A DNA stretch of 64,000 nucleotides, taken from assembly GCA_963725075.1 (NCBI GenBank), contig CAVRXA010000004.1:3578-67577 (forward strand), in the 5' to 3' direction. Origin of the DNA: an uncultured Acidobacteriota bacterium (GTDB lineage Bacteria; Actinomycetota; Acidimicrobiia; Spongiisociales; ZC4RG35). Positions 1-64,000 of this stretch are shown piece after piece. Below the pieces are notes generated by a model. The model had not been told where the DNA came from. It saw only the letters and a program-made list of their open reading frames with translations, and did no database searches. The number at the start of each line of letters is the position of its first letter. Positions within the stretch are counted from its first letter, which is position 1. The translations under genes and the position numbers were made by a program.

Positions 1-1183
1 CCCCATGTGCTTGTCGTCTTCGTCGAGCAAGTTCGCCATGACCTTCAAAGTCCACTCCATCAAGGATCGGCTGTTCAGCCCGGTGTGGGCCAGAGTCCGC
101 ATCACCGGGGGGTGACCGATCAGCTTCACGAAGATGCGGGCCATCTTGTAGTAGAGCCCGTACTCATCCTCGAGTTGTTGTGGATATCGGCGTAACAGCC
201 CGAAATCTGCAGTCCCCAATGCCCGGCCGACGTGCTCGGCGGCGATGCGGCCGGTCTCGTAGGCGTAGGAGATGCCCTCCCCGTTCCAGGGGTTGATCGC
301 CCCGGCGGCGTCGCCGATCGTGATCCAGTTGGCCCCAACCAGCGGTCCCTTGGAGAAGGACATGGCCAGCTTGCCGCCGACCGGGTTCGTCAGCTTCGAC
401 TCCTCCGACAGCTCCCAATACTTCGGGCGCGGTGGCCACGTAATCGGCCATCATGTGAGTGGTGTTGACGTGCTTCCAGCGGGTGAAGGTGGAGAGCAGG
501 CCGACCCCCACATTGACCGTGCCGTCGCCCAGGGGGAACACCCAGCCGTAGCCGGGCATGGTGGCTCCAGTCGAGTCCCTCAGATCGAGCTGGCTCTCCA
601 GGAAGGGGTCCTTCGAGCGCGGCGAGGAGTAGTAGCCGCGGGCGGCCATGCCCATCGGGTAATCCCTGCGCCGCTCGTTTCCCAGCTCACGCCCGAATCG
701 ATTCATGGAGCCATCGGCGATGACACTGATCATCGGGGTGACGACCTCCTGGCCCCCGTTGTGGTCCAGGGTGACCCCGGTGAGAAAACCGTCCTCGATC
801 ACCGGTGTCGCCGTCGTCTTCTCCATGATCCTCACCCCCTGCTTCTCGGCGAGGGTGGCCACCTGGGAATCGAGGTCACTGCGTCGCATCACACCTCCCC
901 AACTCGGGAAGCGCGAGTGCTCCGGCCATTCGAGCTCGACGTACTCGTCCCCGGCATAGGAGCGAAGACCGGTGATGCGATGGAACTCGGGCACGTCGAA
1001 CTCGAATCCCATTTCCTGGAGTTGGAGGATCGCCCTGGGAGTCAAACCATCGCCGCAGGTCTTGTCCCGGGGATATTCCTTCTTCTCGACCAGCGTCACA
1101 TCGTGACCGTCCCGGGCCAGCCAGTAGGCGGCCGCCGAGCCGGCGGGGCCGCCACCGACGACGAGAACGGAAGGCGAAGACAT
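1..1183 (-). CDS. Geranylgeranyl reductase family flavoprotein (MenJ-like menaquinone reductase candidate); 3' end runs off the window; +1 frameshift at ~421
   Basis: GGGPAG FAD motif, KTCGDG, GYGWVFP. After removing one base at ~421 the frame continues EYWEL...IGDAAG.INPWNGEGISYAYETG, typical of the family. Confidence 0.85.
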
Positions 1184-1252
1184 CGTCGGAGAGGTTAGGG
1201 GTCGGGCCATGCAGCCGGGATTCTCAATACGCCGCGCAGGTTTATCGTGAGC

Positions 1253-1270
1253 TTGTGAATGAAATCCCAA
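1253..1270. promoter_or_regulatory. Rex operator overlapping the rex start codon (autoregulation)
   Basis: TTGTGAA-tgaa-ATCCCAA versus the Rex consensus TTGTGAA-N4-TTCACAA (12/14). Confidence 0.65.
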
Positions 1271-1872
1271 AGGCCACGGTCGTGCGTCTTCCCCGCTACC
1301 TCCGACTGCTCGAAGACCTGGCTTCGTCGAAGGACGTGGTCAGCTCCGAGGAACTGGCGTCGGCGGCAGGCGCCAACGCGGCCAACGTACGGAGGGATCT
1401 CTCCCATCTCGACTTTCATGGCGTCAGAGGCATCGGATACTCCGTCCCCGAGCTCAAAGCGCGCATTCGTCAGGAGCTCGGGATCGCCGAGCGGCAACGC
1501 GTGGCGATCCTCGGAGCCGGGAACCTGGGCCGGGCCCTGGCCAACTACGGCGGGCTCGGTCGCCGAGGCTTCGATGTCGTGGCCCTGTACGACACCGACG
1601 TCCGCAAGATCGGTTCGAAGGTGGGCAGCATCACCATCCAGGACCTGGACCTTCTCGACGGCGATTGCACCTCGAAGAGCTTCGAAATCGCCATCCTCGC
1701 CGTGCCCGCGGTGGCCGCACAACAGGTGGCCGATCGGTTGGTCGAGCACGGAATCCGGTCCATCCTCAATTTCGCACCGGTCCGGGTGAATGTGCCGGAC
1801 AAGGTCTCGGTGCGTCAGGTCGACCTGTCGATGGAGCTACAGGTCCTCAGCTATTACGGCAGCCGGCTCTAG
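1255..1872 (+). CDS. rex: Redox-sensing transcriptional repressor Rex
   Basis: IPKATVVRLPRY N-terminus, VSSEELA, VRRDLS, GVRGIGY, Rossmann GAGNLG, ILNFAP. Confidence 0.95.
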   Translation: MNEIPKATVVRLPRYLRLLEDLASSKDVVSSEELASAAGANAANVRRDLSHLDFHGVRGIGYSVPELKARIRQELGIAERQRVAILGAGNLGRALANYGGLGRRGFDVVALYDTDVRKIGSKVGSITIQDLDLLDGDCTSKSFEIAILAVPAVAAQQVADRLVEHGIRSILNFAPVRVNVPDKVSVRQVDLSMELQVLSYYGSRL

Positions 1873-2235
1873 GCAGAGGACTTTCTCCTGAACCTCCTCG
1901 TACTGGTGCAGCGCCACCAGGAAGGCGAGGAAGAGCACCAGCGACACCAGCAGGTAGGTGATCGGGATGATCCTGATCTCGAACGCGTTCAGCCCTTCGA
2001 TGTCGGCCGGCTTGGGGCCACGTGGGGCGTAGACCACGAAAAGCATCGAGGTGATCGTCAACCAGCCGAACACCGCGGCGCCGGTCACCAGGAACCCCAG
2101 CCGCTTGCCGAGGTTGGTGTAGTTGAACAGATAGATCGAGCCGTAGAACAGCGCCACGGCGGCGATGGTGAGGATGATCCCGGTGACGAAGAGGTTGGCC
2201 GAGAACAGCGACCGGAAGAACTCACGGAAGAACAA
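1837..2235 (-). CDS. Small membrane protein (3 predicted TM helices), last gene of the bc-type operon
   Basis: TTG start at 2235 with GGAGG RBS overlapping the cyt c 3' end; three hydrophobic segments. The true stop may be TAG at 1869-1871 if one A is extra at ~1884. Confidence 0.7.
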   Translation of the reverse strand: MFFREFFRSLFSANLFVTGIILTIAAVALFYGSIYLFNYTNLGKRLGFLVTGAAVFGWLTITSMLFVVYAPRGPKPADIEGLNAFEIRIIPITYLLVSLVLFLAFLVALHQYEEVQEKVLCLEPAAVIAEDL

Positions 2236-4144
2236 CGGTGGCCTCCTTCCCGTCCATGTTCCCACCACGCAGATAGCGGGCGAGCAACTCGATGTCCTCC
2301 AGGCTCAGGCTGGCGCCAAAAGCCGGCATTCGACCTGTGCCGAACCCGTTGAGGCCGTAGGGCGTCTCGGCCTCGGAGCCCCTTATCAGGAATTGGACCA
2401 GTAGGTCCTGCGCCGGGTCCACGTTCGCGTCACCGAACTGCACAGTCGGCCGACCGTCCCACAATGCCGGCCCAAATCCTCCCGAGCCCGCCTCCTGCGT
2501 GTAGGGGACACCTGCGCTGTAACCGGCGGTGTGACATCGGGCGCAGTTGGAATTGAACAGCCCGACTGCCCGCTCTGCTTCCTCGGGCGAGGACGCCATC
2601 GCCTCTGCCACCCCGGCGAAATCGATCGAATACAGCTGGGCTTGCTGGGACTCCTCGAGGTAGGCCAGGCCGCCCAAGGCGGTCTCAGTGAGATCCGCCT
2701 GGTTCTGCTCCGTCACCGAGAGGGTGGTCGCCATCGACTCCAGGTTGCCTACCAACCTGTCGGCCGTGGCGGCGTCAGGCTCCCCGCCGACCGAGGCCGG
2801 GTTGGTCGGATCGAGTGTGACCTGGGTGACCCCGGCCGGCGTGGTGGCGGTGATGGCGGCCTCGATTTGACCGTTGATGTCGGCCTCGGCGCCGCTCGAC
2901 AACCCGTCACCGTCGGGGTCGGAGCCCTCCTCGACCGCCGTGGTCGCCTCGGCCGCCAGGTCGGCGGCCCCTTCCACTGGCTCCTCGGCAGCTGCCGCCT
3001 CGTCCAGCGCCGCCACGAGCGCGTTGGCGCCATCGAGATCCTCGATCGGGCCCGGGACCTCGATGCCGGCTGTCTCCGCTGCAGCGCGGGTCTCTTCGAG
3101 GGCGGTCAACGAAGCCGGGCTGAGCCCGACAGCTGAGTCGACTGTCCCTTCCTCCATGGCCAACTCGATGGCCTCGATGTTCGTCGTGACAACCGGGTCG
3201 GTCTGACTTGCGAGCTCCAAGGCGGCGAGGGCATCGTCGGCCAGCTCGGCGTCGGCCACCTCGGGGTCGAGGGCGATCGGCTCCATGATCTGGAATCCGG
3301 CTACTGCCTCGGCTGAGATCTCACTGAGCTCCGTCTCGGCTGCATCGGAGATGCCGTCGGCGTCGGTGTCGATGCCGGTGCCTGCTCCGTCCAACACCTC
3401 TCTCGCCCGTGTGGCCATTGGAATCACCAGTGCGGCATCTGCGGGTGCCGACTCGATCTGAGCCACCACCTGACTCTGCTCGACAATGGCGGCCTCGACC
3501 GTTGCGTCGGCGGTGGCGAGCCTGTCTAGCGCAGTGTTGATCCCGGGCTCCACGTCGGCAAGGTTCTCGTCCTGCGTCACCTGAATGGTTGCCAGGTAAT
3601 TGACCACGTCTTCCACTTGCTGGTCGTTGAGCGGTCCACCGCCGGGGATGCCCCATGCCGGCATGGGAGTGTTGCCGCGGCCGTACGTGACCCAGAAGTT
3701 GACCTCGTCCTCGGCGTATCTGAAGAAGACGTCGTTGAGCGACGGAGCCGCCCACTCGACTGCGATTCCCGAGCGCTTCTCGACGTAAGGGGCGACGCCA
3801 CCCGACCCCTCCGGGCCATGACAGTTGAAACAGCCGAACTCCTCGACGAGGTGCTCGCCCCGGTCGATCGAGCCCTCGGCGAACTCCACGACGAAGCCCT
3901 CCTGTCGCTGCTGTTCGGTGAGGAAGTAGAGCGGGAGCGAAATGGCGAGGAACGCAGAGAAGGCAATCGCCGCCTTCTGCCCGCCCTCGAGCCGGCGGGT
4001 CTCGATCTTCTCGTCGTCGATACCAGGCCGAAGATTGGGAGCGACCTCCTCGCCACCCCGGTTGCGAATCGCCGAGACGAAGAGCATGCCCAGCCAGGCG
4101 ATCCCTGCGACCAGGGCGATGACCGTGATGATGTTGGCGGTCAT
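2222..4144 (-). CDS. Membrane-anchored diheme c-type cytochrome with long acidic inter-heme insert
   Basis: Two CxxCH motifs (CFNCH, CARCH), each followed by an MP(A)WG/MPAFG axial-Met motif; two N-terminal hydrophobic helices. Confidence 0.9.
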   Translation of the reverse strand: MTANIITVIALVAGIAWLGMLFVSAIRNRGGEEVAPNLRPGIDDEKIETRRLEGGQKAAIAFSAFLAISLPLYFLTEQQRQEGFVVEFAEGSIDRGEHLVEEFGCFNCHGPEGSGGVAPYVEKRSGIAVEWAAPSLNDVFFRYAEDEVNFWVTYGRGNTPMPAWGIPGGGPLNDQQVEDVVNYLATIQVTQDENLADVEPGINTALDRLATADATVEAAIVEQSQVVAQIESAPADAALVIPMATRAREVLDGAGTGIDTDADGISDAAETELSEISAEAVAGFQIMEPIALDPEVADAELADDALAALELASQTDPVVTTNIEAIELAMEEGTVDSAVGLSPASLTALEETRAAAETAGIEVPGPIEDLDGANALVAALDEAAAAEEPVEGAADLAAEATTAVEEGSDPDGDGLSSGAEADINGQIEAAITATTPAGVTQVTLDPTNPASVGGEPDAATADRLVGNLESMATTLSVTEQNQADLTETALGGLAYLEESQQAQLYSIDFAGVAEAMASSPEEAERAVGLFNSNCARCHTAGYSAGVPYTQEAGSGGFGPALWDGRPTVQFGDANVDPAQDLLVQFLIRGSEAETPYGLNGFGTGRMPAFGASLSLEDIELLARYLRGGNMDGKEATVVLP

Positions 4145-5019
4145 GCCCCGGCCACGGCGCTGATGCAGCTAGGTCCTTGCGGGTACTGGACGAGCAACAC
4201 CGGCGCCCGGGGCGTCTGGATGATCGTGCCGGTGCGAATGATGAGGTTGCCGCCCTGGTTCTCCACCACGAACCGGTCCAGGTTGCGCGGGGCGGGACCG
4301 CCGAAATATTGGCCGATGGCGTTGTACCTCGACCCGTGACACGGACATTCGAATCCCTGCGATGGGGCGCACCACGGCACCCGACACCCGAGGTGGACAC
4401 ATCGCATGTAGAGGGCCATCAGACCGTCGGTCTCCACGCCCTGGCCCTCGAACTGGTCGGAAAGCTCCTCGGGAGCAGGGACCAGGTAGGCCCGGGCCTC
4501 GGGAATGAACAGAGGGAGCACGGCGCCATCGGGGGTGAATACCTGAGTGCGCAGGTCGGAGATGGGGCCGGCGTCGATATCGGCGCCGAAGCCACCCGTC
4601 AGCTTGGGCCAGAAGAAGGCGAGGTAGTAGAGACCTTGGGCGGCGAGAAACGTCCCGAAGGTCGCAGCGATTGCCCGGTTGAAGAACTGACGCCGGCTGA
4701 CCCCGCCTTCCTCCGGAGACACCTCGACGATGCGCTGGGTCTCCAGGATCTCGACGACCGCATCCTCCTCGACCTCAACCGGTTCGGGCTCGACCTCGGG
4801 GGCCTCTTCCTCTACAGGCTCAGCTGCCTCCTCGACACGGGGCGGGATCAGAACGGCGGTCGACGACCGGTCGGCGGCCCGGGTCTCCGACGAGACCCCG
4901 GCCAGCGGATCGGCTTTCTCGACGGATTGGGAGCGGCGGTAGGCGACGGCAAATGCCCCGGCCGCCCCGAGGATCGCCACCACGGCGACCGCAATGAGGG
5001 CGGCGTTGGTCAGGGTCAT
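4141..5019 (-). CDS. petC: Rieske [2Fe-2S] subunit of the Rieske/cytochrome b complex
   Basis: CVHLGC and CPCHGS boxes; Tat-like SRRQFF before the TM helix. Confidence 0.92.
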   Translation of the reverse strand: MTLTNAALIAVAVVAILGAAGAFAVAYRRSQSVEKADPLAGVSSETRAADRSSTAVLIPPRVEEAAEPVEEEAPEVEPEPVEVEEDAVVEILETQRIVEVSPEEGGVSRRQFFNRAIAATFGTFLAAQGLYYLAFFWPKLTGGFGADIDAGPISDLRTQVFTPDGAVLPLFIPEARAYLVPAPEELSDQFEGQGVETDGLMALYMRCVHLGCRVPWCAPSQGFECPCHGSRYNAIGQYFGGPAPRNLDRFVVENQGGNLIIRTGTIIQTPRAPVLLVQYPQGPSCISAVAGA

Positions 5020-6074
5020 TCGAATTGCACCCAGTCCTTCAGGTCGTCGAAGTAGACACCGTCCTTCCAGGGATAGGAGAAGTTGAAGCCGAGGCCCCGG
5101 AAGAGGACGCCAAAGATCGTGAGTGTGGCGGCCCCCGCCAGGAACACCGAGTAGAGGGCGATGGCGAACTTGCGGTCACTGGGCCGCGTGGAGGGGTTCT
5201 TGTCGACGTAGGGGATCAACCAGAAGCCAATGAACCCGGTGATGGTCGGAATGGTCACCCCCGCAATCTGGGGATCGAAGTAGGAGAGCAGCTCCTGGAG
5301 GCCGAGGAAGTACCACGGCGCCTTCGACGGGTTGGGAGTGGCGTTGAAGTTGGCCGGGTCGAGCAGCGGGGAGTGAATGACCACAGACATGATCACTACG
5401 AGACCGGTGATCGCCAGCAGGGCACCGAACTCCATGAGCATCAGGTGGGGCCACGTGTTGACCTTGTCCGTTGGCTCGGCCTTGACCGTCTGGATGGCCC
5501 TGGCCTTGACCACGGTGAGCAGACGCTGCGTCCGCACGCCCTCGGGCGTGCCCTTCGGTGGCACCGTGGGACGGGTGCTCACCACAGCGGCCACCTTGCC
5601 GTTCCCGGCGCCGTTCCCGGACCCCGCGCCGTCGGTGGCGCCATCGCCCTCAGGGGCTGGTCGATCCTCCACTGCTGTCGCCACTGCGGCGGCGGCTGGT
5701 TCGACTGCTTCTACCTCCTCCTCCGATGGCGGCGCTTCGGTGGGTGGGGCGGGAGGCACATCAGCCTCGGTGTCGGCCACGATCACCGGCTCGGTCTCGG
5801 CTGCCGGCTCGACCGGCGCCTCTTCGGCCGGGGCGGGCTCATCATCGACCGACTCGACAGCCTCCTCGATCTCGGCGGAACGCTCTGCGGACTCCTCCAT
5901 CTCAGCAGCGACACTCTCCTCGGACTGGGCCGCTGGCGCGGGCTCGGCCGACGGCGGTGGGATGGGCGGAGCCTCACCCTTCATCTCGGCCAGCACCTGT
6001 TCGACGGGAAGGCCCAATGCCTTGGCCTTGGCCTCCGCCGACCTCCTGAGGAGACTCTCTGGAATTTCTGTCAT
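5016..6074 (-). CDS. petD: Cytochrome b subunit IV (PetD-like C-terminal half) with acidic N-terminal extension
   Basis: KVNTWPHL, NPSKAPWYFLGLQELL (PEWY-equivalent Qo motif), IPYVD; ATG at 6074 with GGAG RBS. Confidence 0.88.
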   Translation of the reverse strand: MTEIPESLLRRSAEAKAKALGLPVEQVLAEMKGEAPPIPPPSAEPAPAAQSEESVAAEMEESAERSAEIEEAVESVDDEPAPAEEAPVEPAAETEPVIVADTEADVPPAPPTEAPPSEEEVEAVEPAAAAVATAVEDRPAPEGDGATDGAGSGNGAGNGKVAAVVSTRPTVPPKGTPEGVRTQRLLTVVKARAIQTVKAEPTDKVNTWPHLMLMEFGALLAITGLVVIMSVVIHSPLLDPANFNATPNPSKAPWYFLGLQELLSYFDPQIAGVTIPTITGFIGFWLIPYVDKNPSTRPSDRKFAIALYSVFLAGAATLTIFGVLFRGLGFNFSYPWKDGVYFDDLKDWVQFE

Positions 6075-6084
6075 GACGACTCCT

Positions 6085-6861
6085 TTAGAGGGGCCCGGAG
6101 ATGCCGCCGTCCTTGCGCACTCGCCAGAAATGCACGGCAAGGAAGATCACGAGGATGAACGGGAACGCCAGGACATGCAGGACGTAGAAGCGGAGAAGGG
6201 TGGCGCCGGACACCTCGACACCGGCCAGTAGGGCGAATTTCACCTCATTGCCCACCACGGGAACGAAGCCGGCCATGTTGGTGCCCACCGTGACCGCCCA
6301 CAGCGCCAGTTGGTCCCAAGGGAGGAGGTAGCCGGAGAAGGAGAGCAGCAGGGTGAGGAAGAGGAGCACCACGCCGACGACCCAGTTGAACTCGCGCGGC
6401 GGCTTGTAGGCGCCGTGATAGAAGACCCGGCTCATGTGGAGGAACACCGAGAGGACCATGAGATGGGCCCCCCACCGATGCATGTTCCGCACCAGCGAGC
6501 CGAACGCCACATTGGTCGACAGAGCCTCGATGTCGGCATAGGCGGTCTCGGCCGAGGGCGTGTAATAGAACATGAGGAAGATCCCGGTGATGGTGAGGAG
6601 GATGAAGAGAAAGAAGCTGAGACCCCCCAGGCAGAGCGTGTAGGACAGCTTGACGCCGTGCCGCTTCACCTTCACCGGATGGAGGTGATAGAGCACGTTG
6701 TTCATCACCACGTATGACCGGTTCCTCGGGCTGTCCGAGTAGCCCTTCTTGAAGGGCGAGCCAGGGCGGAGGATCGACTCGGCCACCTGGGAGCCCCAGA
6801 GCTTGTCGCTCACCTCCTTGATCTTTTCTCCGATGCCGGTCTTACCGTTGCCGTTGGCCAA
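6085..6861 (-). CDS. petB: Cytochrome b6-like N-terminal cytochrome b
   Basis: Heme His pairs MHRW...FLH and LH-x14-H; LCLGG (heme ci Cys); GYLLPWDQ. Confidence 0.93.
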
Positions 6862-6869
6862 GCCGCCTC

Positions 6870-7319
6870 CTACCAGCGCATCCCGTAGGCATATCCATTT
6901 TTGAAGTCACGCTGCCCGGTGTCGAAATCCCAGGGGCGGCGGTCGAGACCCAGCTCCGCGGCCTGCTCGGCGAGCGACCCCTCGAACTTGCCCAGTGTGA
7001 TCACATTCGTTGGGCAGCGGTCGACACAGAGGGCGCATCGCGTGCATTCGTCCTCGTCGACCACGAAGAACCCGAGGTTCTGCGGGTCCTCACCGGGGTG
7101 GTCGACGTTGACACCCTCGGTGATGGCGTCCAACGAGAGATAGTGGATGCATTTCCAGGGGCAGATGTCGACACAGCCCTCGCAGAGGATGCACTCCGAC
7201 TGGTCGATGTGGAGGAACTGCTTCGGCCGCAGCTTGTCGGTGAAGTAGTCGCCCTCGACGACAGCGAGCTGATAATCGTCGCGGTACGGGGGAGTCTCGT
7301 CGACGACACCCTTGGGCAT
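6870..7319 (-). CDS. 2x[4Fe-4S] dicluster ferredoxin-like protein
   Basis: [12 protein letters not shown] and [12 protein letters not shown]. Confidence 0.92.
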
Positions 7320-7924
7320 CAGCCCTCACCCCTGACCAGCGGCCGCCCGTAGGGGGAGCGGGCCGGCGCCTTGTCGGCCGATGGAGGCGGACCCTTTGTC
7401 ATCTTCTGCAGCTGCAAGGCAAACACGGCCGCCACCCCAAGCATCACCAGGTGATACCCCATCGAGATCGAGTCCTTGATGGCAGCCCAACTGAGCTGTA
7501 CGTCGTTGCCCAACACCAGGACCGGCGGGATGGTGACGGCCACCCGTTGTGAGGACCAGTCGAGATCGGTCTGGGCGAAGTTGAGCCATTCCGAGGGAAC
7601 CATCCCGAAGATGATGACGAGCTCGATCCAGGTCACGAAGGAAGCGAAGAGGGCGCGGGCCCAGGTCATTCTCTGGTTCAGCACCCAGACGAACAGTGCC
7701 CCGACCACGAGCATCTGGGAGGCGCCGAACACCACCAGATAGCCGACACCTTTCAGCAAGTGGTTGCTCGGTATCCAATCGAAGATGCCCGCGTCCTGCT
7801 CGGGCGGGAGGCTCGTGTAGTGGATCCAGATCACCGCCACCACGAGACCGACGAAGCCCAGACCGAGCAGTCCCCATCCGATGGTCTTGCGTCTGCTGTC
7901 GCTCAGTTCTGCGAGGCGATACAT
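7319..7924 (-). CDS. Hypothetical membrane protein (4 TM), first gene of the bc-type operon
   Basis: Four hydrophobic helices; stop overlaps the ferredoxin start; high-GC coding pattern. Confidence 0.75.
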   Translation of the reverse strand: MYRLAELSDSRRKTIGWGLLGLGFVGLVVAVIWIHYTSLPPEQDAGIFDWIPSNHLLKGVGYLVVFGASQMLVVGALFVWVLNQRMTWARALFASFVTWIELVIIFGMVPSEWLNFAQTDLDWSSQRVAVTIPPVLVLGNDVQLSWAAIKDSISMGYHLVMLGVAAVFALQLQKMTKGPPPSADKAPARSPYGRPLVRGEG

Positions 7925-7943
7925 CTCTCGTCTTCGGGCACGG

Positions 7944-7961
7944 TTGTATACCTGTTCACGT
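7944..7961. promoter_or_regulatory. Putative Rex operator upstream of the bc-type operon
   Basis: TTGTATA-cctg-TTCACGT versus TTGTGAA-N4-TTCACAA (10/14), 20 nt upstream of the ATG at 7924. Confidence 0.45.
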
Positions 7962-7996
7962 CGTTTCTACCACAACCCGGGGCTCGTAAGAGAACC

Positions 7997-8051
7997 AGCG
8001 AACCCAGGGTTCTGGACTTCGGTGAGCGGTGCCTGCAACCCTGGGTTCGCT
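7997..8051. repeat. Perfect 15-bp inverted repeat with 25-nt spacer in the divergent promoter region
   Basis: AGCGAACCCAGGGTT (7997-8011) / AACCCTGGGTTCGCT (8037-8051). Confidence 0.85.
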
Positions 8052-8055
8052 AGTT

Positions 8056-9543
8056 ATGCTCCCGCCGTCCCGTTCCGCGACGAGGGAACCCTTGGCCGCA
8101 ACCCAAACTGCAGACATCAGGGCCCTCCTCGGGGCCGGAGATGAGGACCGCGTCGCCGTCGCCCACTTCCTGGTAGGGGCCCTCTTCCTGGTGCTGGCCG
8201 GTGTCTTCCAACTCCTCGCCCTCTTCTCGTTGCGGTTCGCCGGGCTCTCCCCGATCAGCTACGGCCGGGCCGAGTCGTTGGCCAACATCACCGTCATGCT
8301 CGGCTTTCTCGTGCTGACGCTTGCCGGTGGCGTCTATTACGTCCTGCCCCGGCTCACAGGCGCGCGACTCTGGCGAAAGGAGCTGGCCTACCTCGGGCTG
8401 CTCGGCGTCTCGGGTCTCGTGGTGCTCGACCTTCTGGCCGTGGTCTTCGGTCTCGGTGAGGGTCGACAGCCGTTTGGCCTGCCCTGGTGGCTCCACCTCC
8501 CGATGCTGGCGGTGCTCACCATTCCGTTCGCCGTCACGATGATGACCATCCGGCGCCGGGAGGAGAAGCGGAGTTTCGTCACCCTTTGGTTCGTCATGGG
8601 CGGCGTGGCCTGGCTGCCATTGCTGTACTTCGTCTACACGGCGGGCAGCCTGCCCTTCGTGGACTCGTTGGGTGCGGCGTACTCCGACGTCTTCTTCTCG
8701 GCCGGATTCGTCACCCTCTGGGTGTTCACCGTGGGCAGTGGGCTCTTCTACTACACCCTGGTCAAAGGGCTCGACATCCCCCTCGCCTCCCGCCAGCTGG
8801 CTTCAGTCGGCTTCTGGTCACTCGGCTTCGCCGCCGCATGGTGGGGGTCGGCGCAGCTCGTCTTTGGCCCCGGGCCGGGTTGGATCGACGGGGTGTCGGC
8901 TGCCCTGGGCCTGGCCTTCCCCATCGGCGCCCTCGCCAATGCCGCCAATGCCTCGCTGACCCTCCAGGGGCATTGGGAGGAGTTGAGGGACAAGCCGGGT
9001 GTTGTCTCGGGCGTCGTCGGTCTCTATCTGGGGGTGGCCGTGGCCATCCTGGCCAGTTTCGCCGCCTTCCCCTCCGTCGGATCGGTGACCGCACTCACCG
9101 CCTACTGGGAAGCGATCGAATACGTGGCTCTGTACGGCGTCGGCGTGCTGCTCGCCGCCAGCGTCGTCTTCGAGGCATTGCCCAGGTTGGCTGGCCGCGA
9201 GCCGGCCACATTGGATCGTCCGCGGTCCTTCAATCGGTGGACCGTCGTCGGGGTGGGCGGTGTCGGGGTGAGCATGATCGCGGCCGGGTTGGTCAGCGGT
9301 TACTCGTGGGTCGCGGGGTCGAACAGCGCCGCCTACGTCAACGCGGGGGAGGGCTGGGCCGCCGGGGCGGGGGCAGCCGACGTCCTGATGCTCGTCGCCG
9401 TTGGCTTCGGCATCGTGGCCTTCCTCGGACAACTTGCGTACGCCGCCACCGTGATCGGGACGGTCACGAGCGGCAAGGCCGTCCCCCAGGAGGTTCTGGT
9501 CTACGGCCCCGACCCTGATAGCGACGAGGACGCCGATGAGTGA
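8056..9543 (+). CDS. cbb3-type oxidase subunit I (CcoN)-like polytopic membrane protein lacking the canonical His ligands
   Basis: ~12 TM helices with CcoN-like landmarks ISYGR, YYVLPRLTG, LWF, FYYTLVK, GFWS..W.G, VFEALPRL; precedes a CcoO-like gene. Confidence 0.75.
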   Translation: MLPPSRSATREPLAATQTADIRALLGAGDEDRVAVAHFLVGALFLVLAGVFQLLALFSLRFAGLSPISYGRAESLANITVMLGFLVLTLAGGVYYVLPRLTGARLWRKELAYLGLLGVSGLVVLDLLAVVFGLGEGRQPFGLPWWLHLPMLAVLTIPFAVTMMTIRRREEKRSFVTLWFVMGGVAWLPLLYFVYTAGSLPFVDSLGAAYSDVFFSAGFVTLWVFTVGSGLFYYTLVKGLDIPLASRQLASVGFWSLGFAAAWWGSAQLVFGPGPGWIDGVSAALGLAFPIGALANAANASLTLQGHWEELRDKPGVVSGVVGLYLGVAVAILASFAAFPSVGSVTALTAYWEAIEYVALYGVGVLLAASVVFEALPRLAGREPATLDRPRSFNRWTVVGVGGVGVSMIAAGLVSGYSWVAGSNSAAYVNAGEGWAAGAGAADVLMLVAVGFGIVAFLGQLAYAATVIGTVTSGKAVPQEVLVYGPDPDSDEDADE

Positions 9544-10363
9544 GCTGAGTGCTGCCGCCGCTGCCGCGCTCGGCATCCCCGAAGCCATCGTGCAGCGCTC
9601 AGCCGCGGCCCGGGCTGAAGAAACCGGCATGACCGTGGACGAGGTGTTGGCCGCCTGGGCCGGTGGAGGAGACATCCCGCCACCGGCGGCACCTGCTCCC
9701 GTCGAGCCAGATGCGGCAGAGGAGCCGACCGCGCCTGCCGATGAGCCGGCGCCGGCGCCTGCGTCTTCGGCACCGACCCCTGTCATCGAGGTTCCTTCCG
9801 CCCCCGTCGTCGGAGCGACGGCTGCTCCTGGCAAGCCACCGGTCCTGGTCGGAGAGGCCGACAACCCGATCGCCGTCTTGGTCGGTGCCGTGGGTCTGTT
9901 CGTCGCCCTGTTTCTGGTTGGTGTCGTCGGCCCCGCGTTGCCTACCGAGAACCCCGGGGCGCGGACCAGTGACCTGCCCTACACCGAGACGGCCCTGCAC
10001 GGGCAGGAGATCTACCAGTCGGTCGGTTGTGCGTCCTGTCATACCCAGATGGTGCGTCCCGTGGTGGCGGATGTCGGTCTCGGGGCTGTGTCTCTGAACG
10101 ACACCAATCAGGTGTTGGGGACACGCCGTTTCGGCCCCGACCTGTCCAATGTCGGGGCGCGAGTCTCCGCCAGCCAGATCGAGGCGATCATCCTCGGGCT
10201 CGACGACCATCCCTCCCTTTCCCTTTCATCAGAAGATCTCGATGCCCTGGTGGCGTATCTGGTCGAGTCGGCCACGCTCGAGGAAGCCCCACCTGGTGAG
10301 CCGACCGAAGAGGAGCCCGCCCCAGAAGGTGACGTGCCCACCGAGGAGACCGCCGCGTCATGA
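9536..10363 (+). CDS. ccoO: cbb3-type subunit II (CcoO)-like monoheme cytochrome c
   Basis: GCASCHTQMVRP and GTRRFGPDL resemble the CcoO motifs GCxxCHSQxIRP and GSKRTGPDL; one TM helix. Confidence 0.8.
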   Translation: MSELSAAAAAALGIPEAIVQRSAAARAEETGMTVDEVLAAWAGGGDIPPPAAPAPVEPDAAEEPTAPADEPAPAPASSAPTPVIEVPSAPVVGATAAPGKPPVLVGEADNPIAVLVGAVGLFVALFLVGVVGPALPTENPGARTSDLPYTETALHGQEIYQSVGCASCHTQMVRPVVADVGLGAVSLNDTNQVLGTRRFGPDLSNVGARVSASQIEAIILGLDDHPSLSLSSEDLDALVAYLVESATLEEAPPGEPTEEEPAPEGDVPTEETAAS

Positions 10364-11409
10364 GCGATCTGAGCGCCGCCGCAGCCGCCCTCGGCATCCC
10401 GGAAGCCATCGTCCAGCGCTCGGCTGCCGCCCGTGCCGCCGAGACAGGGATGACGGTCGACGAGGTGCTGGCAGCCTGGGCCGGGGGCGGGTCCGTGGCC
10501 GGGTCGCCGGCAGCACCCTCGGAGGAGGCGCCGGCCGCTTCGGCCGAGGCACCGGCAGCAACCGAGGAAGAAGCTCCCCCCTCCCCGCCTGCGGCGGTAC
10601 TCCCCCCTTCGGGGGGAGAAATGGCCGAGCCTGTGGCCGCGGTGCCCTCCGGCCCGGTGACCCGATCTCCTGTCCCAGCCGAGGTGACCGCCGCCGAGGC
10701 TGCCGGGCTGCCCGAGGTGATCACCGTCCCCACGGCGGGCATCAGGGAGCGGACCAATCTCGCCATCCCACGCTGGTTGGCCGCGGTGATGCTGATCATC
10801 CCCGCCTTCGCCCTCTTCGCTCTGGGCGGTTCCGCCACCGGTGAGTGCGGTGAGAACACCGAGCTAGCCACCAACGTCATAACCGGCCAGGTGGTCAACT
10901 GTGACGGGACCGAGTTCACCGGCTCGGGTGCCGGTGGCGGGGGCGGCGACTTCATCGCCATGGGAGAGGACGTCTATCTCAACGTGGCCAGCTGCGACGG
11001 ATGTCATGGCGCCCAGGGCCAAGGCGGGGTCGGTCCGGGCTTCTCGGGGGTAGTCACCACTTTCGGTTCCTGCACCGATCACATCGAGTGGGTCACGCTC
11101 GGTTCGGTCGGATTCCAGGGCGAAGGCCGGTCGACATACGGCGACACCGACAAACCGATCGCTGGAGGTATGCCGGCATTCGGCACGACTCTCACCGAGG
11201 AGCAACTGGCCTCGGCGGTCGCCTTCGAGCGGGTCCGCTTCGGTGGCGCCGATCCGACAGAGACTCTCACCGACTGCGGCCTCGCCCCGGCGGAGGGCGA
11301 GGAGGGAGAGGCTCCCGGCGAGACCACACCCGACGGCGAGCCGCCGGCGGAGGGGGAAACGACGACCACGGTGAGCGGCGCAGCGGCCGCGCTCGCACCG
11401 GCCTCATAG
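10360..11409 (+). CDS. Membrane-anchored monoheme cytochrome c (CcoP-position subunit)
   Basis: CDGCHGAQGQGGVGP, GGMPAFG axial Met, one TM helix; ATGA overlap with the upstream gene. Confidence 0.88.
   Translation: MSDLSAAAAALGIPEAIVQRSAAARAAETGMTVDEVLAAWAGGGSVAGSPAAPSEEAPAASAEAPAATEEEAPPSPPAAVLPPSGGEMAEPVAAVPSGPVTRSPVPAEVTAAEAAGLPEVITVPTAGIRERTNLAIPRWLAAVMLIIPAFALFALGGSATGECGENTELATNVITGQVVNCDGTEFTGSGAGGGGGDFIAMGEDVYLNVASCDGCHGAQGQGGVGPGFSGVVTTFGSCTDHIEWVTLGSVGFQGEGRSTYGDTDKPIAGGMPAFGTTLTEEQLASAVAFERVRFGGADPTETLTDCGLAPAEGEEGEAPGETTPDGEPPAEGETTTTVSGAAAALAPAS
10575..10621 (+). repeat. 47-bp palindromic (REP-like) element, copy 1, in-frame within the cytochrome c gene
   Basis: 43/47 identical to 23014-23060; two hairpins CCGCC-tgc-GGCGG and CTCCCCCC-ttc-GGGGGGAG. 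Confidence 0.8.
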
Positions 11410-11430
11410 CCATACCTTCGGATTTTTTTC

Positions 11431-11685
11431 CTAGTTCGTCAGTCTTCGCAGCGACCTTCGCAAGGGCCGGGTCTCGATGTTCCCCTCGGCGAGCACAATG
11501 TCGCCAGGCCCGAGTAGAACAGGTACCCGCAACCCATAATCCCTGGTCAGAGCATCGTCCGTGTCGATATCGACCTCGTGGATCGTGCCTCCGACCCTCC
11601 TCACCGCCTTCTCGACGACCGGCCGCGCCTCATCGCAAAGATGACAACCGGCCCTGATCAAGAATCTGAAGACTGAATTGTTCAA
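11431..11685 (-). CDS. Glutaredoxin-like protein (DUF836 type)
   Basis: GCHLCD CxxC motif, VDID, YGLRVPV. Confidence 0.85.
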   Translation of the reverse strand: MNNSVFRFLIRAGCHLCDEARPVVEKAVRRVGGTIHEVDIDTDDALTRDYGLRVPVLLGPGDIVLAEGNIETRPLRRSLRRLTN

Positions 11686-11716
11686 GTAACCACCGTGGGT
11701 GACCGATAATGGACAC

Positions 11717-11864
11717 GCACGGATGGAGGGTCAACCGTTCCCCTCATACCAAGGGCACGTTCGTCCAAGGTGTGAACGGATAGCCTCCCAGCCCGCCCCA
11801 CGGTACGGAACCCTCCTTCGTGCAGATGAGGCCCCCGCCACGCGTGGGGGCCTCATCACTTTTC
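11717..11864 (+). ncRNA. Putative structured ncRNA, 6S-like long hairpin with central bubble, plus terminator
   Basis: GATAAT -10 at 11705-11710. 11717-11738 pairs with 11800-11823; 14/13-nt C-rich bubble; apical stem 11753-11786; terminator hairpin follows. Confidence 0.6.
11825..11864 (+). terminator. Intrinsic terminator
   Basis: 12-bp stem GATGAGGCCCCC / GGGGGCCTCATC followed by ACTTTTC. Confidence 0.75.
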
Positions 11865-11898
11865 GGCGCACCGATCGTGGTCTGCCATCGTGTGAGCG

Positions 11899-11997
11899 TT
11901 GAGACCCGCCACCGCCGTCGTCTTCGTCATCTTGCTGCTTCTCATCGCTGCCGCCGGCATCATCCAGCTGACGTCGATCCTGTCCCAGCCAGGGTGA
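11899..11997 (+). CDS. Putative 32-aa single-TM small protein (not in the ORF track)
   Basis: TTG start; MRPATAVVFVILLLLIAAAGIIQLTSILSQPG*; overlaps the convergent gene end by 38 nt. Confidence 0.4.
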   Translation: MRPATAVVFVILLLLIAAAGIIQLTSILSQPG

Positions 11998-12793
11998 CCG
12001 CCACGCCCGCCGACAGGTTCAACTCCTCGTCGGCAGCGCCCTCCCGAATCGCTATGGCAATCAGCCCGGCCGAATCGACATGCACCAGCGCCTCCCCGGG
12101 CTCGACATCGGAATAGGTGGCAGCCCACGGGATCGTGTGGAGAGTGGCGCCGACCTTCATCGTCAACACGGATCCTGGCGAGACGCCGACCGCCGCCAGG
12201 TCGTCGGGACCGATGTTGGTCTGAACGTTCCCGAACCGATCCACCCACCACGCCTCGCCGGTGACCAGGCTTCCCTGCGTCTCCGGCAGCGGGAGCAGCA
12301 ATGGCTGCACGGCCTCGGGACCAACCTCGGGACCGAGATCCTGGATCGCCGCCTCCCCCGAGGCAAGAAGGGCAGCCGCCGGGGCGAACACATCTCGGCC
12401 GTGAAAGGTCTCGCCCGGCGAGGGAATCCTCGCCTCGGGATTGTCGATCGAGACCATCACCCGGGCCCCGCCCACCATCGCCACTGCCGGCGAAAGCACC
12501 CCGTTGTCCGGACCGACGAAGAAGCCCCAGTCTGTCTCCAGGGCCAGCGCCTTGCGCTCGGAGCCGACACCGGGGTCGACCACCACGAGGGCGACTCCTT
12601 CCGGGAGATACTGGATGGCACGGGTCAGACTGAGGGCGGCGGCCTTCACATCACCCCGCGGAGTGCCATGGCCGACATCGATGACGCGTGACTCCGGCGC
12701 CAGCTTTGCCAGCACCCCATGCACCACGCCTACGAACTCGTCGGAGTGACCAAAGTCGGACAGGAAGCTGATGGGGAGTGCGTTGTCGGTCAT
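11960..12793 (-). CDS. SAM hydrolase / SAM-dependent halogenase family (DUF62)
   Basis: LSDFG, VVDPGVG, GPDNG, TFHGRDVFAP, DRFGN. Confidence 0.92.
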   Translation of the reverse strand: MTDNALPISFLSDFGHSDEFVGVVHGVLAKLAPESRVIDVGHGTPRGDVKAAALSLTRAIQYLPEGVALVVVDPGVGSERKALALETDWGFFVGPDNGVLSPAVAMVGGARVMVSIDNPEARIPSPGETFHGRDVFAPAAALLASGEAAIQDLGPEVGPEAVQPLLLPLPETQGSLVTGEAWWVDRFGNVQTNIGPDDLAAVGVSPGSVLTMKVGATLHTIPWAATYSDVEPGEALVHVDSAGLIAIAIREGAADEELNLSAGVAVTLAGTGSTSAG

Positions 12794-12814
12794 GCGTGGT
12801 CCTATATTGCCGCG

Positions 12815-13696
12815 ATGTCCGAGACGAGCCACGACGGAGTCGCGCGGGAGGTGTCCCGTGCGAATGTGGCCATGCTCCTGGGCAGCGTCGACACGGGGAA
12901 GACGACCCTCGCTCTACAGGCGGCTCGTCTCGCCCTCGGCGCCGGCCGGACCGTTGCGATCGTCGACGCCGACGTGGGCAACTCGACCGTCGGGCCCCCG
13001 GCGTGTGTCGGGTTGAAGATCCTTCGCACTCCAGAGGACCTCGAAGACGTGGCGACACCGGACCGGCTCCACTTCGTGGGAACCATCTCCCCCGCGCGAC
13101 TCGTCCTGCAACAGGTCGTCGCCACGGCGGCGATGGTGGACGTGGCCCGCGGCATGGCCGACCTCGTGATCCTCGATACGACCGCAGTCGTTTCCGGGGT
13201 CGCCGGTGAGACTCTCAAGTACCACAAGGCGGAGCTGTGTCGACCGGACAAGGTCGTTGCCCTGCAACGTGGCGGTGAGATGGAGCCGGTGGTCGGAATG
13301 CTGCGCCGGTTCCTGGGCATGGAGGTGACCGTCACCCCCGCCGACCCCAATGTGATGCCCATCTCCCCTGACGAGCGGGCCCAGCGGAGGACCGAGTCGT
13401 TTGCCCGGGCGCTGGCTCCGCCACTCGATCGGTGGAAGGTCCGTCCCACGGTCTTCGCACCGACGCTTCCGATGGGTCTCAACCTGGGACGGCTCGACGA
13501 TGTGCTGGTCGGCGTACAGGACGAGGACGGTGGTTGTCTGGGCCTCGGGATCCTCGGCAACGAGGAAGACGGGCTCAGGGTGATGACCAACACCGGCGAA
13601 GGGATGAAGGGTCTCCGTCTCGGATCGATGCGTCTCGACCCGGTGACGCTCGAGGCCAGCGTTATCAGCCTGCGCGAGGTGATGTTCGGGATTTAG
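12815..13696 (+). CDS. Clp1/Grc3-like polynucleotide 5'-kinase family P-loop protein
   Basis: Walker A GSVDTGKTT, DADVGNSTVGPP, Walker B ILDTT, LKYHK. TATATT -10 lies 6 nt upstream of the ATG (leaderless). Confidence 0.8.
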   Translation: MSETSHDGVAREVSRANVAMLLGSVDTGKTTLALQAARLALGAGRTVAIVDADVGNSTVGPPACVGLKILRTPEDLEDVATPDRLHFVGTISPARLVLQQVVATAAMVDVARGMADLVILDTTAVVSGVAGETLKYHKAELCRPDKVVALQRGGEMEPVVGMLRRFLGMEVTVTPADPNVMPISPDERAQRRTESFARALAPPLDRWKVRPTVFAPTLPMGLNLGRLDDVLVGVQDEDGGCLGLGILGNEEDGLRVMTNTGEGMKGLRLGSMRLDPVTLEASVISLREVMFGI

Positions 13697-13697
13697 G

Positions 13698-13726
13698 CGT
13701 TCTACGTTTACGTTTTACGTTCTACG
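13698..13726. repeat. Short tandem repeat, ~4 units of CGTT(C/T)TA
   Basis: cgttcta-cgttta-cgtttta-cgttcta-cg immediately after the stop codon at 13696; AT-rich for this genome. Confidence 0.7.
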
Positions 13727-13783
13727 CCCCTCGACCCGCTCGGTGATTCAAGGCAAGTCCCGCAAGGGCCGATAACCCCAAGG

Positions 13784-14500
13784 ATGCCCGGGAAGAAGCA
13801 TTGGCTCTCGCTGCTGCTGGTCGCATTCATCTCGACCACGCTTGGCGTTGCCGCAACCGCTGATTCGGGAACGGAGAGTCAGTTCGTCTCCCTGATCAAC
13901 TCGACACGCGCCAACAACGGCCTGGGGGCGCTCGAAGTAGACGGCGGTCTCCGATCACATGCCCGGAACCACACCCAGGCGATGATCGACAAGGGCGACA
14001 TCTTTCACTCCAGTTCGGGCGAGCTCTCGGCCGCCGCCGGCAGTGGCTGGTCACGAGTCGGCGAGAACGTCGGAAGGGGGCAGGCGCCTTCGTCCCTGCA
14101 CACGGCGTTCATGAACTCGTCCGGTCACGCCGCCAACATCCTCGGCGATTACAACTACGTCGGCGTCGGGACCGGCACCTCCAGCGACGGATCCCTGTAC
14201 GTGACCGTGGTGTTCATGAAGAAGGGCGAAACCGCCCCACCGACGACCGAGGCGCCGCCGACCACCGAGGCTCCGGCAGCCCCAACGCCGCCATCCGACT
14301 CACCCGCCACCACGGCACCGCCCTCGGACGACGGGGGCGAGCCGGCAGCCCCGGCACCGACCACGACCACACCCTCGACCACAACCACCGTGGCGCCGTC
14401 GACGACGACAACGACAATGGTCGTGCCGCCGGACCGGGCGGTGGTGCCGGGTCAGTCGTGCATCGAGGCGAGCCGGTTCGCCCAACTCTGTCACGATTGA
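13784..14500 (+). CDS. Secreted CAP (SCP) domain protein with Pro/Thr-rich tail
   Basis: Signal peptide, INSTRA..GL..L, GENVG, FMNSSGHAANIL, VGVG; PTTEA/PTTTT linker. Confidence 0.88.
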   Translation: MPGKKHWLSLLLVAFISTTLGVAATADSGTESQFVSLINSTRANNGLGALEVDGGLRSHARNHTQAMIDKGDIFHSSSGELSAAAGSGWSRVGENVGRGQAPSSLHTAFMNSSGHAANILGDYNYVGVGTGTSSDGSLYVTVVFMKKGETAPPTTEAPPTTEAPAAPTPPSDSPATTAPPSDDGGEPAAPAPTTTTPSTTTTVAPSTTTTTMVVPPDRAVVPGQSCIEASRFAQLCHD

Positions 14501-14718
14501 AACAAACGCCCGAGTGACCTACCTGAGCCTCCTCCGCACTTCCCCGAACGGACGGTGCTCTGGTCTGCCTCTCGGGCGTTCGCAGCGCCGAATGTACGGG
14601 TTCTGCCTTCCGGAAGCAACGACCCCACAGTCGACGCCCTCTATCGTCAAGTAACGCTCCACATCACCAAATAGGGCGTGGACCCGACTCCGACCGGGTT
14701 TACCAACAGGAATCGCCG

Positions 14719-14740
14719 CTTTCCACAGGCTTTGTCCACA
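14719..14740 (+). promoter_or_regulatory. DnaA-box-like pair
   Basis: TTGTCCACA (14732-14740, actinobacterial consensus) and CTTTCCACA (14719-14727). Confidence 0.4.
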
Positions 14741-14759
14741 TGGGTTTGTTTACAAGTTT

Positions 14760-15179
14760 CTAACCGGAATTTTCGCGACCCGCGATGAGTGAGCGAAGCA
14801 ATGGTCGGAAGGCGACCTCGATGGCGTCATAGATCTCGCCAAGGGCAAGGTCCAGCTCGAGGTCGGTCACATGAGGCTCGGCGAGTCGCCCGCGCAGCAC
14901 CAGCCCACCCTCTAGATCGAGAGCGAAGTGAGCCCGCCACCCTTTCATGTTCCTGTGCAACGCCTGCCTGAACAGCTCACTGCCTCCCTCGGCCGCCGGC
15001 AGGACATAGGCCTCGTACTCGAGACTGCGCTGCCCGATCGTGAACCAGGTGGTGGTGGCATCGCGCACCTCTTGATGCATCCGTACCGCCCACCGGCCCT
15101 CGACCTCCTCGGCGTACTCGACGCTCGAATCAGCGTCGGCGAGCCATCCCTCGATCCGTTGCTCCAGCACCTCTCTCAT
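14760..15179 (-). CDS. YbjN / T3SS-chaperone-like domain protein
   Basis: RWAVRM, WFTIGQRSL.YEAY, LHRN....AHFALD; ATGA overlap with the asparaginase stop. Confidence 0.7.
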   Translation of the reverse strand: MREVLEQRIEGWLADADSSVEYAEEVEGRWAVRMHQEVRDATTTWFTIGQRSLEYEAYVLPAAEGGSELFRQALHRNMKGWRAHFALDLEGGLVLRGRLAEPHVTDLELDLALGEIYDAIEVAFRPLLRSLIAGRENSG

Positions 15180-16130
15180 GCCCATTGCAAATCAACCGTT
15201 GGCTCGAGCTCGCCCACGGGCCTGCCACCGCCGAGGACTGTGGGCCGGGCGAGCAGGGCGAGACGGTCGCCTGCGATTCGCGGCAGCTCTCCCAACCCGG
15301 CCAGGGTGGCGATGGCGGCGGCATCGGCGACCTCCTGGATCCCATCCCAGGACTTGACCGCAACACCCAATCGCCCGTCGAGCGCCACGCCGATGCAGCC
15401 TGCTGCCCCTCGTTTGGCAGCTGCGTTCAGTGCGCTCGCGATCGAGGCATCACCGTTGCCGGTGCCCGAGACCAGCGCCGGATAGCGATGCATTGTGTCG
15501 AAGACCTCCCTCAGCCGCGGCATCGAGGCGAGACGGGCGTAGAGAGTCGCCAAAGCCCGGGTCGTCGTGCGGTGCACCGGAGCCCCGCACCCGTCTACCC
15601 CCACCGGCGACACCGGGAAACCACTCAGATCGGCGATCAGATCGGTGATAGCCACCTGGAGGGGGTGATCCGGTGCCAGATAGCCGTCGATCGGCCAACC
15701 CTGTGCCCGGCACGCCGCGGAGCCATCCGGCGTGTTTGCCCGAACAGTCGTGCCATATCCGGCGTGGCTCGCCACTGCCTCCCATCTCCATCCGGAGCCG
15801 GGTCTCCGCTTCTGCCGACAGAGGCCAGCTCGGCGGGCATTGGAGATCGGGCTCGCCGAGCCCGATCCCGGCCAGCATCGACCCGACCAGGGCGACGTGC
15901 GCGGGATGCCCGTCGTGGGAAGCACAGGCGAGGGCGAGCTCGAGGGGGCCCAGGGCCGCGCCGTGCTCTTGGGATGCAAGAGCCTGAAACGGCTTGGCGG
16001 CCGACCGAAGGAAGAAGGGTTGGTCGATGTCGCCGGAATGAGCCACAAGGGCGCCGTTGGCGGCCACAACAGCCACCGCCCCATCGTGCATCGTCTCGAC
16101 CAGACCTGAACGTGTTCTGGCCGCGAGCAA
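15176..16130 (-). CDS. L-asparaginase II family protein, +1 frameshift at ~15715
   Basis: RSGLVE..H.G, RSAAKPFQ, ACASHDG, CSGKHAG, then (second frame) GVDGCGAPV, AKRGAAG, VKSWDG. Confidence 0.85.
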
Positions 16131-16134
16131 ACCT

Positions 16135-16665
16135 TCAGCCCGCTGGCTGTGCTTCGCCCTGCTGGCTCCGATAACGGGCGATGATCTCGTCCTGGAGGGC
16201 GTCGATCACCGCGTGCAGCTCGCGCCGCTGTGCCGACAGCTCGGCCTCCACCTCCTGCACACGGTCGATCGCCTCAGTGAGCTCATCGTCGGTCAGCTCG
16301 GGAAGCTGGGTGAGGATGCCGTCGTCCATGATCCTGTCGATGAGTCGCCTGCCTGTTGTGGCCGGGATGGGAGGCATCGGGTCGAGATGTCGCAGATTGG
16401 GCTCGCTGCCAAAGGTCATCCCCGAGGCAAGGATCTCGGGCAGTGCCTCGATCAGACTTCGCTCCTCCTGGCCGCTCCGCCGGCGAAGCTCGAAATTGAG
16501 CAGGTCCACCCTTCCGTGGAGTAGACGGCGGTAGTACGAGATCTGGGCCTCGACGTCCTCGGCGGTCTCCCGGCGTGTCCGCAGCTCATCGAGGTCGGCT
16601 TCGGAAATGTCGGACAGATAATCCGGCTCGAGGACGGTGTCGATCCTGCGGCGGTGCTCGCTCAC
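16135..16665 (-). CDS. rsiG: RsiG/AmfC-like anti-sigma factor (c-di-GMP-binding coiled coil)
   Basis: Two repeats EAQISYYRRLLHGRVD and EAELSAQRRELHAVID matching E-x3-S-x2-R-x3-(Q>H)-x3-D; GTG start with TAGCCT -10. Confidence 0.7.
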   Translation of the reverse strand: MSEHRRRIDTVLEPDYLSDISEADLDELRTRRETAEDVEAQISYYRRLLHGRVDLLNFELRRRSGQEERSLIEALPEILASGMTFGSEPNLRHLDPMPPIPATTGRRLIDRIMDDGILTQLPELTDDELTEAIDRVQEVEAELSAQRRELHAVIDALQDEIIARYRSQQGEAQPAG

Positions 16666-16675
16666 GGGAGGCAGG

Positions 16676-17764
16676 CTACCTGCATGCCCCTGCCAGCGTT
16701 GCATACGGGTTGACGGCCGACGAGCCCCGTCCACCGGGGTGGATCTCGAAGTGGAGGTGCGGTGAGCCACCCCTGGCGTTTCCACTGTCGCCGTTGAAGC
16801 CGATCGTCTGACCCTGGCTCACCGACGACCCGGAGGCGACGTTGAAATCGGAGAGGTGGGCGTAATAGAAGCCGATCCCGTTGTCGGCCAGCAGCCAGAT
16901 CGTGTTGCCGCCGAGCCCGCTGCTTCCAAGTGAGACCCGGCCCGAGGCAACCGCGTACATCGGCTCGTTCCAGGCGGCGAACATGTCTGTCCCCTTGTGG
17001 GCGCGGCCCCCTGATCTCGACGCCCCCCAGGAGTCGATGAACGAGGTGCGACCTGGCGTGAAGGGACAGATGAACGAGCCCACCTGCACCGAGCCGGCAG
17101 CTCGCTGCCGAGCCCGTGCCGCCAGCTCGGCCTGCTCGCGGTCGTACTCCGTGGCGAGCTCCTTGCAGCGGCCGGACAGCTCGGCATAGGCCGCCTGCTC
17201 GGCCTCCATTGCCGCTTCCTGATTGCTCCGGGCATCGAGTTTTTGGGCCTCCACCGCCTCCAGCTCGACACGGGTGTCGTCGAGGACGGCCTGGAATCGA
17301 TTCAGCTCGCTACGGGCGGCTACGAGCTCATCCAACGACTCCTGACCTCCGCTGGCAGCAGTGGTGAGGAATTCGGAGGTCGTCATGAACTCGTCGACGG
17401 ACGATGCGGAGAAGATGATGCCCGGGCTGGCCAGCCCACCCCGCATGTAGAGCTCCACGGCCTGCTCCTCGATCCTCGTCTGGATCTGATCCAGATCCTC
17501 GGTGTGGCTGGACACCGAGCCCGCTACGGACTCCTGTTTCCTCTCCACGCGATCGACTTCGATGACAGCGTCTTCGTACTCGTGGGCGGCGACCACGAAC
17601 GCTTCCTGGGCGGCCCTGTAATCGTCGAGCTGGGCACGAGAATCAGCGCAGGCCTCCTCGACCTGAGCCTTGGTCACCGCCTGGACGGCGAGCGGAAAGA
17701 GGACGGCGACCAGACCGGTGAGGGTGAGAAGGGTGACGACGCGGATCGGCGTCTGGGCACGCAT
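16676..17764 (-). CDS. Secreted coiled-coil M23 peptidoglycan endopeptidase
   Basis: Signal peptide, long coiled coil, HKGTD, YAHL, PHLHFEI. Confidence 0.92.
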
Positions 17765-17860
17765 CGGCGGGAAGGCTAACCCGTTACAACGCTTTGCTCT
17801 ACCCGGAATGGCCTAGCTGCAAACGCTTGCGCCGGGCATCCTCACGGCCATCGATGAAGC

Positions 17861-18859
17861 TCAAAGGACCAGCAGCAGCAGCGGGTAATAAATGGCGGCG
17901 GCCAGAACGACCCCGTCGAGGCTGACCATCGCCCCCGGTGGGCGCTCGGTGAGGACGACCCGGCCCATTCGCAGCATGGACGACAGGCCCCTGCCCGCCA
18001 ACAGCGCCACCGCGATCCCAAGACCGACAAGGAGATAGGAGACAACCGACAGGTCCCAGATCAGCGCGGCGGCCACCGCAGCCAGAACGGCCCCGAGTGC
18101 GGTCACCGAGAACGGATCGAGGAGGGGGATGGGATTGATCCGTTCGACAATCGCACTGAGACCCACGGCGGCGATCACTGACACGAGGAAGACATCGACT
18201 GCATTCGCCTCGGGCGTGTGAGCCGAGCGGGCGAGCACGAGAGAAGCAGTGCCCAACCCGCCGAGCACAGCCACCATCACGGTCGGGCTGAAGACGTCCA
18301 CCTGCCGGTATTGGGGGAAAGCCACTGCCCAACCCAGACTCACGACTGCTGCGATGACCAGGGCGAGGGCGTACCCGCCGCCACCCGCGACATGAGCGGC
18401 CATGGCGGAACCGGCAGAAGTGACGACAACGGCGAGCGAGGCGAACTCCCGGCCCCTGGCCGCGAACGCCGACCCGATATCAAGCGCCCATATGGCGACG
18501 ATGAGGACGAGGGCGGCAGCCCAAATCTCCTGGCCCTGGGTGTTGGCGAGAATCGCGACGACGGCGACCGCGGCGGGCAGGAACGCGATCAGGTCCACGG
18601 CCGAGAAAGTCGTGGCCGGCTGATCCCCACCCGAGACGGGAGGTATCAACACCACCTCGTCGTGCTCGGTCACGCTGTCGTCCATCGACGCCGACTCACC
18701 GTTGACCCAAACCCGTGACGTCTCCACACCACGCCGGAAGTCGGGCCCGAACTTCTCCGATGCAGCCTCGATCACCCCCCCTACGGTTTCGGAGGGCACA
18801 TCGAGTCGCGATGTGCCGGCCAGTTCCCGGAGGTTTGCAAAGAGGCGAAGCTTGGCCAT
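17861..18859 (-). CDS. MoaD/ThiS ubiquitin-like domain fused to a polytopic membrane domain
   Basis: N-terminal KLRLFANLRELAG...LIPPVSGG, then ~250 hydrophobic residues with no stop after the GG. Confidence 0.8.
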   Translation of the reverse strand: MAKLRLFANLRELAGTSRLDVPSETVGGVIEAASEKFGPDFRRGVETSRVWVNGESASMDDSVTEHDEVVLIPPVSGGDQPATTFSAVDLIAFLPAAVAVVAILANTQGQEIWAAALVLIVAIWALDIGSAFAARGREFASLAVVVTSAGSAMAAHVAGGGGYALALVIAAVVSLGWAVAFPQYRQVDVFSPTVMVAVLGGLGTASLVLARSAHTPEANAVDVFLVSVIAAVGLSAIVERINPIPLLDPFSVTALGAVLAAVAAALIWDLSVVSYLLVGLGIAVALLAGRGLSSMLRMGRVVLTERPPGAMVSLDGVVLAAAIYYPLLLLVL

Positions 18860-18925
18860 GGGTCGAGCCTAAAGCGTACCGACATCACCTCGCGACTCCC
18901 GGCTGCCTTCGCCTACCCTCGGGAT

Positions 18926-19345
18926 ATGGGCGACATGGTGCTGGTGGCGGTCGACGTCCCCCAGGTCGGAGACGAACGTCACAAGAACTGGGCGAAGGTG
19001 GTGGAGTCGGTGGACGACACCAGAGCATCGGGTTGGGCCTTCGATGGGCCGTTCGTCGCAACCGGTGGGATCCAGGACCTTCCGATGGGCGCCACCCTCT
19101 TGGTCTATGGCGAACGAGGCTCCCGGGCCAACCCCCAAATCACAGCCCGGGTTTACACCGTCAATCCCGATTCCACACTCACGCTGGAGGCCGAGGCGAA
19201 GGGAAGGGCCTGGGCACGAACCCTCAGAGACCCTGTGGAGCGATGCCTCGGCGCCGACGCCAGGGTGCCCGACCTCTCTTTCGTCAGCGACGAGCTGCTG
19301 GCCCTCGAGCTGAAGGGCCGGGGATGGAACGTGGAGCGACCATGA
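18926..19345 (+). CDS. Hypothetical protein
   Basis: 139-aa ORF with coding-like composition; stop overlaps the qor ATG (ATGA). Confidence 0.7.
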   Translation: MGDMVLVAVDVPQVGDERHKNWAKVVESVDDTRASGWAFDGPFVATGGIQDLPMGATLLVYGERGSRANPQITARVYTVNPDSTLTLEAEAKGRAWARTLRDPVERCLGADARVPDLSFVSDELLALELKGRGWNVERP

Positions 19346-20310
19346 AAGCAATAGTGGTCCCCGCCCTCGGAGGGCCCGAAAACCTGGTCCTGGACGATCT
19401 GGCCGAGCCGGTGGCCGGACCCGGACAGCTCCTGGTCGAAGTGGGAGCAGCAGGCGTGAACTATGTCGACATCTACCACCGGCGCGGTCTCTACGACGCC
19501 GCCCTCCCCTTCATCCCAGGCATGGAAGGGGCTGGCACGGTGTCGGCGGTCGGCGAGGGTGTCGACGGCTTCCAGACCGGTGACAGGGTGGCATGGGCGA
19601 ACGTACGGGGTTCCTACGCGGAGCGGCATGTGATCCCGGCCGATCGGGCCGTGCCGATCCCGGAGGGCATCGACTCGAAGACAGTGGCCGCCGTCCTGCT
19701 GCAGGGTCTCACCGCGCACTACCTGGCCACGGACACCTTCCCCCTCCGCAAAGGCAGCAAGTGCCTGATCCATGCCGGCGCAGGGGGCGTCGGCCACCTC
19801 CTCACCCAGATCGCCAAAATGCGCGGGGCCGAGGTGTTCACCACGGTGGGGAGCTCCGAAAAGGCCGAGCTGAGCCGGGAAGCGGGATCGAACCACGTCA
19901 TCGTGTACTCACGGACCGACTTCAAGGACCAAGTCGAGGAGATAGCCGGGCCCAATTCGCTCGACGTCGTATACGACGGAGTCGGCGCCGACACGTTCAT
20001 GGACGGCCTCGACCTGCTCCGGCCTCGCGGGATGATGGTGACGTTTGGCAACGCATCAGGCCCGGTGCCCGAGATCGCTCCGCTTCTCCTCTCGCAGAAG
20101 GGGTCGCTGTTCCTGACGCGGCCCACGATGGCGGACTATCTCCAGACCAGGGATGAGCTTCTGTCACGTTGCAACGACCTCTTCTCCTGGATCCAAACTG
20201 GAGAGATCGAAGTGCGCATCGGCCACGAGTACCCACTTGCCAACGCCGCCGATGCCCATCGGGCGCTGGAGGGACGACAGACCACCGGCAAGGTCCTGCT
20301 ACTCCCTTGA
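19342..20310 (+). CDS. qor: NADPH:quinone oxidoreductase (zeta-crystallin/Qor family)
   Basis: AAGVNYVD, PGMEGAG, HAGAGGVG, YDGVG, FGNASG, TTGKVLL. Confidence 0.92.
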   Translation: MKAIVVPALGGPENLVLDDLAEPVAGPGQLLVEVGAAGVNYVDIYHRRGLYDAALPFIPGMEGAGTVSAVGEGVDGFQTGDRVAWANVRGSYAERHVIPADRAVPIPEGIDSKTVAAVLLQGLTAHYLATDTFPLRKGSKCLIHAGAGGVGHLLTQIAKMRGAEVFTTVGSSEKAELSREAGSNHVIVYSRTDFKDQVEEIAGPNSLDVVYDGVGADTFMDGLDLLRPRGMMVTFGNASGPVPEIAPLLLSQKGSLFLTRPTMADYLQTRDELLSRCNDLFSWIQTGEIEVRIGHEYPLANAADAHRALEGRQTTGKVLLLP

Positions 20311-20957
20311 CCCGGCCCGACCCGTCGAAACCCAGGCATCGCTTGTGGTGGCTGATCTCGCTCCCCGCGATAAGACTCGGAGCCAGGATCTTTTGGAAGT
20401 TGAGGATCGACCGGGGACAAGATTTCCCCGCACCTCCGTTTGTCATCGCCGCCAACCACTACTCCTTTCTCGACCCACCTCTAGTCGGAGCGGTCTACGG
20501 GAAACGAGCCCGGTACATCGCACTCATCGATCTCTACGGGAACCACAAGTCGCTCGACTGGGCCCTCGATGCCTGGGGGGCCATCACGGTGCGGCGGGGG
20601 GCGGTTCCCTTGGGGACTGTCCGGCAATGCCTGGCCCACCTCGAATCCGGTGGAGTGATCGGTCTGTTTCCCGAGGGCATCCGGGTGGAGAGATTCGGTG
20701 ATGCCGGGTTCAAGCGCGGCGCGGCCTGGTTGGCGGCCCGCACCGGGGTGCCGCTAGTGGCCGTGGCGGTCAACGGAACCGACCAGGCCCTGGGCATCGA
20801 CAACAAGTTCCGAAAAGGGCGGGTCGAGGTGATCGTCGGCCCGACCCTGTATCCCACCGGCACCGATCGCGCCGCCGTCGACGATCTGACCCGCCGTTGG
20901 GCGGAATGGGTGGGCCAGACACTTACATCAGGGCGAGACAAGGAAGCGACGGGATAG
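20307..20957 (+). CDS. Lysophospholipid acyltransferase (PlsC family)
   Basis: ANHYSFLD (HxxxxD), FPEG, GAAWLA; TTG start overlapping the qor stop. Confidence 0.88.
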   Translation: MTRPDPSKPRHRLWWLISLPAIRLGARIFWKLRIDRGQDFPAPPFVIAANHYSFLDPPLVGAVYGKRARYIALIDLYGNHKSLDWALDAWGAITVRRGAVPLGTVRQCLAHLESGGVIGLFPEGIRVERFGDAGFKRGAAWLAARTGVPLVAVAVNGTDQALGIDNKFRKGRVEVIVGPTLYPTGTDRAAVDDLTRRWAEWVGQTLTSGRDKEATG

Positions 20958-20968
20958 GTTCCGAAGAA

Positions 20969-21985
20969 GTGTCAGATCTCGAATACCTCACCGAATCGCC
21001 CCCCAACGCCGGCGTCCCCCTGACCGCGCTCGATGGGCGTTCCATACCCCAGGACCGGGCCTATCTCCGTAACAGCTTCCCTATCCCGGAGGAGGTCGAA
21101 CACGCCGTGGAGGTTCTGCTCCCGGGCATTCCGCAGCGAAGTCTGACCCTGGAAGACCTGGCGGAACTGGAACAGGTGGAGACGGAGATGGTCCTGGAAT
21201 GCGCCGGGAATGGCAGGTCGTTGGTACGACCGGCGGTGAGCGGTTTGGAATGGGGCCTCGGCGGGGTGTCCCCGATCAGGGTCGGCGGTGTGCGGCTCAT
21301 CGATGCCCTGGGAAAAGTGCCCGGCGAGGTCGTCGAGCTCGTCATGACCGGGTCCGATCGAGGCACGGTGTGGCCGGAGGGGGACGTCAGCTATCAGTTC
21401 TCGGTTCCCATCGACCGTGTGAAAGACGGGTCTTCGCTCCTGGTCACCCGTTGGGGAGACGAGCCGCTGGGGATCGAGCACGGAGGGCCGATCCGGTTTG
21501 TGTTGCCGGGGCATTACGCGATGCGATCCGTCAAGTGGCTGGCCAGTATCGAAGGGGTGGTCGAGCCTTTCGCAGGCCATTTCGTCAAGCGCTACCGATA
21601 TCTCGGCGATGACAGGTTCGAGCAGGCGTCACCGGTGGCGGAGATCCAGGTGAGGTCGGTGATCGCGTCACCCGGTCGGGGAGAGTCGGTCCCGGCCGGG
21701 CATGTCGTGATCATGGGCTCGGCCTGGTCGGGCGTCGGGCCCATCGAGGATGTCGTGGTCTCGATGGATCGGGGCGAGACCTGGCACGCAGCAGAGATGT
21801 CAACGGGCTCGGGCCCGCTGGCGGCGGTCGCCTGGCGTCATGAAGTGGTCGTCGGCCCAGGCAGCCACACCGTGATGGCCAGGGCCACGGACTCGGCCGG
21901 GAACAGCCAACCGATGAGCCCGCCCTGGAACGAGAACGGCTACGCCAACAACCTGGTCCACACCGTGGAGTTCGAGGCCCGCTAG
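20969..21985 (+). CDS. Sulfite oxidase family molybdoenzyme (Moco plus dimerisation domain, no Tat signal)
   Basis: YLRNSF, LECAGNGR (Mo-Cys), EHGGPIR, PGHYAMRSVKWL, WNENGY.NN. Confidence 0.9.
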   Translation: MSDLEYLTESPPNAGVPLTALDGRSIPQDRAYLRNSFPIPEEVEHAVEVLLPGIPQRSLTLEDLAELEQVETEMVLECAGNGRSLVRPAVSGLEWGLGGVSPIRVGGVRLIDALGKVPGEVVELVMTGSDRGTVWPEGDVSYQFSVPIDRVKDGSSLLVTRWGDEPLGIEHGGPIRFVLPGHYAMRSVKWLASIEGVVEPFAGHFVKRYRYLGDDRFEQASPVAEIQVRSVIASPGRGESVPAGHVVIMGSAWSGVGPIEDVVVSMDRGETWHAAEMSTGSGPLAAVAWRHEVVVGPGSHTVMARATDSAGNSQPMSPPWNENGYANNLVHTVEFEAR

Positions 21986-21987
21986 CG

Positions 21988-22962
21988 CTACTGCAAGAAG
22001 CCGGCGATGGTCGTGGCCACCACGCCCGGGGTGTCGAGATGCGCCTTCCACGCCTCGGTCACTACTTCGACGGTTGCGGCCGGCATGGCCTCCTGGACCC
22101 GGTCGACCGATTCCCGAGGCACATCTCCTGCCTGGCTCCAGAGATAACTTGTCGGTGTGGTGATCTCGCCCAGCTTCGAAGGCACCTGTGAGGCGGCCGG
22201 AGTCCGGCGGAAGGAATGAATCGACTCGGATGTGTCCACGATGGTCTCGGCCAGATCCCGCGCCTGGACCTGGCTCGGTGTCGGGCACCATCCGCCGCTT
22301 TCGCAGTTCGGCGCCCAGCGACCCGCGGCGAGCGGTCCACCGGTCTCCAGGGCATAGGTGGCCGCAGTACCCACCCAGGGCAGCCGCTCCACGAATTCGT
22401 CCCACGCCCTGGGCTTGAAGAAGTCGACATCGAGCATCACCAGGCCGGCGACGAGATCGGGTTGGATCACGGCGATCTCGGCGGCGACCTCGCCCCCCAG
22501 CCCGACTCCGACTACGACGGCCGCCTGGTCGAAGCTCTGCTGGATAACGTCCGAGACCTCCTCGGCCATCGAGGCCACGGTGTGCCGGCTCCCCTCATCG
22601 GGGATCCGCTCGCTGAGCCCGAAACCGGGGAGATCGACTCGCATCACCGAGAACCGGGGGTCGAGCTCGGCCACCACCCCGTCCCATGTCACCCCTCCGG
22701 CCACGTCGACATCGTGGAGCAACACCAGGGGGACCGTCCCTTCGCCTTGCCTCACGACATTGAGAACCGTGCCGTTGGCGGTCTCGACGGTGTCATTCTC
22801 CAGATCCCCCAGCGAAACGTCTTCGATGAGTTCGATGCGATCCAGCGTGACCGTGGTCCAGATCACCACGCCGGCCGCGATCAAGAGGAGGACGAGCACT
22901 ACGAACCGAAGAAAGACCCGGCTCGTGGTTTCTTCCTTGGGCGGCGGGCGAAGACCGGTCAT
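21988..22962 (-). CDS. Membrane-anchored alpha/beta hydrolase-fold protein, nucleophile Ser apparently replaced
   Basis: N-terminal TM; LVLLH, RVDLPGFGLS; nucleophile elbow reads VGVGLGG. Confidence 0.8.
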   Translation of the reverse strand: MTGLRPPPKEETTSRVFLRFVVLVLLLIAAGVVIWTTVTLDRIELIEDVSLGDLENDTVETANGTVLNVVRQGEGTVPLVLLHDVDVAGGVTWDGVVAELDPRFSVMRVDLPGFGLSERIPDEGSRHTVASMAEEVSDVIQQSFDQAAVVVGVGLGGEVAAEIAVIQPDLVAGLVMLDVDFFKPRAWDEFVERLPWVGTAATYALETGGPLAAGRWAPNCESGGWCPTPSQVQARDLAETIVDTSESIHSFRRTPAASQVPSKLGEITTPTSYLWSQAGDVPRESVDRVQEAMPAATVEVVTEAWKAHLDTPGVVATTIAGFLQ

Positions 22963-23013
22963 GTAAGGAGTGTCTCGGCCGTCAAAGGCCGGGGTTTAGC
23001 CCAGATCGTAACT

Positions 23014-23060
23014 TCCCCCCTCCCCGGCTCCGCCGGTACTCCCCCCTGCGGGGGGAGAAA
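23014..23060 (+). repeat. 47-bp palindromic (REP-like) element, copy 2, intergenic
   Basis: 43/47 identical to 10575-10621; hairpins CCGGC-tcc-GCCGG and CTCCCCCC-tgc-GGGGGGAG. Confidence 0.8.
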
Positions 23061-23077
23061 TACCCACTCCCACGCCC

Positions 23078-24052
23078 TCAACCCATGCGTTTGGTGACCG
23101 TCTCGGTGATCCGGTCAACGGAAGGAATCGCCATGTCCTCCAACGCCTCCGCCGCGGGCAGCGGTATGTGCGGCGTGGTGATCCGGACCACCGGTCCGTC
23201 GAGGTCCCAGAACACCTCGTCGGCCACGATGGAGGCAATCTCAGCCCCCCAACCACAGAGCCGGGGGTTCTCCTCGACGGTGAACAGACGGCTGGTCTTG
23301 CTCACAGAACCGAGGATGGTCTGGGTGTCCAGCGGCACGAGTGTGCGCACATCGATCACCTCGGCCGAGATTCCCTGGTCCTCGAGTCGTTCGGCTGCCT
23401 CGAGGGCGCGGGGGACCATCAGGGCAAGCGCGGCGATCGTGCAGTCGGTGCCCTCGCGAACCACCCTGGCCGCCCCCAGCTCGTCGAGGATCTCACCCTC
23501 CGGAACGTCCTGCTTGTCGGCCATCAACGACTTGTGCTCCAGGAAAACCACCGGGTCAGGATCACGTATCGAGGCAGCCAGCAGGCCGACCACATCCAAG
23601 GGTGTGGAGGGGGCCACCACCTTGAGGCCGGGGATCATCATCACCCAGTTCTCCACGCTCTGGGAATGCTGAGCCCCGAACCGCGATCCGCCTCCGTTGG
23701 CAGTGCGAACCACGATCGGGATGGTCACCTGCCCCCCGGTCATGTAGCGCGACTTGGCGATCTCGTTGGCTAACAGGTCGAAGCACACCGCGATGAAATC
23801 GGAGAACATGATCTCGGCGATCACCGGGATCCCGGTCATCGCCGCGCCCATCGCCGCACCGAGGATCGCCTGTTCCGAGATCGGGGTGTCGCGGATCCGA
23901 TCCGGCCCGAACTCTTCGACAAGGCCAACGGTCGTCTTGAACACCCCGCCGGCGCCGGCGATGTCCTCCCCCAGCATCACCAGACTCGGGTCGCGCCGCA
24001 TCTCCTGGGCAATGCCGTAGGCAACGGCGTTCCGATATGTCAGTTCCGCCAT
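23078..24052 (-). CDS. 2-oxoacid/acetoin dehydrogenase E1 beta subunit
   Basis: LGEDI, DTPISEQ, EIMFSDF, GAQHSQS, EHK, VIDVRTLVPLD. Confidence 0.93.
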   Translation of the reverse strand: MAELTYRNAVAYGIAQEMRRDPSLVMLGEDIAGAGGVFKTTVGLVEEFGPDRIRDTPISEQAILGAAMGAAMTGIPVIAEIMFSDFIAVCFDLLANEIAKSRYMTGGQVTIPIVVRTANGGGSRFGAQHSQSVENWVMMIPGLKVVAPSTPLDVVGLLAASIRDPDPVVFLEHKSLMADKQDVPEGEILDELGAARVVREGTDCTIAALALMVPRALEAAERLEDQGISAEVIDVRTLVPLDTQTILGSVSKTSRLFTVEENPRLCGWGAEIASIVADEVFWDLDGPVVRITTPHIPLPAAEALEDMAIPSVDRITETVTKRMG

Positions 24053-25122
24053 GCCGAGCCTCCGTCAGCCCAGACGTCGGTCAGCAGGTGCTCCTCGCCT
24101 GGCGCCGCGCCGCCTTTGGCGAACTCGGTCGCCTCGTCGACCCGCCTCGCCACGTCTTGCTGGATCGTGCTCAGGTCACCTTCGGGGACGCCGAGGCGAA
24201 GCAGCCTCTCGTGGTACATCGGGATCGGATCCCGCTCCTTCCACGCCTGCACCTCTGCGGGGGGACGGTATTTGGCCGGATCGGCCCGGCTGTGCCCCTG
24301 CTCCCGGTAGGTCTGGGCCTCGACCAGAGACGGTCCCTCTCCACGTCGGGCCTTCCCGATCACCCGGGTGGCCACCTCGTAAACGGCGTCGGCGTCGTTC
24401 CCGTCGACGACGATGCCCTCTAGTCCGTACGACGCAGCCCGATCCGCAGCCGGGTTGGCCACGGCGGTGATCAAATCGATCGGCGTGTACTCCATCCAGA
24501 GGTTGTTCTCACAGACGAACACGACCGGGAGGTCCCAAATGGCGGCCAGATTCAACGCCTCGTGGAAGGCGCCGATGTTGGTGGTCCCATCCCCGAAGAA
24601 GCACACCGCCACCTGATCGGTGCCCCGCATCACGGCGGACCATGCTGCACCGTTGGCGATGGTGAGATGGGCACCGATGATGGCGTAGGAGCCCATCATC
24701 CCGTGCTCGACCGACGTCAGGTGCATCGATCCGCCCTTGCCCTTGAGGATCCCGTTCTCCCGACCGAGCAGCTCGGCGAGCACCGGACCCAGGGCGGCGC
24801 CCCGGGCCAGCGTGTGGGCGTGCCCGCGATAGGTGGCGAAAGTGAAGTCATCGGGTCTCATGACCCGTCCGAACCCGGTGGCCACCGCCTCCTGGCCCAG
24901 GGAGAGATGCGACGTCCCCTTCACCAGGTTCTGGAGAAACATGTCGTACGCCCGCTTCTCGAACTGACGCAAGAGCTGCTGCATCTCGTACATCTCGAGT
25001 CGCGCCTCGATCGGGATGCCGATCTTGTCGTTCTCCCGGTTCTCCGGTGCGGGGAGCCTTGGCTCTCTCAGCGCGTAGTCGTAGAGCCCTTCATCCCTGG
25101 TTCGTGTGCTCATGGGCGCCAA
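24040..25122 (-). CDS. 2-oxoacid/acetoin dehydrogenase E1 alpha subunit (TPP-dependent)
   Basis: HLSLGQEA, YRGH, KGKGGSMH, GDG...ENN TPP motif, GHSRAD. Confidence 0.93.
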   Translation of the reverse strand: MAPMSTRTRDEGLYDYALREPRLPAPENRENDKIGIPIEARLEMYEMQQLLRQFEKRAYDMFLQNLVKGTSHLSLGQEAVATGFGRVMRPDDFTFATYRGHAHTLARGAALGPVLAELLGRENGILKGKGGSMHLTSVEHGMMGSYAIIGAHLTIANGAAWSAVMRGTDQVAVCFFGDGTTNIGAFHEALNLAAIWDLPVVFVCENNLWMEYTPIDLITAVANPAADRAASYGLEGIVVDGNDADAVYEVATRVIGKARRGEGPSLVEAQTYREQGHSRADPAKYRPPAEVQAWKERDPIPMYHERLLRLGVPEGDLSTIQQDVARRVDEATEFAKGGAAPGEEHLLTDVWADGGSAWRN

Positions 25123-25189
25123 TCGTTTGCTCGCATCGCCACAAGGTAATGATTGGTGCGAGCACGCGGCACACCGATAGCCTGCCTCG

Positions 25190-27100
25190 ATGGTTCAAGC
25201 CCGAGCGTATGGCACCTGGGAGTCACCCATCTCGGCCGCCGACACCGTGGGTGGCGTCGTCGATTTCGGGCAGATCGCCGTCGATGGCGACCACCTCTAT
25301 TGGTTGGAAGGGCGCCCATCCGAAGGCGGCCGCCAGGTCCTGGTGGGTCGTGACGGCTCAGGGCAGATCAACGACATCACCGCGCCACCCATCTATGTGC
25401 GTACTCAGGTCCACGAGTATGGCGGCGGGGCATTCACCGTCGACAGCGGCAAAGTGGCCTATTCGGAGCTCTCCGACCAGCGGCTAAATCTCCTAGGCAA
25501 AGGGCCGATCACACCCGAGCCATCGGTGCCGGGTGCGCTGCGGTATGCCGACGGGCGGTTCCTCCCCGATGGGGGCATCGTCTGTGTCCGGGAGAGCCAC
25601 GGTTACGGCGAGGCAGTGAACGAGATCGTCAGGATCGATCCGGACACCGAGGAGGTGACGGTCCTGGTCACCGGCCGGGATTTCTACGCCGCTCCCCGGC
25701 CCTCCTCGGATGGCACGAGGCTTCTCTGGCTGGAATGGGACCACCCCAACATGCCCTGGGACGGGACCGTTCTCAAGACCGGTTCGATCACGGACCAAGG
25801 GCTCATGGAAGTCGCCGGGATCGCCGGTGGCCCGGATGAATCCATCTTCCAACCGGAGTGGGCGCCCGACGGGAGCATCGTCTTCGCCACCGATCGGAGT
25901 GGCTGGTGGAATCTGCATCGATTCGATGGTGAGGTGACGAGCCCGATCCTCGAGATGGATGCCGATTTCGGGGTGCCTCTATGGATCTTCGGCCCCACCA
26001 CCTTTGGCTTTCTCTCCGGGGGAAGGATCCTTGCCGCCTTCTGGGAGGGCGGGGTCAACCATCTCGGCGTCATTGATTCCGATGGACGACTGAATCGACT
26101 CCCCAATGACCTCACCGGTCTGGGCTTTCTCGTCACCGACGGTGAATCCCGCGCCTGGTTCATCGGTCATGGGCCGGCGACGCCCAGTTCCGTCTACGAG
26201 CTCGACGTCGAGACGGGCGACCTGAGCGTGGTCCGGGGGAACCCGGTGCCGGCCGAGCCCGGTTACCTCCCGTCCCCCCGCATCATCACATTCCCCACCG
26301 ACGACGGGGAGGTGGCCCACGGCGTCTACTACCCGCCGACCCATCCCGACTTCGAAGGGCCGGACGGAGATAGACCGCCACTGATCGTGAAAGTGCATGG
26401 GGGACCCACGTCGCATGTCTTCCCCTCGCTGCGACCAGCGTTCCTCTACTGGACGACCCGCGGCTTCGGGTTGGTGGACGTCAACTACCGCGGCTCCACC
26501 GGCTACGGGCGCAAATTCAGGAACCTCTTGCGTGACTCGTGGGGGATCGCAGATGTCCAAGATTGCCTCGCCGCAGCCAGATATCTGGCCGCCGAGGGTG
26601 AGGTCGACGGCGATCGGCTCGTCATCACCGGGGGCAGCGCCGGGGGATACACGACCTTGGCCGCCCTCGCCTTTGGAGACGCGTTCAGCGCCGGGGGGTC
26701 TTACTTCGGAGTGGCCGACATCGGGCTTCTCGCCGACCACACCCACAAGTTCGAGTCGCGCTATCTCGACGGGTTGGTCGGCACCGACCCGGATGAGATG
26801 CGGCGCAGGTCGCCGCTCTACTCGGTCGACCAGATCACGGTCCCGGTGATCCTGTTCCAGGGTCTCGAGGACAAGGTGGTGCCCCCGGAACAGGCCGAGC
26901 TCATCTCCGCGGCATTGGCCGAGAACGGTGTTCCCCACGCCCACATCACATACGAGGGTGAGGATCACGGGTTCCGCAAGGCGGAGAACATCATCCACAG
27001 CCTGGAGTGCGAGCTCGCGTTCTACGGGAAGGTGCTCGGATTCACCCCGGCCGACGATTTGCCCGAGGTGCCGATGATCGTCGGGCCGGCCGCCACATGA
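25190..27100 (+). CDS. S9 family (prolyl oligopeptidase / acylaminoacyl) peptidase
   Basis: HGGPT, NYRGSTGYG, GGSAGG nucleophile, EDKVV, EDHGF. Confidence 0.94.
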   Translation: MVQARAYGTWESPISAADTVGGVVDFGQIAVDGDHLYWLEGRPSEGGRQVLVGRDGSGQINDITAPPIYVRTQVHEYGGGAFTVDSGKVAYSELSDQRLNLLGKGPITPEPSVPGALRYADGRFLPDGGIVCVRESHGYGEAVNEIVRIDPDTEEVTVLVTGRDFYAAPRPSSDGTRLLWLEWDHPNMPWDGTVLKTGSITDQGLMEVAGIAGGPDESIFQPEWAPDGSIVFATDRSGWWNLHRFDGEVTSPILEMDADFGVPLWIFGPTTFGFLSGGRILAAFWEGGVNHLGVIDSDGRLNRLPNDLTGLGFLVTDGESRAWFIGHGPATPSSVYELDVETGDLSVVRGNPVPAEPGYLPSPRIITFPTDDGEVAHGVYYPPTHPDFEGPDGDRPPLIVKVHGGPTSHVFPSLRPAFLYWTTRGFGLVDVNYRGSTGYGRKFRNLLRDSWGIADVQDCLAAARYLAAEGEVDGDRLVITGGSAGGYTTLAALAFGDAFSAGGSYFGVADIGLLADHTHKFESRYLDGLVGTDPDEMRRRSPLYSVDQITVPVILFQGLEDKVVPPEQAELISAALAENGVPHAHITYEGEDHGFRKAENIIHSLECELAFYGKVLGFTPADDLPEVPMIVGPAAT

Positions 27101-27945
27101 CCGGACGGACCTTCCGGCATTCCTTCAAGGTGTGGGCACAGGAACAGGACTGGCCTCAGCTGCGTGAAGTGTGGATCGAAGCCGACCGGGGCGGTTTCTG
27201 GGACGTCGTCTGGCTGAACGACCATCTCTACCCGCCTCGGGGCGAGGAGACACGGCCGATCATGGATTGCTGGACCCTCTTCGGCGGCCTGGCCGCGGTC
27301 ACCACCCGAATCCGGTTCGGGACAATGCTGACGGCCAACACATTTCGACATCCGGCCTTACTGGCCAAGCAGGCGGTGACCCTGGATCACATGTCCCAGG
27401 GGAGGCTCGAACTGGGGGTCGGTGCCGGTTGGCACGAGCGTGAGCACGAGGCCTTCGGCATCGAGCTCCGACCGATCAGGGAGCGTTTCGACATGCTCGA
27501 GGAGACCTTCCAGATCCTGCACGGGCTGATGACTGAGGAGGTGTTCGACTTCGAGGGGAAGTATCGGACGATCACCTCGGCGCACTTCGAGCCGAAGCCG
27601 GTGCAGAAGCCCAGGCCGCCGTTCGTCATCGGTGGCTCGGGCCCCCGGCGGACGATCCCCCTGGCGGCTCGCTGGGCGGACCAGTGGAACTACCCGGATT
27701 TCACCTCGGAGCCGGACCTGTTCGTCGCCTCGTTGAGACGTCTCGACGAGGCTTGCGAGGAGATCGGGAGGGAGCGAGACGAGATCGAGGTCTCGGTCCA
27801 GTTCCGGTACCCGGGCGATCCTGCCGAGACGGCGGACCTCGTCGCGACCTATCGAGAGCTGGGGGCAGATCACGTGCTGGTCAGCTTCATGCCGCCGACG
27901 AGCACCGACCTCCCTCCCCGGATCGCCGAGGCACTGGGAGGCTGA
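27097..27945 (+). CDS. LLM-class (probably F420-dependent) oxidoreductase
   Basis: WLNDHLYP, FRHPALLAK, GRLELGVGAGW, PKPVQKPRPP, IGGSG. Confidence 0.9.
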   Translation: MTGRTFRHSFKVWAQEQDWPQLREVWIEADRGGFWDVVWLNDHLYPPRGEETRPIMDCWTLFGGLAAVTTRIRFGTMLTANTFRHPALLAKQAVTLDHMSQGRLELGVGAGWHEREHEAFGIELRPIRERFDMLEETFQILHGLMTEEVFDFEGKYRTITSAHFEPKPVQKPRPPFVIGGSGPRRTIPLAARWADQWNYPDFTSEPDLFVASLRRLDEACEEIGRERDEIEVSVQFRYPGDPAETADLVATYRELGADHVLVSFMPPTSTDLPPRIAEALGG

Positions 27946-27949
27946 AGAT

Positions 27950-28591
27950 TTGAGATACCTCATCCCGGTCGCCGGGGAGCGACTTCCCCGGCGCATCACA
28001 CAATTGATAATCGGCCTGGTCCTGTTTGGCGTCGGCATCGGGCTGATGCTGCAATCGGGCATGGGGGTGCCGCCGTGGGATGTCCTCCACCAGGGACTGG
28101 CCCGCCGCTTCGGGCTCACTGTCGGGGCCTGGTCGATCATCGTCTCGGTGGCCGTCCTCCTCCTCTGGCTGCCGTTGCGCCAGCCCTACGGGCTGGGCAC
28201 GTTGCTCAACGCAATCATCATCGGGGTCGTCATCGACCTGACCGGCGTTGCCATCCCGGCGGCCGAAGTGACCGGTGTGGCCTGGTCGATGATGCTCGGC
28301 GGGGTCGTCTTGATCGGGATCGCCTCCGGTCTCTACATAGGAGCCAATCTGGGGCCCGGCCCGCGCGATGGGCTGATGACCGGGATCGCACGCAAGGGAC
28401 CTTCGATAAGGCTTACCCGCGCCGTCATCGAGATAACGGTCCTCACCCTCGGCTGGATCCTCGGCGGCACCTTCGGCATCGGCACCATCGTCTTCGCTCT
28501 CGCCATCGGTCCGCTGGTCCAATACTTCTTGCCTCGCTGGGACATCTCACCCCACCCGAGCACCGACGCCTGGGAACATCTCGACCGCTGA
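27950..28591 (+). CDS. YczE/YyaS/YitT family membrane protein
   Basis: GMGVPPWDVLHQG, GLGTLLN, GPGPRDGLMTG, GIGT. Confidence 0.9.
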   Translation: MRYLIPVAGERLPRRITQLIIGLVLFGVGIGLMLQSGMGVPPWDVLHQGLARRFGLTVGAWSIIVSVAVLLLWLPLRQPYGLGTLLNAIIIGVVIDLTGVAIPAAEVTGVAWSMMLGGVVLIGIASGLYIGANLGPGPRDGLMTGIARKGPSIRLTRAVIEITVLTLGWILGGTFGIGTIVFALAIGPLVQYFLPRWDISPHPSTDAWEHLDR

Positions 28592-28665
28592 ATCACGTCG
28601 TTTTTGGGATCGAGACGTGTCACATACGGACGTGTAGGTCCCAATTTCGCATTACCCTTGCGTTC

Positions 28666-31600
28666 GTGGAGACGTCCAGGGAGGGGAGCGGCTTCGAGTC
28701 GCCCAATCACGACCCCCGGTTGAGGGTCTTTGTCTCGTCCACCCTCGGCGAGCTCAAATCAGAGCGCGAGGCCGCCAAGTCCGCCATCAAGACCCTGAGG
28801 CTGGACCCGATCGGCGTCGATCTCGGCAGCCGCAACGGGCACGACGGGCTCACGATCGCTGACGCCGACATATTCGTAGGCATCTACTGGCAGTCGTTCG
28901 GCTGGGAGTCGGACCTGGAACGGGAGTACGAGACCAGTTCCGGTCTCCCCGGCCTCATCTATGTCAAGGAGCCGGCCCCCGAACGTGAGGACGGCCTGAC
29001 CGATCTCCTCGGGCGCGCCCGCACTGAGGCACGATCGCGGATCCGGACCTTCGAGTCACCCGGCGAGCTCGCAGAGATGCTGGTCGAAGACCTGGCGGGG
29101 GTGATGTCCGAGAGATTCGCCAAGACTGAACCAGGCCACGACTCGCTCCCGGTCGGGACTCTCACGTTCATGTTCGGTGATCTGGCCGGGTCGACCACCC
29201 TCGTCGAGCAGCTCGGAGACCAGTACGCCGAGGTCCTGGCCGGATACCACCAGGTCGTGGCCGACGCCACCCTCCGGCACGATGGGACCGTGGTCGATCT
29301 CGAAGGTGAACGTCTCTTCAGCGTCTTCCAGGATGCCTTCCAGGCCGTCAGCGCAACTGTCGAGATCCAGAAGTCCCTCGGCGATCGCATCTGGCCGGAG
29401 TCGGTGTCGGTAAGCGCGCGGCTCGGGCTCCATACCGGTACCGCCCGCATCGGGTCGGGTGGGTACATCGGGCTCGACGTCCACCGGGCATCACGGGTTG
29501 CGTCCTCCGCCCATGGAGGGCAAATCGTCGTGTCCGCCCCTGTCCGGGAGCTGGTCGAGGGGCAGACCGAGAGCGCGGGATGGGAGATCAAGGACCTTGG
29601 CTCCTTCGCCCTTAAAGGCCTTTCCCGCGCCGAGAAACTGTTCCAGGTGCGCGCCCCCGGGCTCCGGGCCGACTTCCCGCCGCCCCGGGCACGATCCATC
29701 ACAAGGGTCCGGCTCCCGGTGTCGCAGAACACCCTGGTCGGGCGGGATAGGGAGCTGGCCGAGCTCGTGGAGATGGTGAAGCGACCCAACGTTCGCCTCG
29801 CCACCATCGTCGGCCCGGGTGGCATCGGGAAAACCCGTCTCGCCCTGTCGGTGGCAGAGGACAGCTCCGCCGAGTTCCCCGACGGGGTCTACTTCGTCAA
29901 CCTGGCCGCAATCACCGACCCGGACCAGGTGCTGCTCGCCATCGGTGGCGCCGCCGGGATTCCCATCGAGGGCGATGCGATCGACGCCCTATCTAGCGAG
30001 TTCCAGGACCAGCAGGTGCTTCTCGTGATCGACAACTTCGAGCACGTGGCAGAAGGAGGCTCCTCGGTCGCCGACCTCCTGGGCCGTAGCCCCGGGCTCA
30101 AGGTCCTCGCCACCAGTCGAGTCCCGCTCCGGATAATGAGCGAGTACGAATACACACTCGAGCCGCTCGGCCTGCCCCCCACCGGCTCGGACCGACCCGA
30201 CTCGGTCTCGGCCTCGGATGCGGTGCGTTTGTTCATCGACCGGGCCCTCGCCGTGATCCCGGGATTCTCGATCGACGAGAGCAACGCATCGCCGGTCGCC
30301 TCGATTGTTCGCATCGTCGACGGCCTGCCCCTGGCCATCGAGTTGGCCGCAGCCCGTCTCCGCATGCTCAGCCCGGTGGCGCTTTCCGAGAGACTCACCA
30401 GATCTCTCGACGCCCTCGGCTCCGGGGCGGCCGATGTTCCCAGCCGGCAGCGCACCCTCGACGCTGCCATCGATTGGAGCTATCAGCTGTTGACTCGCGA
30501 GGAGCAGACACTCTTCTGCAGGTTGTGCGTGTTTCAGGGGGGCTTCACGGTGGAATCCGCCCAAGAGGTGGCGGTCGAGGAGGGAGACGCCGTCGACCAG
30601 CTGATGGTGCTCGTCGAGAACAGCCTCATCCTTCCCGCCCAGGGTGGTGAGGGCCGTCTGAGGATGCTGGCCCCGATCAGGGAGTTCGGCCTCCGTCATC
30701 TCCATGAAGCGGGCGAGTACGAATGGATGAAGGACAGGCACGCTGACTACTACGTGCGGGTCGCCGATAGTTCCTTGGAAGACCTCCGCGGGAGCAAGGC
30801 AGGCGGCGGTCGTGGAGAGCTTCACGGCCGATTGGAACAACATCGACGTCGCCGCCGAATGGCTCATGAAGAAAGGGGACGACGCCTCCCTCGTGACGAT
30901 GTCCTTCGGCATGTGGGTCTACCTTTGGGTCGGGAATCATCTGAAGGACGGTGCCCGATATCTCGCGGCCGTCGGCTCACCGGAGGACCTCGACGAGACC
31001 CTCGCCGGCCGTTTCTGGTTCCTCCGGGGCGGTATTCAGTATGAGATGGGCCTGTATGAAGAGTCGAAGGTGTCGATCGACAGGGCGGTCCAGATCCTGG
31101 AGACCAACGGCGACATCGACTGTCACAACTGGACCGATTTCGTATCGGCTCTCCTGCTGCCGGTGGAAGGCGCGGATCCGGCCCAGGTGACCGAGAGGCT
31201 CGAGCTGTCGCTCGCCCGATTTCGCGGGTTCGGCGATCGGTGGGGCGAGGGGTACGCCTTGATCGCCCTGGGCATTCTGGCCGCGTCCAATGGCGACGTA
31301 GAGGCGGCCGAGAAGTATCAGTTAACAACCCGAGAACTGGGTTTCGAGCTAGGCAATGGAGCTTTGATCGGTCTGGCCGAGGCGCAGATCGGTTTCACCT
31401 ACATCTCTTCGGGCCGTCTCTCCGAGGCGCGGGATGCCCTCCGCCGATCCTTCGACGTGTTCCGGGGCATGAACTATCGGGAGGGCCTCTGTTACGCCCT
31501 CGAGGCGGCGGCCTCGCTCTCGTTCACCGAGGGGCAAACCGAGCTCGGCATGATCGCCCTGGGCGCGGCGGAGGAGGTCAGAGAGCGGATCGGGCTGCAT

Positions 31601-31756
31601 CCGTGGCCCTTGATCATGTGGCTCTTCGACGCACTCTCCGCTATGGCTGATTCCCTCGACGACCCGATGTTTCAGGCCGCCCGTCACAACGGACGCCAAC
31701 TCAATCCTTTCGACGCCGCCGCTCTCGTGCTCGACGCCGCCCCCGTCCCGGTCTGA
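28666..31756 (+). CDS. DUF4062 + class III cyclase-homology + STAND NTPase + helical repeat protein; frameshift at ~30790
   Basis: RVFVSSTL (DUF4062), TFMFGDLAGST and RLGLHTG (cyclase), GPGGIGKT and LLVIDNFE (NTPase), GLPLAIELAA. Deleting one G joins it to the 30812-31756 ORF. Confidence 0.82.
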
Positions 31757-31764
31757 TCCCCCGT

Positions 31765-32811
31765 CTACATGGTGGCGAGGGAGGCGTTGGGAAGCGACCG
31801 CCCATAGGTTGCCCGGATCTGGACCTTCCGCTCCAGGGCATCGACAACGACGCCCGCGAAATCGACCTCGTGCAGCCCGCTGGCGCTTCCTAGCCCCCCA
31901 GGGCTGAAGACATTCGCCTCCATCATCTTGGGCCCGACGATGTCGAGCCCAACGAGAAACATGCCGTCTTCGATCAGCTTGGGCCGGGCCAGGTCGACCA
32001 CATGAAGCATCTCCTCTGTGATCTTCACCTTCTGTGCCTTCCCCCCGACATGCATGTTGGAGCGGACATCGTCGCCTTCGTTGACCCTGCGGAAGGCGGC
32101 CACTTTGCCATCCACCTCGAGCGGCTTCCCGTTCATGACGAAAAGGCGAACATCACCCTTCTCCGCATCCGCGAGGAATTCCTGGACCACCACATAGCCG
32201 TCCCGGGTGATGGTCTCGATGATCTGATTCACGTTCTGGCCCTTTTTGCCGGCGATGACGAACACGCTCTGACCACCGGAGCCCTGCAGCGGCTTGAGCA
32301 CGGCTCGTCCACCGAGATCTTCGATGAAGGCTTTGATGTCCCCGACCGTGCGGGAGATGAGGGTCCGGGGTCGGATCTCCTCCGGGAAGTGCTGGAAGTA
32401 GGTCTTGTTGATCGCATCCGCCAGATGAACCGGGTCGTTGACCACCACCACTCCTGCTGCGGCGGCAAGCTGACCGAAGAGCACACCCGAGGCCTGAGCC
32501 CAGGGTCGATCGGTGGCATCTTCGGCCGGGTCGTTGCGGAGCATGAGGACATCGAGCTCGTCGACCGTGACCAACTCCGGTTCAGCGTCTTCTTTCTGCA
32601 CATCCTCGAGAAAGCTCTTCAGCGAGCGATAGGTCCTGTCCAGAGGGCCGCGCGCCCGCGCCGTCACTTCACCCGAGGAAGTGTGCGCCAGGTCGCCGAC
32701 CCCCATGAGCCAGACCTCGTGGCCCCGCTTCTGGGCAGCCAATGCCAGCCGGGTGGTGCTGTACTCCGATTTCTCGGTCATCACGTCGTTGACGACGAAC
32801 CCGACCTTCAC
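31765..32811 (-). CDS. GshB-like ATP-grasp peptide ligase
   Basis: GshB-like N-domain (STTRLALAAQKRGHEVW), LKPLQGSGG, QEFL..GDVR, RSNMHVGG, GLDIVG..MEANVFSPGG. Confidence 0.85.
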   Translation of the reverse strand: MKVGFVVNDVMTEKSEYSTTRLALAAQKRGHEVWLMGVGDLAHTSSGEVTARARGPLDRTYRSLKSFLEDVQKEDAEPELVTVDELDVLMLRNDPAEDATDRPWAQASGVLFGQLAAAAGVVVVNDPVHLADAINKTYFQHFPEEIRPRTLISRTVGDIKAFIEDLGGRAVLKPLQGSGGQSVFVIAGKKGQNVNQIIETITRDGYVVVQEFLADAEKGDVRLFVMNGKPLEVDGKVAAFRRVNEGDDVRSNMHVGGKAQKVKITEEMLHVVDLARPKLIEDGMFLVGLDIVGPKMMEANVFSPGGLGSASGLHEVDFAGVVVDALERKVQIRATYGRSLPNASLATM

Positions 32812-33963
32812 GCGGCAATACCTCCCAGCTCCATGATCCCGGCGCCCTCCTGGATCCTGGCCAGTCGATCGAGCGCGTCTCTCGACTCCAGGAATCGGGG
32901 CCTGAGCGGCGGGTCGACCAAGACACCTCTTTCCAGGAGGTCGGCGACCAGCGGCTCGTCGGCCAACGATATCTTCCCCACCAGCAGCGGATCGAGCCGG
33001 CCTCCTTCCTGGAGGTAGGTGAGGAGCCTGGTCAGCCCGCCGAGATAGAGAGCGTCCTTCGTCATGCCCCCGGACCGATGGGCGCGCATCGCCGTGGTGA
33101 AAGCCCGGTTCCGGCCCGAGCCGAGATCGATCAAGTTGTCGTATGTCTCCCTGAAGGTGGCCCGCCCGCTGACCGAGTCTGCGGCCACAACGCGGAGCGC
33201 AAACGCCCGCAAACGCTTCGGGCGGATGCCCCCACCCAGGTGCTCGGCGAGAACACCGAGGGCCTCCTGGGTCTCCTCATACCCGGAGAGGCCCAGCGAG
33301 AGCATTCGAATCGGCTGCGCGCTCCCGTTGACGAAGGTGACGACGTGTACCCCGATCTCGTGGTGAAGGAGTTGCTCCACCCGGTCACCGGCGATCGATG
33401 TGTCGACTGCCGATGAATAGGTCTCCATTCTCCACCATCACGCCCGCCACCGCTTCGCTCACATGGACCAGGGTCGACAGCTCGGGGAACCGCTGGCGAT
33501 AGTGATCGAGCTCGACATTGGCCATTCCCGCCAGCTCGTGGGCATCGACGTAGACATCGGCGGGCGGGCCCGGCGGGATCTCTTCGAGCACACGATGTGC
33601 CAGGTCCAACAGTGACTTCTCGACATGCCCGTATTGCTCGACCGCGGCGAGGAGAAACTGGTCGGTGTTCCTCGTCGCCAACAGCTCGAGACGACGCTCC
33701 AGCTCTCGGTGCATGCCCCTGATCATGTGAATCAGCACCGGGTCTGTCGCTTCCTCCGGGTTGATCGCGGCTAGCTCATCGGCGAGGCCGTCCAAATCTG
33801 GGAGATCCCGATAGGTGAATTCGGGCTCCTCGATGTCTCCCTCGAGGAACGCCCTTCGCTGCTCGGGCACATTTATCGGCGTGAGCAGTTGGAGCATGGG
33901 AAGCAGTCCGCAGATCTCGCTCAGCCGGCGGTCGATGGCAAGGTCGATCTCTCCGACGCTCAT
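32808..33963 (-). CDS. DUF1704 / QEGLA-motif metallopeptidase (MATCAP-like); frameshift at ~33408
   Basis: HEIGVH (HExxxH), TQEALG, RSGGMTKDALYL. The two ORFs join after a 1-nt deletion. Confidence 0.82.
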
Positions 33964-34748
33964 GCCAGACTCCAGGCCTTCCGAACGTCAGGGCCCGAAG
34001 CGATCAGGGCATCACCCAGCTGCGACATCCGCTCCAGGTCGAGCTCGCCGGTCCATTCATCCATGAACACCTTCTTCAGCTCGATAGCCAGGGCGCATCC
34101 CACGTCGCCGTAATTCTCGTGCACCCAACGGGCCACCTGCCGGCCCTCGAACCGCACATTCTCCCGAGCATCGAGATGGGCACCGTCCAAGGTGTTGGAC
34201 CGAAGGCTCTCGATGAGGGCATCTGCGACCGGCTTCCATTTCTCGGGCAACGATCCAGTGCCCAGGTTGACGATCGGGCTCTCCTCGACAGGGTCGGGAG
34301 GGGCATCAGGACCGAGTCGTCGATGGTTGTACGAGTGGATGTCGTAGAGGACGAACCCACCGTGCCCTTCAACCAGCCGGTCGAGGACCCGGGCCAGATC
34401 GAGGTAGAAGCGGTCGTAGGAGGCGAGGGAGGCGAATACCTCCTCCTCGGTGAGCTCCCGCTGCCACAACTCGAGGCCCCAGGCGTCTTCGGGACTCGTA
34501 TAGACCGCCTCGTCCCGCTCCCGGTTCAAGTCCACCTCGAAGCGGGAGCGATGGACCACGACATTGTTGGCGAAACGGGCCGAGATGGTTCCGGTGTGGG
34601 GGTCTTCCTCTCGGATCCGCGTTGCGTCATCGAGGGCGGTCAGGGCGGCGAGATCCGGCCGGAGATCGTGCCCGTTGTGGACCGCGGCGGCGATCAGAAC
34701 ATCGGGTTCAGACACGTTGAAAGAAGCAAATTCCATGGATCGATTCAC
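33960..34748 (-). CDS. N-formylglutamate amidohydrolase family protein
   Basis: AVHNGH, REEDPHT, SRFEVDLNR, YDIHSYNH, ENVRFEG, AIELKK. Confidence 0.88.
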   Translation of the reverse strand: MNRSMEFASFNVSEPDVLIAAAVHNGHDLRPDLAALTALDDATRIREEDPHTGTISARFANNVVVHRSRFEVDLNRERDEAVYTSPEDAWGLELWQRELTEEEVFASLASYDRFYLDLARVLDRLVEGHGGFVLYDIHSYNHRRLGPDAPPDPVEESPIVNLGTGSLPEKWKPVADALIESLRSNTLDGAHLDARENVRFEGRQVARWVHENYGDVGCALAIELKKVFMDEWTGELDLERMSQLGDALIASGPDVRKAWSLA

Positions 34749-34859
34749 ATTTACCCCACTCGGGCCACCGCCGAAACCCGGACCGGTATGTGACCGTTAG
34801 CCATCATGGGGGGACCATGTCCCCTACTGCTGATGGATATCGCGGTTGACGATGGGCGC

Positions 34860-35213
34860 ATGTCCGACCACGAGGGCGCACTCGCCTTAGTCAAAGGCAT
34901 CCACACGGTGATTTGGGCGATCGTTGAGACGGCGATGGTCTACCTGCTCGCCTCGGGTATGGCAGGCAGGTCAGATCGTCGGGCGGGAGCGGCGGCAGCG
35001 ATCGTCGGAGTGGAGACCCTCGTGTTCCTGGCCAACGGCGCCCGTTGTCCGCTCACCGGGCTGGCCGAGTCGCTGGGCGCCGAGCATGGTTCGGTGACCG
35101 ACATATATCTCCCCGGGTGGCTGGCGCGGAGCCTCCCGATGATTCATGTGCCACTGATAGCCGCCGCGATGTGGCTGCATTGGCGGAACGTGACCGGGTC
35201 GCGAAAAGTCTGA
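34860..35213 (+). CDS. Small membrane protein (DUF2784-like, CPLT motif)
   Basis: Three hydrophobic segments, NGARCPLT, DIYLP. Confidence 0.65.
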   Translation: MSDHEGALALVKGIHTVIWAIVETAMVYLLASGMAGRSDRRAGAAAAIVGVETLVFLANGARCPLTGLAESLGAEHGSVTDIYLPGWLARSLPMIHVPLIAAAMWLHWRNVTGSRKV

Positions 35214-35340
35214 AGCGCCGCGACTGGCCGGCTGCCGAGTCGTCGACCTAGGGTCCCTCTGGCTTCCCCGAGCGCAGGTCCGAGGCGTTCATTTCCCCGG
35301 TCAGAGCGGCGATTTTCGCGCTCTCGACAGGTTTCGGGCC

Positions 35341-35349
35341 TGTGGATAA
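35341..35349 (-). promoter_or_regulatory. Perfect DnaA box upstream of the nrdJ promoter
   Basis: TGTGGATAA is the reverse complement of TTATCCACA; it lies 8 nt upstream of the -35. Confidence 0.7.
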
Positions 35350-35357
35350 CGAAACAC

Positions 35358-35386
35358 TTGACCCATGACACTGTTGTAATTACAGT
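35358..35386 (+). promoter_or_regulatory. Housekeeping sigma promoter of nrdJ
   Basis: TTGACC (35358-35363), 17-nt spacer, TACAGT (35381-35386). Confidence 0.75.
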
Positions 35387-35394
35387 AGTGGTGT

Positions 35395-35444
35395 CCATAC
35401 AAGATGTCGTGGTTACTTCCCCTTCGACCACTACATCTTGTGGT
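35395..35444. promoter_or_regulatory. Tandem NrdR boxes
   Basis: ACCACTACATCTTGTGGT (35427-35444) and an inverted ACCACGACATCTTGTATGG (35395-35413), about 31 bp apart, matching the NrdR palindrome acaCwAtATaTwGtg. Confidence 0.8.
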
Positions 35445-35526
35445 TTGAGTTGAGAATCGAAACTTTGGCAATGGACACCGCCCCGTAAACTGGCCGGGGC
35501 GCACCCAGTGCGAGGAGGCACGTTTC

Positions 35527-38500
35527 ATGAGCAAAGGCCTGCGGATCACCCGTCGCTTCACCGAGGCCGGCAAGGACCCATTCGACAAACTCGAATGGTC
35601 CCGACGCGACTCGCGGATCACCAACCCGGATGGCTCGACAGTGTTCGAGATGACCGACGCGGAGATCCCGGCTGGTTGGAGTCAGGTGGCCTCGGACATC
35701 ATGGTGTCCAAGTACTTCCGCAAGGCCGGTGTCCCCCAGTTCGACGAAGACGGGAACCAGGTCTTCGACGCGAGCGGCCAGCCGTTGCTCGGACCGGAGA
35801 GGTCGGCCAAGCAGGTATTCAGCCGTCTCGCCGGCACCTGGCGGCATTGGGGCGAGAAGGAGGGCTACTTCGCGACGAGCGATGACGCCGCCGCCTTCGA
35901 GGACGAGCTCAAGTTCATGCTGGCCAACCAGATGGCCGCGCCCAACTCCCCGCAGTGGTTCAACACCGGTCTCAACTGGGCTTACGGTCTGACCGGGCCC
36001 GCCCAGGGCTTCTGGTACGTCGACAGCGTCGACGGCGAGCTCAAGGCCTCCCCCGACTCCTACAGCCGGCCCGCCCCCCACGCCTGTTTCATCCTCTCGG
36101 TGAGGGACGACCTGGTGAACCCGGGCGGGATCATGGACCTCTGGGTCCGCGAGGCTCGCATCTTCAAGTTCGGCTCGGGTGCCGGATCCAACTTCTCCCA
36201 TATCCGCGGCGAGAACGAGCGACTCTCCGGTGGCGGCAAGTCCTCCGGTGTCATGTCCTTCCTCAAGATCGGCGACCGGGCAGCCGGTGCGATCAAGAGC
36301 GGAGGCACCACGAGACGCGCAGCCAAGATGGTGATCCTCGATGTCGACCACCCCGACATCGAGAGGTTCATCGACTGGAAGAAGGTCGAAGAGGACAAGG
36401 CCAGGGTGCTGATCAACCACGGTGGCCTGCCCGCCGACTTCAACGGCGACGCCTACGCCACCGTGTCCGGTCAGAACTCGAACAACTCAGTCCGGGTCAG
36501 CAACGACTTCATCCAGACCGTCCTCGACGATGGCGACTGGGACCTGATCAACCGGACCGACGGCTCGGTCCGCAAGACGGTCAAGGCACGCGACCTGTGG
36601 GACACGATCGCCGAGGCCGCCTGGGCCTGCGCCGACCCCGGTCTCCAGTTCGACACCACAGTCAACGAGTGGCACACCTCACCGGCAGGCGGCCGGATCC
36701 GCGCTTCCAACCCTTGCTCGGAGTACATGTTCCTCGACGACACCGCATGCAACCTGGCGTCGATCAACCTGGTCAGGTTCCACGACGACGAGACCGGTGT
36801 CTTCGACCTCGAGGCGTACCAACACGCCGTCCGGCTCTGGACGATCGTCTTGGAGGTCTCGGTGGCCATGGCCCATTTCCCCTCCCCCGAGATCGCACAG
36901 GGCTCCTACGACTACCGGACCCTTGGCCTCGGCTACGCCAACCTCGGATCGCTGCTGATGCGTCAGGGCATCGCCTACGACTCCGACGAGGGCCGCGCCA
37001 TCAGCGGGGCGTTGACCGCCATCCTCACCGGGTACTCCTACGCCACCTCGGCTGAGATCGCCGGTGTGGTCGGGCCCTTCCCCCGCTATGCCGAGAACCG
37101 GGAAGCGATGCTGCGGGTGATCCGCAACCATCGCCGCGCCGCATATGGCGACAGCGACTACGAAGGGGTCAGTCACAAGGTGATGGCGATCGACCCCGAT
37201 CTGTGCCCGCCCGACTTCCTCGCCTCGGCCCGTACCTCGTGGGACCTGGCCCTGGAACTTGGAGAGCAGGACGGCTATCGCAACGCGCAATCCAGCGTGA
37301 TCGCTCCCACCGGGACCATCGGCCTCTTGATGGACTGTGATACCACCGGGGTCGAGCCCGACTTCGCCCTGGTCAAGTTCAAGAAGCTGGCCGGTGGCGG
37401 CTACTTCAAGATCGCCAATCAGTCGGTGGCGCCGTCGCTACGACACCTGGGCTACGAAGAGGACCAGATCAAGGATGTCGTCGAGTACATCGTCGGCACC
37501 AGCTCGATCGACGGGGCGCCCCACATCAACCGTGAGACGCTCATGGACAAGGGCTTCGATGACGAGGACCTCGCCAAGCTGGCGGAGGCATTGCCTGCGG
37601 TGTTCGAGCTGAAGCATGCTTTCAACGTCTTCACCTTCGGTGAGCAGACCCTGCAGCGTCTCGGCTTCGGGGTCGACGAGTACACCGGTTGGGAGTTCAA
37701 CCTGCTCAAGGCGCTCGGGTTCACCACAGCTGAGATCAGCGAGGCGAACGACCACATCTGTGGCCGGCAGACCATCGAGGGCGCACCACACATTGCCGAC
37801 GAGCATCTCGCCGTCTTCGACACCGCCAACAGGAACGGCAAGTACGGCGAGCGATTCATCCACCACTACGGCCACATCAAGATGATGGCTGCGGCCCAGC
37901 CGTTCATCTCGGGGGCGATCAGCAAGACGATCAACATGCCCCACGAGATCACCGTCGAGGACATCGAGGAGTCGTACCGGATGTCCTGGGAGTGGGGTCT
38001 GAAGGCGATGGCCCTGTACCGGGACGGGTCCAAGGCGGCCCAGCCGCTCAACTCGACCTCCGACGAGGGCGAGGACAATGAGGACGAGACGCCGGCGCTG
38101 TCCGCTGCGCTCGAAACCGAGAAGGCGATCCACTGGGGCAACCTCCCGGCCGGGATCTCACCGACCCAGGCATACCACCAGGGGATGAAGCCGCCCCGGT
38201 TCCTGCTCCCGGCCCGTCGCAACGGGTACAACCAGGAGGCGAGGATCGGCGGGCACAAGGTCTTCCTCCGCACCGGCGAGTACGACGACGGGACGCTGGG
38301 CGAGATCTTCATCGATCTGGCCAAGGAGGGGGCGACCCTGAAGGGGATCCTGTCCTGCTTCGCCATCGCCGTCTCCAAGGGTCTCCAGTACGGAGTGCCG
38401 CTCGAGGAGTTCGTCGACACCTTCACCTTCCAGACCTTCGAGCCGAGGGGCATGGTGGAGGGCCATCCCAACATCAAGATGGCCAACTCGATCGTGGACT

Positions 38501-38931
38501 ACGTGTTCCGGGCCCTCGGTGTCGAGTACCTGGAGCGGGACGAGCTGGCCCAGGTTCCACCCGACCGTGACATGCAGCTCCCCGAGCCGCCTGCTGGGAT
38601 GGCAGTCGAGGCCGGGGTCCAACTCGACCTCACCGATGCGGTAGCCGAAGACGATGTCGAGGCGGTGAAGGCGGCCGTTGCCTTCCTCGACGGACCTGCC
38701 GTTTCCTCCCCCAGGAGCGAAGCGACGTTGGGGGAGGTGGCCCAAAGGGCCGGAGGGGGTTCCAATGCGGCGACCGAGACCGTTCTCGCCGGCTCGGCAG
38801 CGATGGTCGACTCGGCCCTGAAGGAGAACATGGGCGACGCCCCGGTGTGCTCCAACTGCGGTCACATGACCATCCGCAACGGGAGTTGCTACGTGTGCCT
38901 CACCTGCGGGGACACCACCGGCTGTAGCTGA
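35527..38931 (+). CDS. nrdJ: Vitamin B12-dependent (class II) ribonucleotide reductase
   Basis: APNSPQWFNTG, HACFI, GSGAGSNFS, ASNPCSEY, TACNLAS, IAPTGTI, SGAISKTIN, C-terminal CxxC...CxxC..GCS. No intein seen. Confidence 0.97.
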   Translation: MSKGLRITRRFTEAGKDPFDKLEWSRRDSRITNPDGSTVFEMTDAEIPAGWSQVASDIMVSKYFRKAGVPQFDEDGNQVFDASGQPLLGPERSAKQVFSRLAGTWRHWGEKEGYFATSDDAAAFEDELKFMLANQMAAPNSPQWFNTGLNWAYGLTGPAQGFWYVDSVDGELKASPDSYSRPAPHACFILSVRDDLVNPGGIMDLWVREARIFKFGSGAGSNFSHIRGENERLSGGGKSSGVMSFLKIGDRAAGAIKSGGTTRRAAKMVILDVDHPDIERFIDWKKVEEDKARVLINHGGLPADFNGDAYATVSGQNSNNSVRVSNDFIQTVLDDGDWDLINRTDGSVRKTVKARDLWDTIAEAAWACADPGLQFDTTVNEWHTSPAGGRIRASNPCSEYMFLDDTACNLASINLVRFHDDETGVFDLEAYQHAVRLWTIVLEVSVAMAHFPSPEIAQGSYDYRTLGLGYANLGSLLMRQGIAYDSDEGRAISGALTAILTGYSYATSAEIAGVVGPFPRYAENREAMLRVIRNHRRAAYGDSDYEGVSHKVMAIDPDLCPPDFLASARTSWDLALELGEQDGYRNAQSSVIAPTGTIGLLMDCDTTGVEPDFALVKFKKLAGGGYFKIANQSVAPSLRHLGYEEDQIKDVVEYIVGTSSIDGAPHINRETLMDKGFDDEDLAKLAEALPAVFELKHAFNVFTFGEQTLQRLGFGVDEYTGWEFNLLKALGFTTAEISEANDHICGRQTIEGAPHIADEHLAVFDTANRNGKYGERFIHHYGHIKMMAAAQPFISGAISKTINMPHEITVEDIEESYRMSWEWGLKAMALYRDGSKAAQPLNSTSDEGEDNEDETPALSAALETEKAIHWGNLPAGISPTQAYHQGMKPPRFLLPARRNGYNQEARIGGHKVFLRTGEYDDGTLGEIFIDLAKEGATLKGILSCFAIAVSKGLQYGVPLEEFVDTFTFQTFEPRGMVEGHPNIKMANSIVDYVFRALGVEYLERDELAQVPPDRDMQLPEPPAGMAVEAGVQLDLTDAVAEDDVEAVKAAVAFLDGPAVSSPRSEATLGEVAQRAGGGSNAATETVLAGSAAMVDSALKENMGDAPVCSNCGHMTIRNGSCYVCLTCGDTTGCS

Positions 38932-38961
38932 GAGTTAGATAGCGCGCATTACGGTGCGGTC

Positions 38962-39573
38962 ATGGCAGATACGGCCCTGCCCGCACTCACGATCGTCCCG
39001 GCCAACGAGGCGAGCTGGGAGGACCTCCAGACCGTGTTCGGCACCCGTGGCGACCGGGCCAGGTGCCAGTGCTCTCGCTACAAGATGCATCCCGGGGAGT
39101 CCTGGGCTTCTGTCGGCGTCGAGGATTTGGCCTTCCGGTTTCGCTCCGACACCGACTGTGGCCACCCTGAATCGGGCACGACGAGTGGTCTCGTCGCCTA
39201 CCTCGACGGCGAGCCAGTCGGCTGGTGTGCGGTGGAGCCACGCACCGCCTACCCGCGCCTGCTTCTCAAGACCCGTGTCCCCTGGGACGGCCGAGCCGAA
39301 GACAAGAACGACGAGGGCGTGTGGGCCGTGACCTGCTTCGTCAGCCGAGCGGGTTTCCGTCGCCGTGGGATCAGCCGCGCCCTCGCGCTGGCGACAGTCG
39401 ACTACGCCCGTCAACGGGGCGCACGCGCTCTCGAGGCCTATCCGATGATCACCGCTCGTGGCGCGCTCGACGTGGAGCTCCATGTCGGTCTCCGCAGCAT
39501 GTTCGCCGACGCGGGCCTCACGGAGGTCAGCCGACCCACCGTCCGCAGAGTCGTCATGCGGATCGACTTCTAG
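38962..39573 (+). CDS. GNAT family N-acetyltransferase
   Basis: GLVAYLDGEPVGWCAV.PR, WAVTCF, GFRRRG, LEAYP. Confidence 0.88.
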   Translation: MADTALPALTIVPANEASWEDLQTVFGTRGDRARCQCSRYKMHPGESWASVGVEDLAFRFRSDTDCGHPESGTTSGLVAYLDGEPVGWCAVEPRTAYPRLLLKTRVPWDGRAEDKNDEGVWAVTCFVSRAGFRRRGISRALALATVDYARQRGARALEAYPMITARGALDVELHVGLRSMFADAGLTEVSRPTVRRVVMRIDF

Positions 39574-39575
39574 AC

Positions 39576-40332
39576 GTGGCCGTCGGCGATCACAATCCCG
39601 ATCCTCCCCTGCGCCGATCTGGACGATTCCATCTCCTTCTACGAGGCGCTCGGATTCAACCGGACATACCGTCAGCAGCGCCCCAATCCCTACGCCGTTG
39701 TCGAGTTGGGCGAGATTCGGATTCATCTCTTCGGGCTCGACGATTTCGACCCGGAAACGTCGTATGGCAGCGTCATCATCGCGGTGGCGGATCCGGACAC
39801 TCTCTATCAAGACTTCGCGTCCGGGTTGCGAGAACGCTTCGGAAAGCTCCCTTCATCGGGCATCCCTCGCATCCTCAGACCGAGAAAGAGACACGGGACT
39901 GTGCGGGGATTCAGCGTGGTCGATCCGGGTGGGAACTGGCTGCGCGTGTCGAAGCTCGGTGACGAAGAGGAGACCCAAGTCCTCAGCGCCGGTCTTGCAC
40001 GGGTGATCGAGAACGCGGCGCGACTCGGAGACGCAAAGGGCGACGACCAGGAAGCCATGAGGTTGCTCGAGAGCGGACTGAAACGATTCTCCGACGCGCC
40101 TCCGATCGAACGGGCGAGAGCTCTCCTGTATCTGGCCGAGCTCTACACCAGGGTCGGAGATGAGCCGGCTGCCCTCGAATCGTTGACCTCGGCGTTATCG
40201 ATCGAGCTGTCGGTCGAAGACAGTCGAGTCGATCAAAGCCGAGGCCGAACACGCCCGCGAAGTCCTCGGCTCGAAGTCTCGATGACGTCGACAAGAGCGA
40301 TGGGTAGCTTGCAGTTGATCAAGAAGGGGTGA
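39576..40332 (+). CDS. VOC/bleomycin-resistance family protein with helical C-terminus; probable frameshifts at ~39585 and ~40228
   Basis: ITIPILPC.DL...FYEALGF in frame with the 39706 ORF, VVDPGGNWLR. The GTG at 39576 is out of frame by 1. Confidence 0.7.
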
Positions 40333-40336
40333 AGCG

Positions 40337-40571
40337 GTGGCGTCGACAAGACTTCGTGACCCTGCGACAGGGCGATTCATCAGTGCCGAAGCCGCGGCTC
40401 GCCTGTCGGTTCCGGCAGCGCCGCCTGTCGTGACCGAACCGCGCTCCTGCCACCAAGAAGGACAAGAAGAAGCAAGAGAAACAGCAGGACAAGAAGAAGT
40501 CGAAAAACAAGAAGTCCAAGAAGAACTCGGGCAAGAAGAAGAAAAAGAAGAAGTCCAAGAAGAAGGGCTGA
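40337..40571 (+). CDS. Small Lys-rich basic protein; frameshift at ~40441
   Basis: MASTRLRDPATGRFIS..., then the +1 frame reads PATKKDKKKQEKQQDKKKSKNKKSKKNSGKKKKKKKSKKKG* (stop 40569-40571). Confidence 0.6.
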
Positions 40572-40621
40572 GCCGCCGCTCAAGCCTAGAGCGAGGGACA
40601 TCACCGCCCCAGCAGGATGAG

Positions 40622-40960
40622 CTATCCGTCCTGCGTCGACGATTCATCCCGGAGCTTGTCGGCCTGCTCGACGCCGACTCGATAGCCGGCCAGGTAGACG
40701 CCAAGCCCTCGTCGCCCGTGACGCATCATCACAGCGTGATTCCACTTGAAGAACGGTCGGGCCACCACCGCCAGCCGTCGCAGTGATTCCTTCCTGGCGA
40801 TGACTTCTTCCTCGAACGTCGCAATAGTGCCGGCGTGCTCGGGTTCGATAGTCCAGACGCGAGAACCCCTCCAGGTCACCACGCATGGCGATCTCGAGGA
40901 CTCCGGCCTGTTCGTCCTGTCGGGAGTCGGTCGCCTGAAAGGTGAGGCTGTACTCGCGAC
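40622..40960 (-). pseudogene. 5'-truncated SRPBCC/polyketide-cyclase-like gene remnant
   Basis: YSLTFQAT.SRQDEQAGVLEIAMRGDLEGFSR + WTIEP..TIATFEEEV..RKESLRRLAVVARPFFKWNHAVMM across a frameshift at ~40857; no start before the neighbouring stop at 40961. Confidence 0.55.
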
Positions 40961-41899
40961 TCAGAGCCCGTCTCTGAATCCAACCCGCCATGTCGGGTAC
41001 TCCAGCTTCCAGCCCAGTTCCCGCTTCGCCTTGGCGTTCGAAGAGCCACGGATCTTGGTCATCATCGACACGGCTGCCTCGCCCACGATGAGCCTGGCCA
41101 GCCAGGCCGGGACCCGGCGCGGGGGCCTGGCCCCGAGGACATCGGCCAGATAAGGCAACCATTCGGACACGGCCGCCGGCTCATCGTCCACGATGTTGTA
41201 GATCCCGGGGGCGCCCCTGTCCACTGCAAGGGCGGTCGCCTGGGCGGCATCGTCGATGTGGAGGAATGACCAGATGCCGGATCCGCCGCCAACGATCGGC
41301 ATCTGCCGTTTGACCACAGCCTCCACCATCATCCCGCCCTTGCCAAGGGCGTTGCCCGGGCCATAGAAGCCGCCGTAGCGCAACGCCATACCCTCGATCG
41401 CGGGAGTGCCGGTGGTGACGGCTTCCAGATGGAGGATTGCCCCGAGCGTCTCGCGCGCCTGCTTCGGAGGGTCGGTGTTGAGTGGGTCCTCTTCGGTCTT
41501 CACCGATCCTCCACTCTGCTCGTTGGGCCAACCGGCGAAGCTCTGAGCGACGAAGCGCCGGGCTCCGGCTTCGACCGCGGCCGCGAGCAGATGATCGGTC
41601 GTCTCGGTGCGGAGCCGGTTGGTCTCGGCGAAGCTGTCGGCGAAATGTCGGAGGTCGAGATCGCCCGACAACGCGGTCATCTGGTGGACGACTACCTCTG
41701 GCTCAGCGTCGAGGACCGCCCGTCGCACCGCCTCACCGTCCCTGCCGTCGAGCACGACCGGGGCGGCGCCATCAAGCCGCAGACCGTCGGTCTTGGACGG
41801 GGTCCTGGTCGTGCCAATCACCTCGTGACCGGCATCGATCAACAACGGCACCAGACGTTGCCCGATGGCTCCGGTGGCGCCGGCTACGAAGACTCTCAT
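40961..41899 (-). CDS. NAD(P)-dependent oxidoreductase (extended SDR / epimerase family)
   Basis: VAGATGAIG, VVHQMT, LRYGGFYGPG, SFLHIDDAA, YNIVDDEP. Confidence 0.92.
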   Translation of the reverse strand: MRVFVAGATGAIGQRLVPLLIDAGHEVIGTTRTPSKTDGLRLDGAAPVVLDGRDGEAVRRAVLDAEPEVVVHQMTALSGDLDLRHFADSFAETNRLRTETTDHLLAAAVEAGARRFVAQSFAGWPNEQSGGSVKTEEDPLNTDPPKQARETLGAILHLEAVTTGTPAIEGMALRYGGFYGPGNALGKGGMMVEAVVKRQMPIVGGGSGIWSFLHIDDAAQATALAVDRGAPGIYNIVDDEPAAVSEWLPYLADVLGARPPRRVPAWLARLIVGEAAVSMMTKIRGSSNAKAKRELGWKLEYPTWRVGFRDGL

Positions 41900-41926
41900 G
41901 TCGTCTCCTTTCGTCTTCCTACCCAG

Positions 41927-41953
41927 GACGAGATGGAGACGGTTTCTGTGACA
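41927..41953 (-). promoter_or_regulatory. ECF41 (SigJ)-type promoter driving the oxidoreductase
   Basis: Minus strand TGTCACA-N16-CGTC. Confidence 0.85.
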
Positions 41954-41965
41954 GCATCACCTGCC

Positions 41966-41992
41966 TGTCACAATTGAAGGGACAAACTCGTC
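41966..41992 (+). promoter_or_regulatory. ECF41 (SigJ)-type promoter driving sigJ itself
   Basis: Plus strand TGTCACA-N16-CGTC, 8 nt before the ATG at 42001. Confidence 0.85.
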
Positions 41993-42000
41993 CCAGGGAT

Positions 42001-42903
42001 ATGCCAAACCTTCCCAACCCGAGGACCAACGAAACCGACGTCTCGCTTCGCCCATTGCTCTTCTCCATCGCCTACCGGATGACCGGAAGCGTCACCGATG
42101 CAGAGGACCTGGTCCAGGAGACATATGTCCGGGTGAATGCGGCAGAGCGAGAAGGCACCCAGATCGAGTCGCGGCGGGCGTTCTCCTGTGCGGTCGTGAC
42201 CCGGCTCTCGATCGACTACCTGCGCTCCGCCCGGGTACGGCGTGAGCAGTACGTCGGCGAGTGGCTGCCCGAGCCCATCGTGACCGATCCTGTCCTCGAT
42301 CCACAGGAGCATGCCGAGCTCTCCGACAGCCTCTCCATGGCTTTCCTGGTCCTCCTCGAGAGGCTCACTCCGCCCGAGCGAGCGGTACTCCTGCTGCGCG
42401 ATGTGTTCGGATTTGGGTTCGACGAAGTCGCCGAGCTGATCGACAAGTCCGAGGCGGCTTGCAGGCAACTGGCGGTGCGGGCCCGGGAGAAGGTCCAGGA
42501 GGGCAAGCCCCGGTTCGAGACCTCGGTCGAGAAGCGGTGGGCGCTCGCCGAGAGGTTCTTCGCCGCGGTCCAAAATGGAGACACCGACGCCCTGGTCGAC
42601 ATGCTCGCCGAGGACGTTGTCCTCTATGGCGACGGTGGTGGCAAGGCGCCGGCTCGAAGAGAGCCCCTCCGTGGCTTGTTCGAAACGGCCCGATTCCTCG
42701 CGACGTTCAGCCCACGGGCCGATCGTGAGGGCTGGACGTTGACACTGGTCGATGTCAACGGGCAGCCGGGCGCACTGGTCAACAGCGGCGACGGGGCCAC
42801 CGTGGCGGTGGTGTCTCTCGATGTCGCCATGGGCAAGGTGCAGGCTGTGCGAGCGGTGGTCAACCCGGACAAGCTGGGTCATCTCACCGGGTTCGGGCAT
42901 TAA
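42001..42903 (+). CDS. sigJ: ECF41 family RNA polymerase sigma factor with SnoaL-like C-terminal extension
   Basis: LFSIAYRMTGS..DAEDLVQE, WLPEP, LERLTPPERA, DGGG, NPDKL. Confidence 0.92.
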   Translation: MPNLPNPRTNETDVSLRPLLFSIAYRMTGSVTDAEDLVQETYVRVNAAEREGTQIESRRAFSCAVVTRLSIDYLRSARVRREQYVGEWLPEPIVTDPVLDPQEHAELSDSLSMAFLVLLERLTPPERAVLLLRDVFGFGFDEVAELIDKSEAACRQLAVRAREKVQEGKPRFETSVEKRWALAERFFAAVQNGDTDALVDMLAEDVVLYGDGGGKAPARREPLRGLFETARFLATFSPRADREGWTLTLVDVNGQPGALVNSGDGATVAVVSLDVAMGKVQAVRAVVNPDKLGHLTGFGH

Positions 42904-42913
42904 CTTCAGGTGC

Positions 42914-43336
42914 ATGGACATAGTCGATCAGCATTTCGCCGCCGAGAACGCCCATGACGTCGCCGCCACCCTGGCCACCTACACCGACGACATCGTGTGG
43001 GATGACGTCACCCACCCACTGAGCCCGGTCCACGGGAAGGAGGCGGTCGGCGCGGTCTACTCGGACATCATCGCCGCCATCCCCGATGTGAATTTCGTGT
43101 CCACCCGTCGCTTTTCCTCCGAAGACGGGAGCTGGGTTGTCGACGTGTCCGATGTCACCGGTCATGTCGAGGGCGAGTGGGCCGGTATCGCCGGCGGCGG
43201 GGCCCCGGTCGAGCTCAGGATCCTCCACCTGTTCGAACTGCGTGACGGGCTCATCGCCTACGAGAACACCTGGTTCGACTCGGCCGCTGTGCTTCGGCAG
43301 GTCGAGGCTTGGAAAGCCGGCCAGAACCAGTCGTAG
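42914..43336 (+). CDS. SnoaL-like ester cyclase / NTF2 family protein
   Basis: HFAAENAHD, YTDD.VWDD, HLFELRDGLI..E..WFD. Confidence 0.85.
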   Translation: MDIVDQHFAAENAHDVAATLATYTDDIVWDDVTHPLSPVHGKEAVGAVYSDIIAAIPDVNFVSTRRFSSEDGSWVVDVSDVTGHVEGEWAGIAGGGAPVELRILHLFELRDGLIAYENTWFDSAAVLRQVEAWKAGQNQS

Positions 43337-43345
43337 AGTCGACAG

Positions 43346-44602
43346 GTGACGATCCGGCTCGGCCGAGCCCTTCTTGCACCGATCTTCCTTCTCGCCGCGT
43401 GCACGACCACGGCGGAACCCGATCGAAACACCCTTCCCGACGCCCGAACTATCGCCACGGACGTCTCGGTTGTCGAAATTGCATCCCCGGGCCGGCTCCT
43501 CATACTCGGGTCCGAGAACGAGATCACGACGAAGCGGCCTGATGGATCCGACCCGCTGACCCTGGCCGAGCCCGATCCGGACATCGAGCGCACCCAGCCG
43601 ACCTGGTCACCGGACGGATCCAAGGTGGCGTGGACCGAACGAAGGGCAGACCAGGAGACCTATCTGCTGGTAGCCGACAGCGACGGCGGCAACGTGATCG
43701 AATGGCCTTCGCCGCTTCTCGCTGTGTACATCGCCTGGGGCCCTGACGGCGAGCATCTGGCGTTGACCGGGAGCCAGGACATGGGAGACCTCCTCCTCGC
43801 CATCGCCGGGCCTGATGGAGAAATCCAGGTGATCGATCAGGGAGCACCTGTGTACTTCGATTGGGCCCCAGACGGCACGGAGCTGCTCGCCCGGGTTTCG
43901 GGGCGCTTCGAATATCTGGCCATCGACGGCTCGAGCCGGGAGACAGTCCCGGCCACCGGGGAATTCAGGCTCGGGGCCCACGTGGCCGAGTCTGTGCTTC
44001 TAGGGAACGGGCGTGACGTCGGTGAGGCCCTGGCCCTGGCAAACCGCGAGGGCGAGATCGAGCGAGAGCTGCTGCGCTATGCCGCTCCGATGGCCTTCGT
44101 CGCCGACCGGACGGGCAGCCGGGTGGCCGTGATGTCGCGGGACTCGCCCGAGAGTCAGGCGCTCTCCCGGATCGAAGAGACCGACCTGCCGATCATCGAC
44201 GCGGAGCGACTGGTTGTGGTCTCGACCTCGGACGGCGACCTCGAGGAAGTGAGCCGGGCCCGCAACATCGCCTGGTTCTGGAGCCCGGACGGCCGAGATC
44301 TCCTCTACAGCACGGTCGGGGCCGCCGATGGCTTCGAGCGTTTGCAATGGCACATTTGGGATGGTGACGAGACCAAGTCCTACCGCTCCTTCAGTCCCAC
44401 CGGGCTATTTGGCCGGGACTACCTCGCCTACTTCGACCAGTTCGCCCTCAGCATCTCGCTCTGGGCGCCGGACGGCTCCGCCTTCGCTTACGCCGGAGGG
44501 AGCAGCCTCGAGGACGCGGGGATCTGGGTGCAGAATGTCGAGGGCGGTGACCCGGTTCGCGTCTCCCCGGGCGAGGTCGCGCTGTGGTCCCCCGCTGCCT
44601 GA
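43346..44602 (+). CDS. Lipoprotein with TolB/WD40-like beta-propeller repeats
   Basis: Lipobox LAAC; repeats PTWSPDG, AWGPDG, DWAPDG, WSPDG, WAPDG. Confidence 0.8.
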   Translation: MTIRLGRALLAPIFLLAACTTTAEPDRNTLPDARTIATDVSVVEIASPGRLLILGSENEITTKRPDGSDPLTLAEPDPDIERTQPTWSPDGSKVAWTERRADQETYLLVADSDGGNVIEWPSPLLAVYIAWGPDGEHLALTGSQDMGDLLLAIAGPDGEIQVIDQGAPVYFDWAPDGTELLARVSGRFEYLAIDGSSRETVPATGEFRLGAHVAESVLLGNGRDVGEALALANREGEIERELLRYAAPMAFVADRTGSRVAVMSRDSPESQALSRIEETDLPIIDAERLVVVSTSDGDLEEVSRARNIAWFWSPDGRDLLYSTVGAADGFERLQWHIWDGDETKSYRSFSPTGLFGRDYLAYFDQFALSISLWAPDGSAFAYAGGSSLEDAGIWVQNVEGGDPVRVSPGEVALWSPAA

Positions 44603-44623
44603 TCCCGCCATAGACTCCGGCCG

Positions 44624-45007
44624 ATGCCACGACTCGATGCAATCGGCGTCATCGTCTCCGACATGGCGCGCGCCATCGATTTCTACCGCTTGGTGGGTCT
44701 CGAGTTCGAGGGCGACGACGTCCACGCCGAGGCGGCAGGACCGGGCGGTCTTCGGGTCATGCTCGACAGCGAGGCCAGCGTCATGTCGTTCTCTGACTGG
44801 CAGCGGCCAACGGGAGGTGGCCCGCGCACCGCTCTAGCCTTCCTCTGCGACAGCCCGGCCGACGTGGACCGGCTCTACGCGGACCTGGTCGCAGCCGGGG
44901 GCCGCGGTCATCTGCCTCCATTCGATGCACCGTGGGGACAGCGTTATGCCACGGTGCACGACCACGATGGCAATGCTGTCGATCTGTTCGCCCCTATGGA
45001 GCTTTGA
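44624..45007 (+). CDS. VOC / glyoxalase family protein
   Basis: IVSDMARAIDFY, PFDAPWGQRYA...DHDGNAVDL. Confidence 0.88.
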   Translation: MPRLDAIGVIVSDMARAIDFYRLVGLEFEGDDVHAEAAGPGGLRVMLDSEASVMSFSDWQRPTGGGPRTALAFLCDSPADVDRLYADLVAAGGRGHLPPFDAPWGQRYATVHDHDGNAVDLFAPMEL

Positions 45008-46491
45008 CCCTCCAACTGATCGCCCGGGCTAGGGAATGGGCCGACAGGGTTGCCATCTCCGATCAGGAGGGGACTCACACCTACGCCGATCTCCTCGGAG
45101 GGTCCGAGCGGGGTGCGGCCCGTTTCCTCGACGGCAGGACGGACCTAGACGAGGCCCGGATCGTCTTCATGGTCGAGCCGTCGTTCGACTATGTGCGGGT
45201 CCAGTGGGCGATCTGGCGGGCCGGCGGGGTCGCCGTCCCGCTCTGTCTCACCCACCCCGCACCCGAGTTGGAATACGTGCTCGACACGACGACTCCCACC
45301 ATCGCCATTGCCTCATCGCGATATGCCGATCTGCTCCGTCCCCTGGCCGAGGCGAGAGGGATCGAGTTTCTCCTGGTTGATGAGGTAGGCGCGGACCCGG
45401 TGGCCTTGCCCGACATCGGGCCACGTCGCAGGGCCATGATCCTCTTCACCAGCGGAACGACGGGCCGGCCAAAAGGTGTGGTTACCACCCACGCCAACAT
45501 CGAGGCCCAGATCAGGTCTTTGGTGGAAGCATGGGAATGGGAACTGAACGACCGAATCCTCCTCACGCTCCCGCTTCATCACATCCACGGCATCGTCAAT
45601 GTCATCGGTTGCACCCTGTGGAGCGGCGCACGCTGCGACATGCTCCCGTCTTTCGCCGCCGACCAGGTCGTGGACCGTCTCACCGCCGGTGACCTCACCC
45701 TGTACATGGCGGTCCCCACCATCTATCACCGGCTTATCACCCATCTCGATGAGGAGTCCGATGAGGCGAACTCGGCTTTCCGGGACGGAGTCGGCCAGCT
45801 CCGACTCATGGTCTCCGGCTCGGCGGCGCTGCCCGTCCCGGTCCTGGAGCGATGGCGTGAGCTGTCCGGTCACACCCTGCTCGAGCGATACGGGATGACC
45901 GAGATCGGGATGGGTCTGTCCAACCCCTACCGAGGGGAGCGGATGCCCGGCTCGGTGGGGACGCCGCTTCCCGGCGTCGAGGTTCGACTCGTCGACGAGG
46001 AAGGGGCCGCTATCACCGACGATGAGCCGGGCGAGATCCAGGTGAAGGGACCTACCGTCTTCCTCGAGTACTGGGACCGTCCCGAAGACACCGACACCGC
46101 CTTCACCTCCGATGGCTGGTTCCGAACCGGCGACACCGCGGTCGTCGAGGAGGGTCGCTACCGAATCCTGGGCCGGTCATCGGTCGACATCCTCAAGACC
46201 GGTGGCGAGAAGGTGTCCGCCCTCGAGATCGAAGATGTCCTGCTCGGCCACGAGGCGATCAGCGAGGCGGCCGTGGTCGGGGTCGACGACCCGGAGTGGG
46301 GCCAGCGGGTCGTAGCCGTGCTGGTTGTATCGGGCCCGCTGGATGGAGAAGAGTTGAAACAGTGGCTCAAGGGGCAGTTGGCCCCGCACAAAGTGCCCAA
46401 GGAGTTCCATTTCACCGATTCGCTGCCCCGAAACCCGATGGGAAAGACCATGAAGCCTGAGGTGGTCCGGATATTGGAAGAGAGGATCTGA
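45004..46491 (+). CDS. Acyl-CoA synthetase (MatB/ACSF3 malonyl-CoA synthetase-like)
   Basis: FTSGTTGRPKG, LPLHHIHG, SGSAALP, ERYGMTEIG, GWFRTGD, LKTGGEKVS, NPMGK. Confidence 0.92.
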   Translation: MTLQLIARAREWADRVAISDQEGTHTYADLLGGSERGAARFLDGRTDLDEARIVFMVEPSFDYVRVQWAIWRAGGVAVPLCLTHPAPELEYVLDTTTPTIAIASSRYADLLRPLAEARGIEFLLVDEVGADPVALPDIGPRRRAMILFTSGTTGRPKGVVTTHANIEAQIRSLVEAWEWELNDRILLTLPLHHIHGIVNVIGCTLWSGARCDMLPSFAADQVVDRLTAGDLTLYMAVPTIYHRLITHLDEESDEANSAFRDGVGQLRLMVSGSAALPVPVLERWRELSGHTLLERYGMTEIGMGLSNPYRGERMPGSVGTPLPGVEVRLVDEEGAAITDDEPGEIQVKGPTVFLEYWDRPEDTDTAFTSDGWFRTGDTAVVEEGRYRILGRSSVDILKTGGEKVSALEIEDVLLGHEAISEAAVVGVDDPEWGQRVVAVLVVSGPLDGEELKQWLKGQLAPHKVPKEFHFTDSLPRNPMGKTMKPEVVRILEERI

Positions 46492-46493
46492 GC

Positions 46494-47366
46494 TCAGGCT
46501 CGGCGGCTGGCCTCGACCACATAACCCATGTCCTGGGAGCCGTGTCCCTGTTCGATCAGGGTCTCCATCAGCTCCATGGTCCGCTCCAGCTGCCCGGTCG
46601 GGGCACCGGTTCGCCGGGCCTGTTCCAGGGCAAGGGTCAGGTCCTTCCGGGCCAGATCGATGGTGAACGTGATCGGTGCCTGGTCGGGGTGGAGGTACTG
46701 CTCCCGGCGATAGGCGATCATCGGGGCACCCGCCGCTCCCTTGGCCAGGATATCCAAGGTGGTCTCTGGGGCAACGCCCGATTTCTCCGCCAACGCCACC
46801 GCCTCGGCCACCGCCTGGTTGATGCCGTAGAGCACCGAATTGACCGCCAGTTTGAGCACGGCGGCGGATCCGGTGGGCCCGACCCGCACGGGATTGCCCA
46901 CCGCCTGGAGGATCGGCTCGACGCGTTCGTAGACCTCGTCCGAAGCACCCACCATCACCAGCAGGGACGCCGCCTCGGCGGCCGCAGTCGCTCCAGAGAC
47001 CGGGGCGTCCACCATGGTCGCTCCCCGCGCCCCGACCAATGCTCGGGTCTTCTCGAAGCTCTCCGGACCCGAAGTGCCCATGTCGATGGCAACTATGTCT
47101 GGCCCGAGACCACCGCCGAGTTCCCCGTACACCTCTTCGAGGGCATCGCCGTCGGCGAGCATGGTGATGAGGAACTCACTCCCTGCCAGTTCGGAGAGGC
47201 TCCCGGCGATTACGCCTCCGTGTTCCCCCACCCATTCCTCCGCTACTGAGGCAGTGCGATTCCACACGGTGACCTCATGCCCGGCCTTGGCGAAGTTGGC
47301 TGCTATCCGTGAGCCCATTCGACCCAGACCCACGAAACCGACCCTGGCTGAAGGTGAGGTGGACAT
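46494..47366 (-). CDS. Beta-hydroxyacid dehydrogenase (3-hydroxyisobutyrate/6PGDH family)
   Basis: VGLGRMG, VWNRT, DAPVSG, LKLAVN. Confidence 0.9.
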   Translation of the reverse strand: MSTSPSARVGFVGLGRMGSRIAANFAKAGHEVTVWNRTASVAEEWVGEHGGVIAGSLSELAGSEFLITMLADGDALEEVYGELGGGLGPDIVAIDMGTSGPESFEKTRALVGARGATMVDAPVSGATAAAEAASLLVMVGASDEVYERVEPILQAVGNPVRVGPTGSAAVLKLAVNSVLYGINQAVAEAVALAEKSGVAPETTLDILAKGAAGAPMIAYRREQYLHPDQAPITFTIDLARKDLTLALEQARRTGAPTGQLERTMELMETLIEQGHGSQDMGYVVEASRRA

Positions 47367-47411
47367 GCGACACAGTATGCACCACGATCCCCGCGTCGAA
47401 AGGCGGGTGGT

Positions 47412-48494
47412 GTGAGAGCAATCAGGTATCACGGACCGGGGGATGTCCGGCTCGAGGAGTTACCGGTCCCGGAGCCGGGACCGGGCGAGATCCAGGTGCG
47501 GGTCGCCACCGTCGGCATCTGTGGCACCGACGTTGGCGAGTTCGTTCACGGCCCTCGCTTCTTCCCCGTCGACGCGGCTCATCCCCACAGCGGGCACTCC
47601 GGCCCCACCATCCCCGGTCACGAGTTCTCGGGATGGGTCACCGGAGTGGGTGAAGGAGTCATCGGCTTCACCGAGGGTGATCTGGTGGGAGTCGGTGCCG
47701 GCGTGGCCTGCGGTGTCTGCCCGTCCTGTGTCGGCGGTCAAACCAATCTCTGCCACTCGTACTGGACCGTCGGGCTCCACTCCAATGGCGGTCTGGCAGA
47801 GACCGCGGTGATACCTGCCTCGTGCAGCTTCACCCTGTTGGGATCCGCTATCACCCCCGATCTCGCCGCCCTGACCCAGCCCATGTCGATCGGGATACAC
47901 GCCACTCGCCGCGGTCGGGTGGAAAACGGCGACCTGGTGACGGTGCTCGGGGCCGGTGGCATCGGCAGCTTCATCGTCTACGCCGCCGCAGCATCGGGCG
48001 CCACGGTGACAGCAGTCGACCTCGATCCGGTGAGGCTGGCCATCGCATCGCGTCTCGGAGCGACCTCGACCAGCGATATCTCGGCTTCGGAACCCGAGGA
48101 GAACCTGAGCGGGGAGAAGCCGAGTGTCGTTTTCGAATGCACAGGTCGTCCCGACTCGTTGCTCCGTGCACTTCGCCTGGTGGCCGATGGTGGCCGGGTG
48201 GTGGTCGTCGGTCACCAACCCGAGCCGGTGGCCGTCGACTTCAGGGAGGTCGCCCTCGACGAGCTGGAGATCATCGGCACCCAGGCCCATGTCTTCGCCG
48301 GGGACTTCCCCGCGGCCGCGGACCTCATCGCCGCCGACCCGAGCGTTTGGGCCGCGATCGCGCCAACGGTCTACCCCCTCGATCAGGTCGTCGAAGTGGG
48401 GCTGATCCCCATGGCGAAAGGGGAGGCGCCGCAAATCAAAGTTCTGTTTGACCCCAGCGCCGATGCTCCACGGCCGCTGCGAACCGAGGCATGA
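47412..48494 (+). CDS. Zn-dependent alcohol dehydrogenase (2,3-butanediol/sorbitol DH-like)
   Basis: GICGTD, GHEFSG, CGVCPSC...NLC, GAGGIG. Confidence 0.9.
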   Translation: MRAIRYHGPGDVRLEELPVPEPGPGEIQVRVATVGICGTDVGEFVHGPRFFPVDAAHPHSGHSGPTIPGHEFSGWVTGVGEGVIGFTEGDLVGVGAGVACGVCPSCVGGQTNLCHSYWTVGLHSNGGLAETAVIPASCSFTLLGSAITPDLAALTQPMSIGIHATRRGRVENGDLVTVLGAGGIGSFIVYAAAASGATVTAVDLDPVRLAIASRLGATSTSDISASEPEENLSGEKPSVVFECTGRPDSLLRALRLVADGGRVVVVGHQPEPVAVDFREVALDELEIIGTQAHVFAGDFPAAADLIAADPSVWAAIAPTVYPLDQVVEVGLIPMAKGEAPQIKVLFDPSADAPRPLRTEA

Positions 48495-48501
48495 GCACTT
48501 C

Positions 48502-49725
48502 TCAGGCTCCAACGGCCAGTGGAATCTTGCGGTGCCGGAGGACGACGATCACCGGGATCGCCAGCAAGAACAACCCGATGAGCGAGATCATCCGGTAGTC
48601 GCTGGCCTGGTAGATGACTCCCGAGGAAATGCTGGCCAACGCTCCGGAGGTCCAGGTGATCGAGTCCACTCTGCCCTGAAGGCGGCTTCGGACCTCGACT
48701 CCAACACCAATGGTCAGCATCGAGCTCCCGGCGACGAACGCCAGGTTCCAGCCGTACCCCAATACAAACAGGACCACGACCAACACAGCCGTGGACTCGT
48801 TGGGGCCATAGGCCGCGCCCAGAGCCGAGAGCCCGAGCAGGGCCATCCCCCCCAGGATCACTCGATACCCGCCCCATCGATCGGTGAACCGGCCGGTGAG
48901 AGGGGACAGGGCGAACATGCCGAGGGTGTGGGCACTCATCACCAAACCGACGATGCCCAGGTCGGAGCCGTGGTGGTGAATGTGAAGTGGGGTCGACGTC
49001 ATGATCATCACCATCACCACCTGGCCGGTGATCATGGCGATGAGGGCGACGCGAACCAGCGGGAGACGGAACGACGGTCCCAGACCCACAACAGGCGCTC
49101 CGCTTGCCTCGGGTTGGTCGAGGGCGAGAGTGGCCGGATCAGGGCGGAGAGCAACCAGGTAGAGGATGAGTGCGATCCCCATGAAGACGACGCTGACCAG
49201 GAAGCCGCCCACGAGCTCGGACCGGCCCAGGTCGATTGCGATCGCCCCGGAGGGTTGGAGAAGGGCCGGGCCTAGAACCGATCCGATCGTCGCCGCCCAC
49301 ACCACCGTGCCCAGGGCCCTGCCTCGCCGATCTTCGGGATACATCTCTGCCGCGGCGTAGCGGGCGAGATGGCCCGATGCGTTACCCAGACCGAGAAGCG
49401 CCATACCGATCAGCAGCAGGGGAAGGGAGTCGCCGGTCAGTCCGACGATTCCCAAGACGCTGCCCACCACCGCCGCCGCGTAGCCGGCCGCCAATCCGGG
49501 GCGACGGCCACGGCGGGCGACGTTTCGACTGAGCAAGCTCGTCCCCACCGCCGTGCCGAGCGTGGCGGTAGCACCGGGCACGCCGGCCAGCGTGGCCGAT
49601 CCAGTGATCTCGTCGACAGCGAGCGTGGAGATTGTCACCGCCGCAATGAACGCAACCGAGCCGAGGGCAACTCCGCTGAACAGGACCGCCGTGATCCGTG
49701 AACGAGGCGGGTTGGGACCGTGCAT
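48502..49725 (-). CDS. MFS transporter
   Basis: 12 predicted TM helices, motif A-like ARRGRRPGL, GRFTDRWG. Confidence 0.88.
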   Translation of the reverse strand: MHGPNPPRSRITAVLFSGVALGSVAFIAAVTISTLAVDEITGSATLAGVPGATATLGTAVGTSLLSRNVARRGRRPGLAAGYAAAVVGSVLGIVGLTGDSLPLLLIGMALLGLGNASGHLARYAAAEMYPEDRRGRALGTVVWAATIGSVLGPALLQPSGAIAIDLGRSELVGGFLVSVVFMGIALILYLVALRPDPATLALDQPEASGAPVVGLGPSFRLPLVRVALIAMITGQVVMVMIMTSTPLHIHHHGSDLGIVGLVMSAHTLGMFALSPLTGRFTDRWGGYRVILGGMALLGLSALGAAYGPNESTAVLVVVLFVLGYGWNLAFVAGSSMLTIGVGVEVRSRLQGRVDSITWTSGALASISSGVIYQASDYRMISLIGLFLLAIPVIVVLRHRKIPLAVGA

Positions 49726-49785
49726 CCGAGCAGTTTGGTCCCAAGCGACCCTCGCCGGAGTCGATGGGCGGTGGACGGCTACTGG

Positions 49786-50868
49786 CTATCCCGAGTACGA
49801 GTAGGCGACGTGGGTGTTGCCGTTGGGATCGAGGAGGAAGGCAGTGTCGCCACCGTTGTTCCACACCGCTGATCCCTGATTGCACCAGTACAGATCGGTG
49901 TCGAAATCAGCGCCGCAGCCGGTCTTCACCGTGACCGTCTCTCCGGGGAACAGGGTGAACGACGCCGGGAACTCATACCGGTGGCTGGCCGACTCGTCCT
50001 TGATGCCCCAACCGGTCAGGTCGACCGGGGTCGCTCCTTCGTTCCGGATCGCAATCCACTCCCCGTTGAGGTTCTCGTTGTCGTTTCCGGGGGCATCGGA
50101 CATCACCTCGACGATGCCCAGGGTGGCTTCGGCGCGTGGCCCGCAGGCAGTTGGCGACCACAGACCGAGCCCCGCCTCCTTCGCTGCGGCCTGGGCATCG
50201 TCGAACCGGTCGGTCATCGCCGTGTCGGGGGGATAGCTCCTCGAGAGGGCAGCCCCACGGCGAATCGTCTCCTCGTTGATCGACATGGCCCCGACCCACA
50301 AGTAGCGCAGAAGTCGATCGAACTGGTCGATGTCGGACACATCGCTGGTCATGCCGATTCTCGACCCCGGCGGGGCCAGGGCGGCGAGAACCCGCGTTGC
50401 CTCGTCGGCGAAGCACTCCCCAGACTCGGATGAGTTGGTCCCGATGATCCTGACCTCGAAGAGCGACCCGTCATCGGCCCGAACATCGAGGGTGTCGCCG
50501 TCCGTTATCGAAGCCACCGTCACGACCTCGGCGCCGGGCGGCATCGCCGCTGAGGGATCACCAGAGAGCCCGGCCGTCGGCGGTGCGTAGAGGGGGTCAT
50601 CCACTGGCGGAGGGATGACGGCGGCAGTGGTGGTTGGGACGGCGGCGCCGGTCGTCGTCGTGAACGCCTCGGTCGTGGTCGTCTCAGGACGGGTCGTCGT
50701 GCTCGTCGTCGTCGAAGCGGGAACTGTCGAGGACGACGATGAACTCGGCACCGCGGTCGTGCTCGAGGTGCCCAGTGTCGTTTCCGGCGAGGCAGCCGAG
50801 CAGGATGCGACGAGGACGACGGCCAGCAATGCGGTCAGACGCGCCAAAGACAGGATTCGCACAGGCAT
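49786..50868 (-). CDS. Lipoprotein thermonuclease (SNase) with C-terminal lamin-tail domain
   Basis: Lipobox LVASC, Thr-rich linker, ITDGDTL, DQFDRLLRY, AKEAGLGLW, NGEWIAIRN...DLTGW...VWNNGGD. Confidence 0.85.
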   Translation of the reverse strand: MPVRILSLARLTALLAVVLVASCSAASPETTLGTSSTTAVPSSSSSSTVPASTTTSTTTRPETTTTEAFTTTTGAAVPTTTAAVIPPPVDDPLYAPPTAGLSGDPSAAMPPGAEVVTVASITDGDTLDVRADDGSLFEVRIIGTNSSESGECFADEATRVLAALAPPGSRIGMTSDVSDIDQFDRLLRYLWVGAMSINEETIRRGAALSRSYPPDTAMTDRFDDAQAAAKEAGLGLWSPTACGPRAEATLGIVEVMSDAPGNDNENLNGEWIAIRNEGATPVDLTGWGIKDESASHRYEFPASFTLFPGETVTVKTGCGADFDTDLYWCNQGSAVWNNGGDTAFLLDPNGNTHVAYSYSG

Positions 50869-50960
50869 TGACCGTATATCGGACGGCTGACCTCAGGGAT
50901 TCAGCATCAATCACGGGACGACGGTGATGGCAGTATTCGCCCCGACGAAAGGACACGAAC

Positions 50961-51311
50961 ATGCTGTTCGCCAGCGCAGTTCCCCTTCGACCGGGCAGGA
51001 CGGACCGATACCGCGATCTCGCCACCGAGTTGAGGCCTCACCTCGAGGAATACCAGGACCTGAACCGCCGATTCGAGGTGAAGGGTCACGCCTACTGGAT
51101 CAACCATGGCCGCGAGGCCGACCTCGGGGTGAGCGTGTACGACATCTCCCCGGCCGGCCTGAGCCGGATGCGTCTTCGTGAATGGGATCCAAGCTCGGTC
51201 TACGACAGGTGGTGGCTGGAGTTCGTGGAGGATGTCAACGGTCTCGATCTGCTTCAAGGCCCGGCGCACGTGGCTCCGCCCGAGCCGGTTTTCGACTGGA
51301 GCGACCACTGA
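50961..51311 (+). CDS. Hypothetical protein
   Basis: 116-aa ORF with AAAGGA RBS upstream and coding-like composition. Confidence 0.7.
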   Translation: MLFASAVPLRPGRTDRYRDLATELRPHLEEYQDLNRRFEVKGHAYWINHGREADLGVSVYDISPAGLSRMRLREWDPSSVYDRWWLEFVEDVNGLDLLQGPAHVAPPEPVFDWSDH

Positions 51312-51339
51312 GGTTCTGGTCCCAGGCTCAGAACCTGGA

Positions 51340-51991
51340 GGACGCGAGTAGTCCCATCGGGCATGACCTTCGCACTCCAATGGGGTCGATGCAGGCTGCG
51401 GTCGAGGCGCTTCAGGATGGGGTGGCGCCCGACCCACAGGCGTACCTGCGCGGCCTGTCTCTCGACCTGGAGCATCTGCGTCATCTCGTGGACGACCTCT
51501 TTCTCCTGGCCAGGATCGAGTCCGGGCGTCTCGAGCTCTCACCGGTCGGCGTCGACATTGCAGAGCTCGCGGACGAGGCGGTGGAGGCAGTGACCCCGGT
51601 TGCGGCGATGCGACAGGTCGCTCTGACCGTCGGTGGTCCCGGGCATGTAGCGGTTCGGGGCGACCCGGCCGCTCTCGGCCGCGTGCTCAGGAACCTCCTC
51701 GCCAACGCCATCCGTCACAGCCCCGAATCAGGGGAGGTCAAAGTCTTGGTGAGCCGAAATGGATCCGATGCCATCACCACGGTCGTGGACGAGGGGCCGG
51801 GATTCCCGCGCGAGATGGGTGACAGCGCGTTCGAGCGATTCGTTCGGGCCGACGACTCACGCAATCGCGAATCCGGCGGGGCGGGGCTGGGCCTCGCCAT
51901 CGCCAAGAGCATCATCGAGGCTCACGGAGGCAACATCACGATCGAGCCCGGCCCAGGGGGGCGGGTGCGGTTCTCGGTTCCGCTCCTCTGA
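51340..51991 (+). pseudogene. Orphan sensor histidine kinase fragment (HisKA + HATPase, N-terminus missing)
   Basis: IGHDLRTP H-box, NLLANAIRHS, DEGPG, GGAGLGLAI. No plausible start, sensor domain or cognate regulator. Confidence 0.7.
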
Positions 51992-52002
51992 TCGGTTCGG
52001 CG

Positions 52003-53590
52003 TCAGTGCCCGAGGGCGCCAGGCGCGACCGGCGTGTCGGGCTCGCCGGCGCCGACGTGGGCGGTGTCACGCAGAGGCAACTCGGGGAGAAACACGACCA
52101 GGAGGAGCGCGGCGAGGGCGAACGGGACGGCGATGGCGAACGAGGTGGTTATGGCGCCGGAGAATGCATTCATCACCGCATCTCTGGTCCCTGCCGGAAG
52201 CTGTGCGATCAGATCAGGGCTCCCGGTCAGCTCCCCCATCTCCGCTCCCGCCGGGAGGAGACTGGCCAGGCGAATGGCGAGCTGGCTGGTGAGCACCGCA
52301 CCGAAGAGGGCGGTTCCGAAGGATCCCCCCAACGAACGGAAGAAAGTGGCCGACGAGGTCGCCACCCCGAGGTCGCGCGCTTCCACTGCATTCTGGACCG
52401 CGATGACCAGGACTTGCAGGACCAGGCCGATCCCCGTGCCGAAGATCAGCATGAAGATCGATGCCGTGAGTAGGGGGGTCTCAATGCTCATCGTGGAGAA
52501 CAGCCACAGGCTGATCGCCATCAGGGATGTGCCGACGATCGGGTAGATCTTGTAGCGACCGGTGCGGGTGATCAGCCGGCCCGAGACGATGGAAGAGGTC
52601 ACCACGCCACCCATCAACGGAATGAGCAACAACCCGGAGTTGGTCGGCGTCGCTCCCATCACCACCTGGAGGAAGAGGGGCAGGAAGATGATGCCGCCAA
52701 ACATGCCCAGACCGACGATGAACCCGGCGGCCGAGGTGATGGCAAAGGTGCGGTCCCGGAACAGCCGGAGGGGGAGGATCGGCTCCGCGGCGCGACGCTC
52801 CTGGAGAAGGAAGAGGCCGAGCAGCACCACCGCCACGATCGACAACCCGATGATCATCGGCGAGCCCCACGGATACTCCGAGCCTCCCCAGACCATGACC
52901 AGGAGAAGTGAGGTGACTCCACCGACGAGAAGGCCGGCTCCCAGATAGTCGACCGGATGATCGACCCGGCGGAAGGGAAGATTGAGAACGGTCGCAGTGA
53001 CGAAGAGAGCGGCCAGGCCGATGGGCAGGTTGATGTAGAACACCCACCGCCATGAGAAATTGTCGACGAAGAAACCGCCCAGCAACGGGCCGGCGATCGA
53101 TGCCAAGCGCGAAGACCGCTCCGATGTACCCCTGGTACCGCCCCCGCTCTCGGGGCGAGACGATGTCCCCCACGATCGTGAACGTCATCACGATCAAGCC
53201 GCCCGCCCCCAGCCCTTGGATGGCCCGGAAAGCGATGAGCTGGGTCATCGATTGGGACATCCCGGCCAGCACCGACCCGATCAAGAAGCTGACGATGGCG
53301 AACTGGAAGACGATCTTCCGCCCGTACATGTCCGACACCTTCCCGTACAGGGGCGCCGAGGCCGTCGAGGTGAGGAGGTAGGCCGTGACCACCCAGGAGA
53401 GGTGCTCGAGGCCACCCAGCTCTCCGGCGATGGTGGGCAGTGCCGTGGCGACAATGGTCTGGTCGAGGGCGGCGAGAAAGAGACCCAGCATCAGCCCGCT
53501 GAGGACCAGCAGGATCTGACGATGGGTCATCGGATTGGCGGTGGCGATTCCCTCGTCCAGTGACTCTTCTCGATGCGCTGCTTGGTTCAA
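52003..53590 (-). CDS. DHA2 (EmrB/QacA) 14-TM MFS efflux transporter; frameshift at ~53105
   Basis: LDQTIVATALPTI, WVVTAYLL, YGKVSDMYGRK, then ASIAGPLLGG...WRWVFYINLPIG. Confidence 0.9.
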
Positions 53591-53632
53591 GGTCGAAGTC
53601 CGTCGCCTAATTCCCGCATGGATAGACGCGCA

Positions 53633-54382
53633 TCAGCCCGAAGGCCCGAAACGCTCGGTCCTGATCGACTCCGGGTCGTGGCCGAGATCGACGAGGTCGT
53701 TGGCGACCGTCTCGACGAAGCCGGTTGGCCCGCAGATGTACGTCCAGGATTCGCTGGCAGGCGGCCAGGCCACTTCGGAAAGGATGGCAGCGTCGATGCG
53801 ACGGCCATATCCCTCCCAATCCTCGGGTCGGGCACGGGTCAACGTCAGGTCGACGTCGACACCCGCGGCATCTCCGAACCCGATCAGCTCTTCGCGATAG
53901 ATCACATCGTCGATCGTCCGGGCCGAATAGAGGAGCCGGGCCGGGGACTCGCCATCGGCCACGGCCCGGTGGCGCAGGATCGCCCGAAACGGCACGACAC
54001 CGGAGCCTCCGGCGATCATCAGCAGCGGACCCATCATGCCCTCTTCCCAGACGAAGTAGCGGCCGATCGGGCCTCTCATCTCCAATTCGTCTCCAGGCGC
54101 CAGCTCGTCGAAGAGATACGGGGAGACTTCGCCGTCTTGAAGTCGCTCCACGGTCAGCATCAGATGCTCATCCTCGGGCGCCGAGGCGATCGAGTAGCTC
54201 CGCTGCGCCTGATAGCCATCCTCGGCGGTGAGCCTGATGTCGACATGCTGGCCGGCCATGTGCCCCGTCCACATCGGGCATTCGAAGACGATGCTGCGCA
54301 CCCGCGGGGTCTCGTCGCGTTTCGAGATGACCCTGGCCGCTAGCCAGTCCATCCGAACCGGAGTCGTGGGAGCCTGGCTCAA
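53633..54382 (-). CDS. FNR-like FAD/NAD(P)-binding oxidoreductase
   Basis: GQHVDIRL, RSYSIAS, GEVSPYL, IAGGSGVVP, YICGPTGFVE, TERFG; TTG overlaps the upstream stop. Confidence 0.9.
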   Translation of the reverse strand: MSQAPTTPVRMDWLAARVISKRDETPRVRSIVFECPMWTGHMAGQHVDIRLTAEDGYQAQRSYSIASAPEDEHLMLTVERLQDGEVSPYLFDELAPGDELEMRGPIGRYFVWEEGMMGPLLMIAGGSGVVPFRAILRHRAVADGESPARLLYSARTIDDVIYREELIGFGDAAGVDVDLTLTRARPEDWEGYGRRIDAAILSEVAWPPASESWTYICGPTGFVETVANDLVDLGHDPESIRTERFGPSG

Positions 54383-54981
54383 TCGCCCCAGTACCGCTGC
54401 TCCCGCCACGGGTCCCCGTAGTCGTGGTATCCGTTTCTCTCCCAGAACCCACGCTGGTCCTGCGCCAGCAACTCGATCCCCCGCACCCATTTGGCGCTCT
54501 TCCAGAAATAGAGATGCGGCACGAGGAGCCGGGCCGGACCGCCATGCTCGGGGTGCAGTGGCTGATCGTCGTACCCGGTTGCGACCCACGCCCGACCCCC
54601 GATCACGTCGGCCAGAGGAAGGTTGGTCGTGTAACCGCCGTAGCTGGAGGCCATGATGTGCGTCGCCCCTGTGTCCACGTCCTCGAGCAGGGTGTCGACC
54701 GACACGCCCGTCCAGGTGGTGTCCAGCTTCGACCACTTCGTGACGCAGTGGATGTCGAGGGTGACGGTCTCCGACGGAAGGGCGTTGAACTCGTCCCATG
54801 TCCAGGATCTCGGCTCATCGATGAGCCCGGTGATCTCGAGGCTCCACTCGTCCAGCGGGACCCGGGGTGTGGGGCCAGCAGACAGCACGGGGAAGTCGTG
54901 GGCGACATATTGGCCGGGGGGAAGGCGGCTCGGGTCGACCTCGGGCCGTCGTCCCTTGAAGCCACGCGAGATGATCGCCAT
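54379..54981 (-). CDS. Sulfite-oxidase-like molybdopterin-dependent oxidoreductase (single domain)
   Basis: RLPPGQY, DIHCVTKWS, GYTTNLP, EHGGPARL, YFWKSAKW, GFWERNGYH. Confidence 0.92.
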   Translation of the reverse strand: MAIISRGFKGRRPEVDPSRLPPGQYVAHDFPVLSAGPTPRVPLDEWSLEITGLIDEPRSWTWDEFNALPSETVTLDIHCVTKWSKLDTTWTGVSVDTLLEDVDTGATHIMASSYGGYTTNLPLADVIGGRAWVATGYDDQPLHPEHGGPARLLVPHLYFWKSAKWVRGIELLAQDQRGFWERNGYHDYGDPWREQRYWGD

Positions 54982-55026
54982 CGAGCGGCGAGGCTAGCCC
55001 AGCATCATTTCCGTACGATTGGAGAG

Positions 55027-55683
55027 ATGACAGCGAATCACGAACAGGCGGTGGTGGAAGGCGATTGGCTGTTGGTCGAGATCGACGGTGAGCCGATCGA
55101 CATCGATGCGCCAAGGTCGGTCCGATTCGAAAGTGACCGGGTGACCGGCCAGGTCGGTGTGAACCGCTTCACAGGTTCGTTCACGATCGACGGGAATGTG
55201 CTCGAGATCGGGCCGGCTGCCTCGACCCGGATGGCGGGGCCGCCGGAGTTGATGGACCTCGAGCATCGGTTCCTCAGCCAACTCCAGGGAGAGCATGAGA
55301 TCGACTTCACCGGGACGGAGTTGACACTGGGTGAGAAAGCGATCGTGATGTCCAGGGCCCCGGCGTTCTCAGTGAAAGGGACGGTGTCCTACCGGGAGAG
55401 GATGATGCTTCCACCCGACAGCGTGGTCATGGTCGAGCTGGTCGACATCTCTGCCGCCGACGATGCCGTCGAGCCCCTTGCCACTCAGTTGATCGCCGAT
55501 GCCAACGGACCGCCTATTCCCTTCTCTCTCGACGTCGCGGAGGACATCGACGAGAGACGCAGGCTGGCGGTCAAGGGGCGCATTGTGTCCGCCGAGGGCG
55601 ATCTGCTTTGGGCCACCGACACCGCGATGGGGCTCCAAGATCGGGCGCAGGCTGTGGACCTCTGGCTGCGCCGGTCGAGTTGA
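55027..55683 (+). CDS. META (HslJ-like) domain fused to a YbaY-like domain
   Basis: GQVGVNRFTGSF...GPAASTRMAGP (META); GTVSYRERMMLPP...PIPFSL (YbaY). Confidence 0.8.
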   Translation: MTANHEQAVVEGDWLLVEIDGEPIDIDAPRSVRFESDRVTGQVGVNRFTGSFTIDGNVLEIGPAASTRMAGPPELMDLEHRFLSQLQGEHEIDFTGTELTLGEKAIVMSRAPAFSVKGTVSYRERMMLPPDSVVMVELVDISAADDAVEPLATQLIADANGPPIPFSLDVAEDIDERRRLAVKGRIVSAEGDLLWATDTAMGLQDRAQAVDLWLRRSS

Positions 55684-56090
55684 TGGAGCTCACCGACGAC
55701 ATCACCCGCACCGCAGGGATCCTCCTTCTGACCCTCGTCGCCGTGGAGTACGGAGGGCTCTTCCTTTTTTCCATCCACAACGGGCGGCGTGAGCTCACGG
55801 ATTTCCAGAAAGCGTCGTTTCGCGCGGGTCACGCCCATGCTGGAGTGCTCGTGATCCTGTCCCTGGTGGCGCTGATCTACGCCAACTCCCTCGACCTGTC
55901 CGGGTTCGCCGCCGTCATCGGGCGATCGGCGATACCTCTGGCCGCCATCCTCATGCCCGCCGGCTTCTTCTTCGGTGCGATGGGTCGAGGGCGAACCGAA
56001 CCGACTCGATTCATGTCCTTGGTGTATCTGGGGGCGTTATCGCTCGGTGTGGGTGCGGTCACGCTCGGGGTTGCTCTTCTCATCCGATGA
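55683..56090 (+). CDS. Hypothetical 4-TM membrane protein
   Basis: VEYGG, FRAGHAHAGVL, AAILMPAGFFF; start overlaps the upstream stop. Confidence 0.75.
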   Translation: MELTDDITRTAGILLLTLVAVEYGGLFLFSIHNGRRELTDFQKASFRAGHAHAGVLVILSLVALIYANSLDLSGFAAVIGRSAIPLAAILMPAGFFFGAMGRGRTEPTRFMSLVYLGALSLGVGAVTLGVALLIR

Positions 56091-56867
56091 ATCGATCCCA
56101 GGTCCTCTCCCCATCCTCCGCACCAGATGCGCTTCGAGGGCAGGCCCGAATCTGATCCCCAGCCAGACGGCAGCGACGAAGACCCCGGTCGCTACGGCCC
56201 AAGCCCAGCCCGGGCCCCCTTCCAGACCGGCCATGGTGAACACCCCGGCGGCCACCGCGGGAATCCGCCCCACCGCCGCAATCACCATGAAGCGACCAAA
56301 CCCGATACCGGACAGCCCGGCGAGGGCACACACCGCGTCATCGGGGAGGAACGGGAGAAGGAATACGAGCCAGAGGAGAAGACCACCCCGAGCCGTCATC
56401 AGACTCTCATATCGCTGGACTCGCTCTGCCCCGGCCAGTCTGATCGTAAGCGGTCTCCCCCATCGGCGTGCCACCAGGAACACGATCGCCGACCCGAGGG
56501 CCATCCCGGCGAGGCTCAGCGCCATTGCGGGCCACGGACCGAAGGCAAGTGCCCCGACCGGCGGGAATAGCGTCCCCGGTATCGGGACCACCACCACCTG
56601 AGCCGCCTGGGCGAGTAGATAACCGATCGGGCCCCAGGCGCCGAGACCGTCTACCCATGCCCTGAATGCCTCAGGGGAGGCCAGCGTCTGGAAGAGGCCG
56701 GCCCACCAACCACCGATGTCATCGCCGACCAGGAACGTCGCCCCGACCACGGTAATGCCCATCGCCAACCTGAGAACCAGCCGACGGCGGCGACGCCCGG
56801 AGGGGCGATCGGAGACGACGTCGCTGAGGGTGGGGTCGACCAGATCCACCCCCCGAGCATGACGCAT
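56037..56867 (-). CDS. TVP38/TMEM64 (VTT/DedA-like) family membrane protein
   Basis: QVVVVPIPG, GALAFG, FLVARRWGR, FLLPFLPDD, AGLSG. Start codon uncertain. Confidence 0.85.
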   Translation of the reverse strand: MRHARGVDLVDPTLSDVVSDRPSGRRRRRLVLRLAMGITVVGATFLVGDDIGGWWAGLFQTLASPEAFRAWVDGLGAWGPIGYLLAQAAQVVVVPIPGTLFPPVGALAFGPWPAMALSLAGMALGSAIVFLVARRWGRPLTIRLAGAERVQRYESLMTARGGLLLWLVFLLPFLPDDAVCALAGLSGIGFGRFMVIAAVGRIPAVAAGVFTMAGLEGGPGWAWAVATGVFVAAVWLGIRFGPALEAHLVRRMGRGPGIDSSDEKSNPERDRTHTER

Positions 56868-56883
56868 GCCCGCCCCTCCCCAC

Positions 56884-56992
56884 CATCGGGGAGTTCCCCC
56901 GAATTCCCCCGATGACCTCAGGGTGGAGACGGGTCCACCGATCGGCTGATAGCGGCGCTCATCCGCGATCCGACCGGATAGTGACCGGTCGG
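56884..56992. promoter_or_regulatory. Repeat-rich operator region upstream of the ABC/two-component operon
   Basis: CATCGGGG/CCCCGATG inverted repeat enclosing a TTCCCCCGA direct repeat, and CCGACCGG-N7-CCGGTCGG (56970-56992). Confidence 0.4.
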
Positions 56993-57058
56993 GCGATGTG
57001 GGCAGCGATTGGGTTCGGCACACTGGGGATGTCAGCAGTCACCGACGAAGGAACCGAC

Positions 57059-57985
57059 ATGCCCGTCATCGAAGTCGACAACCTGGTCAAGCGATACGAC
57101 GACGTCCCCGTGGTCGACGGTGTCAGCTTCACCGTCGAGAAGGGCGAGATCTTCGCCATCCTCGGCCCCAATGGGGCAGGGAAGACTACGACTGTGGAGT
57201 CGATCGCCGGTCTCCGACAGCCCGACGGGGGCCGGATCAGCGTCCTCGGTCTGGACCCACAGCACGACGCCGCCGAGATGCGAGAGCGTCTCGGGGTGCA
57301 GCTCCAGGAGAGCAGTCTCCCCGACCGGATCAAGGTATGGGAGGCGCTCGATCTCTACAGCAGCTTCTATCGGAGCCCCGCCCCCTGGCCCGATCTCCTC
57401 GACCAACTCGGTCTCACCGAGAAGCGGGACACGAAGTTCGCCAAGCTTTCCGGAGGGCAGAAGCAGCGGCTCTCGGTCGCCCTGGCCTTGGTCGGAAATC
57501 CCGAGATCGCCATCCTCGACGAGCTGACGACAGGTCTCGACCCTCAGGCTCGGCGTGACACCTGGGCCCTCGTGGAGCAGCTGCGTGACCGCGGCGTCAC
57601 CATCGTCCTCGTCACTCACTTCATGGAGGAGGCCGAGCGCCTCGCAGACCGGGTCGCCCTGATCGACTCGGGAAAGCTGATCGCTCTAGACACGCCGGCC
57701 GGCCTGGTGTCCAGGGCTGACGACGAGCAGCGGATCCGCTTCCGTCCTGAGCCACCGGTCGACGAATCGGAGCTCGCCGCGTTGCCAGACGTGACCGGCG
57801 TCGACAGCTTCGGTGACCACCTGGTGGTGACCGGCGTCGGCAATGTGCTGCATTCGGTGACCGCCTATCTGGCTCGCAAGCAGATCATCGCCTACGAGCT
57901 TCGGGTCGAACAGGTGACGCTCGACGATGCATTCGTCGCTCTCACCGGAAAGTCCTTGCAGAACACCGAAGACTCCGAGATCTGA
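57059..57985 (+). CDS. ABC transporter ATP-binding protein (drug/peptide exporter type)
   Basis: GPNGAGKTT, LSGGQKQR, ILDELTTGLD, VTH. Confidence 0.95.
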   Translation: MPVIEVDNLVKRYDDVPVVDGVSFTVEKGEIFAILGPNGAGKTTTVESIAGLRQPDGGRISVLGLDPQHDAAEMRERLGVQLQESSLPDRIKVWEALDLYSSFYRSPAPWPDLLDQLGLTEKRDTKFAKLSGGQKQRLSVALALVGNPEIAILDELTTGLDPQARRDTWALVEQLRDRGVTIVLVTHFMEEAERLADRVALIDSGKLIALDTPAGLVSRADDEQRIRFRPEPPVDESELAALPDVTGVDSFGDHLVVTGVGNVLHSVTAYLARKQIIAYELRVEQVTLDDAFVALTGKSLQNTEDSEI

Positions 57986-57996
57986 GGAGAGAAACC

Positions 57997-58740
57997 ATGT
58001 CCGCACTCACCAAACTGACCACCGTCGAAGGAAAGCTCTTCGCCCGAGAGCCGCTCGCCATGTTCTGGGGACTGATCTTCCCCGCGGTCCTCTTGATCGC
58101 ACTGGGCCTGTTCTTCCCTGGCTTCGACACCCCGAGCCCGGACCTGGACGGGTACCGACTGATCGATCTCTATGCCCCCATCATCCTCGGTCTGGCTCTG
58201 GCCACCCTGGCCTTCGCCACGCTGCCTGCGATCCTCGCCACGTATCGGGAGCGCGGCGTCCTTCGCCGGCTGCAGACCACACCGGTGAGCCCATGGCGTC
58301 TCGTGGCGGCACAGCTCATCATCCAGATGGTGATGGCGGTGCTGGCCGCAGCACTGGCGATTGGCGTGGGAGCGGTCGTGTTCGACATCCCGATTCCACA
58401 GAACCTGGGCGGGTTCGTCCTGGTCTACACCCTGGCGGCGGTCTCGATGCTGGCCCTCGGGCTGCTCATCGGGGCGGTCGCTCCCACCGTCGCCTCGGGC
58501 CAAGGCATCGGGATGGCGGTCTATTTCCCGATGCTGTTCTTCGCCGGGGTCTACTTCCCACGGGAGGCGATGTCGGACGGGCTGCTGGCGGTGAGCGACA
58601 TGACCCCGACCGGCGCCGGCGTCCAGGCTCTGCAGGACACCTGGTCCGGTCTGGCCCCCTCGACTTCTAGTCTCCTGGTCATGGCAGCCTTTGCGATCGG
58701 GGCCAGCGTGCTGGCGGCCTTGACCTTCCGCTGGGAATGA
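57997..58740 (+). CDS. ABC-2 type permease
   Basis: Six TM helices, YRERGVLRRL, YFPMLFFAG. Confidence 0.92.
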   Translation: MSALTKLTTVEGKLFAREPLAMFWGLIFPAVLLIALGLFFPGFDTPSPDLDGYRLIDLYAPIILGLALATLAFATLPAILATYRERGVLRRLQTTPVSPWRLVAAQLIIQMVMAVLAAALAIGVGAVVFDIPIPQNLGGFVLVYTLAAVSMLALGLLIGAVAPTVASGQGIGMAVYFPMLFFAGVYFPREAMSDGLLAVSDMTPTGAGVQALQDTWSGLAPSTSSLLVMAAFAIGASVLAALTFRWE

Positions 58741-60001
58741 GCCCCGAATCGGCCACCCGATCGCCGAGACCGATCCGACTCTCGGTGGGAAGCGTGGCTT
58801 CGAGAAGGTCGTGGAATGGGTGCCCTACGTCACCCTGGCGTCGGTCTCGTCCTCAGCGTCTCGAGCGCGACACCTGGCGATGCGGCTGTCTCGGTCGGTC
58901 TGGCCCGGCAGCCGCCGTCTGGGTGCCTCTTCATGTTCACCCTTCGCGCAAACGCCGGAGAATCGAGGCTGGATGCGGGTGTATTTCGTCGGACTGACTC
59001 GTCTTCTTCGCCGTGTTGATGCTATCTGCTTCCGGTCTACTTCGTCTTCGTCATCACCGGTTTCATCCACGCCTTCGTCCTCAAGCCGCCGGCAGTCGCG
59101 TTCGTCGGGATCGGGCCTCACCTCTCTGATCATCAACTCCCGAATCGTCACCACCGATCCCACCGCAGACGGCTGGTGGACCTACGGGATCATCGTCGTG
59201 ATCCAGACCACTCGCCAGTCGGGTTCGGGATCATCGGTGGGGAGAAGATCGCCGATCTCAGCGAGCAGCGACGACGCTCACTGCTCGAGCTGGAGGCGGC
59301 CCTGGAGGAGAACGCCGGTCTCCACGCCCAGTTGGTCGCCCAGGCCAGGGAGGCGGGCAGTCACCGACGAGAGACAGCGAATCGCCGGGGAGATCCACGA
59401 CACCATCGCCCAGGGACTGACCGGCGTCATCACCCAGCTGGAGGCGGCGAATCAGGTCAAGAGCGACCCGGCGGAGCTTCAGCGACGGTTGGACAATGCC
59501 ACCAACCTGGCCCGGCAGAGCCTGGCCGAGGCCCGTCGCTCGATGCGGGCCATCCTCCCCGCTCCCCTCGAGGGAAGACATCTTCCCGAGGCGCTGGCCG
59601 ACGAGGCGGCACGCTGGTCGTCGTTGAACCGGGTGACCACCGAGGTGACCACCACCGGCGAGACGCAGGGTCTTCACCCCGAAGTGGAGGTGACGATGCT
59701 GCGGGTCGCCCAGGAGGCGCTGGCCAACGTGGCCAAGCACGCCAATGCCTCACGGGTCGGAGTCACCCTCTCCTACATGGGCGACGTCGTGACCATCGAC
59801 GTCAGGGACAACGGCAACGGATTCGTCGCGCGGCAGCGGGCGCAACGGCTGCCGGGTCCGACGCCGGGTTCGGTCTCACCGCCATGCGGCAGCGGGTGGA
59901 GCGACTGGCCGGCACCCTGGAGATCGAGTCCGAGCCCGGGTGGAGGGACCGCGGTCTGTGCCACCCTTCCCGCTATCCCCATCGACTCATCCGATGACTG
60001 A
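58737..60001 (+). CDS. NarL-partner (HisKA_3) sensor histidine kinase, broken by several frameshifts
   Basis: ERQRIAGEIHDTIAQGLT, RVAQEALANVAKHA, DNGNGF, GFGL.AMRQR, GGT distributed over different frames. Confidence 0.8.
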
Positions 60002-60646
60002 CCCGACCGGCCGGTCCGGCTTCTCATCGTCGACGACCACCCGGTGGTCCGGGACGGTCTGCGGGGCATGTTCGAAGGTGAGGAAGGCTTCGAGGTGGTG
60101 GCCGAGGCGACAAATGGGGCGGACGCCATCTCCAAGGCCCGTGCTCATGACCCCGATGTCGTGCTGATGGACCTCCGCATGCCGGAGATGGATGGTGTCT
60201 CGGCGATCCGGGAGATGACCGAGCTCGGGATCCCTGCTCGCGTCCTCGTGTTGACCACCTTCGACACCGACAGCGACGTTCTGCCCGCCATCGAGGCCGG
60301 GGCGACCGGGTATCTCCTCAAGGACGCCCCCCGGGACGAGCTGCTCCGAGCGGTGCGTTCCGCCGCCGCAGGCGAAGCCGTCCTCTCCCCGAGCGTCGCC
60401 GCCCGTCTTCTCGATCAGGTCCGCCAGCCCGTGAAGGAGACCGTCAGCCAGCGCGAGCTCGAGGTGCTCCAGCTCGTCGCATCGGGGGCGACCAACCGGG
60501 ATGTCGCCGAGCGACTGTTCGTGAGCGAGGCGACGGTCAAGACCCACCTCCTCCACATCTACGCCAAGCTCGGTGTCAACGATCGTGCCGCCGCCGTCGG
60601 CGCCGCCTTCGAGAAGGGCCTGCTCACCCCGGGCGAAGGGCGTTAG
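59994..60646 (+). CDS. NarL/LuxR family response regulator; 1-nt deletion near 60015
   Basis: LIVDDHPVVR (frame-restored), LMDLRMP, GYLLKD, SQRELEVL, TVKTH. Confidence 0.92.
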
Positions 60647-60653
60647 GAAGTCG

Positions 60654-60701
60654 TTTTGGCGCGCCGATCCCGGTCTATAGGCCGGGATCGGCGCGCCAGA
60701 A
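60654..60701. terminator. Long hairpin between convergent genes (bidirectional terminator candidate)
   Basis: Perfect 17-bp stem TGGCGCGCCGATCCCGG (60657-60673) / CCGGGATCGGCGCGCCA (60682-60698). Confidence 0.75.
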
Positions 60702-60707
60702 TGGTTA

Positions 60708-61550
60708 TTAGCCGGCGAAGGCGGCAGCCAGCTTCTCCACTGTCGAGGCGTCGTGCTGGGCGGTGAGACCGACGATCACGAGGTCGAGACCGGCATCGAA
60801 CAATTTCTCGGCGCGTGCGGCGACGCTGGCCGGATCGGGCTCCGGGTCGACTTGCAGGTGAGAAGAAAGGGTGATCTCCGCTGGGTCCCGCCCCACGTCG
60901 GCGCAGTGCCCCCAGAGGACTTCTCTGAGCCGCCGCCACTCGTCGAGCTCTTCCTCGACGAACAGTGCGTCCCACATCGCGGCGAATCGGGCCACCAGCC
61001 GGAGTGTCCGTTTCTCACCACGGCCACCGATCACGATTGGTGGCCTCGGCTTCTGAACCGGCTTTGGCTCGTTTCGAGCACCGTGTAACGAGTAGAACCT
61101 GCCCTCGAAGTCGGTTGTCTCCTCGGTCAGAAGGCTGTGGATGACCTCGGTTCCCTCCTCGAACCGGGTCATGCGCTCGTCGACCGTCCCCAGGTCCATC
61201 CCGTAGGCATCGGCTTCGAGCGGGTACCAGCCCGCTCCCAGGCCGAGCTCGAGACGTCCCTTGGAGACGATGTCCAGCGACGAGGCCATCGAAGCCGTCA
61301 CCGCCGGATGGCGAAAGTGCATCCCGCACACCATCGTCCCCACCCGGATCCGGTGGGTCGCCTGAGCGAGGGCGGACAGCGTCACCCATGCCTCCAGACA
61401 GGGGCCGTTGGTGTCGCCCCGAAGTGGATAGAAATGATCGAAGTTCCAGGCGGACTCGAACACAGCGGTGGCGTCGGCTGCTGTCCACACCTCGAGCATC
61501 TGGTCCCACGTGGTGTGATGAGTCGGTGTCTTGATGGCGTAACGGCCCAA
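60708..61550 (-). CDS. LLM-class F420-dependent oxidoreductase
   Basis: WNFDHFYP, EAWVTLSALA, RHPAV, GRLELGLGAGW, GGRGEKRTL; TTG start with GGAGG RBS. Confidence 0.9.
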   Translation of the reverse strand: MGRYAIKTPTHHTTWDQMLEVWTAADATAVFESAWNFDHFYPLRGDTNGPCLEAWVTLSALAQATHRIRVGTMVCGMHFRHPAVTASMASSLDIVSKGRLELGLGAGWYPLEADAYGMDLGTVDERMTRFEEGTEVIHSLLTEETTDFEGRFYSLHGARNEPKPVQKPRPPIVIGGRGEKRTLRLVARFAAMWDALFVEEELDEWRRLREVLWGHCADVGRDPAEITLSSHLQVDPEPDPASVAARAEKLFDAGLDLVIVGLTAQHDASTVEKLAAAFAG

Positions 61551-61666
61551 TGTCGACCTCCTGAGAACCTGTTGCCGGGTGGCGATCGTATTGGCTACCG
61601 TCCGCCGCGACAATCGATTGGGGCACATTCGTCGACTGGCTGCCTGCCCGATGATCGATCATCCAA

Positions 61667-62911
61667 ATGAAGCAGGACCTAATCCAGGTGACCTCGACGG
61701 CACCGCCCGGCACTGCCGCTGACAGGGCGACCGGAGGGCTGGTGGCGTCGGTGCAGGACCTCAGCATCCACTTCGAGACCAAAGCCGGATGGGTTCATGC
61801 CGTCGACGGCGTCTCCTTCGACATCCGGGACGGGGAGACCCTGGGCCTCGTCGGAGAGACCGGTTGCGGGAAGAGCGTGACGGCGCGCTCGTTCTTGCGT
61901 CTGGTGGCGAGCCCGCCCGGCGTCTATGCCGGCGGGAGGATCGACTTCTGGTCGAGCGAGGCGCAGGCAGCGGGGGGAGGCCCGGTGAACCTGCTCACGA
62001 TCGCCGATGACGAGATGCTCGAGATCCGCGGCAATCGCATCGCCATGATCTTCCAGGATCCGAGCAAAGCCTTGAACCCCGCCCTCTCAATCGGGGATCA
62101 GCTCGCCGAGGTGTTCTTCCAGCACCGAAGCAGCGACCTCCTCGAACCGCTCGGACCCAACGTGCCGGCGATCGTCCGCCGCGCGGCCAAGCAGGAGTCG
62201 GGCCTGTTCGAGCGAATCCTGCTGAAGCTCCCCCCGCTGCGGTCGAAGGCCTCGACGATGAGGGCGGAGGTCGCCGACCTGGCAGCCGAGGCACTGGCCG
62301 AGACTCAGATCCCAAACCCGCGCCGGATCATGGCCAGCTACCCCCATGAGCTTTCGGGCGGGATGAAGCAGCGGGTCCTCATCGCCCAAGCGCTTGCCTG
62401 CAACCCGGACCTTCTCATTGCCGACGAGCCCACGACCGCTCTAGATGTGACCATCCAGGCGCGGATCCTGAATCTGATCGCCGAGCTGCAACAGCGGCGT
62501 GGCACATCCGTGCTCTATATCAGCCACGACCTCTCGCTGGTGCGCGAGATCAGCGATCGGGTCGCGGTGATGTACGCCGGGAGAATCGCCGAGATCGGTA
62601 CGACCGACGACCTGTTCCGACAGCCCCTCCACCCCTACACCCGGAGTCTGATGTCAGCAATTCCCTCTTCGAGGAGCCGGCGGGGCCAGCTCGCCGCAAT
62701 CGAGGGCAACGTCCCAGAGCTCATCGACCCGCAACCGTCCTGCCGATTCCACAGCCGTTGCCCGTATTCGATGGAGATCTGCCGCACTGTCGATCCCCGT
62801 TTCCTCCGCCACGACGTCGAACATGGTGTCGCCTGTCATGGCCACGACGATCCAGCCGATCTCGGCCTTCGCCCTGGCGACATGCCGTCTTTGGAACCGA
62901 TGATCCGATGA
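61667..62911 (+). CDS. Oligopeptide/dipeptide ABC transporter ATP-binding protein (OppD-like)
   Basis: [39 protein letters not shown]...C...ACH. Confidence 0.92.
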
Positions 62912-64000
62912 CGGAGGTGCGTGTCGGCGACACAGATCCCTTCCCTCGTTTCTCCAAGGGCGAGCTGCAACGAAGACGAAAGGCCATGCACGAGGTCATG
63001 GAGGCAGCCGGGGTGGCGCACCTGGTCGCCTATGGATCGGAGCGGACTGGTTCGGCGGTGCAGTGGCTCTCGGAATGGCCGGTCACCCGTGAGGCGGCCC
63101 TGGTCGTCACCCCCGGTGAACCACTCCACCTGCTGGTCCAGCACTACAACCATCTCCCGAACGCCCGCCGGATTGCGGCCGACTCCGACGTGGAATGGGG
63201 TGGCCCATCCACCATCGAACGGCTGGGGGAGATCCTCAACGCCCAGCTGACAGAAGGGCAGCGGGTCGGGGTGGTAGGTCCGCTCGGTCATCGAGATCAC
63301 CAGGACCTCGCCGGGTCGGTGGGCGATCTGGTGAGCCTCGACCGCGAGTACCAGCGTCTCCGGCTGGTCAAGTCATCCGAGGAGATCGAGCGTCTGGAAG
63401 TTGCGGCAAGACTCTCCGACCAGGCGGTGGAGGCGGTCGCCGCCGAAGCCCGGGTCGGCATGGACGAGCGCCGGCTCGCTGCGATCATGGAGTCGGCCTA
63501 CCTCGCCGAGGGTGGGACCAACCACATCCACTACTTCGCCTCCACCTCGATGGCCGATCCGGACGTCTGTGTGCCATCGCAATTCCAATCGACGCGGCGG
63601 CTGCAGGCGGGGGACATCCTCTTCTGTGAGATCAGCGCCGCGTTCTGGGGTTACGCCGGCCAGGTCCTGAGGAGCTTCACCATCGAGGCAGACCCCACCC
63701 CCCTCTATGCCGGCCTCCACATGGCGGCCGATGCCGCCTTCGACGCCATCTCGGCCGTCACGCATGCCGGCACCCACGTCCGCGAACTGGTCGAGGCGTC
63801 TTCGGTGATCGAGGAAATGGGCTTCACCATCTACGACGACCTGGTCCATGGATACGGAGGCGGCTATCTGCCCCCGGTTCTGGGAACCAAGAGCCGGCCG
63901 AACCTCCCCACACCGGACATGGTGCTCGAAGAAGGGATGGCCCTGGTCATCCAACCCAATGTGATCACCACCGACGAGAAGGCCGGCGTCCAGACCGGGC
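62908..64000 (+). CDS. M24 (pita-bread) family protein, creatinase/ectoine-hydrolase-like; runs off the window end (absent from the ORF track)
   Basis: Open frame from the ATG at 62908: FPRFSKGELQRR, RLVKSSEEI, FCEISAAFWGYAGQVLRSF, VHGYG, VIQPNV. Confidence 0.85.
   Translation, partial: MTEVRVGDTDPFPRFSKGELQRRRKAMHEVMEAAGVAHLVAYGSERTGSAVQWLSEWPVTREAALVVTPGEPLHLLVQHYNHLPNARRIAADSDVEWGGPSTIERLGEILNAQLTEGQRVGVVGPLGHRDHQDLAGSVGDLVSLDREYQRLRLVKSSEEIERLEVAARLSDQAVEAVAAEARVGMDERRLAAIMESAYLAEGGTNHIHYFASTSMADPDVCVPSQFQSTRRLQAGDILFCEISAAFWGYAGQVLRSFTIEADPTPLYAGLHMAADAAFDAISAVTHAGTHVRELVEASSVIEEMGFTIYDDLVHGYGGGYLPPVLGTKSRPNLPTPDMVLEEGMALVIQPNVITTDEKAGVQTG

Follow-up and report, generated by a model that had tools for sequence, protein, structure and literature searches.

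The window, i.e., the whole 64-kb stretch of DNA analyzed here, belongs to an Acidimicrobiia MAG, a soil actinobacterium, with a genome completeness of 89%. Loci carrying a ferredoxin 97–100% identical to that of the window are labelled Acidimicrobiia, with several mislabelled Acidobacteriota. The minus strand of the window contains a predicted operon of seven abutting genes, which encode, in order, a 4-TM protein, a ferredoxin, cytochrome b6, subunit IV, a Rieske protein and a dihaem cytochrome c, with a 3-TM protein as the last product. The operon and its neighbors comprise the following features:

7319..7924, minus strand: 4-TM protein, 201 aa, first gene of the operon (ORF call)
6870..7319, minus strand: 2x[4Fe-4S] ferredoxin, 149 aa (Pfam Fer4 families, NCBIfam)
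6085..6861, minus strand: cytochrome b6, 258 aa, four-helix type (Pfam and NCBIfam)
5016..6077, minus strand: subunit IV (PetD-like), 353 aa (Pfam PF00032, NCBIfam ExtQ/PetD)
4141..5019, minus strand: Rieske [2Fe-2S] protein, 292 aa, PetC-like (Pfam/NCBIfam)
2222..4144, minus strand: membrane-anchored dihaem cytochrome c, 640 aa (Pfam/NCBIfam)
1837..2268, minus strand: 3-TM protein, ~130–143 aa, last gene of the operon (ORF call)
7925..8028, no strand: divergent intergenic region between the b6 operon and a cbb3-like operon
8029..11409, plus strand: divergent operon encoding a CcoN-like protein and two cytochromes c, one of them CcoO-like (Pfam/NCBIfam)
1255..1872, plus strand: Rex-type redox-sensing repressor, convergent with the operon end (read from the translated sequence)

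ORF calls placed all genes where the original prediction had located them; of the span that it had given for the operon (2222–7924), six genes lie inside, while the last one (1837–2268) falls partly outside. The stop codon of the 201-aa gene overlaps the ferredoxin start (TGATG), and behind the ferredoxin stop come GGAGG and, after 8 nt, the TTG start of b6, in agreement with the predicted coupling of a soluble dicluster ferredoxin into the operon. Downstream of the b6 stop, AGGAG precedes the subunit IV start codon, an ATG at position 6077; GGAGG and AGGAG are Shine–Dalgarno sequences. Overlaps of 4 nt link subunit IV to Rieske and Rieske to cytochrome c. The start of the 3-TM gene is uncertain, a GTG at 2268 implying a 47-nt overlap with the cytochrome c gene. 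A sequence scan of the operon found neither a terminator nor a credible promoter inside it. In 80 of 80 Acidimicrobiia loci, each from a different species, the first six genes (4-TM protein to cytochrome c) stand in the same order, which exceeds what chance would produce.

The divergent cbb3-like operon keeps its synteny with the b6 operon, arranged as seen in the window, and its CcoN-like protein has the haem and CuB ligand histidines replaced (alignment to 9g83_t). A 19-nt inverted repeat has one arm in the intergenic region (7993–8011) and the other inside the start of the next gene (8037–8055); an operator search returned no match to a Rex operator in 7925..8028. At the opposite end of the operon, a Rex-operator-like site (1253–1270) overlaps the rex gene's own start, and this gene is syntenic in 48 of the 80 close loci as well as in several other classes.

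Cytochrome b6 and its partner subunits

The cytochrome b had been predicted to be split and to display b6f-type traits rather than those of the unsplit QcrB, which is upheld by the separate b6 and subunit IV genes and by the best alignments of the former. These are to chloroplast and cyanobacterial b6 (E 1e-46), whereas actinobacterial QcrB is a distant match (E 1e-22; 114 bits for NF050120, against a cut-off of 500), and the best PDB matches are likewise b6. The C-terminus reads GISGPL, as in known b6, while the haem ligands are separated by 14 residues in helix D (His229/His244) and by 13 residues in the second pair (His128/His142). Cys77, which lies in T-L-C-L-G-G, takes the position of the haem-ci cysteine, Cys35, in the alignment; this LCLGG cysteine and the helix D spacing are both as originally described. 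The CLGG motif is present in all 126 loci whose b6 match spans it. Furthermore, an N-terminal Y-H59-L-H-P motif is conserved, His59 being invariant in 134 loci and Arg247 in 128.

Subunit IV is composed of a small N-terminal helical module, a ~160-aa Ala/Pro/Glu-rich linker and a three-TM core, and carries the Qo motif K-A-P-W-Y-F. Its W-P-H-L-x3-E216-F motif contains a Glu that adjoins the Phe40-equivalent position; in Firmicutes, a Glu next to this position has been proposed as a haem-ci ligand, and E216 could be such a ligand here. In the Rieske protein, an additional N-terminal TM helix is accompanied by an acidic linker and a Tat-type motif (RRQFF); its cluster boxes read CVHLGC and CPCHGSRY. 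The Ser and Tyr of box II occur in 66/66 Acidimicrobiia loci and in 14/17 loci of other classes, and the motif CPCHGS(K/R)Y is kept in the large majority of loci. The dihaem cytochrome c, which is syntenic across loci, bears CFNCH and CARCH motifs and a ~330-aa acidic spacer.

The two remaining membrane proteins, with four and three predicted TM helices, are uncharacterized. The 4-TM protein, with the conserved motifs MTWARA, VPSEWLNFAQTDLDWS and a C-terminal SPYGRPL, has no Pfam/NCBIfam match even at E<=1; it lies upstream of the ferredoxin in 80/80 loci and is weakly detectable in other classes. Its AF2 model (pLDDT 80) comprises four helices and a beta-hairpin loop, with no fold match in the PDB. 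The 3-TM protein (143 aa) could likewise be assigned to no family and was found in 58 of 80 loci, with a mean identity of 80% where detected, and also in other classes.

The operon shares with b6f (cyanobacteria, chloroplasts) and b6c (Bacillus, Heliobacteria) a four-helix b6, a subunit IV, the CxGG Cys35-equivalent, the 14-residue helix D spacing, a Rieske protein resembling PetC and a C-terminus reading GISGPL. It differs from b6f in lacking cytochrome f and PetG/L/M/N, and from both in its Qo motif, which is APWY rather than PEWY or PDWY, and in possessing an FeS subunit of its own; to our knowledge, no b6f or Firmicute b6c operon encodes a dedicated FeS subunit. With QcrCAB of Mycobacterium and Corynebacterium it has in common the phylum, a dihaem cytochrome c acceptor, menaquinone as the quinone presumed from that phylum and, presumably, an aa3-type oxidase as the enzyme that it feeds. 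QcrB is, however, unsplit, lacks the CxGG cysteine and has the Qo motif PDWY, and QcrCAB has no ferredoxin.

A closer resemblance in Qo motif is to the so-called ‘APWY clade’, including Geobacter ExtP/ExtQ (NCBIfam NF040969/NF040970), whose members combine a split cytochrome b with A-P-W-Y; the window b6 scores 301.8 bits against the ExtP equivalog (cut-off 290). Unlike the Geobacter ext loci, the window lacks a porin, a rhodanese and multihaem cytochromes (PMC5877670), and the sequence at the haem-ci cysteine reads T-L/F/Y-C-L-G-G, not WCMGG. Split, CxGG-bearing APWY cytochromes b of deep-branching Actinobacteria, including Ilumatobacter, have already been published (Kao & Hunte 2014, PMC4122944; Dibrova 2017, PMC5600118), and the clade listing already contained Ilumatobacter and ‘Rubrobacteridae’ (PMC4122944). 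What is novel here is thus confined to the ferredoxin, of which Kao & Hunte (2014) make no mention (PMC4122944); our literature search found no report of a stand-alone ferredoxin of a split-b6 operon.

Within the 89%-complete genome, the window b6 is the sole PF00033 cytochrome b detected, and one true haem-copper oxidase is encoded, away from the window on contig C15. Both observations speak for a housekeeping role, and the seven genes are best explained, as judged from sequence, as encoding the host's menaquinol:cytochrome c reductase, a b6c-type member of the ‘APWY clade’ with a putative Qi-side haem ci. The suggestion that APWY marks reverse operation (Kao & Hunte, PMC4122944) fits poorly, since the host is apparently an aerobe with a single complex III found and a true haem-copper oxidase.

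The ferredoxin and its relatives

The ferredoxin consists of a 34-aa N-terminal extension, two cluster motifs of 12 residues each separated by a ~30-aa insert, and a C-terminal tail of 39 aa; upon reading, its sequence showed neither an apparent signal peptide nor a TM helix. All eight cysteines are invariant across 133 loci. Its terminal extensions match the cluster core in conservation (0.91, 0.90 and 0.90 for the N-terminal extension, the C-terminal extension and the cluster core, respectively), while the AF2 monomer is poor (pLDDT 53), with a generic dicluster core and extensions that AF2 fails to fold by themselves. Extensions that are conserved but not folded alone by AF2 fit the pattern of docking segments. 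Databases name the protein NuoI, PreA or ferredoxin; an identity as NuoI was rejected, the true NuoI being located in the nuo operon on contig C14.

In every locus that carries it, the ferredoxin gene lies immediately upstream of b6, as exemplified by 29/29 class-wide loci and 18/18 loci from ~12 other families. Among 401 sampled Actinomycetota genomes, the ferredoxin occurs in 157 and a b6 orthologue in ~161, and cultured carriers of both include Ilumatobacter, Egicoccus, Nitriliruptor and Euzebya. The co-conservation with petB on which the original prediction depended is strongly borne out, the two genes adjoining in 80/80 species loci and the ferredoxin being present in ~96% of the b6-bearing genomes sampled across deep Actinomycetota classes. 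Within the order the two proteins are similarly conserved (89.9% identity for the ferredoxin, 88.4% for b6), whereas across the phylum the ferredoxin diverges faster (37% versus 70%). At least four sampled genomes (three of family f57, one of f14) lack the ferredoxin both next to b6 and genome-wide, and a fifth (G164) lacks it genome-wide. The four retain the other operon genes, including the one for the 4-TM protein, as well as the CLGG cysteine. Its loss in a few lineages implies that the ferredoxin is accessory, i.e., dispensable for the core function.

The ferredoxin belongs to a narrow family, numbering 128 representatives at E<=1e-10. Outside it, the nearest relatives are ferredoxin domains at the C-terminus of GltD-like NAD(P) oxidoreductases, with ~39–47% identity over the dicluster core for the nearest outsiders and 30–38% for the C-terminal ferredoxin domains of the aligned GltD-like proteins. 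Seven long outsiders of 551–685 aa are among the matches listed, and each of the three searched against Pfam contains Fer4_20, Pyr_redox_2 and Fer4 domains. Conversely, the best match in the host genome to one such GltD-like ferredoxin domain is the window ferredoxin. The GltD-like genes adjoin Rieske and cytochrome b genes in all three contexts examined, which belong to other phyla. Among Actinomycetota, a full-length homologue is present in 19 of the 401 genomes, and in 5/5 loci fetched it fills the exact slot of the ferredoxin in a second, paralogous operon. In a cytochrome b tree, the ferredoxin-type and NAD(P)OR-type operons form sister clades. All NAD(P)OR-linked cytochromes b examined retain His59, whereas the haem-ci cysteine and the Glu of subunit IV, strictly retained in operons with the ferredoxin, are lost in the paralogue bearing the full NAD(P) reductase. 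The ferredoxin thus looks like a stand-alone counterpart of the C-terminal two-cluster domain that, in the paralogous operon and in anammox-type complexes, links cytochrome b to an FAD/NAD(P) flavoprotein.

Kartal et al. reportedly proposed that anammox bacteria possess Rieske/cytochrome b complexes that include an NAD(P) oxidoreductase subunit, and the complexes of Kuenenia stuttgartiensis are said to have been the subject of a complexome study by de Almeida et al. in 2016. In that organism, the complexes Kuste4569-4574 and Kustd1480-1485 carry such a subunit at their cytoplasmic side, and AF3 models link its FAD through an FeS chain to haems bN/cN and to an interfacial haem (His43 or His62); haem cN is ligated by Glu in these models, and the Rieske proteins have potentials of +303 and +335 mV, menaquinone being the quinone (PMC12954380). 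The window operon shares the split b6-like cytochrome b, subunit IV, a Rieske protein with the high-potential Ser/Tyr signature and, presumably, menaquinone, as well as a putative cytoplasmic-side FeS subunit encoded beside cytochrome b, its likeness to the anammox subunit being drawn via proteins of the same domain architecture rather than the Kuenenia sequences themselves. The N-terminal His motif of cytochrome b is also shared, and window His59 may, as a positional guess, be the counterpart of the Kuenenia interfacial-haem His; the Arg contacting this haem in the models could not be mapped onto the window b6.

There are also differences. Neither the window operon nor the 89%-complete genome was found to encode an FAD/NAD(P) domain or GltD-type flavoprotein partner, such that only the two clusters proximal to cytochrome b remain, on a free-standing protein of 149 aa. 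Furthermore, the cytochrome c partner carries two haems and is neither multihaem nor HAO-like, subunit IV has three TM helices instead of five, and the host is apparently aerobic, with one complex III found and not several specialized ones.

A putative cytoplasmic-side electron port

Taken as a counterpart of the flavoprotein arm, the ferredoxin is probably a bound electron port on the complex's cytoplasmic side. It would be a peripheral subunit of the cytochrome b6 dimer, attached at the cytoplasmic (n) face, where its two [4Fe-4S] clusters would connect the low-potential chain to the cytoplasm like a short wire. This chain would consist of haems bN and ci, possibly with an extra haem between the two invariant His59 residues, and the port would form a side branch on an otherwise ordinary Q-cycle enzyme. 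Electron entry or exit at the Qi side, as originally suggested, is supported by homology, but none of the evidence points to contact with haem ci specifically; the anammox models route electrons via bN/cN and a predicted interfacial haem.

We tentatively favour a port that works mainly as an exit. When Qi is unable to take the second electron, this electron would be passed to a soluble low-potential acceptor, such as ferredoxin or flavodoxin. The lean towards exit derives from the high-potential Rieske signature (Ser/Tyr), which in combination with low-potential menaquinone should push the b haems very low. It is weakened where Qi is functional, since the electron's strongly downhill path from bN to menaquinone should beat the uphill step to a [4Fe-4S] cluster.

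Main use of the same bound port as an entry, for which the evidence of binding is shared, appears somewhat less likely. A reduced soluble ferredoxin (for example, one reduced by 2-oxoacid:ferredoxin oxidoreductases) would deliver electrons through the clusters to bN/ci and on to menaquinone at Qi, a path from a ~-420 mV ferredoxin to -74 mV menaquinone that, unlike exit, is downhill at every step (discussed in PMC12954380). Retention of the haem-ci cysteine and the subunit IV Glu only in the ferredoxin-type operon, and not in the NAD(P)-reductase paralogue, would also fit Qi feeding. The host genome does encode a 2-oxoacid:ferredoxin oxidoreductase, yet so do ferredoxin-less genomes, and its presence does not track that of the ferredoxin; moreover, entry has no need for the high-potential Rieske signature, and the homologous anammox arm has been proposed as an exit (PMC12954380). 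Feeding of haem cn by ferredoxin or FNR is a long-standing hypothesis for b6f (PMC5600118), and an entry port, if real, would represent the respiratory equivalent of a ferredoxin:plastoquinone reductase activity that has long been proposed for b6f in cyclic flow.

It is improbable that the ferredoxin is bound without carrying a through-current, be it as a structural cap, a redox/O2/NO sensor tuning the activity or a cytoplasmic-side assembly helper (e.g., in haem-ci attachment). Its dispensability in some lineages, the failure to find a partner gene in the operon or genome, the conserved Rex redox sensor next door and the two uncharacterized membrane proteins, which could be assembly factors, all accord with such a role. 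Against it stand the eight cluster cysteines, invariant across the phylum, and the homologues, which are electron-transfer domains wired to flavin (PMC12954380). As for assembly, the CLGG cysteine is kept in ferredoxin-less lineages, implying haem-ci attachment that is independent of the ferredoxin, and assembly factors seldom match a catalytic subunit in conservation.

Free dicluster ferredoxins measure 55–80 aa, and an ordinary soluble carrier that is merely co-transcribed, or a mis-annotated NuoI paralogue, with no physical association in either case, is very improbable: the absent TM segment, the database names (NuoI, PreA, ferredoxin) and the generic dicluster core of the AF2 monomer would suit it, but the protein is longer at 149 aa, its family-specific extensions are conserved like the core, the real NuoI resides in the nuo operon, the slot upstream of b6 is kept across classes with only 35–40% ferredoxin identity, and in the paralogous operon that slot holds a flavoprotein-fused homologue.

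The operon and its b6-type cytochrome b

The operon consists of seven ORFs arranged head to tail on the minus strand, five of which encode redox proteins identified by Pfam and NCBIfam, while the first and last encode membrane proteins that returned zero Pfam/NCBIfam matches even at E<=1.

Genes of the operon, from first to last
7924-7319, minus strand: 201-aa protein with four predicted TM helices (ORF; no family)
7319-6870, minus strand: ferredoxin, 149 aa, with two CxxCxxCxxxCP motifs (Pfam/NCBIfam)
6861-6085, minus strand: cytochrome b6, 258 aa (Pfam PF00033, NCBIfam)
6077-5016, minus strand: subunit IV, 353 aa (Pfam PF00032, NCBIfam)
5019-4141, minus strand: Rieske protein (Pfam/NCBIfam)
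4144-2222, minus strand: dihaem class-I cytochrome c, 640 aa (Pfam/NCBIfam)
2268-1837, minus strand: ~140-aa protein with three predicted TM helices (ORF; no family)

The stop codon of the 201-aa gene overlaps the start of the ferredoxin gene (TGATG), between the ferredoxin stop codon and the b6 start codon, TTG, there are 8 nt containing a GGAGG, an AGGAG precedes the ATG of subunit IV, and 4-nt ATGA overlaps occur at the subunit IV/Rieske and Rieske/cytochrome c junctions. Terminator-like and convincing promoter-like sites were sought inside the operon and none was found. These overlapping or abutting junctions, with their Shine-Dalgarno-like GGAGG and AGGAG, indicate translational coupling, as had been proposed in the original prediction for the dicluster ferredoxin and membrane protein genes of the operon.

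The same prediction described the cytochrome b as b6-like rather than as an unsplit QcrB, with a haem-ci cysteine in CLGG and 14 residues between the helix-D histidines, an observation which was found to hold in all checkable details. PF00033 and PF00032 fall on two separate ORFs, i.e., a four-helix b6 gene and a three-helix subunit IV gene; Cys77 of the T-L-C-L-G-G motif aligns with the haem-ci cysteine Cys35 of 1q90_B and 6rqf; and 14 residues lie between His229 and His244 of helix D, the number typical of b6, versus 13 in bc1. In a PDB comparison the closest match was chloroplast/cyanobacterial b6 (E ~1e-46), against only ~1e-22 for actinobacterial QcrB, while the C-terminus, GISGPL, is as in PDB b6 structures. 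Furthermore, the CxGG cysteine is kept in 126/126 loci whose b6 match spans the motif. With its split genes, CxGG cysteine and 14-residue spacing, the protein is thus assigned as a b6-type cytochrome b with a predicted haem-ci site. Demonstrations of covalently attached haem ci are confined to Bacillus, heliobacteria and oxygenic phototrophs (PMC4122944).

The window's assembly (2.9 Mb, 89% complete, contamination 4.9%) contains a single PF00033 cytochrome b, that of the operon, apart from a near-identical copy on contig C5. The ferredoxin, b6 and CcoN-like genes were each found twice in this genome, on contigs C4 and C5 at 99-100% identity, which probably represents strain-level redundancy of the MAG assembly rather than a real duplication. 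One strong haem-copper oxidase match (514 bits) is located on another contig, compared to just 70 bits for the divergent CcoN-like protein (8029-9543), in which the haem-b, haem-b3 and CuB histidines are replaced (N, AQ, E/Y) in an alignment to the cbb3 oxidase structure. Since the assembly holds only this PF00033 cytochrome b and a true haem-copper oxidase elsewhere, the operon is a housekeeping complex III and no specialised extra one. Loci with a 97-100% identical ferredoxin are Acidimicrobiia MAGs, some of them mislabelled.

The operon differs from that of cytochrome b6f proper in that its acceptor gene encodes a dihaem class-I cytochrome c, and in that no PetA-like or small Pet (PetG/L/M/N) genes are present. 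It belongs to the APWY clade (PMC4122944), the Qo motif of subunit IV being K-A-P-W-Y-F in 108/108 loci. Split, CxGG-bearing, APWY-type cytochromes b of Rubrobacter, Patulibacter, Conexibacter and Ilumatobacter were described by Kao & Hunte 2014 (PMC4122944), and short cytochrome b sequences of Rubrobacter and Conexibacter by Dibrova 2017 (PMC5600118); neither paper mentions the ferredoxin. The latter reports ‘TLGS instead of CxGG’ in Rubrobacter and Conexibacter (PMC5600118), a variant that is inapplicable to the operon studied here, whose CxGG cysteine is invariant in 126 loci, and those sequences are probably another cytochrome b copy. Kao & Hunte 2014 also proposed that APWY marks reverse operation (PMC4122944), which fits poorly with a housekeeping role here. 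The NCBIfam ExtP equivalog scores 301.8 bits on the window b6 against a cut-off of 290, without ext context: unlike Geobacter ExtP/ExtQ, the window genes have no extHIJKLMNOPQS context nearby (no porin, rhodanese or multihaem cytochromes), this context being the selenite/tellurite reduction operon described in PMC5877670. The score reflects clade membership and not ExtP function, and it poses an annotation hazard, as PGAP-style pipelines would name this b6 a selenite/tellurite reduction operon b-type cytochrome.

Of note, the Rieske protein (4141-5019) carries an additional TM helix at its N-terminus; a ~90-aa acidic cytoplasmic linker then precedes its Tat-type motif (RRQFF) and its usual anchor helix. 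The N-terminus of subunit IV forms a small helical module, EIPESLLRRSAEAKAKA (5975-6077), to which the N-termini of the CcoO-like protein (9536-9667) and of the second cytochrome c (10360-10488) are related. In other classes (loci L111-L139) the module takes the form D-Q-x-V-Y-D-x-L-I-x-x-G-K-S-E-R-I-A-R-A-K-A-K-A, at times duplicated, and it is retained in ferredoxin-less lineages.

Conservation and loss of the ferredoxin gene

Co-conservation of the ferredoxin with petB, on which the original prediction was to stand or fall, was confirmed at several taxonomic depths. Among close relatives, the whole block was found in the same order in 80/80 loci returned, each from a different species, while in a sample of 401 Actinomycetota genomes the ferredoxin was present in 157 and the b6 orthologue (called at E<1e-100) in approximately 161. 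In another 29 Acidimicrobiia loci and in 18 loci from ~12 other families, b6 is directly preceded by the ferredoxin gene and, where the flank sufficed, followed by subunit IV, Rieske and cytochrome c. The ferredoxin-bearing operon is real, strongly conserved and taxonomically broad. By exact look-up, its cultured carriers include Ilumatobacter coccineus, Egicoccus halophilus, Nitriliruptor alkaliphilus and Euzebya pacifica, in which the annotation of the protein reads ‘NuoI’ or ‘4Fe-4S binding protein’; database names for it vary between NuoI, PreA and plain ferredoxin. An identity as NuoI was rejected, as its TIGR01971 score of 43.5 bits falls short of the cut-off (113) and the gene lies outside the nuo operon; the true NuoI of the window's genome is encoded between NuoH and NuoJ in the nuo operon on contig C14.

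Ferredoxin and b6 are equally well conserved within the window's order (89.9% versus 88.4% identity), and the ferredoxin diverges faster at depth, with 58% versus 76% across the class and 37% versus 70% across the phylum. An AF2 model of the ferredoxin alone reached a mean pLDDT of 53, the N-terminal 34 and C-terminal 39 residues being unmodelled. Both tails nevertheless equal the cluster core in conservation within the order (0.91 for the N-terminal tail and 0.90 for the C-terminal tail, versus 0.90 for the core), and such conservation of tails without a fold of their own is the pattern expected of docking segments.

Ferredoxin-less operons were identified in three genomes of family f57 (L137, L138 and L139) and in one of family f14 (L142), with the four-TM gene directly upstream of b6. 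No ferredoxin was detected elsewhere in these four genomes at E<1e-15, and a fifth genome, G164, has no ferredoxin match genome-wide. In the cytochrome b tree the f57 cases fall within the ferredoxin-bearing clade, indicating that the losses are secondary. All four operons still encode the CLGG cysteine; the ferredoxin is thus accessory and dispensable for retaining the haem-ci site, and the persistence of this cysteine likewise makes a role for the ferredoxin in haem-ci maturation unlikely.

As regards the 201-aa membrane protein, an AF2 model was obtained with a pLDDT of 80, for which a Foldseek search against the PDB returned a best hit of only E = 0.8. Its tail, S-P-Y-G-R-P-L-V-K/R-G (window 7319-7400), is strongly conserved and is encoded just ahead of the ferredoxin start. 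This C-terminal tail, predicted from the topology to be cytoplasmic, could be a contact for the ferredoxin.

Flavoprotein-linked relatives of the ferredoxin

A homology search of 1.84 billion representative proteins revealed that the ferredoxin family is narrow, with 128 representatives at E<=1e-10. The few named distant representatives of the stand-alone ferredoxin are all from Actinomycetota, a number too small to show absence elsewhere. The nearest non-family matches cover residues 35-120 at ~39-47% identity, including the inter-cluster insert and the ‘CPW/Y-x-CI’ context. Among the matches listed are seven long outsiders of 551-685 aa that match in their C-terminal domain, and all three of those checked by Pfam combine Fer4_20, a Pyr_redox_2 FAD/NAD(P) domain and a dicluster ferredoxin. 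Where the C-terminal domains of these GltD-ferredoxin proteins were aligned, the window ferredoxin shows 30-38% identity to them, and over the domain core it is 44% identical to one GltD-like NAD(P) oxidoreductase, P0382, of which it is the best match in the window's genome. Two apparent ferredoxin-cytochrome b fusions, P0350 and P0329, proved by sequence to be frameshifted or truncated gene calls and provide no evidence for a natural fusion.

The named GltD-ferredoxin proteins belong to Planctomycetota (Thermoguttaceae), Chlamydiota and Anaerolineae. In 3/3 out-of-phylum contexts the gene adjoins those for Rieske, cytochrome b, subunit IV and multihaem cytochrome c, the cytochrome b being 47-55% identical to that of the window and in one case sharing the APWY motif. 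In Kuenenia, for which this architecture has been described, the NAD(P) oxidoreductase subunits Kuste4570 and Kustd1483 were assigned to the cytoplasmic face of two unusual complexes, with AF3 models in which four FeS clusters lead from haems bN/cN to FAD via an additional predicted haem whose ligand is His43 or His62 of the two cytochrome b monomers (PMC12954380). Rieske potentials of +303 and +335 mV, with menaquinone, were measured for Kuenenia (PMC12954380), while association of the FeS subunits with the membrane complex rests, as that paper presents it, on a complexome study it cites. The window operon resembles such anammox-type complexes in that its FeS protein is homologous to the C-terminal ferredoxin domain type and is encoded beside cytochrome b, the comparison having been made with proteins of the same architecture and not with the Kuenenia sequences. 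It differs in that the FAD/NAD(P) flavoprotein domain (Fer4_20 and Pyr_redox_2) is missing from the operon. Furthermore, PF14691 (Fer4_20) has no match anywhere in the 89%-complete window genome, and no separately encoded GltD-like partner was found in it, the only matches to P0382 in this genome being the ferredoxin and NuoI.

Full-length homologues of the GltD-like flavoprotein-ferredoxin (50-57% identity over residues ~10-590) were found in 19/401 Actinomycetota genomes, one of which belongs to the window's own family. In 5/5 loci fetched (L149, i.e., G160:C1, as well as L150, L151, L152 and L153) the gene directly precedes a second set of genes for cytochrome b, subunit IV, Rieske and cytochrome c, the exact slot that the stand-alone ferredoxin occupies. 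In the cytochrome b tree, the ferredoxin-linked b6 clade has a support of 92/94 and the in-phylum flavoprotein-linked clade one of 96/95, a sister relation between them being weakly supported. The paralogous cytochrome b is devoid of the CxGG cysteine, though APWY and the His59 equivalent are kept, and its subunit IV is devoid of the Glu that could ligate haem ci. This second operon, which is absent from the window genome, is by its predicted products an anammox-type complex in presumably aerobic actinobacteria.

Possible role of the ferredoxin and promoter-region observations

In textbook Rieske/cytochrome b complexes both quinol electrons stay in the membrane cycle. Two ideas have the low-potential branch reaching the cytoplasm, namely that in cyclic photosynthetic flow b6f receives electrons from ferredoxin at haem cn, and that anammox complexes produce NAD(P)H; both are unproven, partly since the organisms or assays are difficult. 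An arm of the same kind, cut to two clusters beside cytochrome b, is present here in Actinomycetota common in soil, marine and freshwater habitats, on the only complex III that was found in their genomes.

Motif conservation was counted over 100-134 loci, in which Y-H59-L-H-P and H-F-W-R247 of b6, W-P-H-L-x3-E-F of subunit IV, C-P-C-H-G-S-(K/R)-Y of the Rieske protein and all eight ferredoxin cysteines were invariant or nearly so; His59 is also present in all flavoprotein-linked cytochromes b examined. The Ser and Tyr of the Rieske motif raise the Rieske potential, and Actinomycetota use menaquinone. A high-potential Rieske centre together with menaquinone would imply very low-potential b haems, an argument that has been made for Kuenenia (PMC12954380).

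The ferredoxin is probably a subunit bound at the cytoplasmic face, whose two [4Fe-4S] clusters would connect the low-potential chain with the cytoplasm. That electrons may leave this chain via the ferredoxin is suggested by the Rieske signature and, by analogy, by the anammox complexes; such an exit must compete with the strongly downhill Qi reaction. Electrons might also enter, in which case reduced ferredoxin would pass them through the clusters to menaquinone; this route is downhill throughout, and would account for the haem-ci site being kept in the ferredoxin-type operon alone. In the phylogenetic profile, 2-oxoacid:ferredoxin oxidoreductase occurs in both ferredoxin-bearing and ferredoxin-less genomes. 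A non-conducting role, or a free soluble ferredoxin, is less likely than such a bound, conducting subunit.

More tentatively, the ferredoxin may constitute a built-in cytoplasmic-face FeS port on the housekeeping complex III of many aerobic Actinomycetota, trading electrons between haem bN/ci and a soluble low-potential pool, and this port could perhaps be common to Acidimicrobiia, Nitriliruptoria/Euzebyales and several uncultured classes. If so, the enzyme would be a quinol-driven bifurcating ferredoxin reductase or a ferredoxin:menaquinone reductase, and a natural model, in cultured organisms, for ferredoxin input at b6f haem cn and for low-potential output in anammox complexes. The carriers include aerobic isolates in culture (Ilumatobacter, Egicoccus, Nitriliruptor and Euzebya), and natural controls exist in the form of close relatives without the ferredoxin (the f57 and f14 natural knock-outs) and of the paralogous operon with the full flavoprotein but without the haem-ci cysteine; the question is thus open to direct experiment. 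A full-text search, with some subscription papers beyond reach, found no description of the stand-alone ferredoxin, which is the new element, on a FeS-armed Rieske/cytochrome b complex, whereas the split APWY-type cytochrome b was known already.

In the promoter region of the b6 operon no match to a Rex operator was found; the only nearby match, TTGTGAATGAAATCCCAA, with 2 mismatches at 1253-1270, overlaps the start of the rex gene, which suggests rex autoregulation. In the divergent promoter region, the start of the CcoN-like gene is spanned by a 19-nt inverted repeat (7993-8011 and 8037-8055, 95% complementary, with a 25-nt spacer), which could be an operator or a 5' hairpin.

Follow-up and report, generated by a model that had tools for sequence, protein, structure and literature searches.

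Introduction

Why do respiratory subunits encoded on two divergent operons begin with the same short N-terminal element, and what does this element do? The question is raised by a window of 64,000 nucleotides (the whole stretch of DNA that was analysed). A sequence-only reading of this window had noticed the element on a PetD-like cytochrome b subunit IV, a FixO-like protein and a second cytochrome c. It had proposed a tethered docking or oligomerisation domain that assembles a supercomplex, or one that recruits a common cytoplasmic partner such as the ferredoxin. Respiratory supercomplexes are known as assemblies held by membrane and periplasmic contacts. To our knowledge, no respiratory chain is organised by multivalent, tethered mini-domains in the cytoplasm. 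In this study, we focused on the fold, the carriers and the evolution of this tag.

Results

The three motifs lie on both divergent operons at the places given by the earlier reading. The relevant features, in window coordinates, are as follows.

2222-7924, minus strand: divergent Rieske/b6 operon, six genes
5016-6074, minus strand: PetD-like (subunit IV-like) gene; the tag is residues 4-33 (nt 5976-6065)
5976-6074, minus strand: class B handle, the N-terminus of the PetD-like protein, MTE-IPESLLRRSAEAKAKALGLPVEQVLAEMKG
5451-5975, minus strand: acidic, disordered Ala/Pro/Glu tether of the PetD-like protein, 175 aa, ahead of TM helix 1
5016-5450, minus strand: subunit IV-like membrane core, three TM helices, Pfam Cytochrom_B_C
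8029-9543, plus strand: CcoN/COX1-like subunit with only three His (46, 156 and 315)
9536-10363, plus strand: FixO-like monohaem cytochrome c gene; tag at nt 9539-9667
9539-9667, plus strand: class A three-helix handle of the FixO-like protein (AlphaFold pLDDT 93)
9668-9856, plus strand: Pro/Ala-rich tether of the FixO-like protein, 63 aa
9857-9913, plus strand: TM anchor of the FixO-like protein, directly after the tether and followed by the haem domain (CASCH at residue 165)
10360-11409, plus strand: gene of the second cytochrome c, membrane-anchored and CBB3 subunit III-like; tag at nt 10363-10488
10363-10488, plus strand: class A three-helix handle of the second cytochrome c
10489-10755, plus strand: Ala/Pro/Glu tether of the second cytochrome c, 89 aa
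10756-10812, plus strand: TM anchor of the second cytochrome c, after the tether and followed by the haem domain (CxxCH at residue 212)

The Rieske/b6 operon encodes a dihaem cytochrome c, a Rieske protein, the PetD-like protein, cytochrome b6, a 2x[4Fe-4S] ferredoxin and a 201-aa membrane protein. With the genes at 8029-11409, it makes up a nine-gene cluster whose conservation extends to Actinomarina-like genomes of 1 Mb. The CcoN-like subunit is the haem-less scaffold of a module whose two cytochromes bear the tags. All three window carriers have the same order, namely a domain of about 45 aa, a linker of 63-175 aa and the first TM helix, which supports the cytoplasmic position that had been assigned to the motif ahead of an Ala/Pro/Glu linker. 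The linkers of the PetD-like protein, the FixO-like protein and the second cytochrome c (175, 63 and 89 aa) consist of Ala, Pro and Glu to 51-62% and are net acidic; that of the PetD-like protein contains 37 Asp and Glu against 11 Lys and Arg.

Fold of the tag

AlphaFold, run for monomers on 127 modules, gave a unit of about 45 aa with three helices (residues 2-11, 15-29 and 33-41; pLDDT 93, pTM 0.74). The stretch MSELSAAAAAAL is helix 1 of this domain (consensus xxLLxxAAxxLG), which is absent from the first copy of the PetD-like protein. Helix 2 (PExLVxRSAxARAxxxG) is the class-wide core, and a tight Gly turn separates it from helix 3 (sVDEVLxxWAGG). There are two flavours: class A ends in WAGG and is found only on modules downstream of complex III, and class B ends in EMKGE and is found only on complex III (subunit IV). 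One to seven tandem copies occur per protein, with linkers between them, and across carriers the tethers are disordered, acidic Ala/Pro/Glu stretches of 60-200 aa. On these models, the tag is a discrete, independently folding cytoplasmic three-helix domain on a flexible tether. The description of a helical tag fell short of a folded mini-domain with two flavours and arrays of up to seven copies. The conserved polar residues (E, R-S and R) could be structural salt bridges in so small a domain and not a binding face.

The tag matched no family in Pfam or NCBIfam. Its best match in the PDB by Foldseek was a designed helical repeat (E 0.75), and hmmsearch of the A5 profile, built from 127 tags, against PDB sequences gave a best E of 0.087. 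Literature searches on the tag found nothing.

The composition of the helices bears on whether the tag is an amphipathic helix lying in the plane of the membrane or a helix-turn-helix (HTH) element that tethers the nucleoid. The sequence contains an HTH-like A-x3-G-h-[ST] turn, and multi-tag proteins give summed weak Pfam scores on tri-helical HTH families. The 39.5 bits of the multi-tag protein P0131 on PF20432 are such a sum over repeats, with no stretch significant alone. At E up to 0.1, no single tag matched an HTH model; the best values, 0.11-0.19, fell on unrelated HTH models. Moreover, in class A tags the hydrophobic moment of helix 2 is 0.05 and its net charge -1; helix 3 (TVDEVLAAWAGG) carries a net charge of -2, the class A tag as a whole is acidic in net charge, and the tethers are strongly acidic. 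Both the membrane- and the DNA-binding reading, which are scarcely credible, were rejected on charge and hydrophobic moment.

Homology of the PetD tag and carriers in the genome

A profile HMM was built from 114 cytochrome-type tags, no PetD-type tag among them, and searched against the 40,660 ORFs of the six-frame genome translation; it matched the window PetD tag with an E of 2.5e-8, noise beginning at 0.17. In the reverse direction, an HMM of 12 foreign PetD-type tags matched the window cytochrome tags with E values of 2e-11 to 3e-10. Judged by these profiles, the PetD motif is a significant homologue of the cytochrome tags, and its assignment to the same pattern held.

The profile search for other carriers, as the earlier reading had suggested, revealed a fourth one outside the window (contig C15), a 7-TM protein with a class A tag beside ctaCDEF, the aa3 oxidase genes. 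The count of three respiratory subunits is correct for the window, but the link between complexes is wider. The fourth carrier was located beside or inside the aa3 operon in all five genomes compared, one of them of 1 Mb. In its model the three helices recur, the linker is disordered (pLDDT <50) and the core has 7 TM helices (pLDDT 68); the fold had no meaningful neighbour in the PDB. A genome search with a single query sequence for this protein gave no matches in family f9 or in other orders, an uninformative result. In its own genome, on contig C15, its reading frame is broken by a 2-nt gap within the linker, at about 55,745, which may be an assembly error. Three further tag copies on contig C5 were assigned to a second strain in the bin; C4 and C5 are collinear, with about 94% identity over 70 kb.

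The fourth carrier also bears on the proposal that the tag brings the 2x[4Fe-4S] ferredoxin encoded in the operon to the complexes on their n-side. The ferredoxin gene does lie within the cluster in the window and in genomes G045, G061 and G032. However, the cluster of G227 keeps five to six tags without a ferredoxin gene between memb201 and cytb6, and the tag also occurs on periplasmic-facing cytochromes and on the aa3-linked protein, which is encoded far from the ferredoxin gene; neither has an evident need for a ferredoxin. We found no support for ferredoxin as the common partner and regard it as very unlikely.

Distribution across genomes

A domain search of 1.84 billion representative proteins gave 403 matching clusters. 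All inspected carriers belong to four respiratory families: the PetD-like protein, the FixO-like protein, the second cytochrome c and the 7-TM fourth carrier. No carrier outside them was found; matches to TM-less, apparently soluble proteins were frameshifted high-GC junk or gene fragments. The expectation that the motif is not common in unrelated non-respiratory proteins was thus borne out. The full domain ranges over one order of Acidimicrobiia and Actinomarina-like 1-Mb genomes, and streamlined genomes of 1.0-1.1 Mb retain about four tag copies each. Other Acidimicrobiia orders have the core helix IPEHLLKR alone, on PetD, as a short peptide right at the N-terminus.

The second cytochrome c is multi-tagged solely where FixO is fused to CcoN and tagless (five of six fused cases against none of 38 unfused; Fisher p 5.5e-6, without phylogenetic correction). 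Among the 403 clusters there was no Rosetta-stone fusion of the tag to a soluble domain. When 78 loci were scanned for an uncharacterised soluble protein encoded repeatedly nearby, only a DUF62-type gene and reading frames overlying a conserved non-coding stretch downstream of the cytochrome c gene came up.

These observations can be read in terms of biogenesis or quality control, in which an assembly chaperone or insertion factor would read the tag, or the tag would cap the disordered tail against FtsH-type proteolysis, so controlling subunit turnover. NarJ-type chaperones read N-terminal peptides in an analogous manner. Because the domain is always N-terminal, it emerges from the ribosome first; its carriers are subunits to be built into multi-subunit complexes, and the short form of the other orders is an N-terminal peptide. 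On the other hand, internal tandem copies, up to seven, are hard to fit to an N-terminal cap or signal, and the tether is the very liability that would be capped and so is left unexplained. In addition, no cofactor to insert is evident for the PetD-like protein or the 7-TM protein, neither of which was found to contain a haem-binding CxxCH motif. We consider this reading improbable.

Selection and concerted evolution

The tags of the FixO-like protein and the second cytochrome c are identical in 32 of 33 residues, while the same 33 codons differ by 16 synonymous changes and 1 non-synonymous change (dS 1.29, saturated; dN 0.021; dN/dS 0.016). The high dS with near-zero dN indicates purifying selection, as the earlier reading had concluded from the synonymous differences, and not a recent copy. 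Across 38 genomes, the two cytochrome tags of one genome resemble each other (0.81) more than orthologues do between genomes (0.66 and 0.71), even though pS between the paralogues has for the most part reached saturation (median 0.59). The two cytochrome paralogues use different codons, AGC and TCG, for one shared derived Ser. In genome G061, the fourth carrier, 1 Mb away, has the same lineage-specific residues as the cytochrome tags. The lineage-specific changes of class A tags were not found in PetD tags. Old gene conversion could be an alternative source of this concerted evolution; in one genome (L080) both cytochrome tags are identical in DNA.

The concerted evolution, with the two flavours, raises the possibility that the tags bind one another, either homotypically or class B to class A, and so link the Rieske/b6 dimer to the CcoN-like module and to aa3 oxidase in a supercomplex tethered from the cytoplasmic side. 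Supercomplexes of complexes III and IV are established biology in Actinobacteria. The clean division of class B on complex III alone and class A downstream alone would suit such binding, as would the coordinated evolution of the class A tags of one genome, even across 1 Mb, and the tandem arrays, which would provide multivalency. However, the AlphaFold unit is a self-contained monomeric bundle, the copy numbers of the two classes (class B 1-7, class A about 3-5) do not correlate, and the PetD tags have not followed the lineage-specific changes of class A. Tag-tag binding is unlikely in our judgement. Its heterotypic form, in which class B on the Rieske/b6 dimer binds class A on both the haem-less CcoN module and the 7-TM protein associated with aa3, would give a III-IV megacomplex built and tuned by multivalent tethered cytoplasmic mini-domains and not by transmembrane or periplasmic contacts; this specific version is distinctly doubtful.

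Discussion

We tentatively favor, at somewhat less than an even chance, the reading that the tag serves the quinol-to-oxygen chain of Acidimicrobiia as a common cytoplasmic docking handle and binds a shared putative partner. Through this partner, the handle would give the Rieske/b6 complex, the CcoN-like module and aa3 one cytoplasmic address. The tether would act as a fly-casting leash that holds the handle at the N-terminal tip, and the number of copies would set the valency. The reading draws on the predicted three-helix fold on a disordered linker, on the dN/dS of 0.016 with concerted evolution within genomes, and on the restriction of carriers to four families, the fourth of them aa3-linked in every genome compared. 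It also draws on the tandem copies, including the multi-tag cytochrome c where the fused FixO is tagless, on the copies kept in streamlined genomes and on the class-wide core on PetD. Counted against it were the copy numbers of classes A and B, which do not track, and the lack of a soluble-domain fusion among the 403 clusters.

One order and the streamlined marine Actinomarina-like lineage spend 100-450 residues per subunit on a cytoplasmic leash and a conserved knob, and every module from quinol to oxygen bears them. Should this knob dock to one hub or to its own kind, this would be a new way to organise or regulate an electron-transport chain. It would also offer a direct experimental handle on the question of why a haem-less CcoN module is retained in this clade next to a Rieske/b6 complex. 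The tag is an unannotated domain family, and its addition to databases would correct the labels "hypothetical" and "MFS permease" on the fourth carrier.

Several known systems resemble the tag in part. The peripheral subunit-binding domain (PSBD) of 2-oxoacid dehydrogenase E2 chains has the docking of partner proteins as its sole role. Both are helical mini-domains of about 35-45 aa in a beads-on-a-string arrangement with long, flexible Ala/Pro-rich linkers, and the tag has this layout, its linkers being disordered in the model. The sequences are superficially alike in a helix start xP.V.R..A and an end DV.A.LAGG. However, the tag has three helices, lacks the GxGxxGRI loop and sits on membrane respiratory proteins instead of a soluble E2 core. 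Homology to the PSBD was rejected: the genome-wide search with E3_binding (PF02817) found two true PSBDs (on C24 and C7; 55-65 bits) and none of the seven tags, Pfam scans of the tags alone gave no E3_binding match at E up to 10, and hhalign of the A5 profile (127 tags) against the two PSBDs gave a probability of 0.5% over 9 aligned columns.

Tri-helical HTH domains (Xre-like-HTH PF20432, HTH_23, HTH_31 and Sigma70_r4_2) share with the tag three short helices and a tight turn before helix 3, but the "recognition" helix of the tag is acidic and not basic.

The C-terminal peptide of FtsZ (D-[IV]-P-x-F-[LM]-[RK]) and similar tail motifs, which serve as common addresses, are likewise short, conserved, helix-forming elements that end a disordered tether. 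The organism's own FtsZ ends in DDVLDIPTFVQG, its tail LDIPTFVQG resembles the tag core LGIPEAIVQR, and the short form of the other orders is such a peptide. A mimic of this tail could dock respiratory complexes on SepF or another tail reader and so position them relative to the division site; a single SepF adjoins ftsZ, and an extra or clade-specific SepF paralogue was not found. However, the tag is N-terminal and not C-terminal, and its register is off by one residue (hydrophobic pair at P+3/P+4 against P+2/P+3 in FtsZ). In this order it is a three-helix domain repeated up to seven times, with the hydrophobic face probably buried in the modelled bundle. We regard mimicry as highly improbable.

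Cytochrome cy of Rhodobacter capsulatus, like other membrane-tethered cytochromes c of III-IV supercomplexes, serves bc-type and cbb3-type complexes from an N-terminal TM anchor through a long, flexible Ala/Pro-rich linker. The tagged cytochromes resemble cytochrome cy in the anchor and in a linker of this kind on a cytochrome c. In cytochrome cy, however, the linker is periplasmic and the haem domain swings, whereas in the tagged cytochromes the linker and the handle are cytoplasmic, away from the haem.

Gene layout of the respiratory region

The respiratory region of the window is made up of two divergent operons.

Genes of the two operons (window positions)
2222-4144, minus strand: dihaem cytochrome c
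4141-5019, minus strand: Rieske protein
5016-6074, minus strand: subunit IV/PetD-like protein
6085-6861, minus strand: cytochrome b6
6870-7319, minus strand: 2x[4Fe-4S] ferredoxin
7319-7924, minus strand: 201-aa membrane protein without a family
8029-9543, plus strand: CcoN/COX1-like protein with three histidines only
9536-10363, plus strand: FixO-like monohaem cytochrome c
10360-11409, plus strand: second membrane-anchored cytochrome c

The CcoN/COX1-like subunit matches ccoN at 1e-25. Having histidines at residues 46, 156 and 315 only, it cannot provide the usual six metal ligands. The core of the subunit IV-like protein has as its top NCBIfam match ExtQ (3e-13), named a selenite/tellurite reduction operon b-type cytochrome membrane protein, with chloroplast-type subunit IV behind at 3.5e-3. 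In the dihaem cytochrome c, the two haem domains are separated by an acidic spacer of about 330 aa that weakly matches the bacterial TSP3 (Ca-binding) repeat. Downstream of the second cytochrome c lie a DUF62-type (SAM hydrolase-like) gene (11960-12832, minus strand) and a conserved stretch (11700-11900) that yields spurious ORF families; both are present in 30-37 of 78 related loci, and synteny reaches past the respiratory cluster. Along about 70 kb, the window's contig (C4) is collinear with C5, another contig of this assembly, and the two share 92-95% identity (about 94%). C5 therefore represents a second, related strain in the bin, and the apparent second respiratory locus is not a duplication.

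One selected domain on three respiratory proteins

The FixO-like and second cytochromes c carry N-terminal tags that are identical at 32 of 33 residues, and the PetD-like protein begins with the same pattern. At the DNA level 17 of the 33 cytochrome codons differ, 16 of them synonymously (dS 1.29, dN 0.021, dN/dS 0.016). The identity is thus maintained by protein-level selection and not by recent copying, in line with the purifying selection proposed in the sequence-only reading. When all 40,660 six-frame ORFs of the genome were searched with an HMM trained exclusively on 114 tags of the cytochrome type, the PetD tag came up at E 2.5e-8 and the next match at 0.17. In the reverse direction, with an HMM made from 12 PetD-type tags of foreign genomes, the cytochrome tags of the window were recovered at E-values between 2e-11 and 3e-10. 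The resemblance of the PetD tag, whose significant alignment had been named beforehand as a check, is therefore real and not an effect of the eye.

The tags also evolve in step. Among 38 genomes, FixO and cytochrome c tags are 81% identical within a genome, compared with 66-71% for orthologues between genomes and 68% for cross-comparisons. Synonymous divergence between the paralogues is mostly saturated (median pS 0.59), and many lineage-specific residues are common to both; for one derived Ser, the two paralogues use different codons (AGC and TCG). In one genome (L080) both tags are identical in DNA, which points to recent conversion. In genome G061, a carrier linked to the aa3 oxidase and located 1 Mb away bears the same lineage-specific residue string. 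Episodic conversion and co-evolution with a common interactor would both fit this pattern.

Fold, topology and copy number

In an alignment of 127 copies from 78 Acidimicrobiia loci, the module spans about 45 aa, and 'MSELSAAAAAAL' ahead of 'GIPE' is conserved as a helix. The tagged unit, here called the handle, is thus a domain and not a lone helix. AlphaFold2 on this alignment gave a compact three-helix model (helices 2-11, 15-29 and 33-41; mean pLDDT 93, pTM 0.74). The three helices recur in a full-length carrier model, where a low-confidence stretch (pLDDT below 50) lies between them and the TM helices. The linkers in the window measure 175 (PetD-like), 63 (FixO-like) and 89 aa (second cytochrome c), contain 51-62% Ala+Pro+Glu and are clearly acidic. 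Haem domains behind a single anchor are periplasmic and subunit IV begins on the n-side; by this established topology, handle and tether should therefore be cytoplasmic, as had been supposed earlier.

The handle can be duplicated, with one to seven copies on PetD-like proteins and one to five on the second cytochrome c, tandem copies being separated by Ala/Pro-rich linkers. It occurs in two flavours. Class B (…VLAEMKGE), of which the first copy is missing helix 1, is found on subunit IV only; class A (…VLAAWAGG) is found on the two cytochromes and the aa3-linked protein. Some families have the CcoN-like and FixO-like proteins fused into one ORF of about 650-670 aa, and the FixO part, which then has no free N-terminus, bears no handle.

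Loci with fused CcoN-FixO
L130, 7474-9489
L131, 8528-10504
also L084, L103, L090 and L104

Of six fused cases, five have 2-5 tags on the second cytochrome c, against exactly one in all 38 unfused cases (Fisher p 5.5e-6); the fused cases in this comparison may stand for no more than one or two clades.

In other orders of the class (L135-L145), the PetD-like protein lacks the three-helix domain and has instead two copies of an N-terminal helix of about 18 aa, M-x-E-[IV]-P-E-H-L-[LK]-[KR]-R… and [KR]-I-P-A-H-L-L-E-R-S… (for example MTEIPEHLLKR… and SRIPAHLLERSK…), with short linkers that are acidic or Gly-rich. We regard this short helix as the ancestral or minimal form of the handle. Helix 2 (hPExLLxRS) is therefore the part that stays invariant across the class, and it is likely to be the core of the function.

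A fourth carrier and the distribution of the handle

Searching the whole assembly with the HMM yielded seven tag copies, three of them on C5 and the seventh on another contig, C15, where a handle and acidic linker are followed by a frame break and a 355-aa multi-TM ORF.

C15:55560-56742 (= L001 7560-8742): fourth carrier gene, frame-broken in the assembly

Comparison with two orthologues shows that 2 nt are missing from the acidic linker, yet the 355-aa frame behind the break is complete, at about 95% identity to relatives. Either the assembly or its consensus went wrong in a GC-rich repeat with mixed strains, or the frameshift is very recent. Orthologues in other genomes are intact (380-490 aa). 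The gene adjoins ctaC-ctaD-ctaE-ctaF and a CtaG-like gene in 5/5 genomes compared; its immediate neighbour in a 1-Mb genome is the CtaG-like gene, and there it is encoded on the strand of the cta genes. The handle is thus linked to the aa3 oxidase through this carrier. The protein has no family in Pfam or NCBIfam, and its 7-TM model has no meaningful neighbour among PDB structures.

All 41 related genomes have the handle, typically in four copies each. In a sample drawn across the class it was found in 153 of 301 genomes, comprising nearly all of the window's order and a family of 1.0-1.1-Mb genomes. In a sample drawn across the phylum (401 genomes, 249 genera) it is confined to the window's order apart from one weak match in another order, probably the short form. 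Only 403 clusters of 1.84 billion representative proteins match (E ≤1e-3). Unrelated non-respiratory carriers were sought and none was present among the 63 longest (at least 228 aa) of the 150 clusters listed out of these 403, all of them PetD-like proteins, FixO-like cytochromes, CBB3-III-like cytochromes or the 7-8-TM protein. Matches that lack TM helices come from gene calls with frameshifts or truncations. The matching records are labelled as Acidimicrobiia MAGs, and some bear a wrong 'Acidobacteriota' label. L050, L051, L054, L055 and others have this Acidimicrobiia-specific locus in records titled 'uncultured Acidobacteriota bacterium', a title that is probably the submitter's error.

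Possible role and comparison with known systems

The handle is a modular cytoplasmic domain that is folded, is carried on disordered tethers and is under strong selection; it occurs solely on the three modules of the chain from quinol to oxygen. It may act as a docking handle. We tentatively place first the binding of a partner shared by all carriers. Direct association between tags comes second and seems unlikely, and a role in biogenesis or turnover is somewhat less likely again. Recruitment of the ferredoxin, suggested earlier as an example of a common partner, is improbable and ranks last of these four; it is weakened by genome G227, whose cluster retains the tags and lacks the ferredoxin gene.

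No relatives of the handle were found in Pfam, NCBIfam, PDB sequences or by Foldseek, and the literature searched contained no mention of the tag. Against tri-helical HTH models, multi-tag proteins reach summed scores with no repeat significant singly. Helix 3 of the handle is acidic. Hydrophobic moments and charge speak against membrane or DNA binding. The tail of the genome's own FtsZ (LDIPTFVQG) is similar to the beginning of helix 2 (LGIPEAIVQR), but it is one residue out of register and at the opposite end of the protein; SepF is present in a single copy.

C2:41359-42489, minus strand: FtsZ of the same genome, C-terminus DDVLDIPTFVQG

Homology with the PSBD of E2 chains was excluded by sequence tests; in architecture, the PSBD is the closest analogue of the handle.

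Follow-up and report, generated by a model that had tools for sequence, protein, structure and literature searches.

The window, which is the whole 64,000-nucleotide stretch of DNA that was analysed, contains a trio of forward-strand genes placed head-to-head with a cytochrome b6/Rieske operon on the reverse strand. The first gene of the trio (8056..9543) starts with the ATG at 8056, ends with a TGA stop at 9543 and encodes a 495-residue protein with 12 transmembrane (TM) helices. This protein is a homologue, without cofactors, of subunit I of the C-family haem-copper oxidases (HCO), and is named dead CcoN in what follows; NCBI and JGI list these proteins as "cbb3-type cytochrome c oxidase subunit I". 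The second and third genes, 9536..10363 and 10360..11409, also on the forward strand, encode cytochromes c. The b6 operon spans 2222 to 7924, and a divergent intergenic region of 131 bp (7925..8055), delimited from the ORF map, separates it from the dead-oxidase operon. Both promoters probably lie within this region, as inferred from the sequence, in which no match to the sigma-70 consensus was found.

Dead CcoN is a full-length HCO subunit I of the C-family (cbb3/CcoN-type). The Pfam COX1 profile (PF00115) matched it with 69.9 bits, above the gathering threshold of 34.8, and the CcoN chains of the PDB matched it in phmmer with E-values from 5e-12 to 1e-5. The ccoN profile TIGR00780 gave 90.4 bits, well under its equivalog cut-off of 583, and the CcoN equivalog criterion is not met. 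The AlphaFold2 (AF2) model has a pLDDT of 89.3 and a pTM of 0.90. When this model was compared with known structures by Foldseek, the top seven matches were CcoN chains, with TM-scores of 0.81-0.89 and RMSD of 2.7-3.0 Å; NorB and subunit I of ba3/aa3 oxidases were among the further high matches. Membership of the HCO superfamily is thus met by the COX1 score together with the 12-TM fold.

The six His ligands of haem b, haem b3 and CuB are all lost in dead CcoN. In a MAFFT alignment of about 100 full-length cluster representatives, the ligand columns, which read HHHHHH in canonical members, are occupied by A76, A216, A266, Q267, I354 and Y356. The corresponding codons are at 8281 (A76), 8701 (A216), 8851-8856 (A266/Q267), 9115 (I354) and 9121 (Y356) of the forward strand. 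Alignment by phmmer to the CcoN chains of 9g83, 6xkw and 3mk7 pairs FGRLRPLH with YGRAESLA, WAGPHH with WWGSAQ, and TDWTIGHVH with TAYWEAIEY. In helix 7, A260 (codon at 8833) is located six residues before the position of the first His of the HH pair, which we take to be the site of the cross-link Tyr, based on P. stutzeri CcoN numbering (Y251/H257). This position is Ala, Ser or Gly throughout the aligned sequences. None of the 82 aligned sequences, which comprise the query and its orthologues, has a His at any of these seven sites, and Ala, Ser, Thr and Gly predominate at four of them. The His-less pattern extends to dozens of deeper clusters, down to 25-30% identity. Only three His are found in the whole protein (H37, H147 and H306), and there is no Cys. 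Consequently, dead CcoN meets neither the six-His criterion of CcoN (two for haem b, one for haem b3 and three for CuB) nor, on the site assignment above, the cross-link Tyr criterion; the six-His criterion of the NO reductase subunit NorB (haem b, haem b3 and FeB), whose ligand columns are the same, is not met either. Because all six His ligands and the Tyr are gone, dead CcoN has no haem b, haem b3 or CuB and is unable to act as a haem b/b3-CuB reductase of O2 or NO, a conclusion that is drawn from sequence alone. Whether the His were lost once or several times was left undecided by the FastTree topology, in which the rooting is uncertain and the sampling is skewed to the query.

Other positions distinguish the His-less group from the canonical one. 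All canonical sequences have R73, a position that is relaxed in the His-less group and is Glu in the query. At position 246, 17 of 22 canonical sequences have His, and the His-less group shows no conservation (Arg in 28/66). The helix-10 positions 352 and 355 are often acidic in the His-less group only, and correspond here to E352 and E355. The charged residues of the ancestral CcoN cytoplasmic loops, R99, R168, E170, K237, R377 and R381, are kept, and His37 and Glu479 are invariant within the clade of dead CcoN.

Dead CcoN is under purifying, not relaxed, selection. Comparison with the co-binned sister strain gives a dN/dS of 0.14, the median over 120 pairs is 0.12, and the Rieske subunit likewise has 0.12. 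Confirmed orthologues are present in 147 stretches of species-representative genomes. The aligned orthologues have an intact frame, and a few genome matches report single in-frame stops. A second copy on contig C5 was considered as a paralogue and rejected: contigs C4 and C5 share a colinear stretch of about 70 kb with about 94% identity and therefore represent co-binned sister strains.

Translational coupling links dead CcoN to two cytochromes c, both intact, membrane-anchored and monohaem. The first of these, a CcoO/FixO-like protein of 275 residues (9536..10363), has a start that overlaps the dead CcoN stop by 8 nt. It is composed of a cytoplasmic N-terminal tag, an Ala/Pro linker, one TM helix and a haem domain with the motif CASCH (10028-10042). 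The Pfam FixO profile matched with 45.1 bits (threshold 29.6), spanning only positions 29-115 of 219, and CcoO chains of the PDB matched with an E-value of 3e-9. In the orthologue alignment, the CxxCH and His225 (10208) are invariant and there is no invariant Met. His225 occupies the position of the axial Met of CcoO; this equivalence rests on a comparison with the fused and f12 forms, in which MPSY of the fused forms corresponds to HPNY or HPSL here. The second cytochrome (10360..11409), of 349 residues, resembles a single CcoP haem domain, with Pfam Cytochrome_CBB3 at 27.3 bits and Cytochrom_C at 24.2 bits. Its start overlaps the stop of the CcoO-like gene by 4 nt (ATGA), and it has the same N-terminal tag, the motif CDGCH (10993-11007) and an axial-Met motif, GGMPAF (M271, 11170); the CxxCH and the GMP are more than 90% conserved in the orthologues. 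The dihaem criterion of CcoP is not met, as the protein has only one CxxCH and one cytochrome c domain, and TIGR00782 gave 15.5 bits against a cut-off of 180. Alignment of the two haem domains by hhalign was limited to the CxxCH stretch.

The initial annotation had claimed that all six canonical His are substituted at these codons, that only three His remain, none at a ligand position, in an intact frame, that both partner cytochromes keep CxxCH, and that the protein cannot be a haem b/b3-CuB reductase of O2 or NO. All of this held. It had also described neighbouring genes as frameshifted, which failed: the cluster consists entirely of intact ORFs with full-length orthologue matches. It was to be refuted if a proper alignment placed His at the ligand sites, or if homologues kept them and this copy showed relaxed selection; neither is the case, with 0/82 in the alignment and a His loss that is family-wide at a dN/dS of 0.12-0.14.

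The b6 operon, on the reverse strand, starts with a membrane protein of 201 residues (7319..7924) that has no Pfam or NCBIfam match. It lies beside the ferredoxin gene in most loci across the class, with 21-98% identity and a dN/dS of 0.08-0.11. The next gene (6870..7319) encodes a 2x[4Fe-4S] ferredoxin subunit of 149 residues, identified by Pfam Fer4 families, whose orthologues are 84-100% identical, with a dN/dS of 0.02. It is followed by a split, b6-type cytochrome b (6085..6861; Pfam Cytochrome_B 162 bits, NF040969 302 bits), which is the sole PF00033 match of the genome apart from the co-binned C5 copy and is found in 289 of 301 genomes of the class. The PetD-like subunit IV (5016..6074; Pfam Cytochrom_B_C 25 bits) has a long cytoplasmic N-terminus that begins with the motif MTEIPESLLRRSAEAKAKALG, present on subunit IV in most family-spread loci, and both partner cytochromes of dead CcoN carry a similar cytoplasmic N-terminal motif. 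The operon continues with the Rieske [2Fe-2S] subunit (4141..5019; Pfam Rieske, NF010001), syntenic in all loci, and ends with a large membrane-anchored c-type cytochrome (2222..4144), syntenic in all sufficiently long loci, in which one CxxCH (CFNCH) was seen and whose orthologues have Pfam cytochrome c matches. The head-to-head arrangement of the trio and the b6 operon is kept in every sufficiently long locus, and about 80 species representatives share the identical cluster, which is also found at 34-44% identity. The b6 operon occurs without the dead-oxidase module in 16 of 20 family-spread loci and in 12 of 15 sampled families, so that the module is dispensable for b6 function and is an accessory, not an obligate subunit, of the b6 complex.

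A separate terminal oxidase, of caa3 type, was detected elsewhere in the genome and is its sole detectable O2 reductase. Its operon, on contig C15, consists of CoxII::cyt c, CoxI and CoxIII, with a haem O synthase (UbiA-family) gene nearby. Cytochrome bd was not found in this 88.7%-complete genome, and neither FixS/CcoS (PF03597) nor FixH/CcoH (PF05751) gave a match in it, while the Caulobacter control was positive. Of the biogenesis genes ccoGHIS, the check covered CcoS and CcoH only, and the criterion is not met on these. A weak COX1 match on contig C14 has no PDB relative and was set aside as unrelated to the dead CoxI proteins described below.

Dead oxidase shells have other forms. The same shell occurs elsewhere as an HCO::FixO fusion, and as an HCO::cupredoxin fusion with an intact H..C-x2-H-x2-M site that is located between b6/Fdx genes and CoxII-CoxI. 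In all Acidimicrobiia forms examined, the shell comes with an intact haem c or blue copper redox domain, to which it is either coupled or fused. In sister families of Acidimicrobiia, a dead CoxI derived from the A-family is the first gene of the caa3 operon, accompanied by a CoxIII-like protein and by a cupredoxin protein without obvious copper ligands. Our own C-family HMM missed these A-type paralogues, which were recovered by coordinates from the Pfam search. In a small sample of 20 genomes, the C-type shell was present in 4, the A-type in 8 and neither in 8, without co-occurrence. The A-type proteins occur in the same bacterial class as dead CcoN, and likewise have all six His replaced in an intact gene amid respiratory genes. 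However, their ancestor is an A-type CoxI (GHPEVY becoming RQPQVY), they lie beside a caa3 rather than a b6 operon, their partner is a cupredoxin protein seemingly without copper ligands, and there is no N-terminal tag.

Comparison with known systems shows what has been kept. With cbb3 CcoNOP (P. stutzeri 3MK7/5DJQ, R. capsulatus 6XKW, P. aeruginosa 8SMR), the module shares the 12-helix subunit I fold (TM-score 0.83-0.89), the gene order of subunit I, FixO-type monohaem subunit and further cytochrome c, and the cytoplasmic-loop residues (R99, R168/E170, K237 and R377/R381). It differs from it in that dead CcoN lacks the six His and the cross-link Tyr and has Glu in place of R73, the CcoO-like subunit is shortened and its axial-Met position holds a His, the third subunit carries a single haem while CcoP has two, ccoS and ccoH were not found in the genome, and TIGR00780 scores 90 against 583. 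The cNOR (NorBC) is the second-best structural match (3o0r_B and 4xyd_A, TM-score 0.74-0.86) and likewise has a monohaem cytochrome c subunit beside its HCO subunit I, but NorB retains all six His and dead CcoN none. Pseudo-subunits of respiratory complexes, such as the peptidase-like Core 1/2 of mitochondrial bc1 and the CydA' of archaeal cytochrome bd (bioRxiv 10.1101/2021.01.16.426971), resemble dead CcoN in principle alone: a catalytic fold serves a structural purpose once its catalytic or cofactor residues are lost. Their folds are unrelated to that of dead CcoN.

The reading that we favor, with moderate confidence, is that of a scaffold that positions c-type carriers between the b6 complex and caa3. 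It is inferred from sequence alone, without experimental or expression evidence. The dead shell would be a non-catalytic membrane scaffold that retains the CcoO-docking architecture of a cbb3 oxidase and holds the CcoO-like haem c (probably His/His) and the CcoP-like haem c (His/Met) at the outer membrane face. Ala, Ser or Gly at four former ligand positions, together with the acidic E352 and E355, may allow the helices to close in on the vacant haem pockets. The module would dock on the complex formed by the ferredoxin, b6, subunit IV, Rieske and c-type cytochrome subunits encoded head-to-head with it, and would act as a fixed cytochrome-c relay or a supercomplex adaptor towards the caa3 oxidase. 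Genuine cbb3 oxidases dock on complex III in supercomplexes, and the bc1-cbb3 supercomplexes 6xkw and 8smr, which are among the structural matches of dead CcoN, are a precedent for such a relay or adaptor. Gram-positive-type cells are not known to have a soluble periplasmic cytochrome c. Gene order and the shared motif are the only grounds for inferring that the shell touches the b6 complex or caa3. Of the interpretive claims of the initial annotation, a wiring to the adjacent b6-type complex is supported by the head-to-head synteny, invariant down to 34% identity, and by the shared N-terminal motif, while a scaffold for a haem-c wire remains an inference. The claim of an undescribed module holds only within the literature searched, in the full text of which no description of a His-less CcoN or a cofactor-free HCO subunit I was found.

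Several points go against this reading. The b6 operon mostly occurs without the module, and the A-type dead CoxI has a cupredoxin partner that appears to lack copper ligands, so that dead oxidase shells can exist without live carriers. A His/His haem c, moreover, would normally have a low potential and be awkward in a relay to a high-potential oxidase. Such a haem is less awkward in a menaquinone-based chain, a point of reasoning only.

A bolder reading, which we regard as tentative and rather doubtful, is that the ten-gene cluster encodes an unrecognised respiratory supercomplex, in which the cofactor-free cbb3 shell wires a ferredoxin-bearing Rieske/b6 complex to caa3 through fixed c-type haems. 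In this reading, "ghost oxidase" shells would have evolved at least twice in Acidimicrobiia, from the C-family beside b6 and from the A-family beside caa3, with a general architectural role that was overlooked as pipelines annotate them as working oxidases.

Four alternatives to the scaffold were considered. The shell could have a membrane function of its own that is not redox, conducting protons or ions, or regulating the b6 complex as a sensor or gate for a gas or ligand, with the cytochromes being incidental. The retained cytoplasmic-loop charges, the newly conserved acidic residues of helix 10 and the clade-invariant His37 and Glu479 are in its favor. It is nevertheless unlikely, as every Acidimicrobiia form examined joins the shell to an intact haem c or blue copper domain, the canonical His of position 246 is not conserved, and Pfam and NCBIfam revealed no transport or sensor domain. 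Also unlikely is a "ghost" subunit that assembles or stabilises the b6 complex and/or caa3 from outside the electron path, as the inactive Core proteins of mitochondrial bc1 exemplify. The A-type dead CoxI that heads the caa3 operon agrees with it, as does the absence of genomes with both shell types; its partners are a CoxIII-like protein and a cupredoxin protein without obvious copper ligands. Against it, the CxxCH and axial ligands are strictly conserved in both partner cytochromes, which argues for electron passage, and the mutual-exclusion sample is small. That dead CcoN still binds haem or metal through non-His ligands (Tyr356, Gln267, Glu355, His37), as an unusual oxidoreductase, is very unlikely. 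Gln267 is present in 80/82 sequences, Tyr356 in 73/82 and Glu355 in 95%, and His37 is invariant in the orthologue group. However, Tyr356 is replaced by Phe, Leu, Val, Ile or Thr in 9/82, all four positions vary freely in deeper His-less clusters, four former ligand sites are Ala, Ser or Gly, His37 is, by the AF2 helix limits and an inferred topology, at the cytoplasmic end of helix 1 and a long way from the haem level, and the CcoS/CcoH biogenesis genes were not found. That the gene is a decaying pseudogene, or an artefact of assembly or annotation, has the missing ligands as its sole support and is rejected, being all but excluded by the intact frames in the aligned orthologues, the dN/dS, the 147 stretches and a ligand pattern that persists down to 25-30% identity.

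Acidimicrobiia genomes have been credited with cbb3 oxidases in metagenome papers (e.g. PMC8357290). If the dead CcoN family underlies those calls, the inferences of high-affinity microaerobic respiration are wrong for these abundant soil and marine bacteria. The survival of a subunit I through the total loss of haem and copper, under selection as strong as that on the Rieske subunit, means that the HCO fold has a function separable from catalysis, and the dead shell offers a natural system to study the docking of cbb3-type oxidases on complex III. In evolutionary terms, a single shell is found with interchangeable carriers, namely a separate CcoO-like haem c, a fused FixO or a fused blue copper domain, in parallel with the A-type dead CoxI of the sister families.

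The gene at window positions 8056-9543 (plus strand) encodes a CcoN-like protein of 495 amino acids, hereafter the shell, which contains three histidines and no cysteine. It scores 69.9 bits against the Pfam COX1 model (cut-off 34.8) and merely 90 bits against the CcoN equivalog TIGR00780, which has a cut-off of 583. Among solved structures, the cbb3 CcoN chains 9g83, 9g6b, 6xkw, 3mk7 and 8smr match it best in sequence (E-values of 5e-12 to 1e-5). In these alignments FGRLRPLH is replaced by YGRAESLA, WAGPHH by WWGSAQ, and TDWTIGHVH by TAYWEAIEY. The ligand columns were read from an alignment of the shell with about 100 full-length representatives, obtained by a HMMER search against the library. 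The six columns that hold histidine in canonical members are occupied in the shell by A76, A216, A266, Q267, I354 and Y356. Residue A260 is located six residues before the first HH histidine, at what we take to be, by P. stutzeri numbering, the cross-link Tyr site. The initial annotation had claimed that all six ligand histidines are substituted and that the frame is intact; both claims held, the first in full, with the residues on exactly the codons it named. Its claim that neighbouring genes are frameshifted failed, as all genes of the cluster are intact and are matched end to end by orthologues.

An AlphaFold2 model of the shell, made from a 24-sequence alignment, comprises twelve long helices and has a mean pLDDT of 89.3 and a pTM of 0.90. 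Comparison with cbb3 structures had been proposed as a check. In a Foldseek search against the PDB, the top seven matches are CcoN chains (TM-scores of 0.81-0.89, rmsd of 2.7-3.0 Å, 18-20% identity), followed by NorB of cNOR and then by subunit I of the ba3 and aa3 oxidases. The model predicts, and the Foldseek matches support, that the haem-copper oxidase (HCO) fold is retained despite the loss of the ligands. Some residues are specific to the clade that lacks the histidines: His37 (window 8164), which is invariant and lies at the cytoplasmic end of helix 1; Glu352 (9109) and Glu355 (9118), acidic residues acquired in helix 10 beside the former haem ligands; and Glu479 (9490). A C-terminal QEVLV motif is conserved in the same clade.

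The shell has more than 400 close homologues, with identities of 59-94% among the 120 listed; those with a name are called 'cbb3-type cytochrome c oxidase subunit I' and come from Acidimicrobiia metagenome-assembled genomes (MAGs). In a scan limited to one genome per species, 147 stretches were confirmed to hold a relative, and the 80 loci returned are all from MAGs. None of the 82 aligned sequences (the shell and 81 orthologues) has a histidine at any of seven sites, the six ligand sites and the presumed cross-link Tyr site, and four of these seven are Ala, Ser, Gly or Thr almost without exception. Among more distant sequences, in dozens of 50%-identity clusters and at identities as low as 25-30%, the ligands are missing too. 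The median dN/dS of the shell over 120 pairs from 16 genomes is 0.12, equal to that of the Rieske gene (0.12), and the same comparison gave 0.04 for cytochrome b6 and 0.02 for the ferredoxin. Contig C5 is colinear with C4, the contig of the window, over about 70 kb at 86-95%, mostly about 94%, nucleotide identity (L002 versus L003); therefore, this region is present in the assembly from two sister strains that were binned together. Between C4 and C5, dN/dS is 0.14 for the shell (15 nonsynonymous and 37 synonymous changes) and the two cytochromes encoded with it have values of 0.08 and 0.15. The expectation of a family-wide histidine loss with dN/dS below 1, put forward in the initial annotation, is thus borne out (0.12-0.14). 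That the second copies on C5 are paralogues was considered and rejected because of the colinearity.

The shell gene and the two cytochrome genes that follow it form a trio, in which start and stop overlap by 8 nt and then by 4 nt. The second gene (window 9536-10363) encodes a FixO/CcoO-type monohaem cytochrome c (Pfam, 45 bits against 29.6; CcoO in the PDB, E-value of 3e-9), composed of a cytoplasmic N-terminal tag, an Ala/Pro linker, one transmembrane helix and a CASCH motif. Among about 75 aligned orthologues, CxxCH is invariant, as is His225 (window 10208-10210) in a G-x-D/G-H-P stretch, and there is no invariant Met. His225 occupies the position of the axial Met, because forms in which the shell is fused to FixO, found in two sister families (f2 and f3; loci L095-L098 compared), have Met there in the canonical W-S-T-M-P-S-Y, where the separate subunits have His, in D-D-H-P-S-L in the family of the window (f1) and I-P-H-P-N-Y in f12, a family with genomes of about 1 Mb. 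The haem of this subunit is probably ligated by two histidines, which is inferred and not shown. The third gene (10360-11409) encodes another monohaem cytochrome c, in which CDGCH and a conserved GMP motif indicate His/Met ligation. Two further cysteines of this protein (in FG-x-C-x-D...WV and in a C-terminal CG) are more than 90% conserved, and a disulfide between them in the exported domain is possible.

The b6 operon is on the minus strand, in head-to-head orientation to the trio and separated from it by 131 bp. It encodes a 201-residue membrane protein, a 2x[4Fe-4S] ferredoxin, cytochrome b6, subunit IV, a Rieske protein and a large c-type cytochrome. The arrangement of ten genes, including a convergent glutaredoxin-like gene, is the same in every locus of sufficient length, also where the shell is 62%, 41-44% or 34% identical. 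In the segment after the trio (window 11431-13696), the order of the glutaredoxin-like gene, a SAM-hydrolase (SAM_HAT) gene and a Clp1-type P-loop gene (compare L005 and L092) likewise persists where the shell is only 34% identical; therefore, synteny reaches well beyond the respiratory genes. The two operons also have a motif in common. Subunit IV carries IPE-x-LL-R/K-R-S/A-x-x-A-K/R-A at its N-terminus (window ~5980-6074, minus strand), and this motif is present, often twice, in most loci spread over the families (L095-L114). Both cytochromes of the trio have a related cytoplasmic N-terminal motif, G-I-P-E-A-I-V-Q-R-S-A-A-A-R-A (window 9536-9670 and 10360-10490), and this copy is found only in lineages with the dead shell. 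All three tags must lie in the cytoplasm, since the haem domains are exported, and the presence of one cytoplasmic motif on subunits from the two operons points to joint assembly or to a shared partner. By eye, the two cytochrome tags of the window are near-identical over about 44 residues, possibly as a result of gene conversion.

At E <= 1e-30, the shell occurs within its own family in 34 of the 35 genomes sampled, and also in several other families of the order. Of 301 genomes of the class, 289 have the b6 gene. Twenty b6 loci spread over the families were fetched for comparison. All contain the ferredoxin, b6, Rieske and large-cytochrome genes, and 19 also have a subunit IV match. The shell is adjacent to b6 in just four, as two shell::FixO fusions of 643-653 residues and two separate forms of 468 residues; therefore, the module is an accessory of the b6 complex and not an obligate part. 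A third form is encoded on a metagenomic contig (L094:5020-7104): a histidine-less shell fused to a cupredoxin whose type-1 copper motif, H..C-x2-H-x2-M, is intact. This gene is flanked by b6/ferredoxin and cytochrome-c maturation genes (ResA/ResB/CcsA) on one side and by CoxII::cytochrome c and CoxI on the other. Compared with the other forms, the shell is thus constant and the electron-carrier domain is exchanged, and the shell is here located between b6 and caa3 genes.

The source genome (2.89 Mb, 88.7% complete) does have a separate intact terminal oxidase, which the initial annotation had proposed to look for. Its sole canonical HCO is an A-type caa3 on contig C15, where CoxII fused to cytochrome c, CoxI and CoxIII form an operon, with a UbiA-family haem O synthase gene nearby. 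The cytochrome b6 of the cluster is the only cytochrome b found. Cytochrome bd, CcoS and CcoH were not detectable in this 88.7% complete genome, and control genomes gave a signal. With a single cytochrome b found, caa3 as the sole canonical HCO and no bd detectable, the b6 complex followed by caa3 should be the only route of electrons to O2.

The data show that the shell is a conserved CcoN homologue under selection and free of cofactor ligands. It is coupled to two cytochromes competent for haem binding and has a genetic tie to the b6 operon. We class its family as a pseudo-subunit clade within the HCO superfamily; none of the models searched is a dedicated NCBIfam or Pfam model for it, and no description was found in the full-text literature searched. 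The initial annotation had read the protein as a repurposed HCO scaffold anchoring a haem-c wire to the b6-type complex. The tie held at the gene level; the reading itself is adopted here as an inference, not as a demonstrated function. On balance we favour, without strong confidence, a redox-dead scaffold that would place c-type carriers between the b6 complex and caa3. The cupredoxin-fused form between b6 and caa3 genes is the strongest comparative argument for a scaffold that holds carriers between the two complexes, although it is not proof. That the shell instead keeps a residual role as a channel or sensor appears unlikely, and a purely architectural or assembly role is similarly doubtful. 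Binding of a cofactor through ligands other than histidine is very unlikely, as the candidate ligands vary in deeper clades. Gene decay is excluded by dN/dS and conservation.

A second, independent kind of dead oxidase is encoded in other Acidimicrobiia families. Of the 16 genomes without the C-type shell, half contain a second COX1 match, a weak one, which in seven of these eight is 4-5 kb from a genuine CoxI, in most cases encoded upstream of the caa3 CoxI; in the eighth, the two COX1 matches are on separate short contigs. The weak matches are A-family CoxI paralogues of 535-600 residues with all six histidines replaced (L115-L122; for example L116:8939-10549, minus strand), in which GHPEVY becomes R/Q-Q-P-Q-V/I-Y and AHHMF becomes A-W-A-Q. 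One locus, L116, has the order dead CoxI, CoxIII-like protein, cupredoxin protein (without obvious copper ligands), CoxII::cytochrome c, CoxI, CoxIII, CoxIV and CtaG. Of the 20 genomes sampled, four have the C-type shell and eight the A-type, with no overlap, and the other eight have neither; with so small a sample, mutual exclusion is a lead and not a result. The source genome also encodes a 398-residue membrane protein with a THVHAGTLGW motif (C14:82752-83948; L004:1099-2295, plus strand), with a sub-threshold COX1 score (29.9 bits against 34.8) and no relative found in the PDB; it was considered as a relative of the A-type dead CoxI and rejected as unrelated.

Many MFD MAGs titled 'uncultured Acidobacteriota bacterium' (L009-L014, L029, L033, L034, L050, L078 and L081) carry the Acidimicrobiia-type cluster at 63-96% identity, and the taxon labels of these records appear to be wrong.
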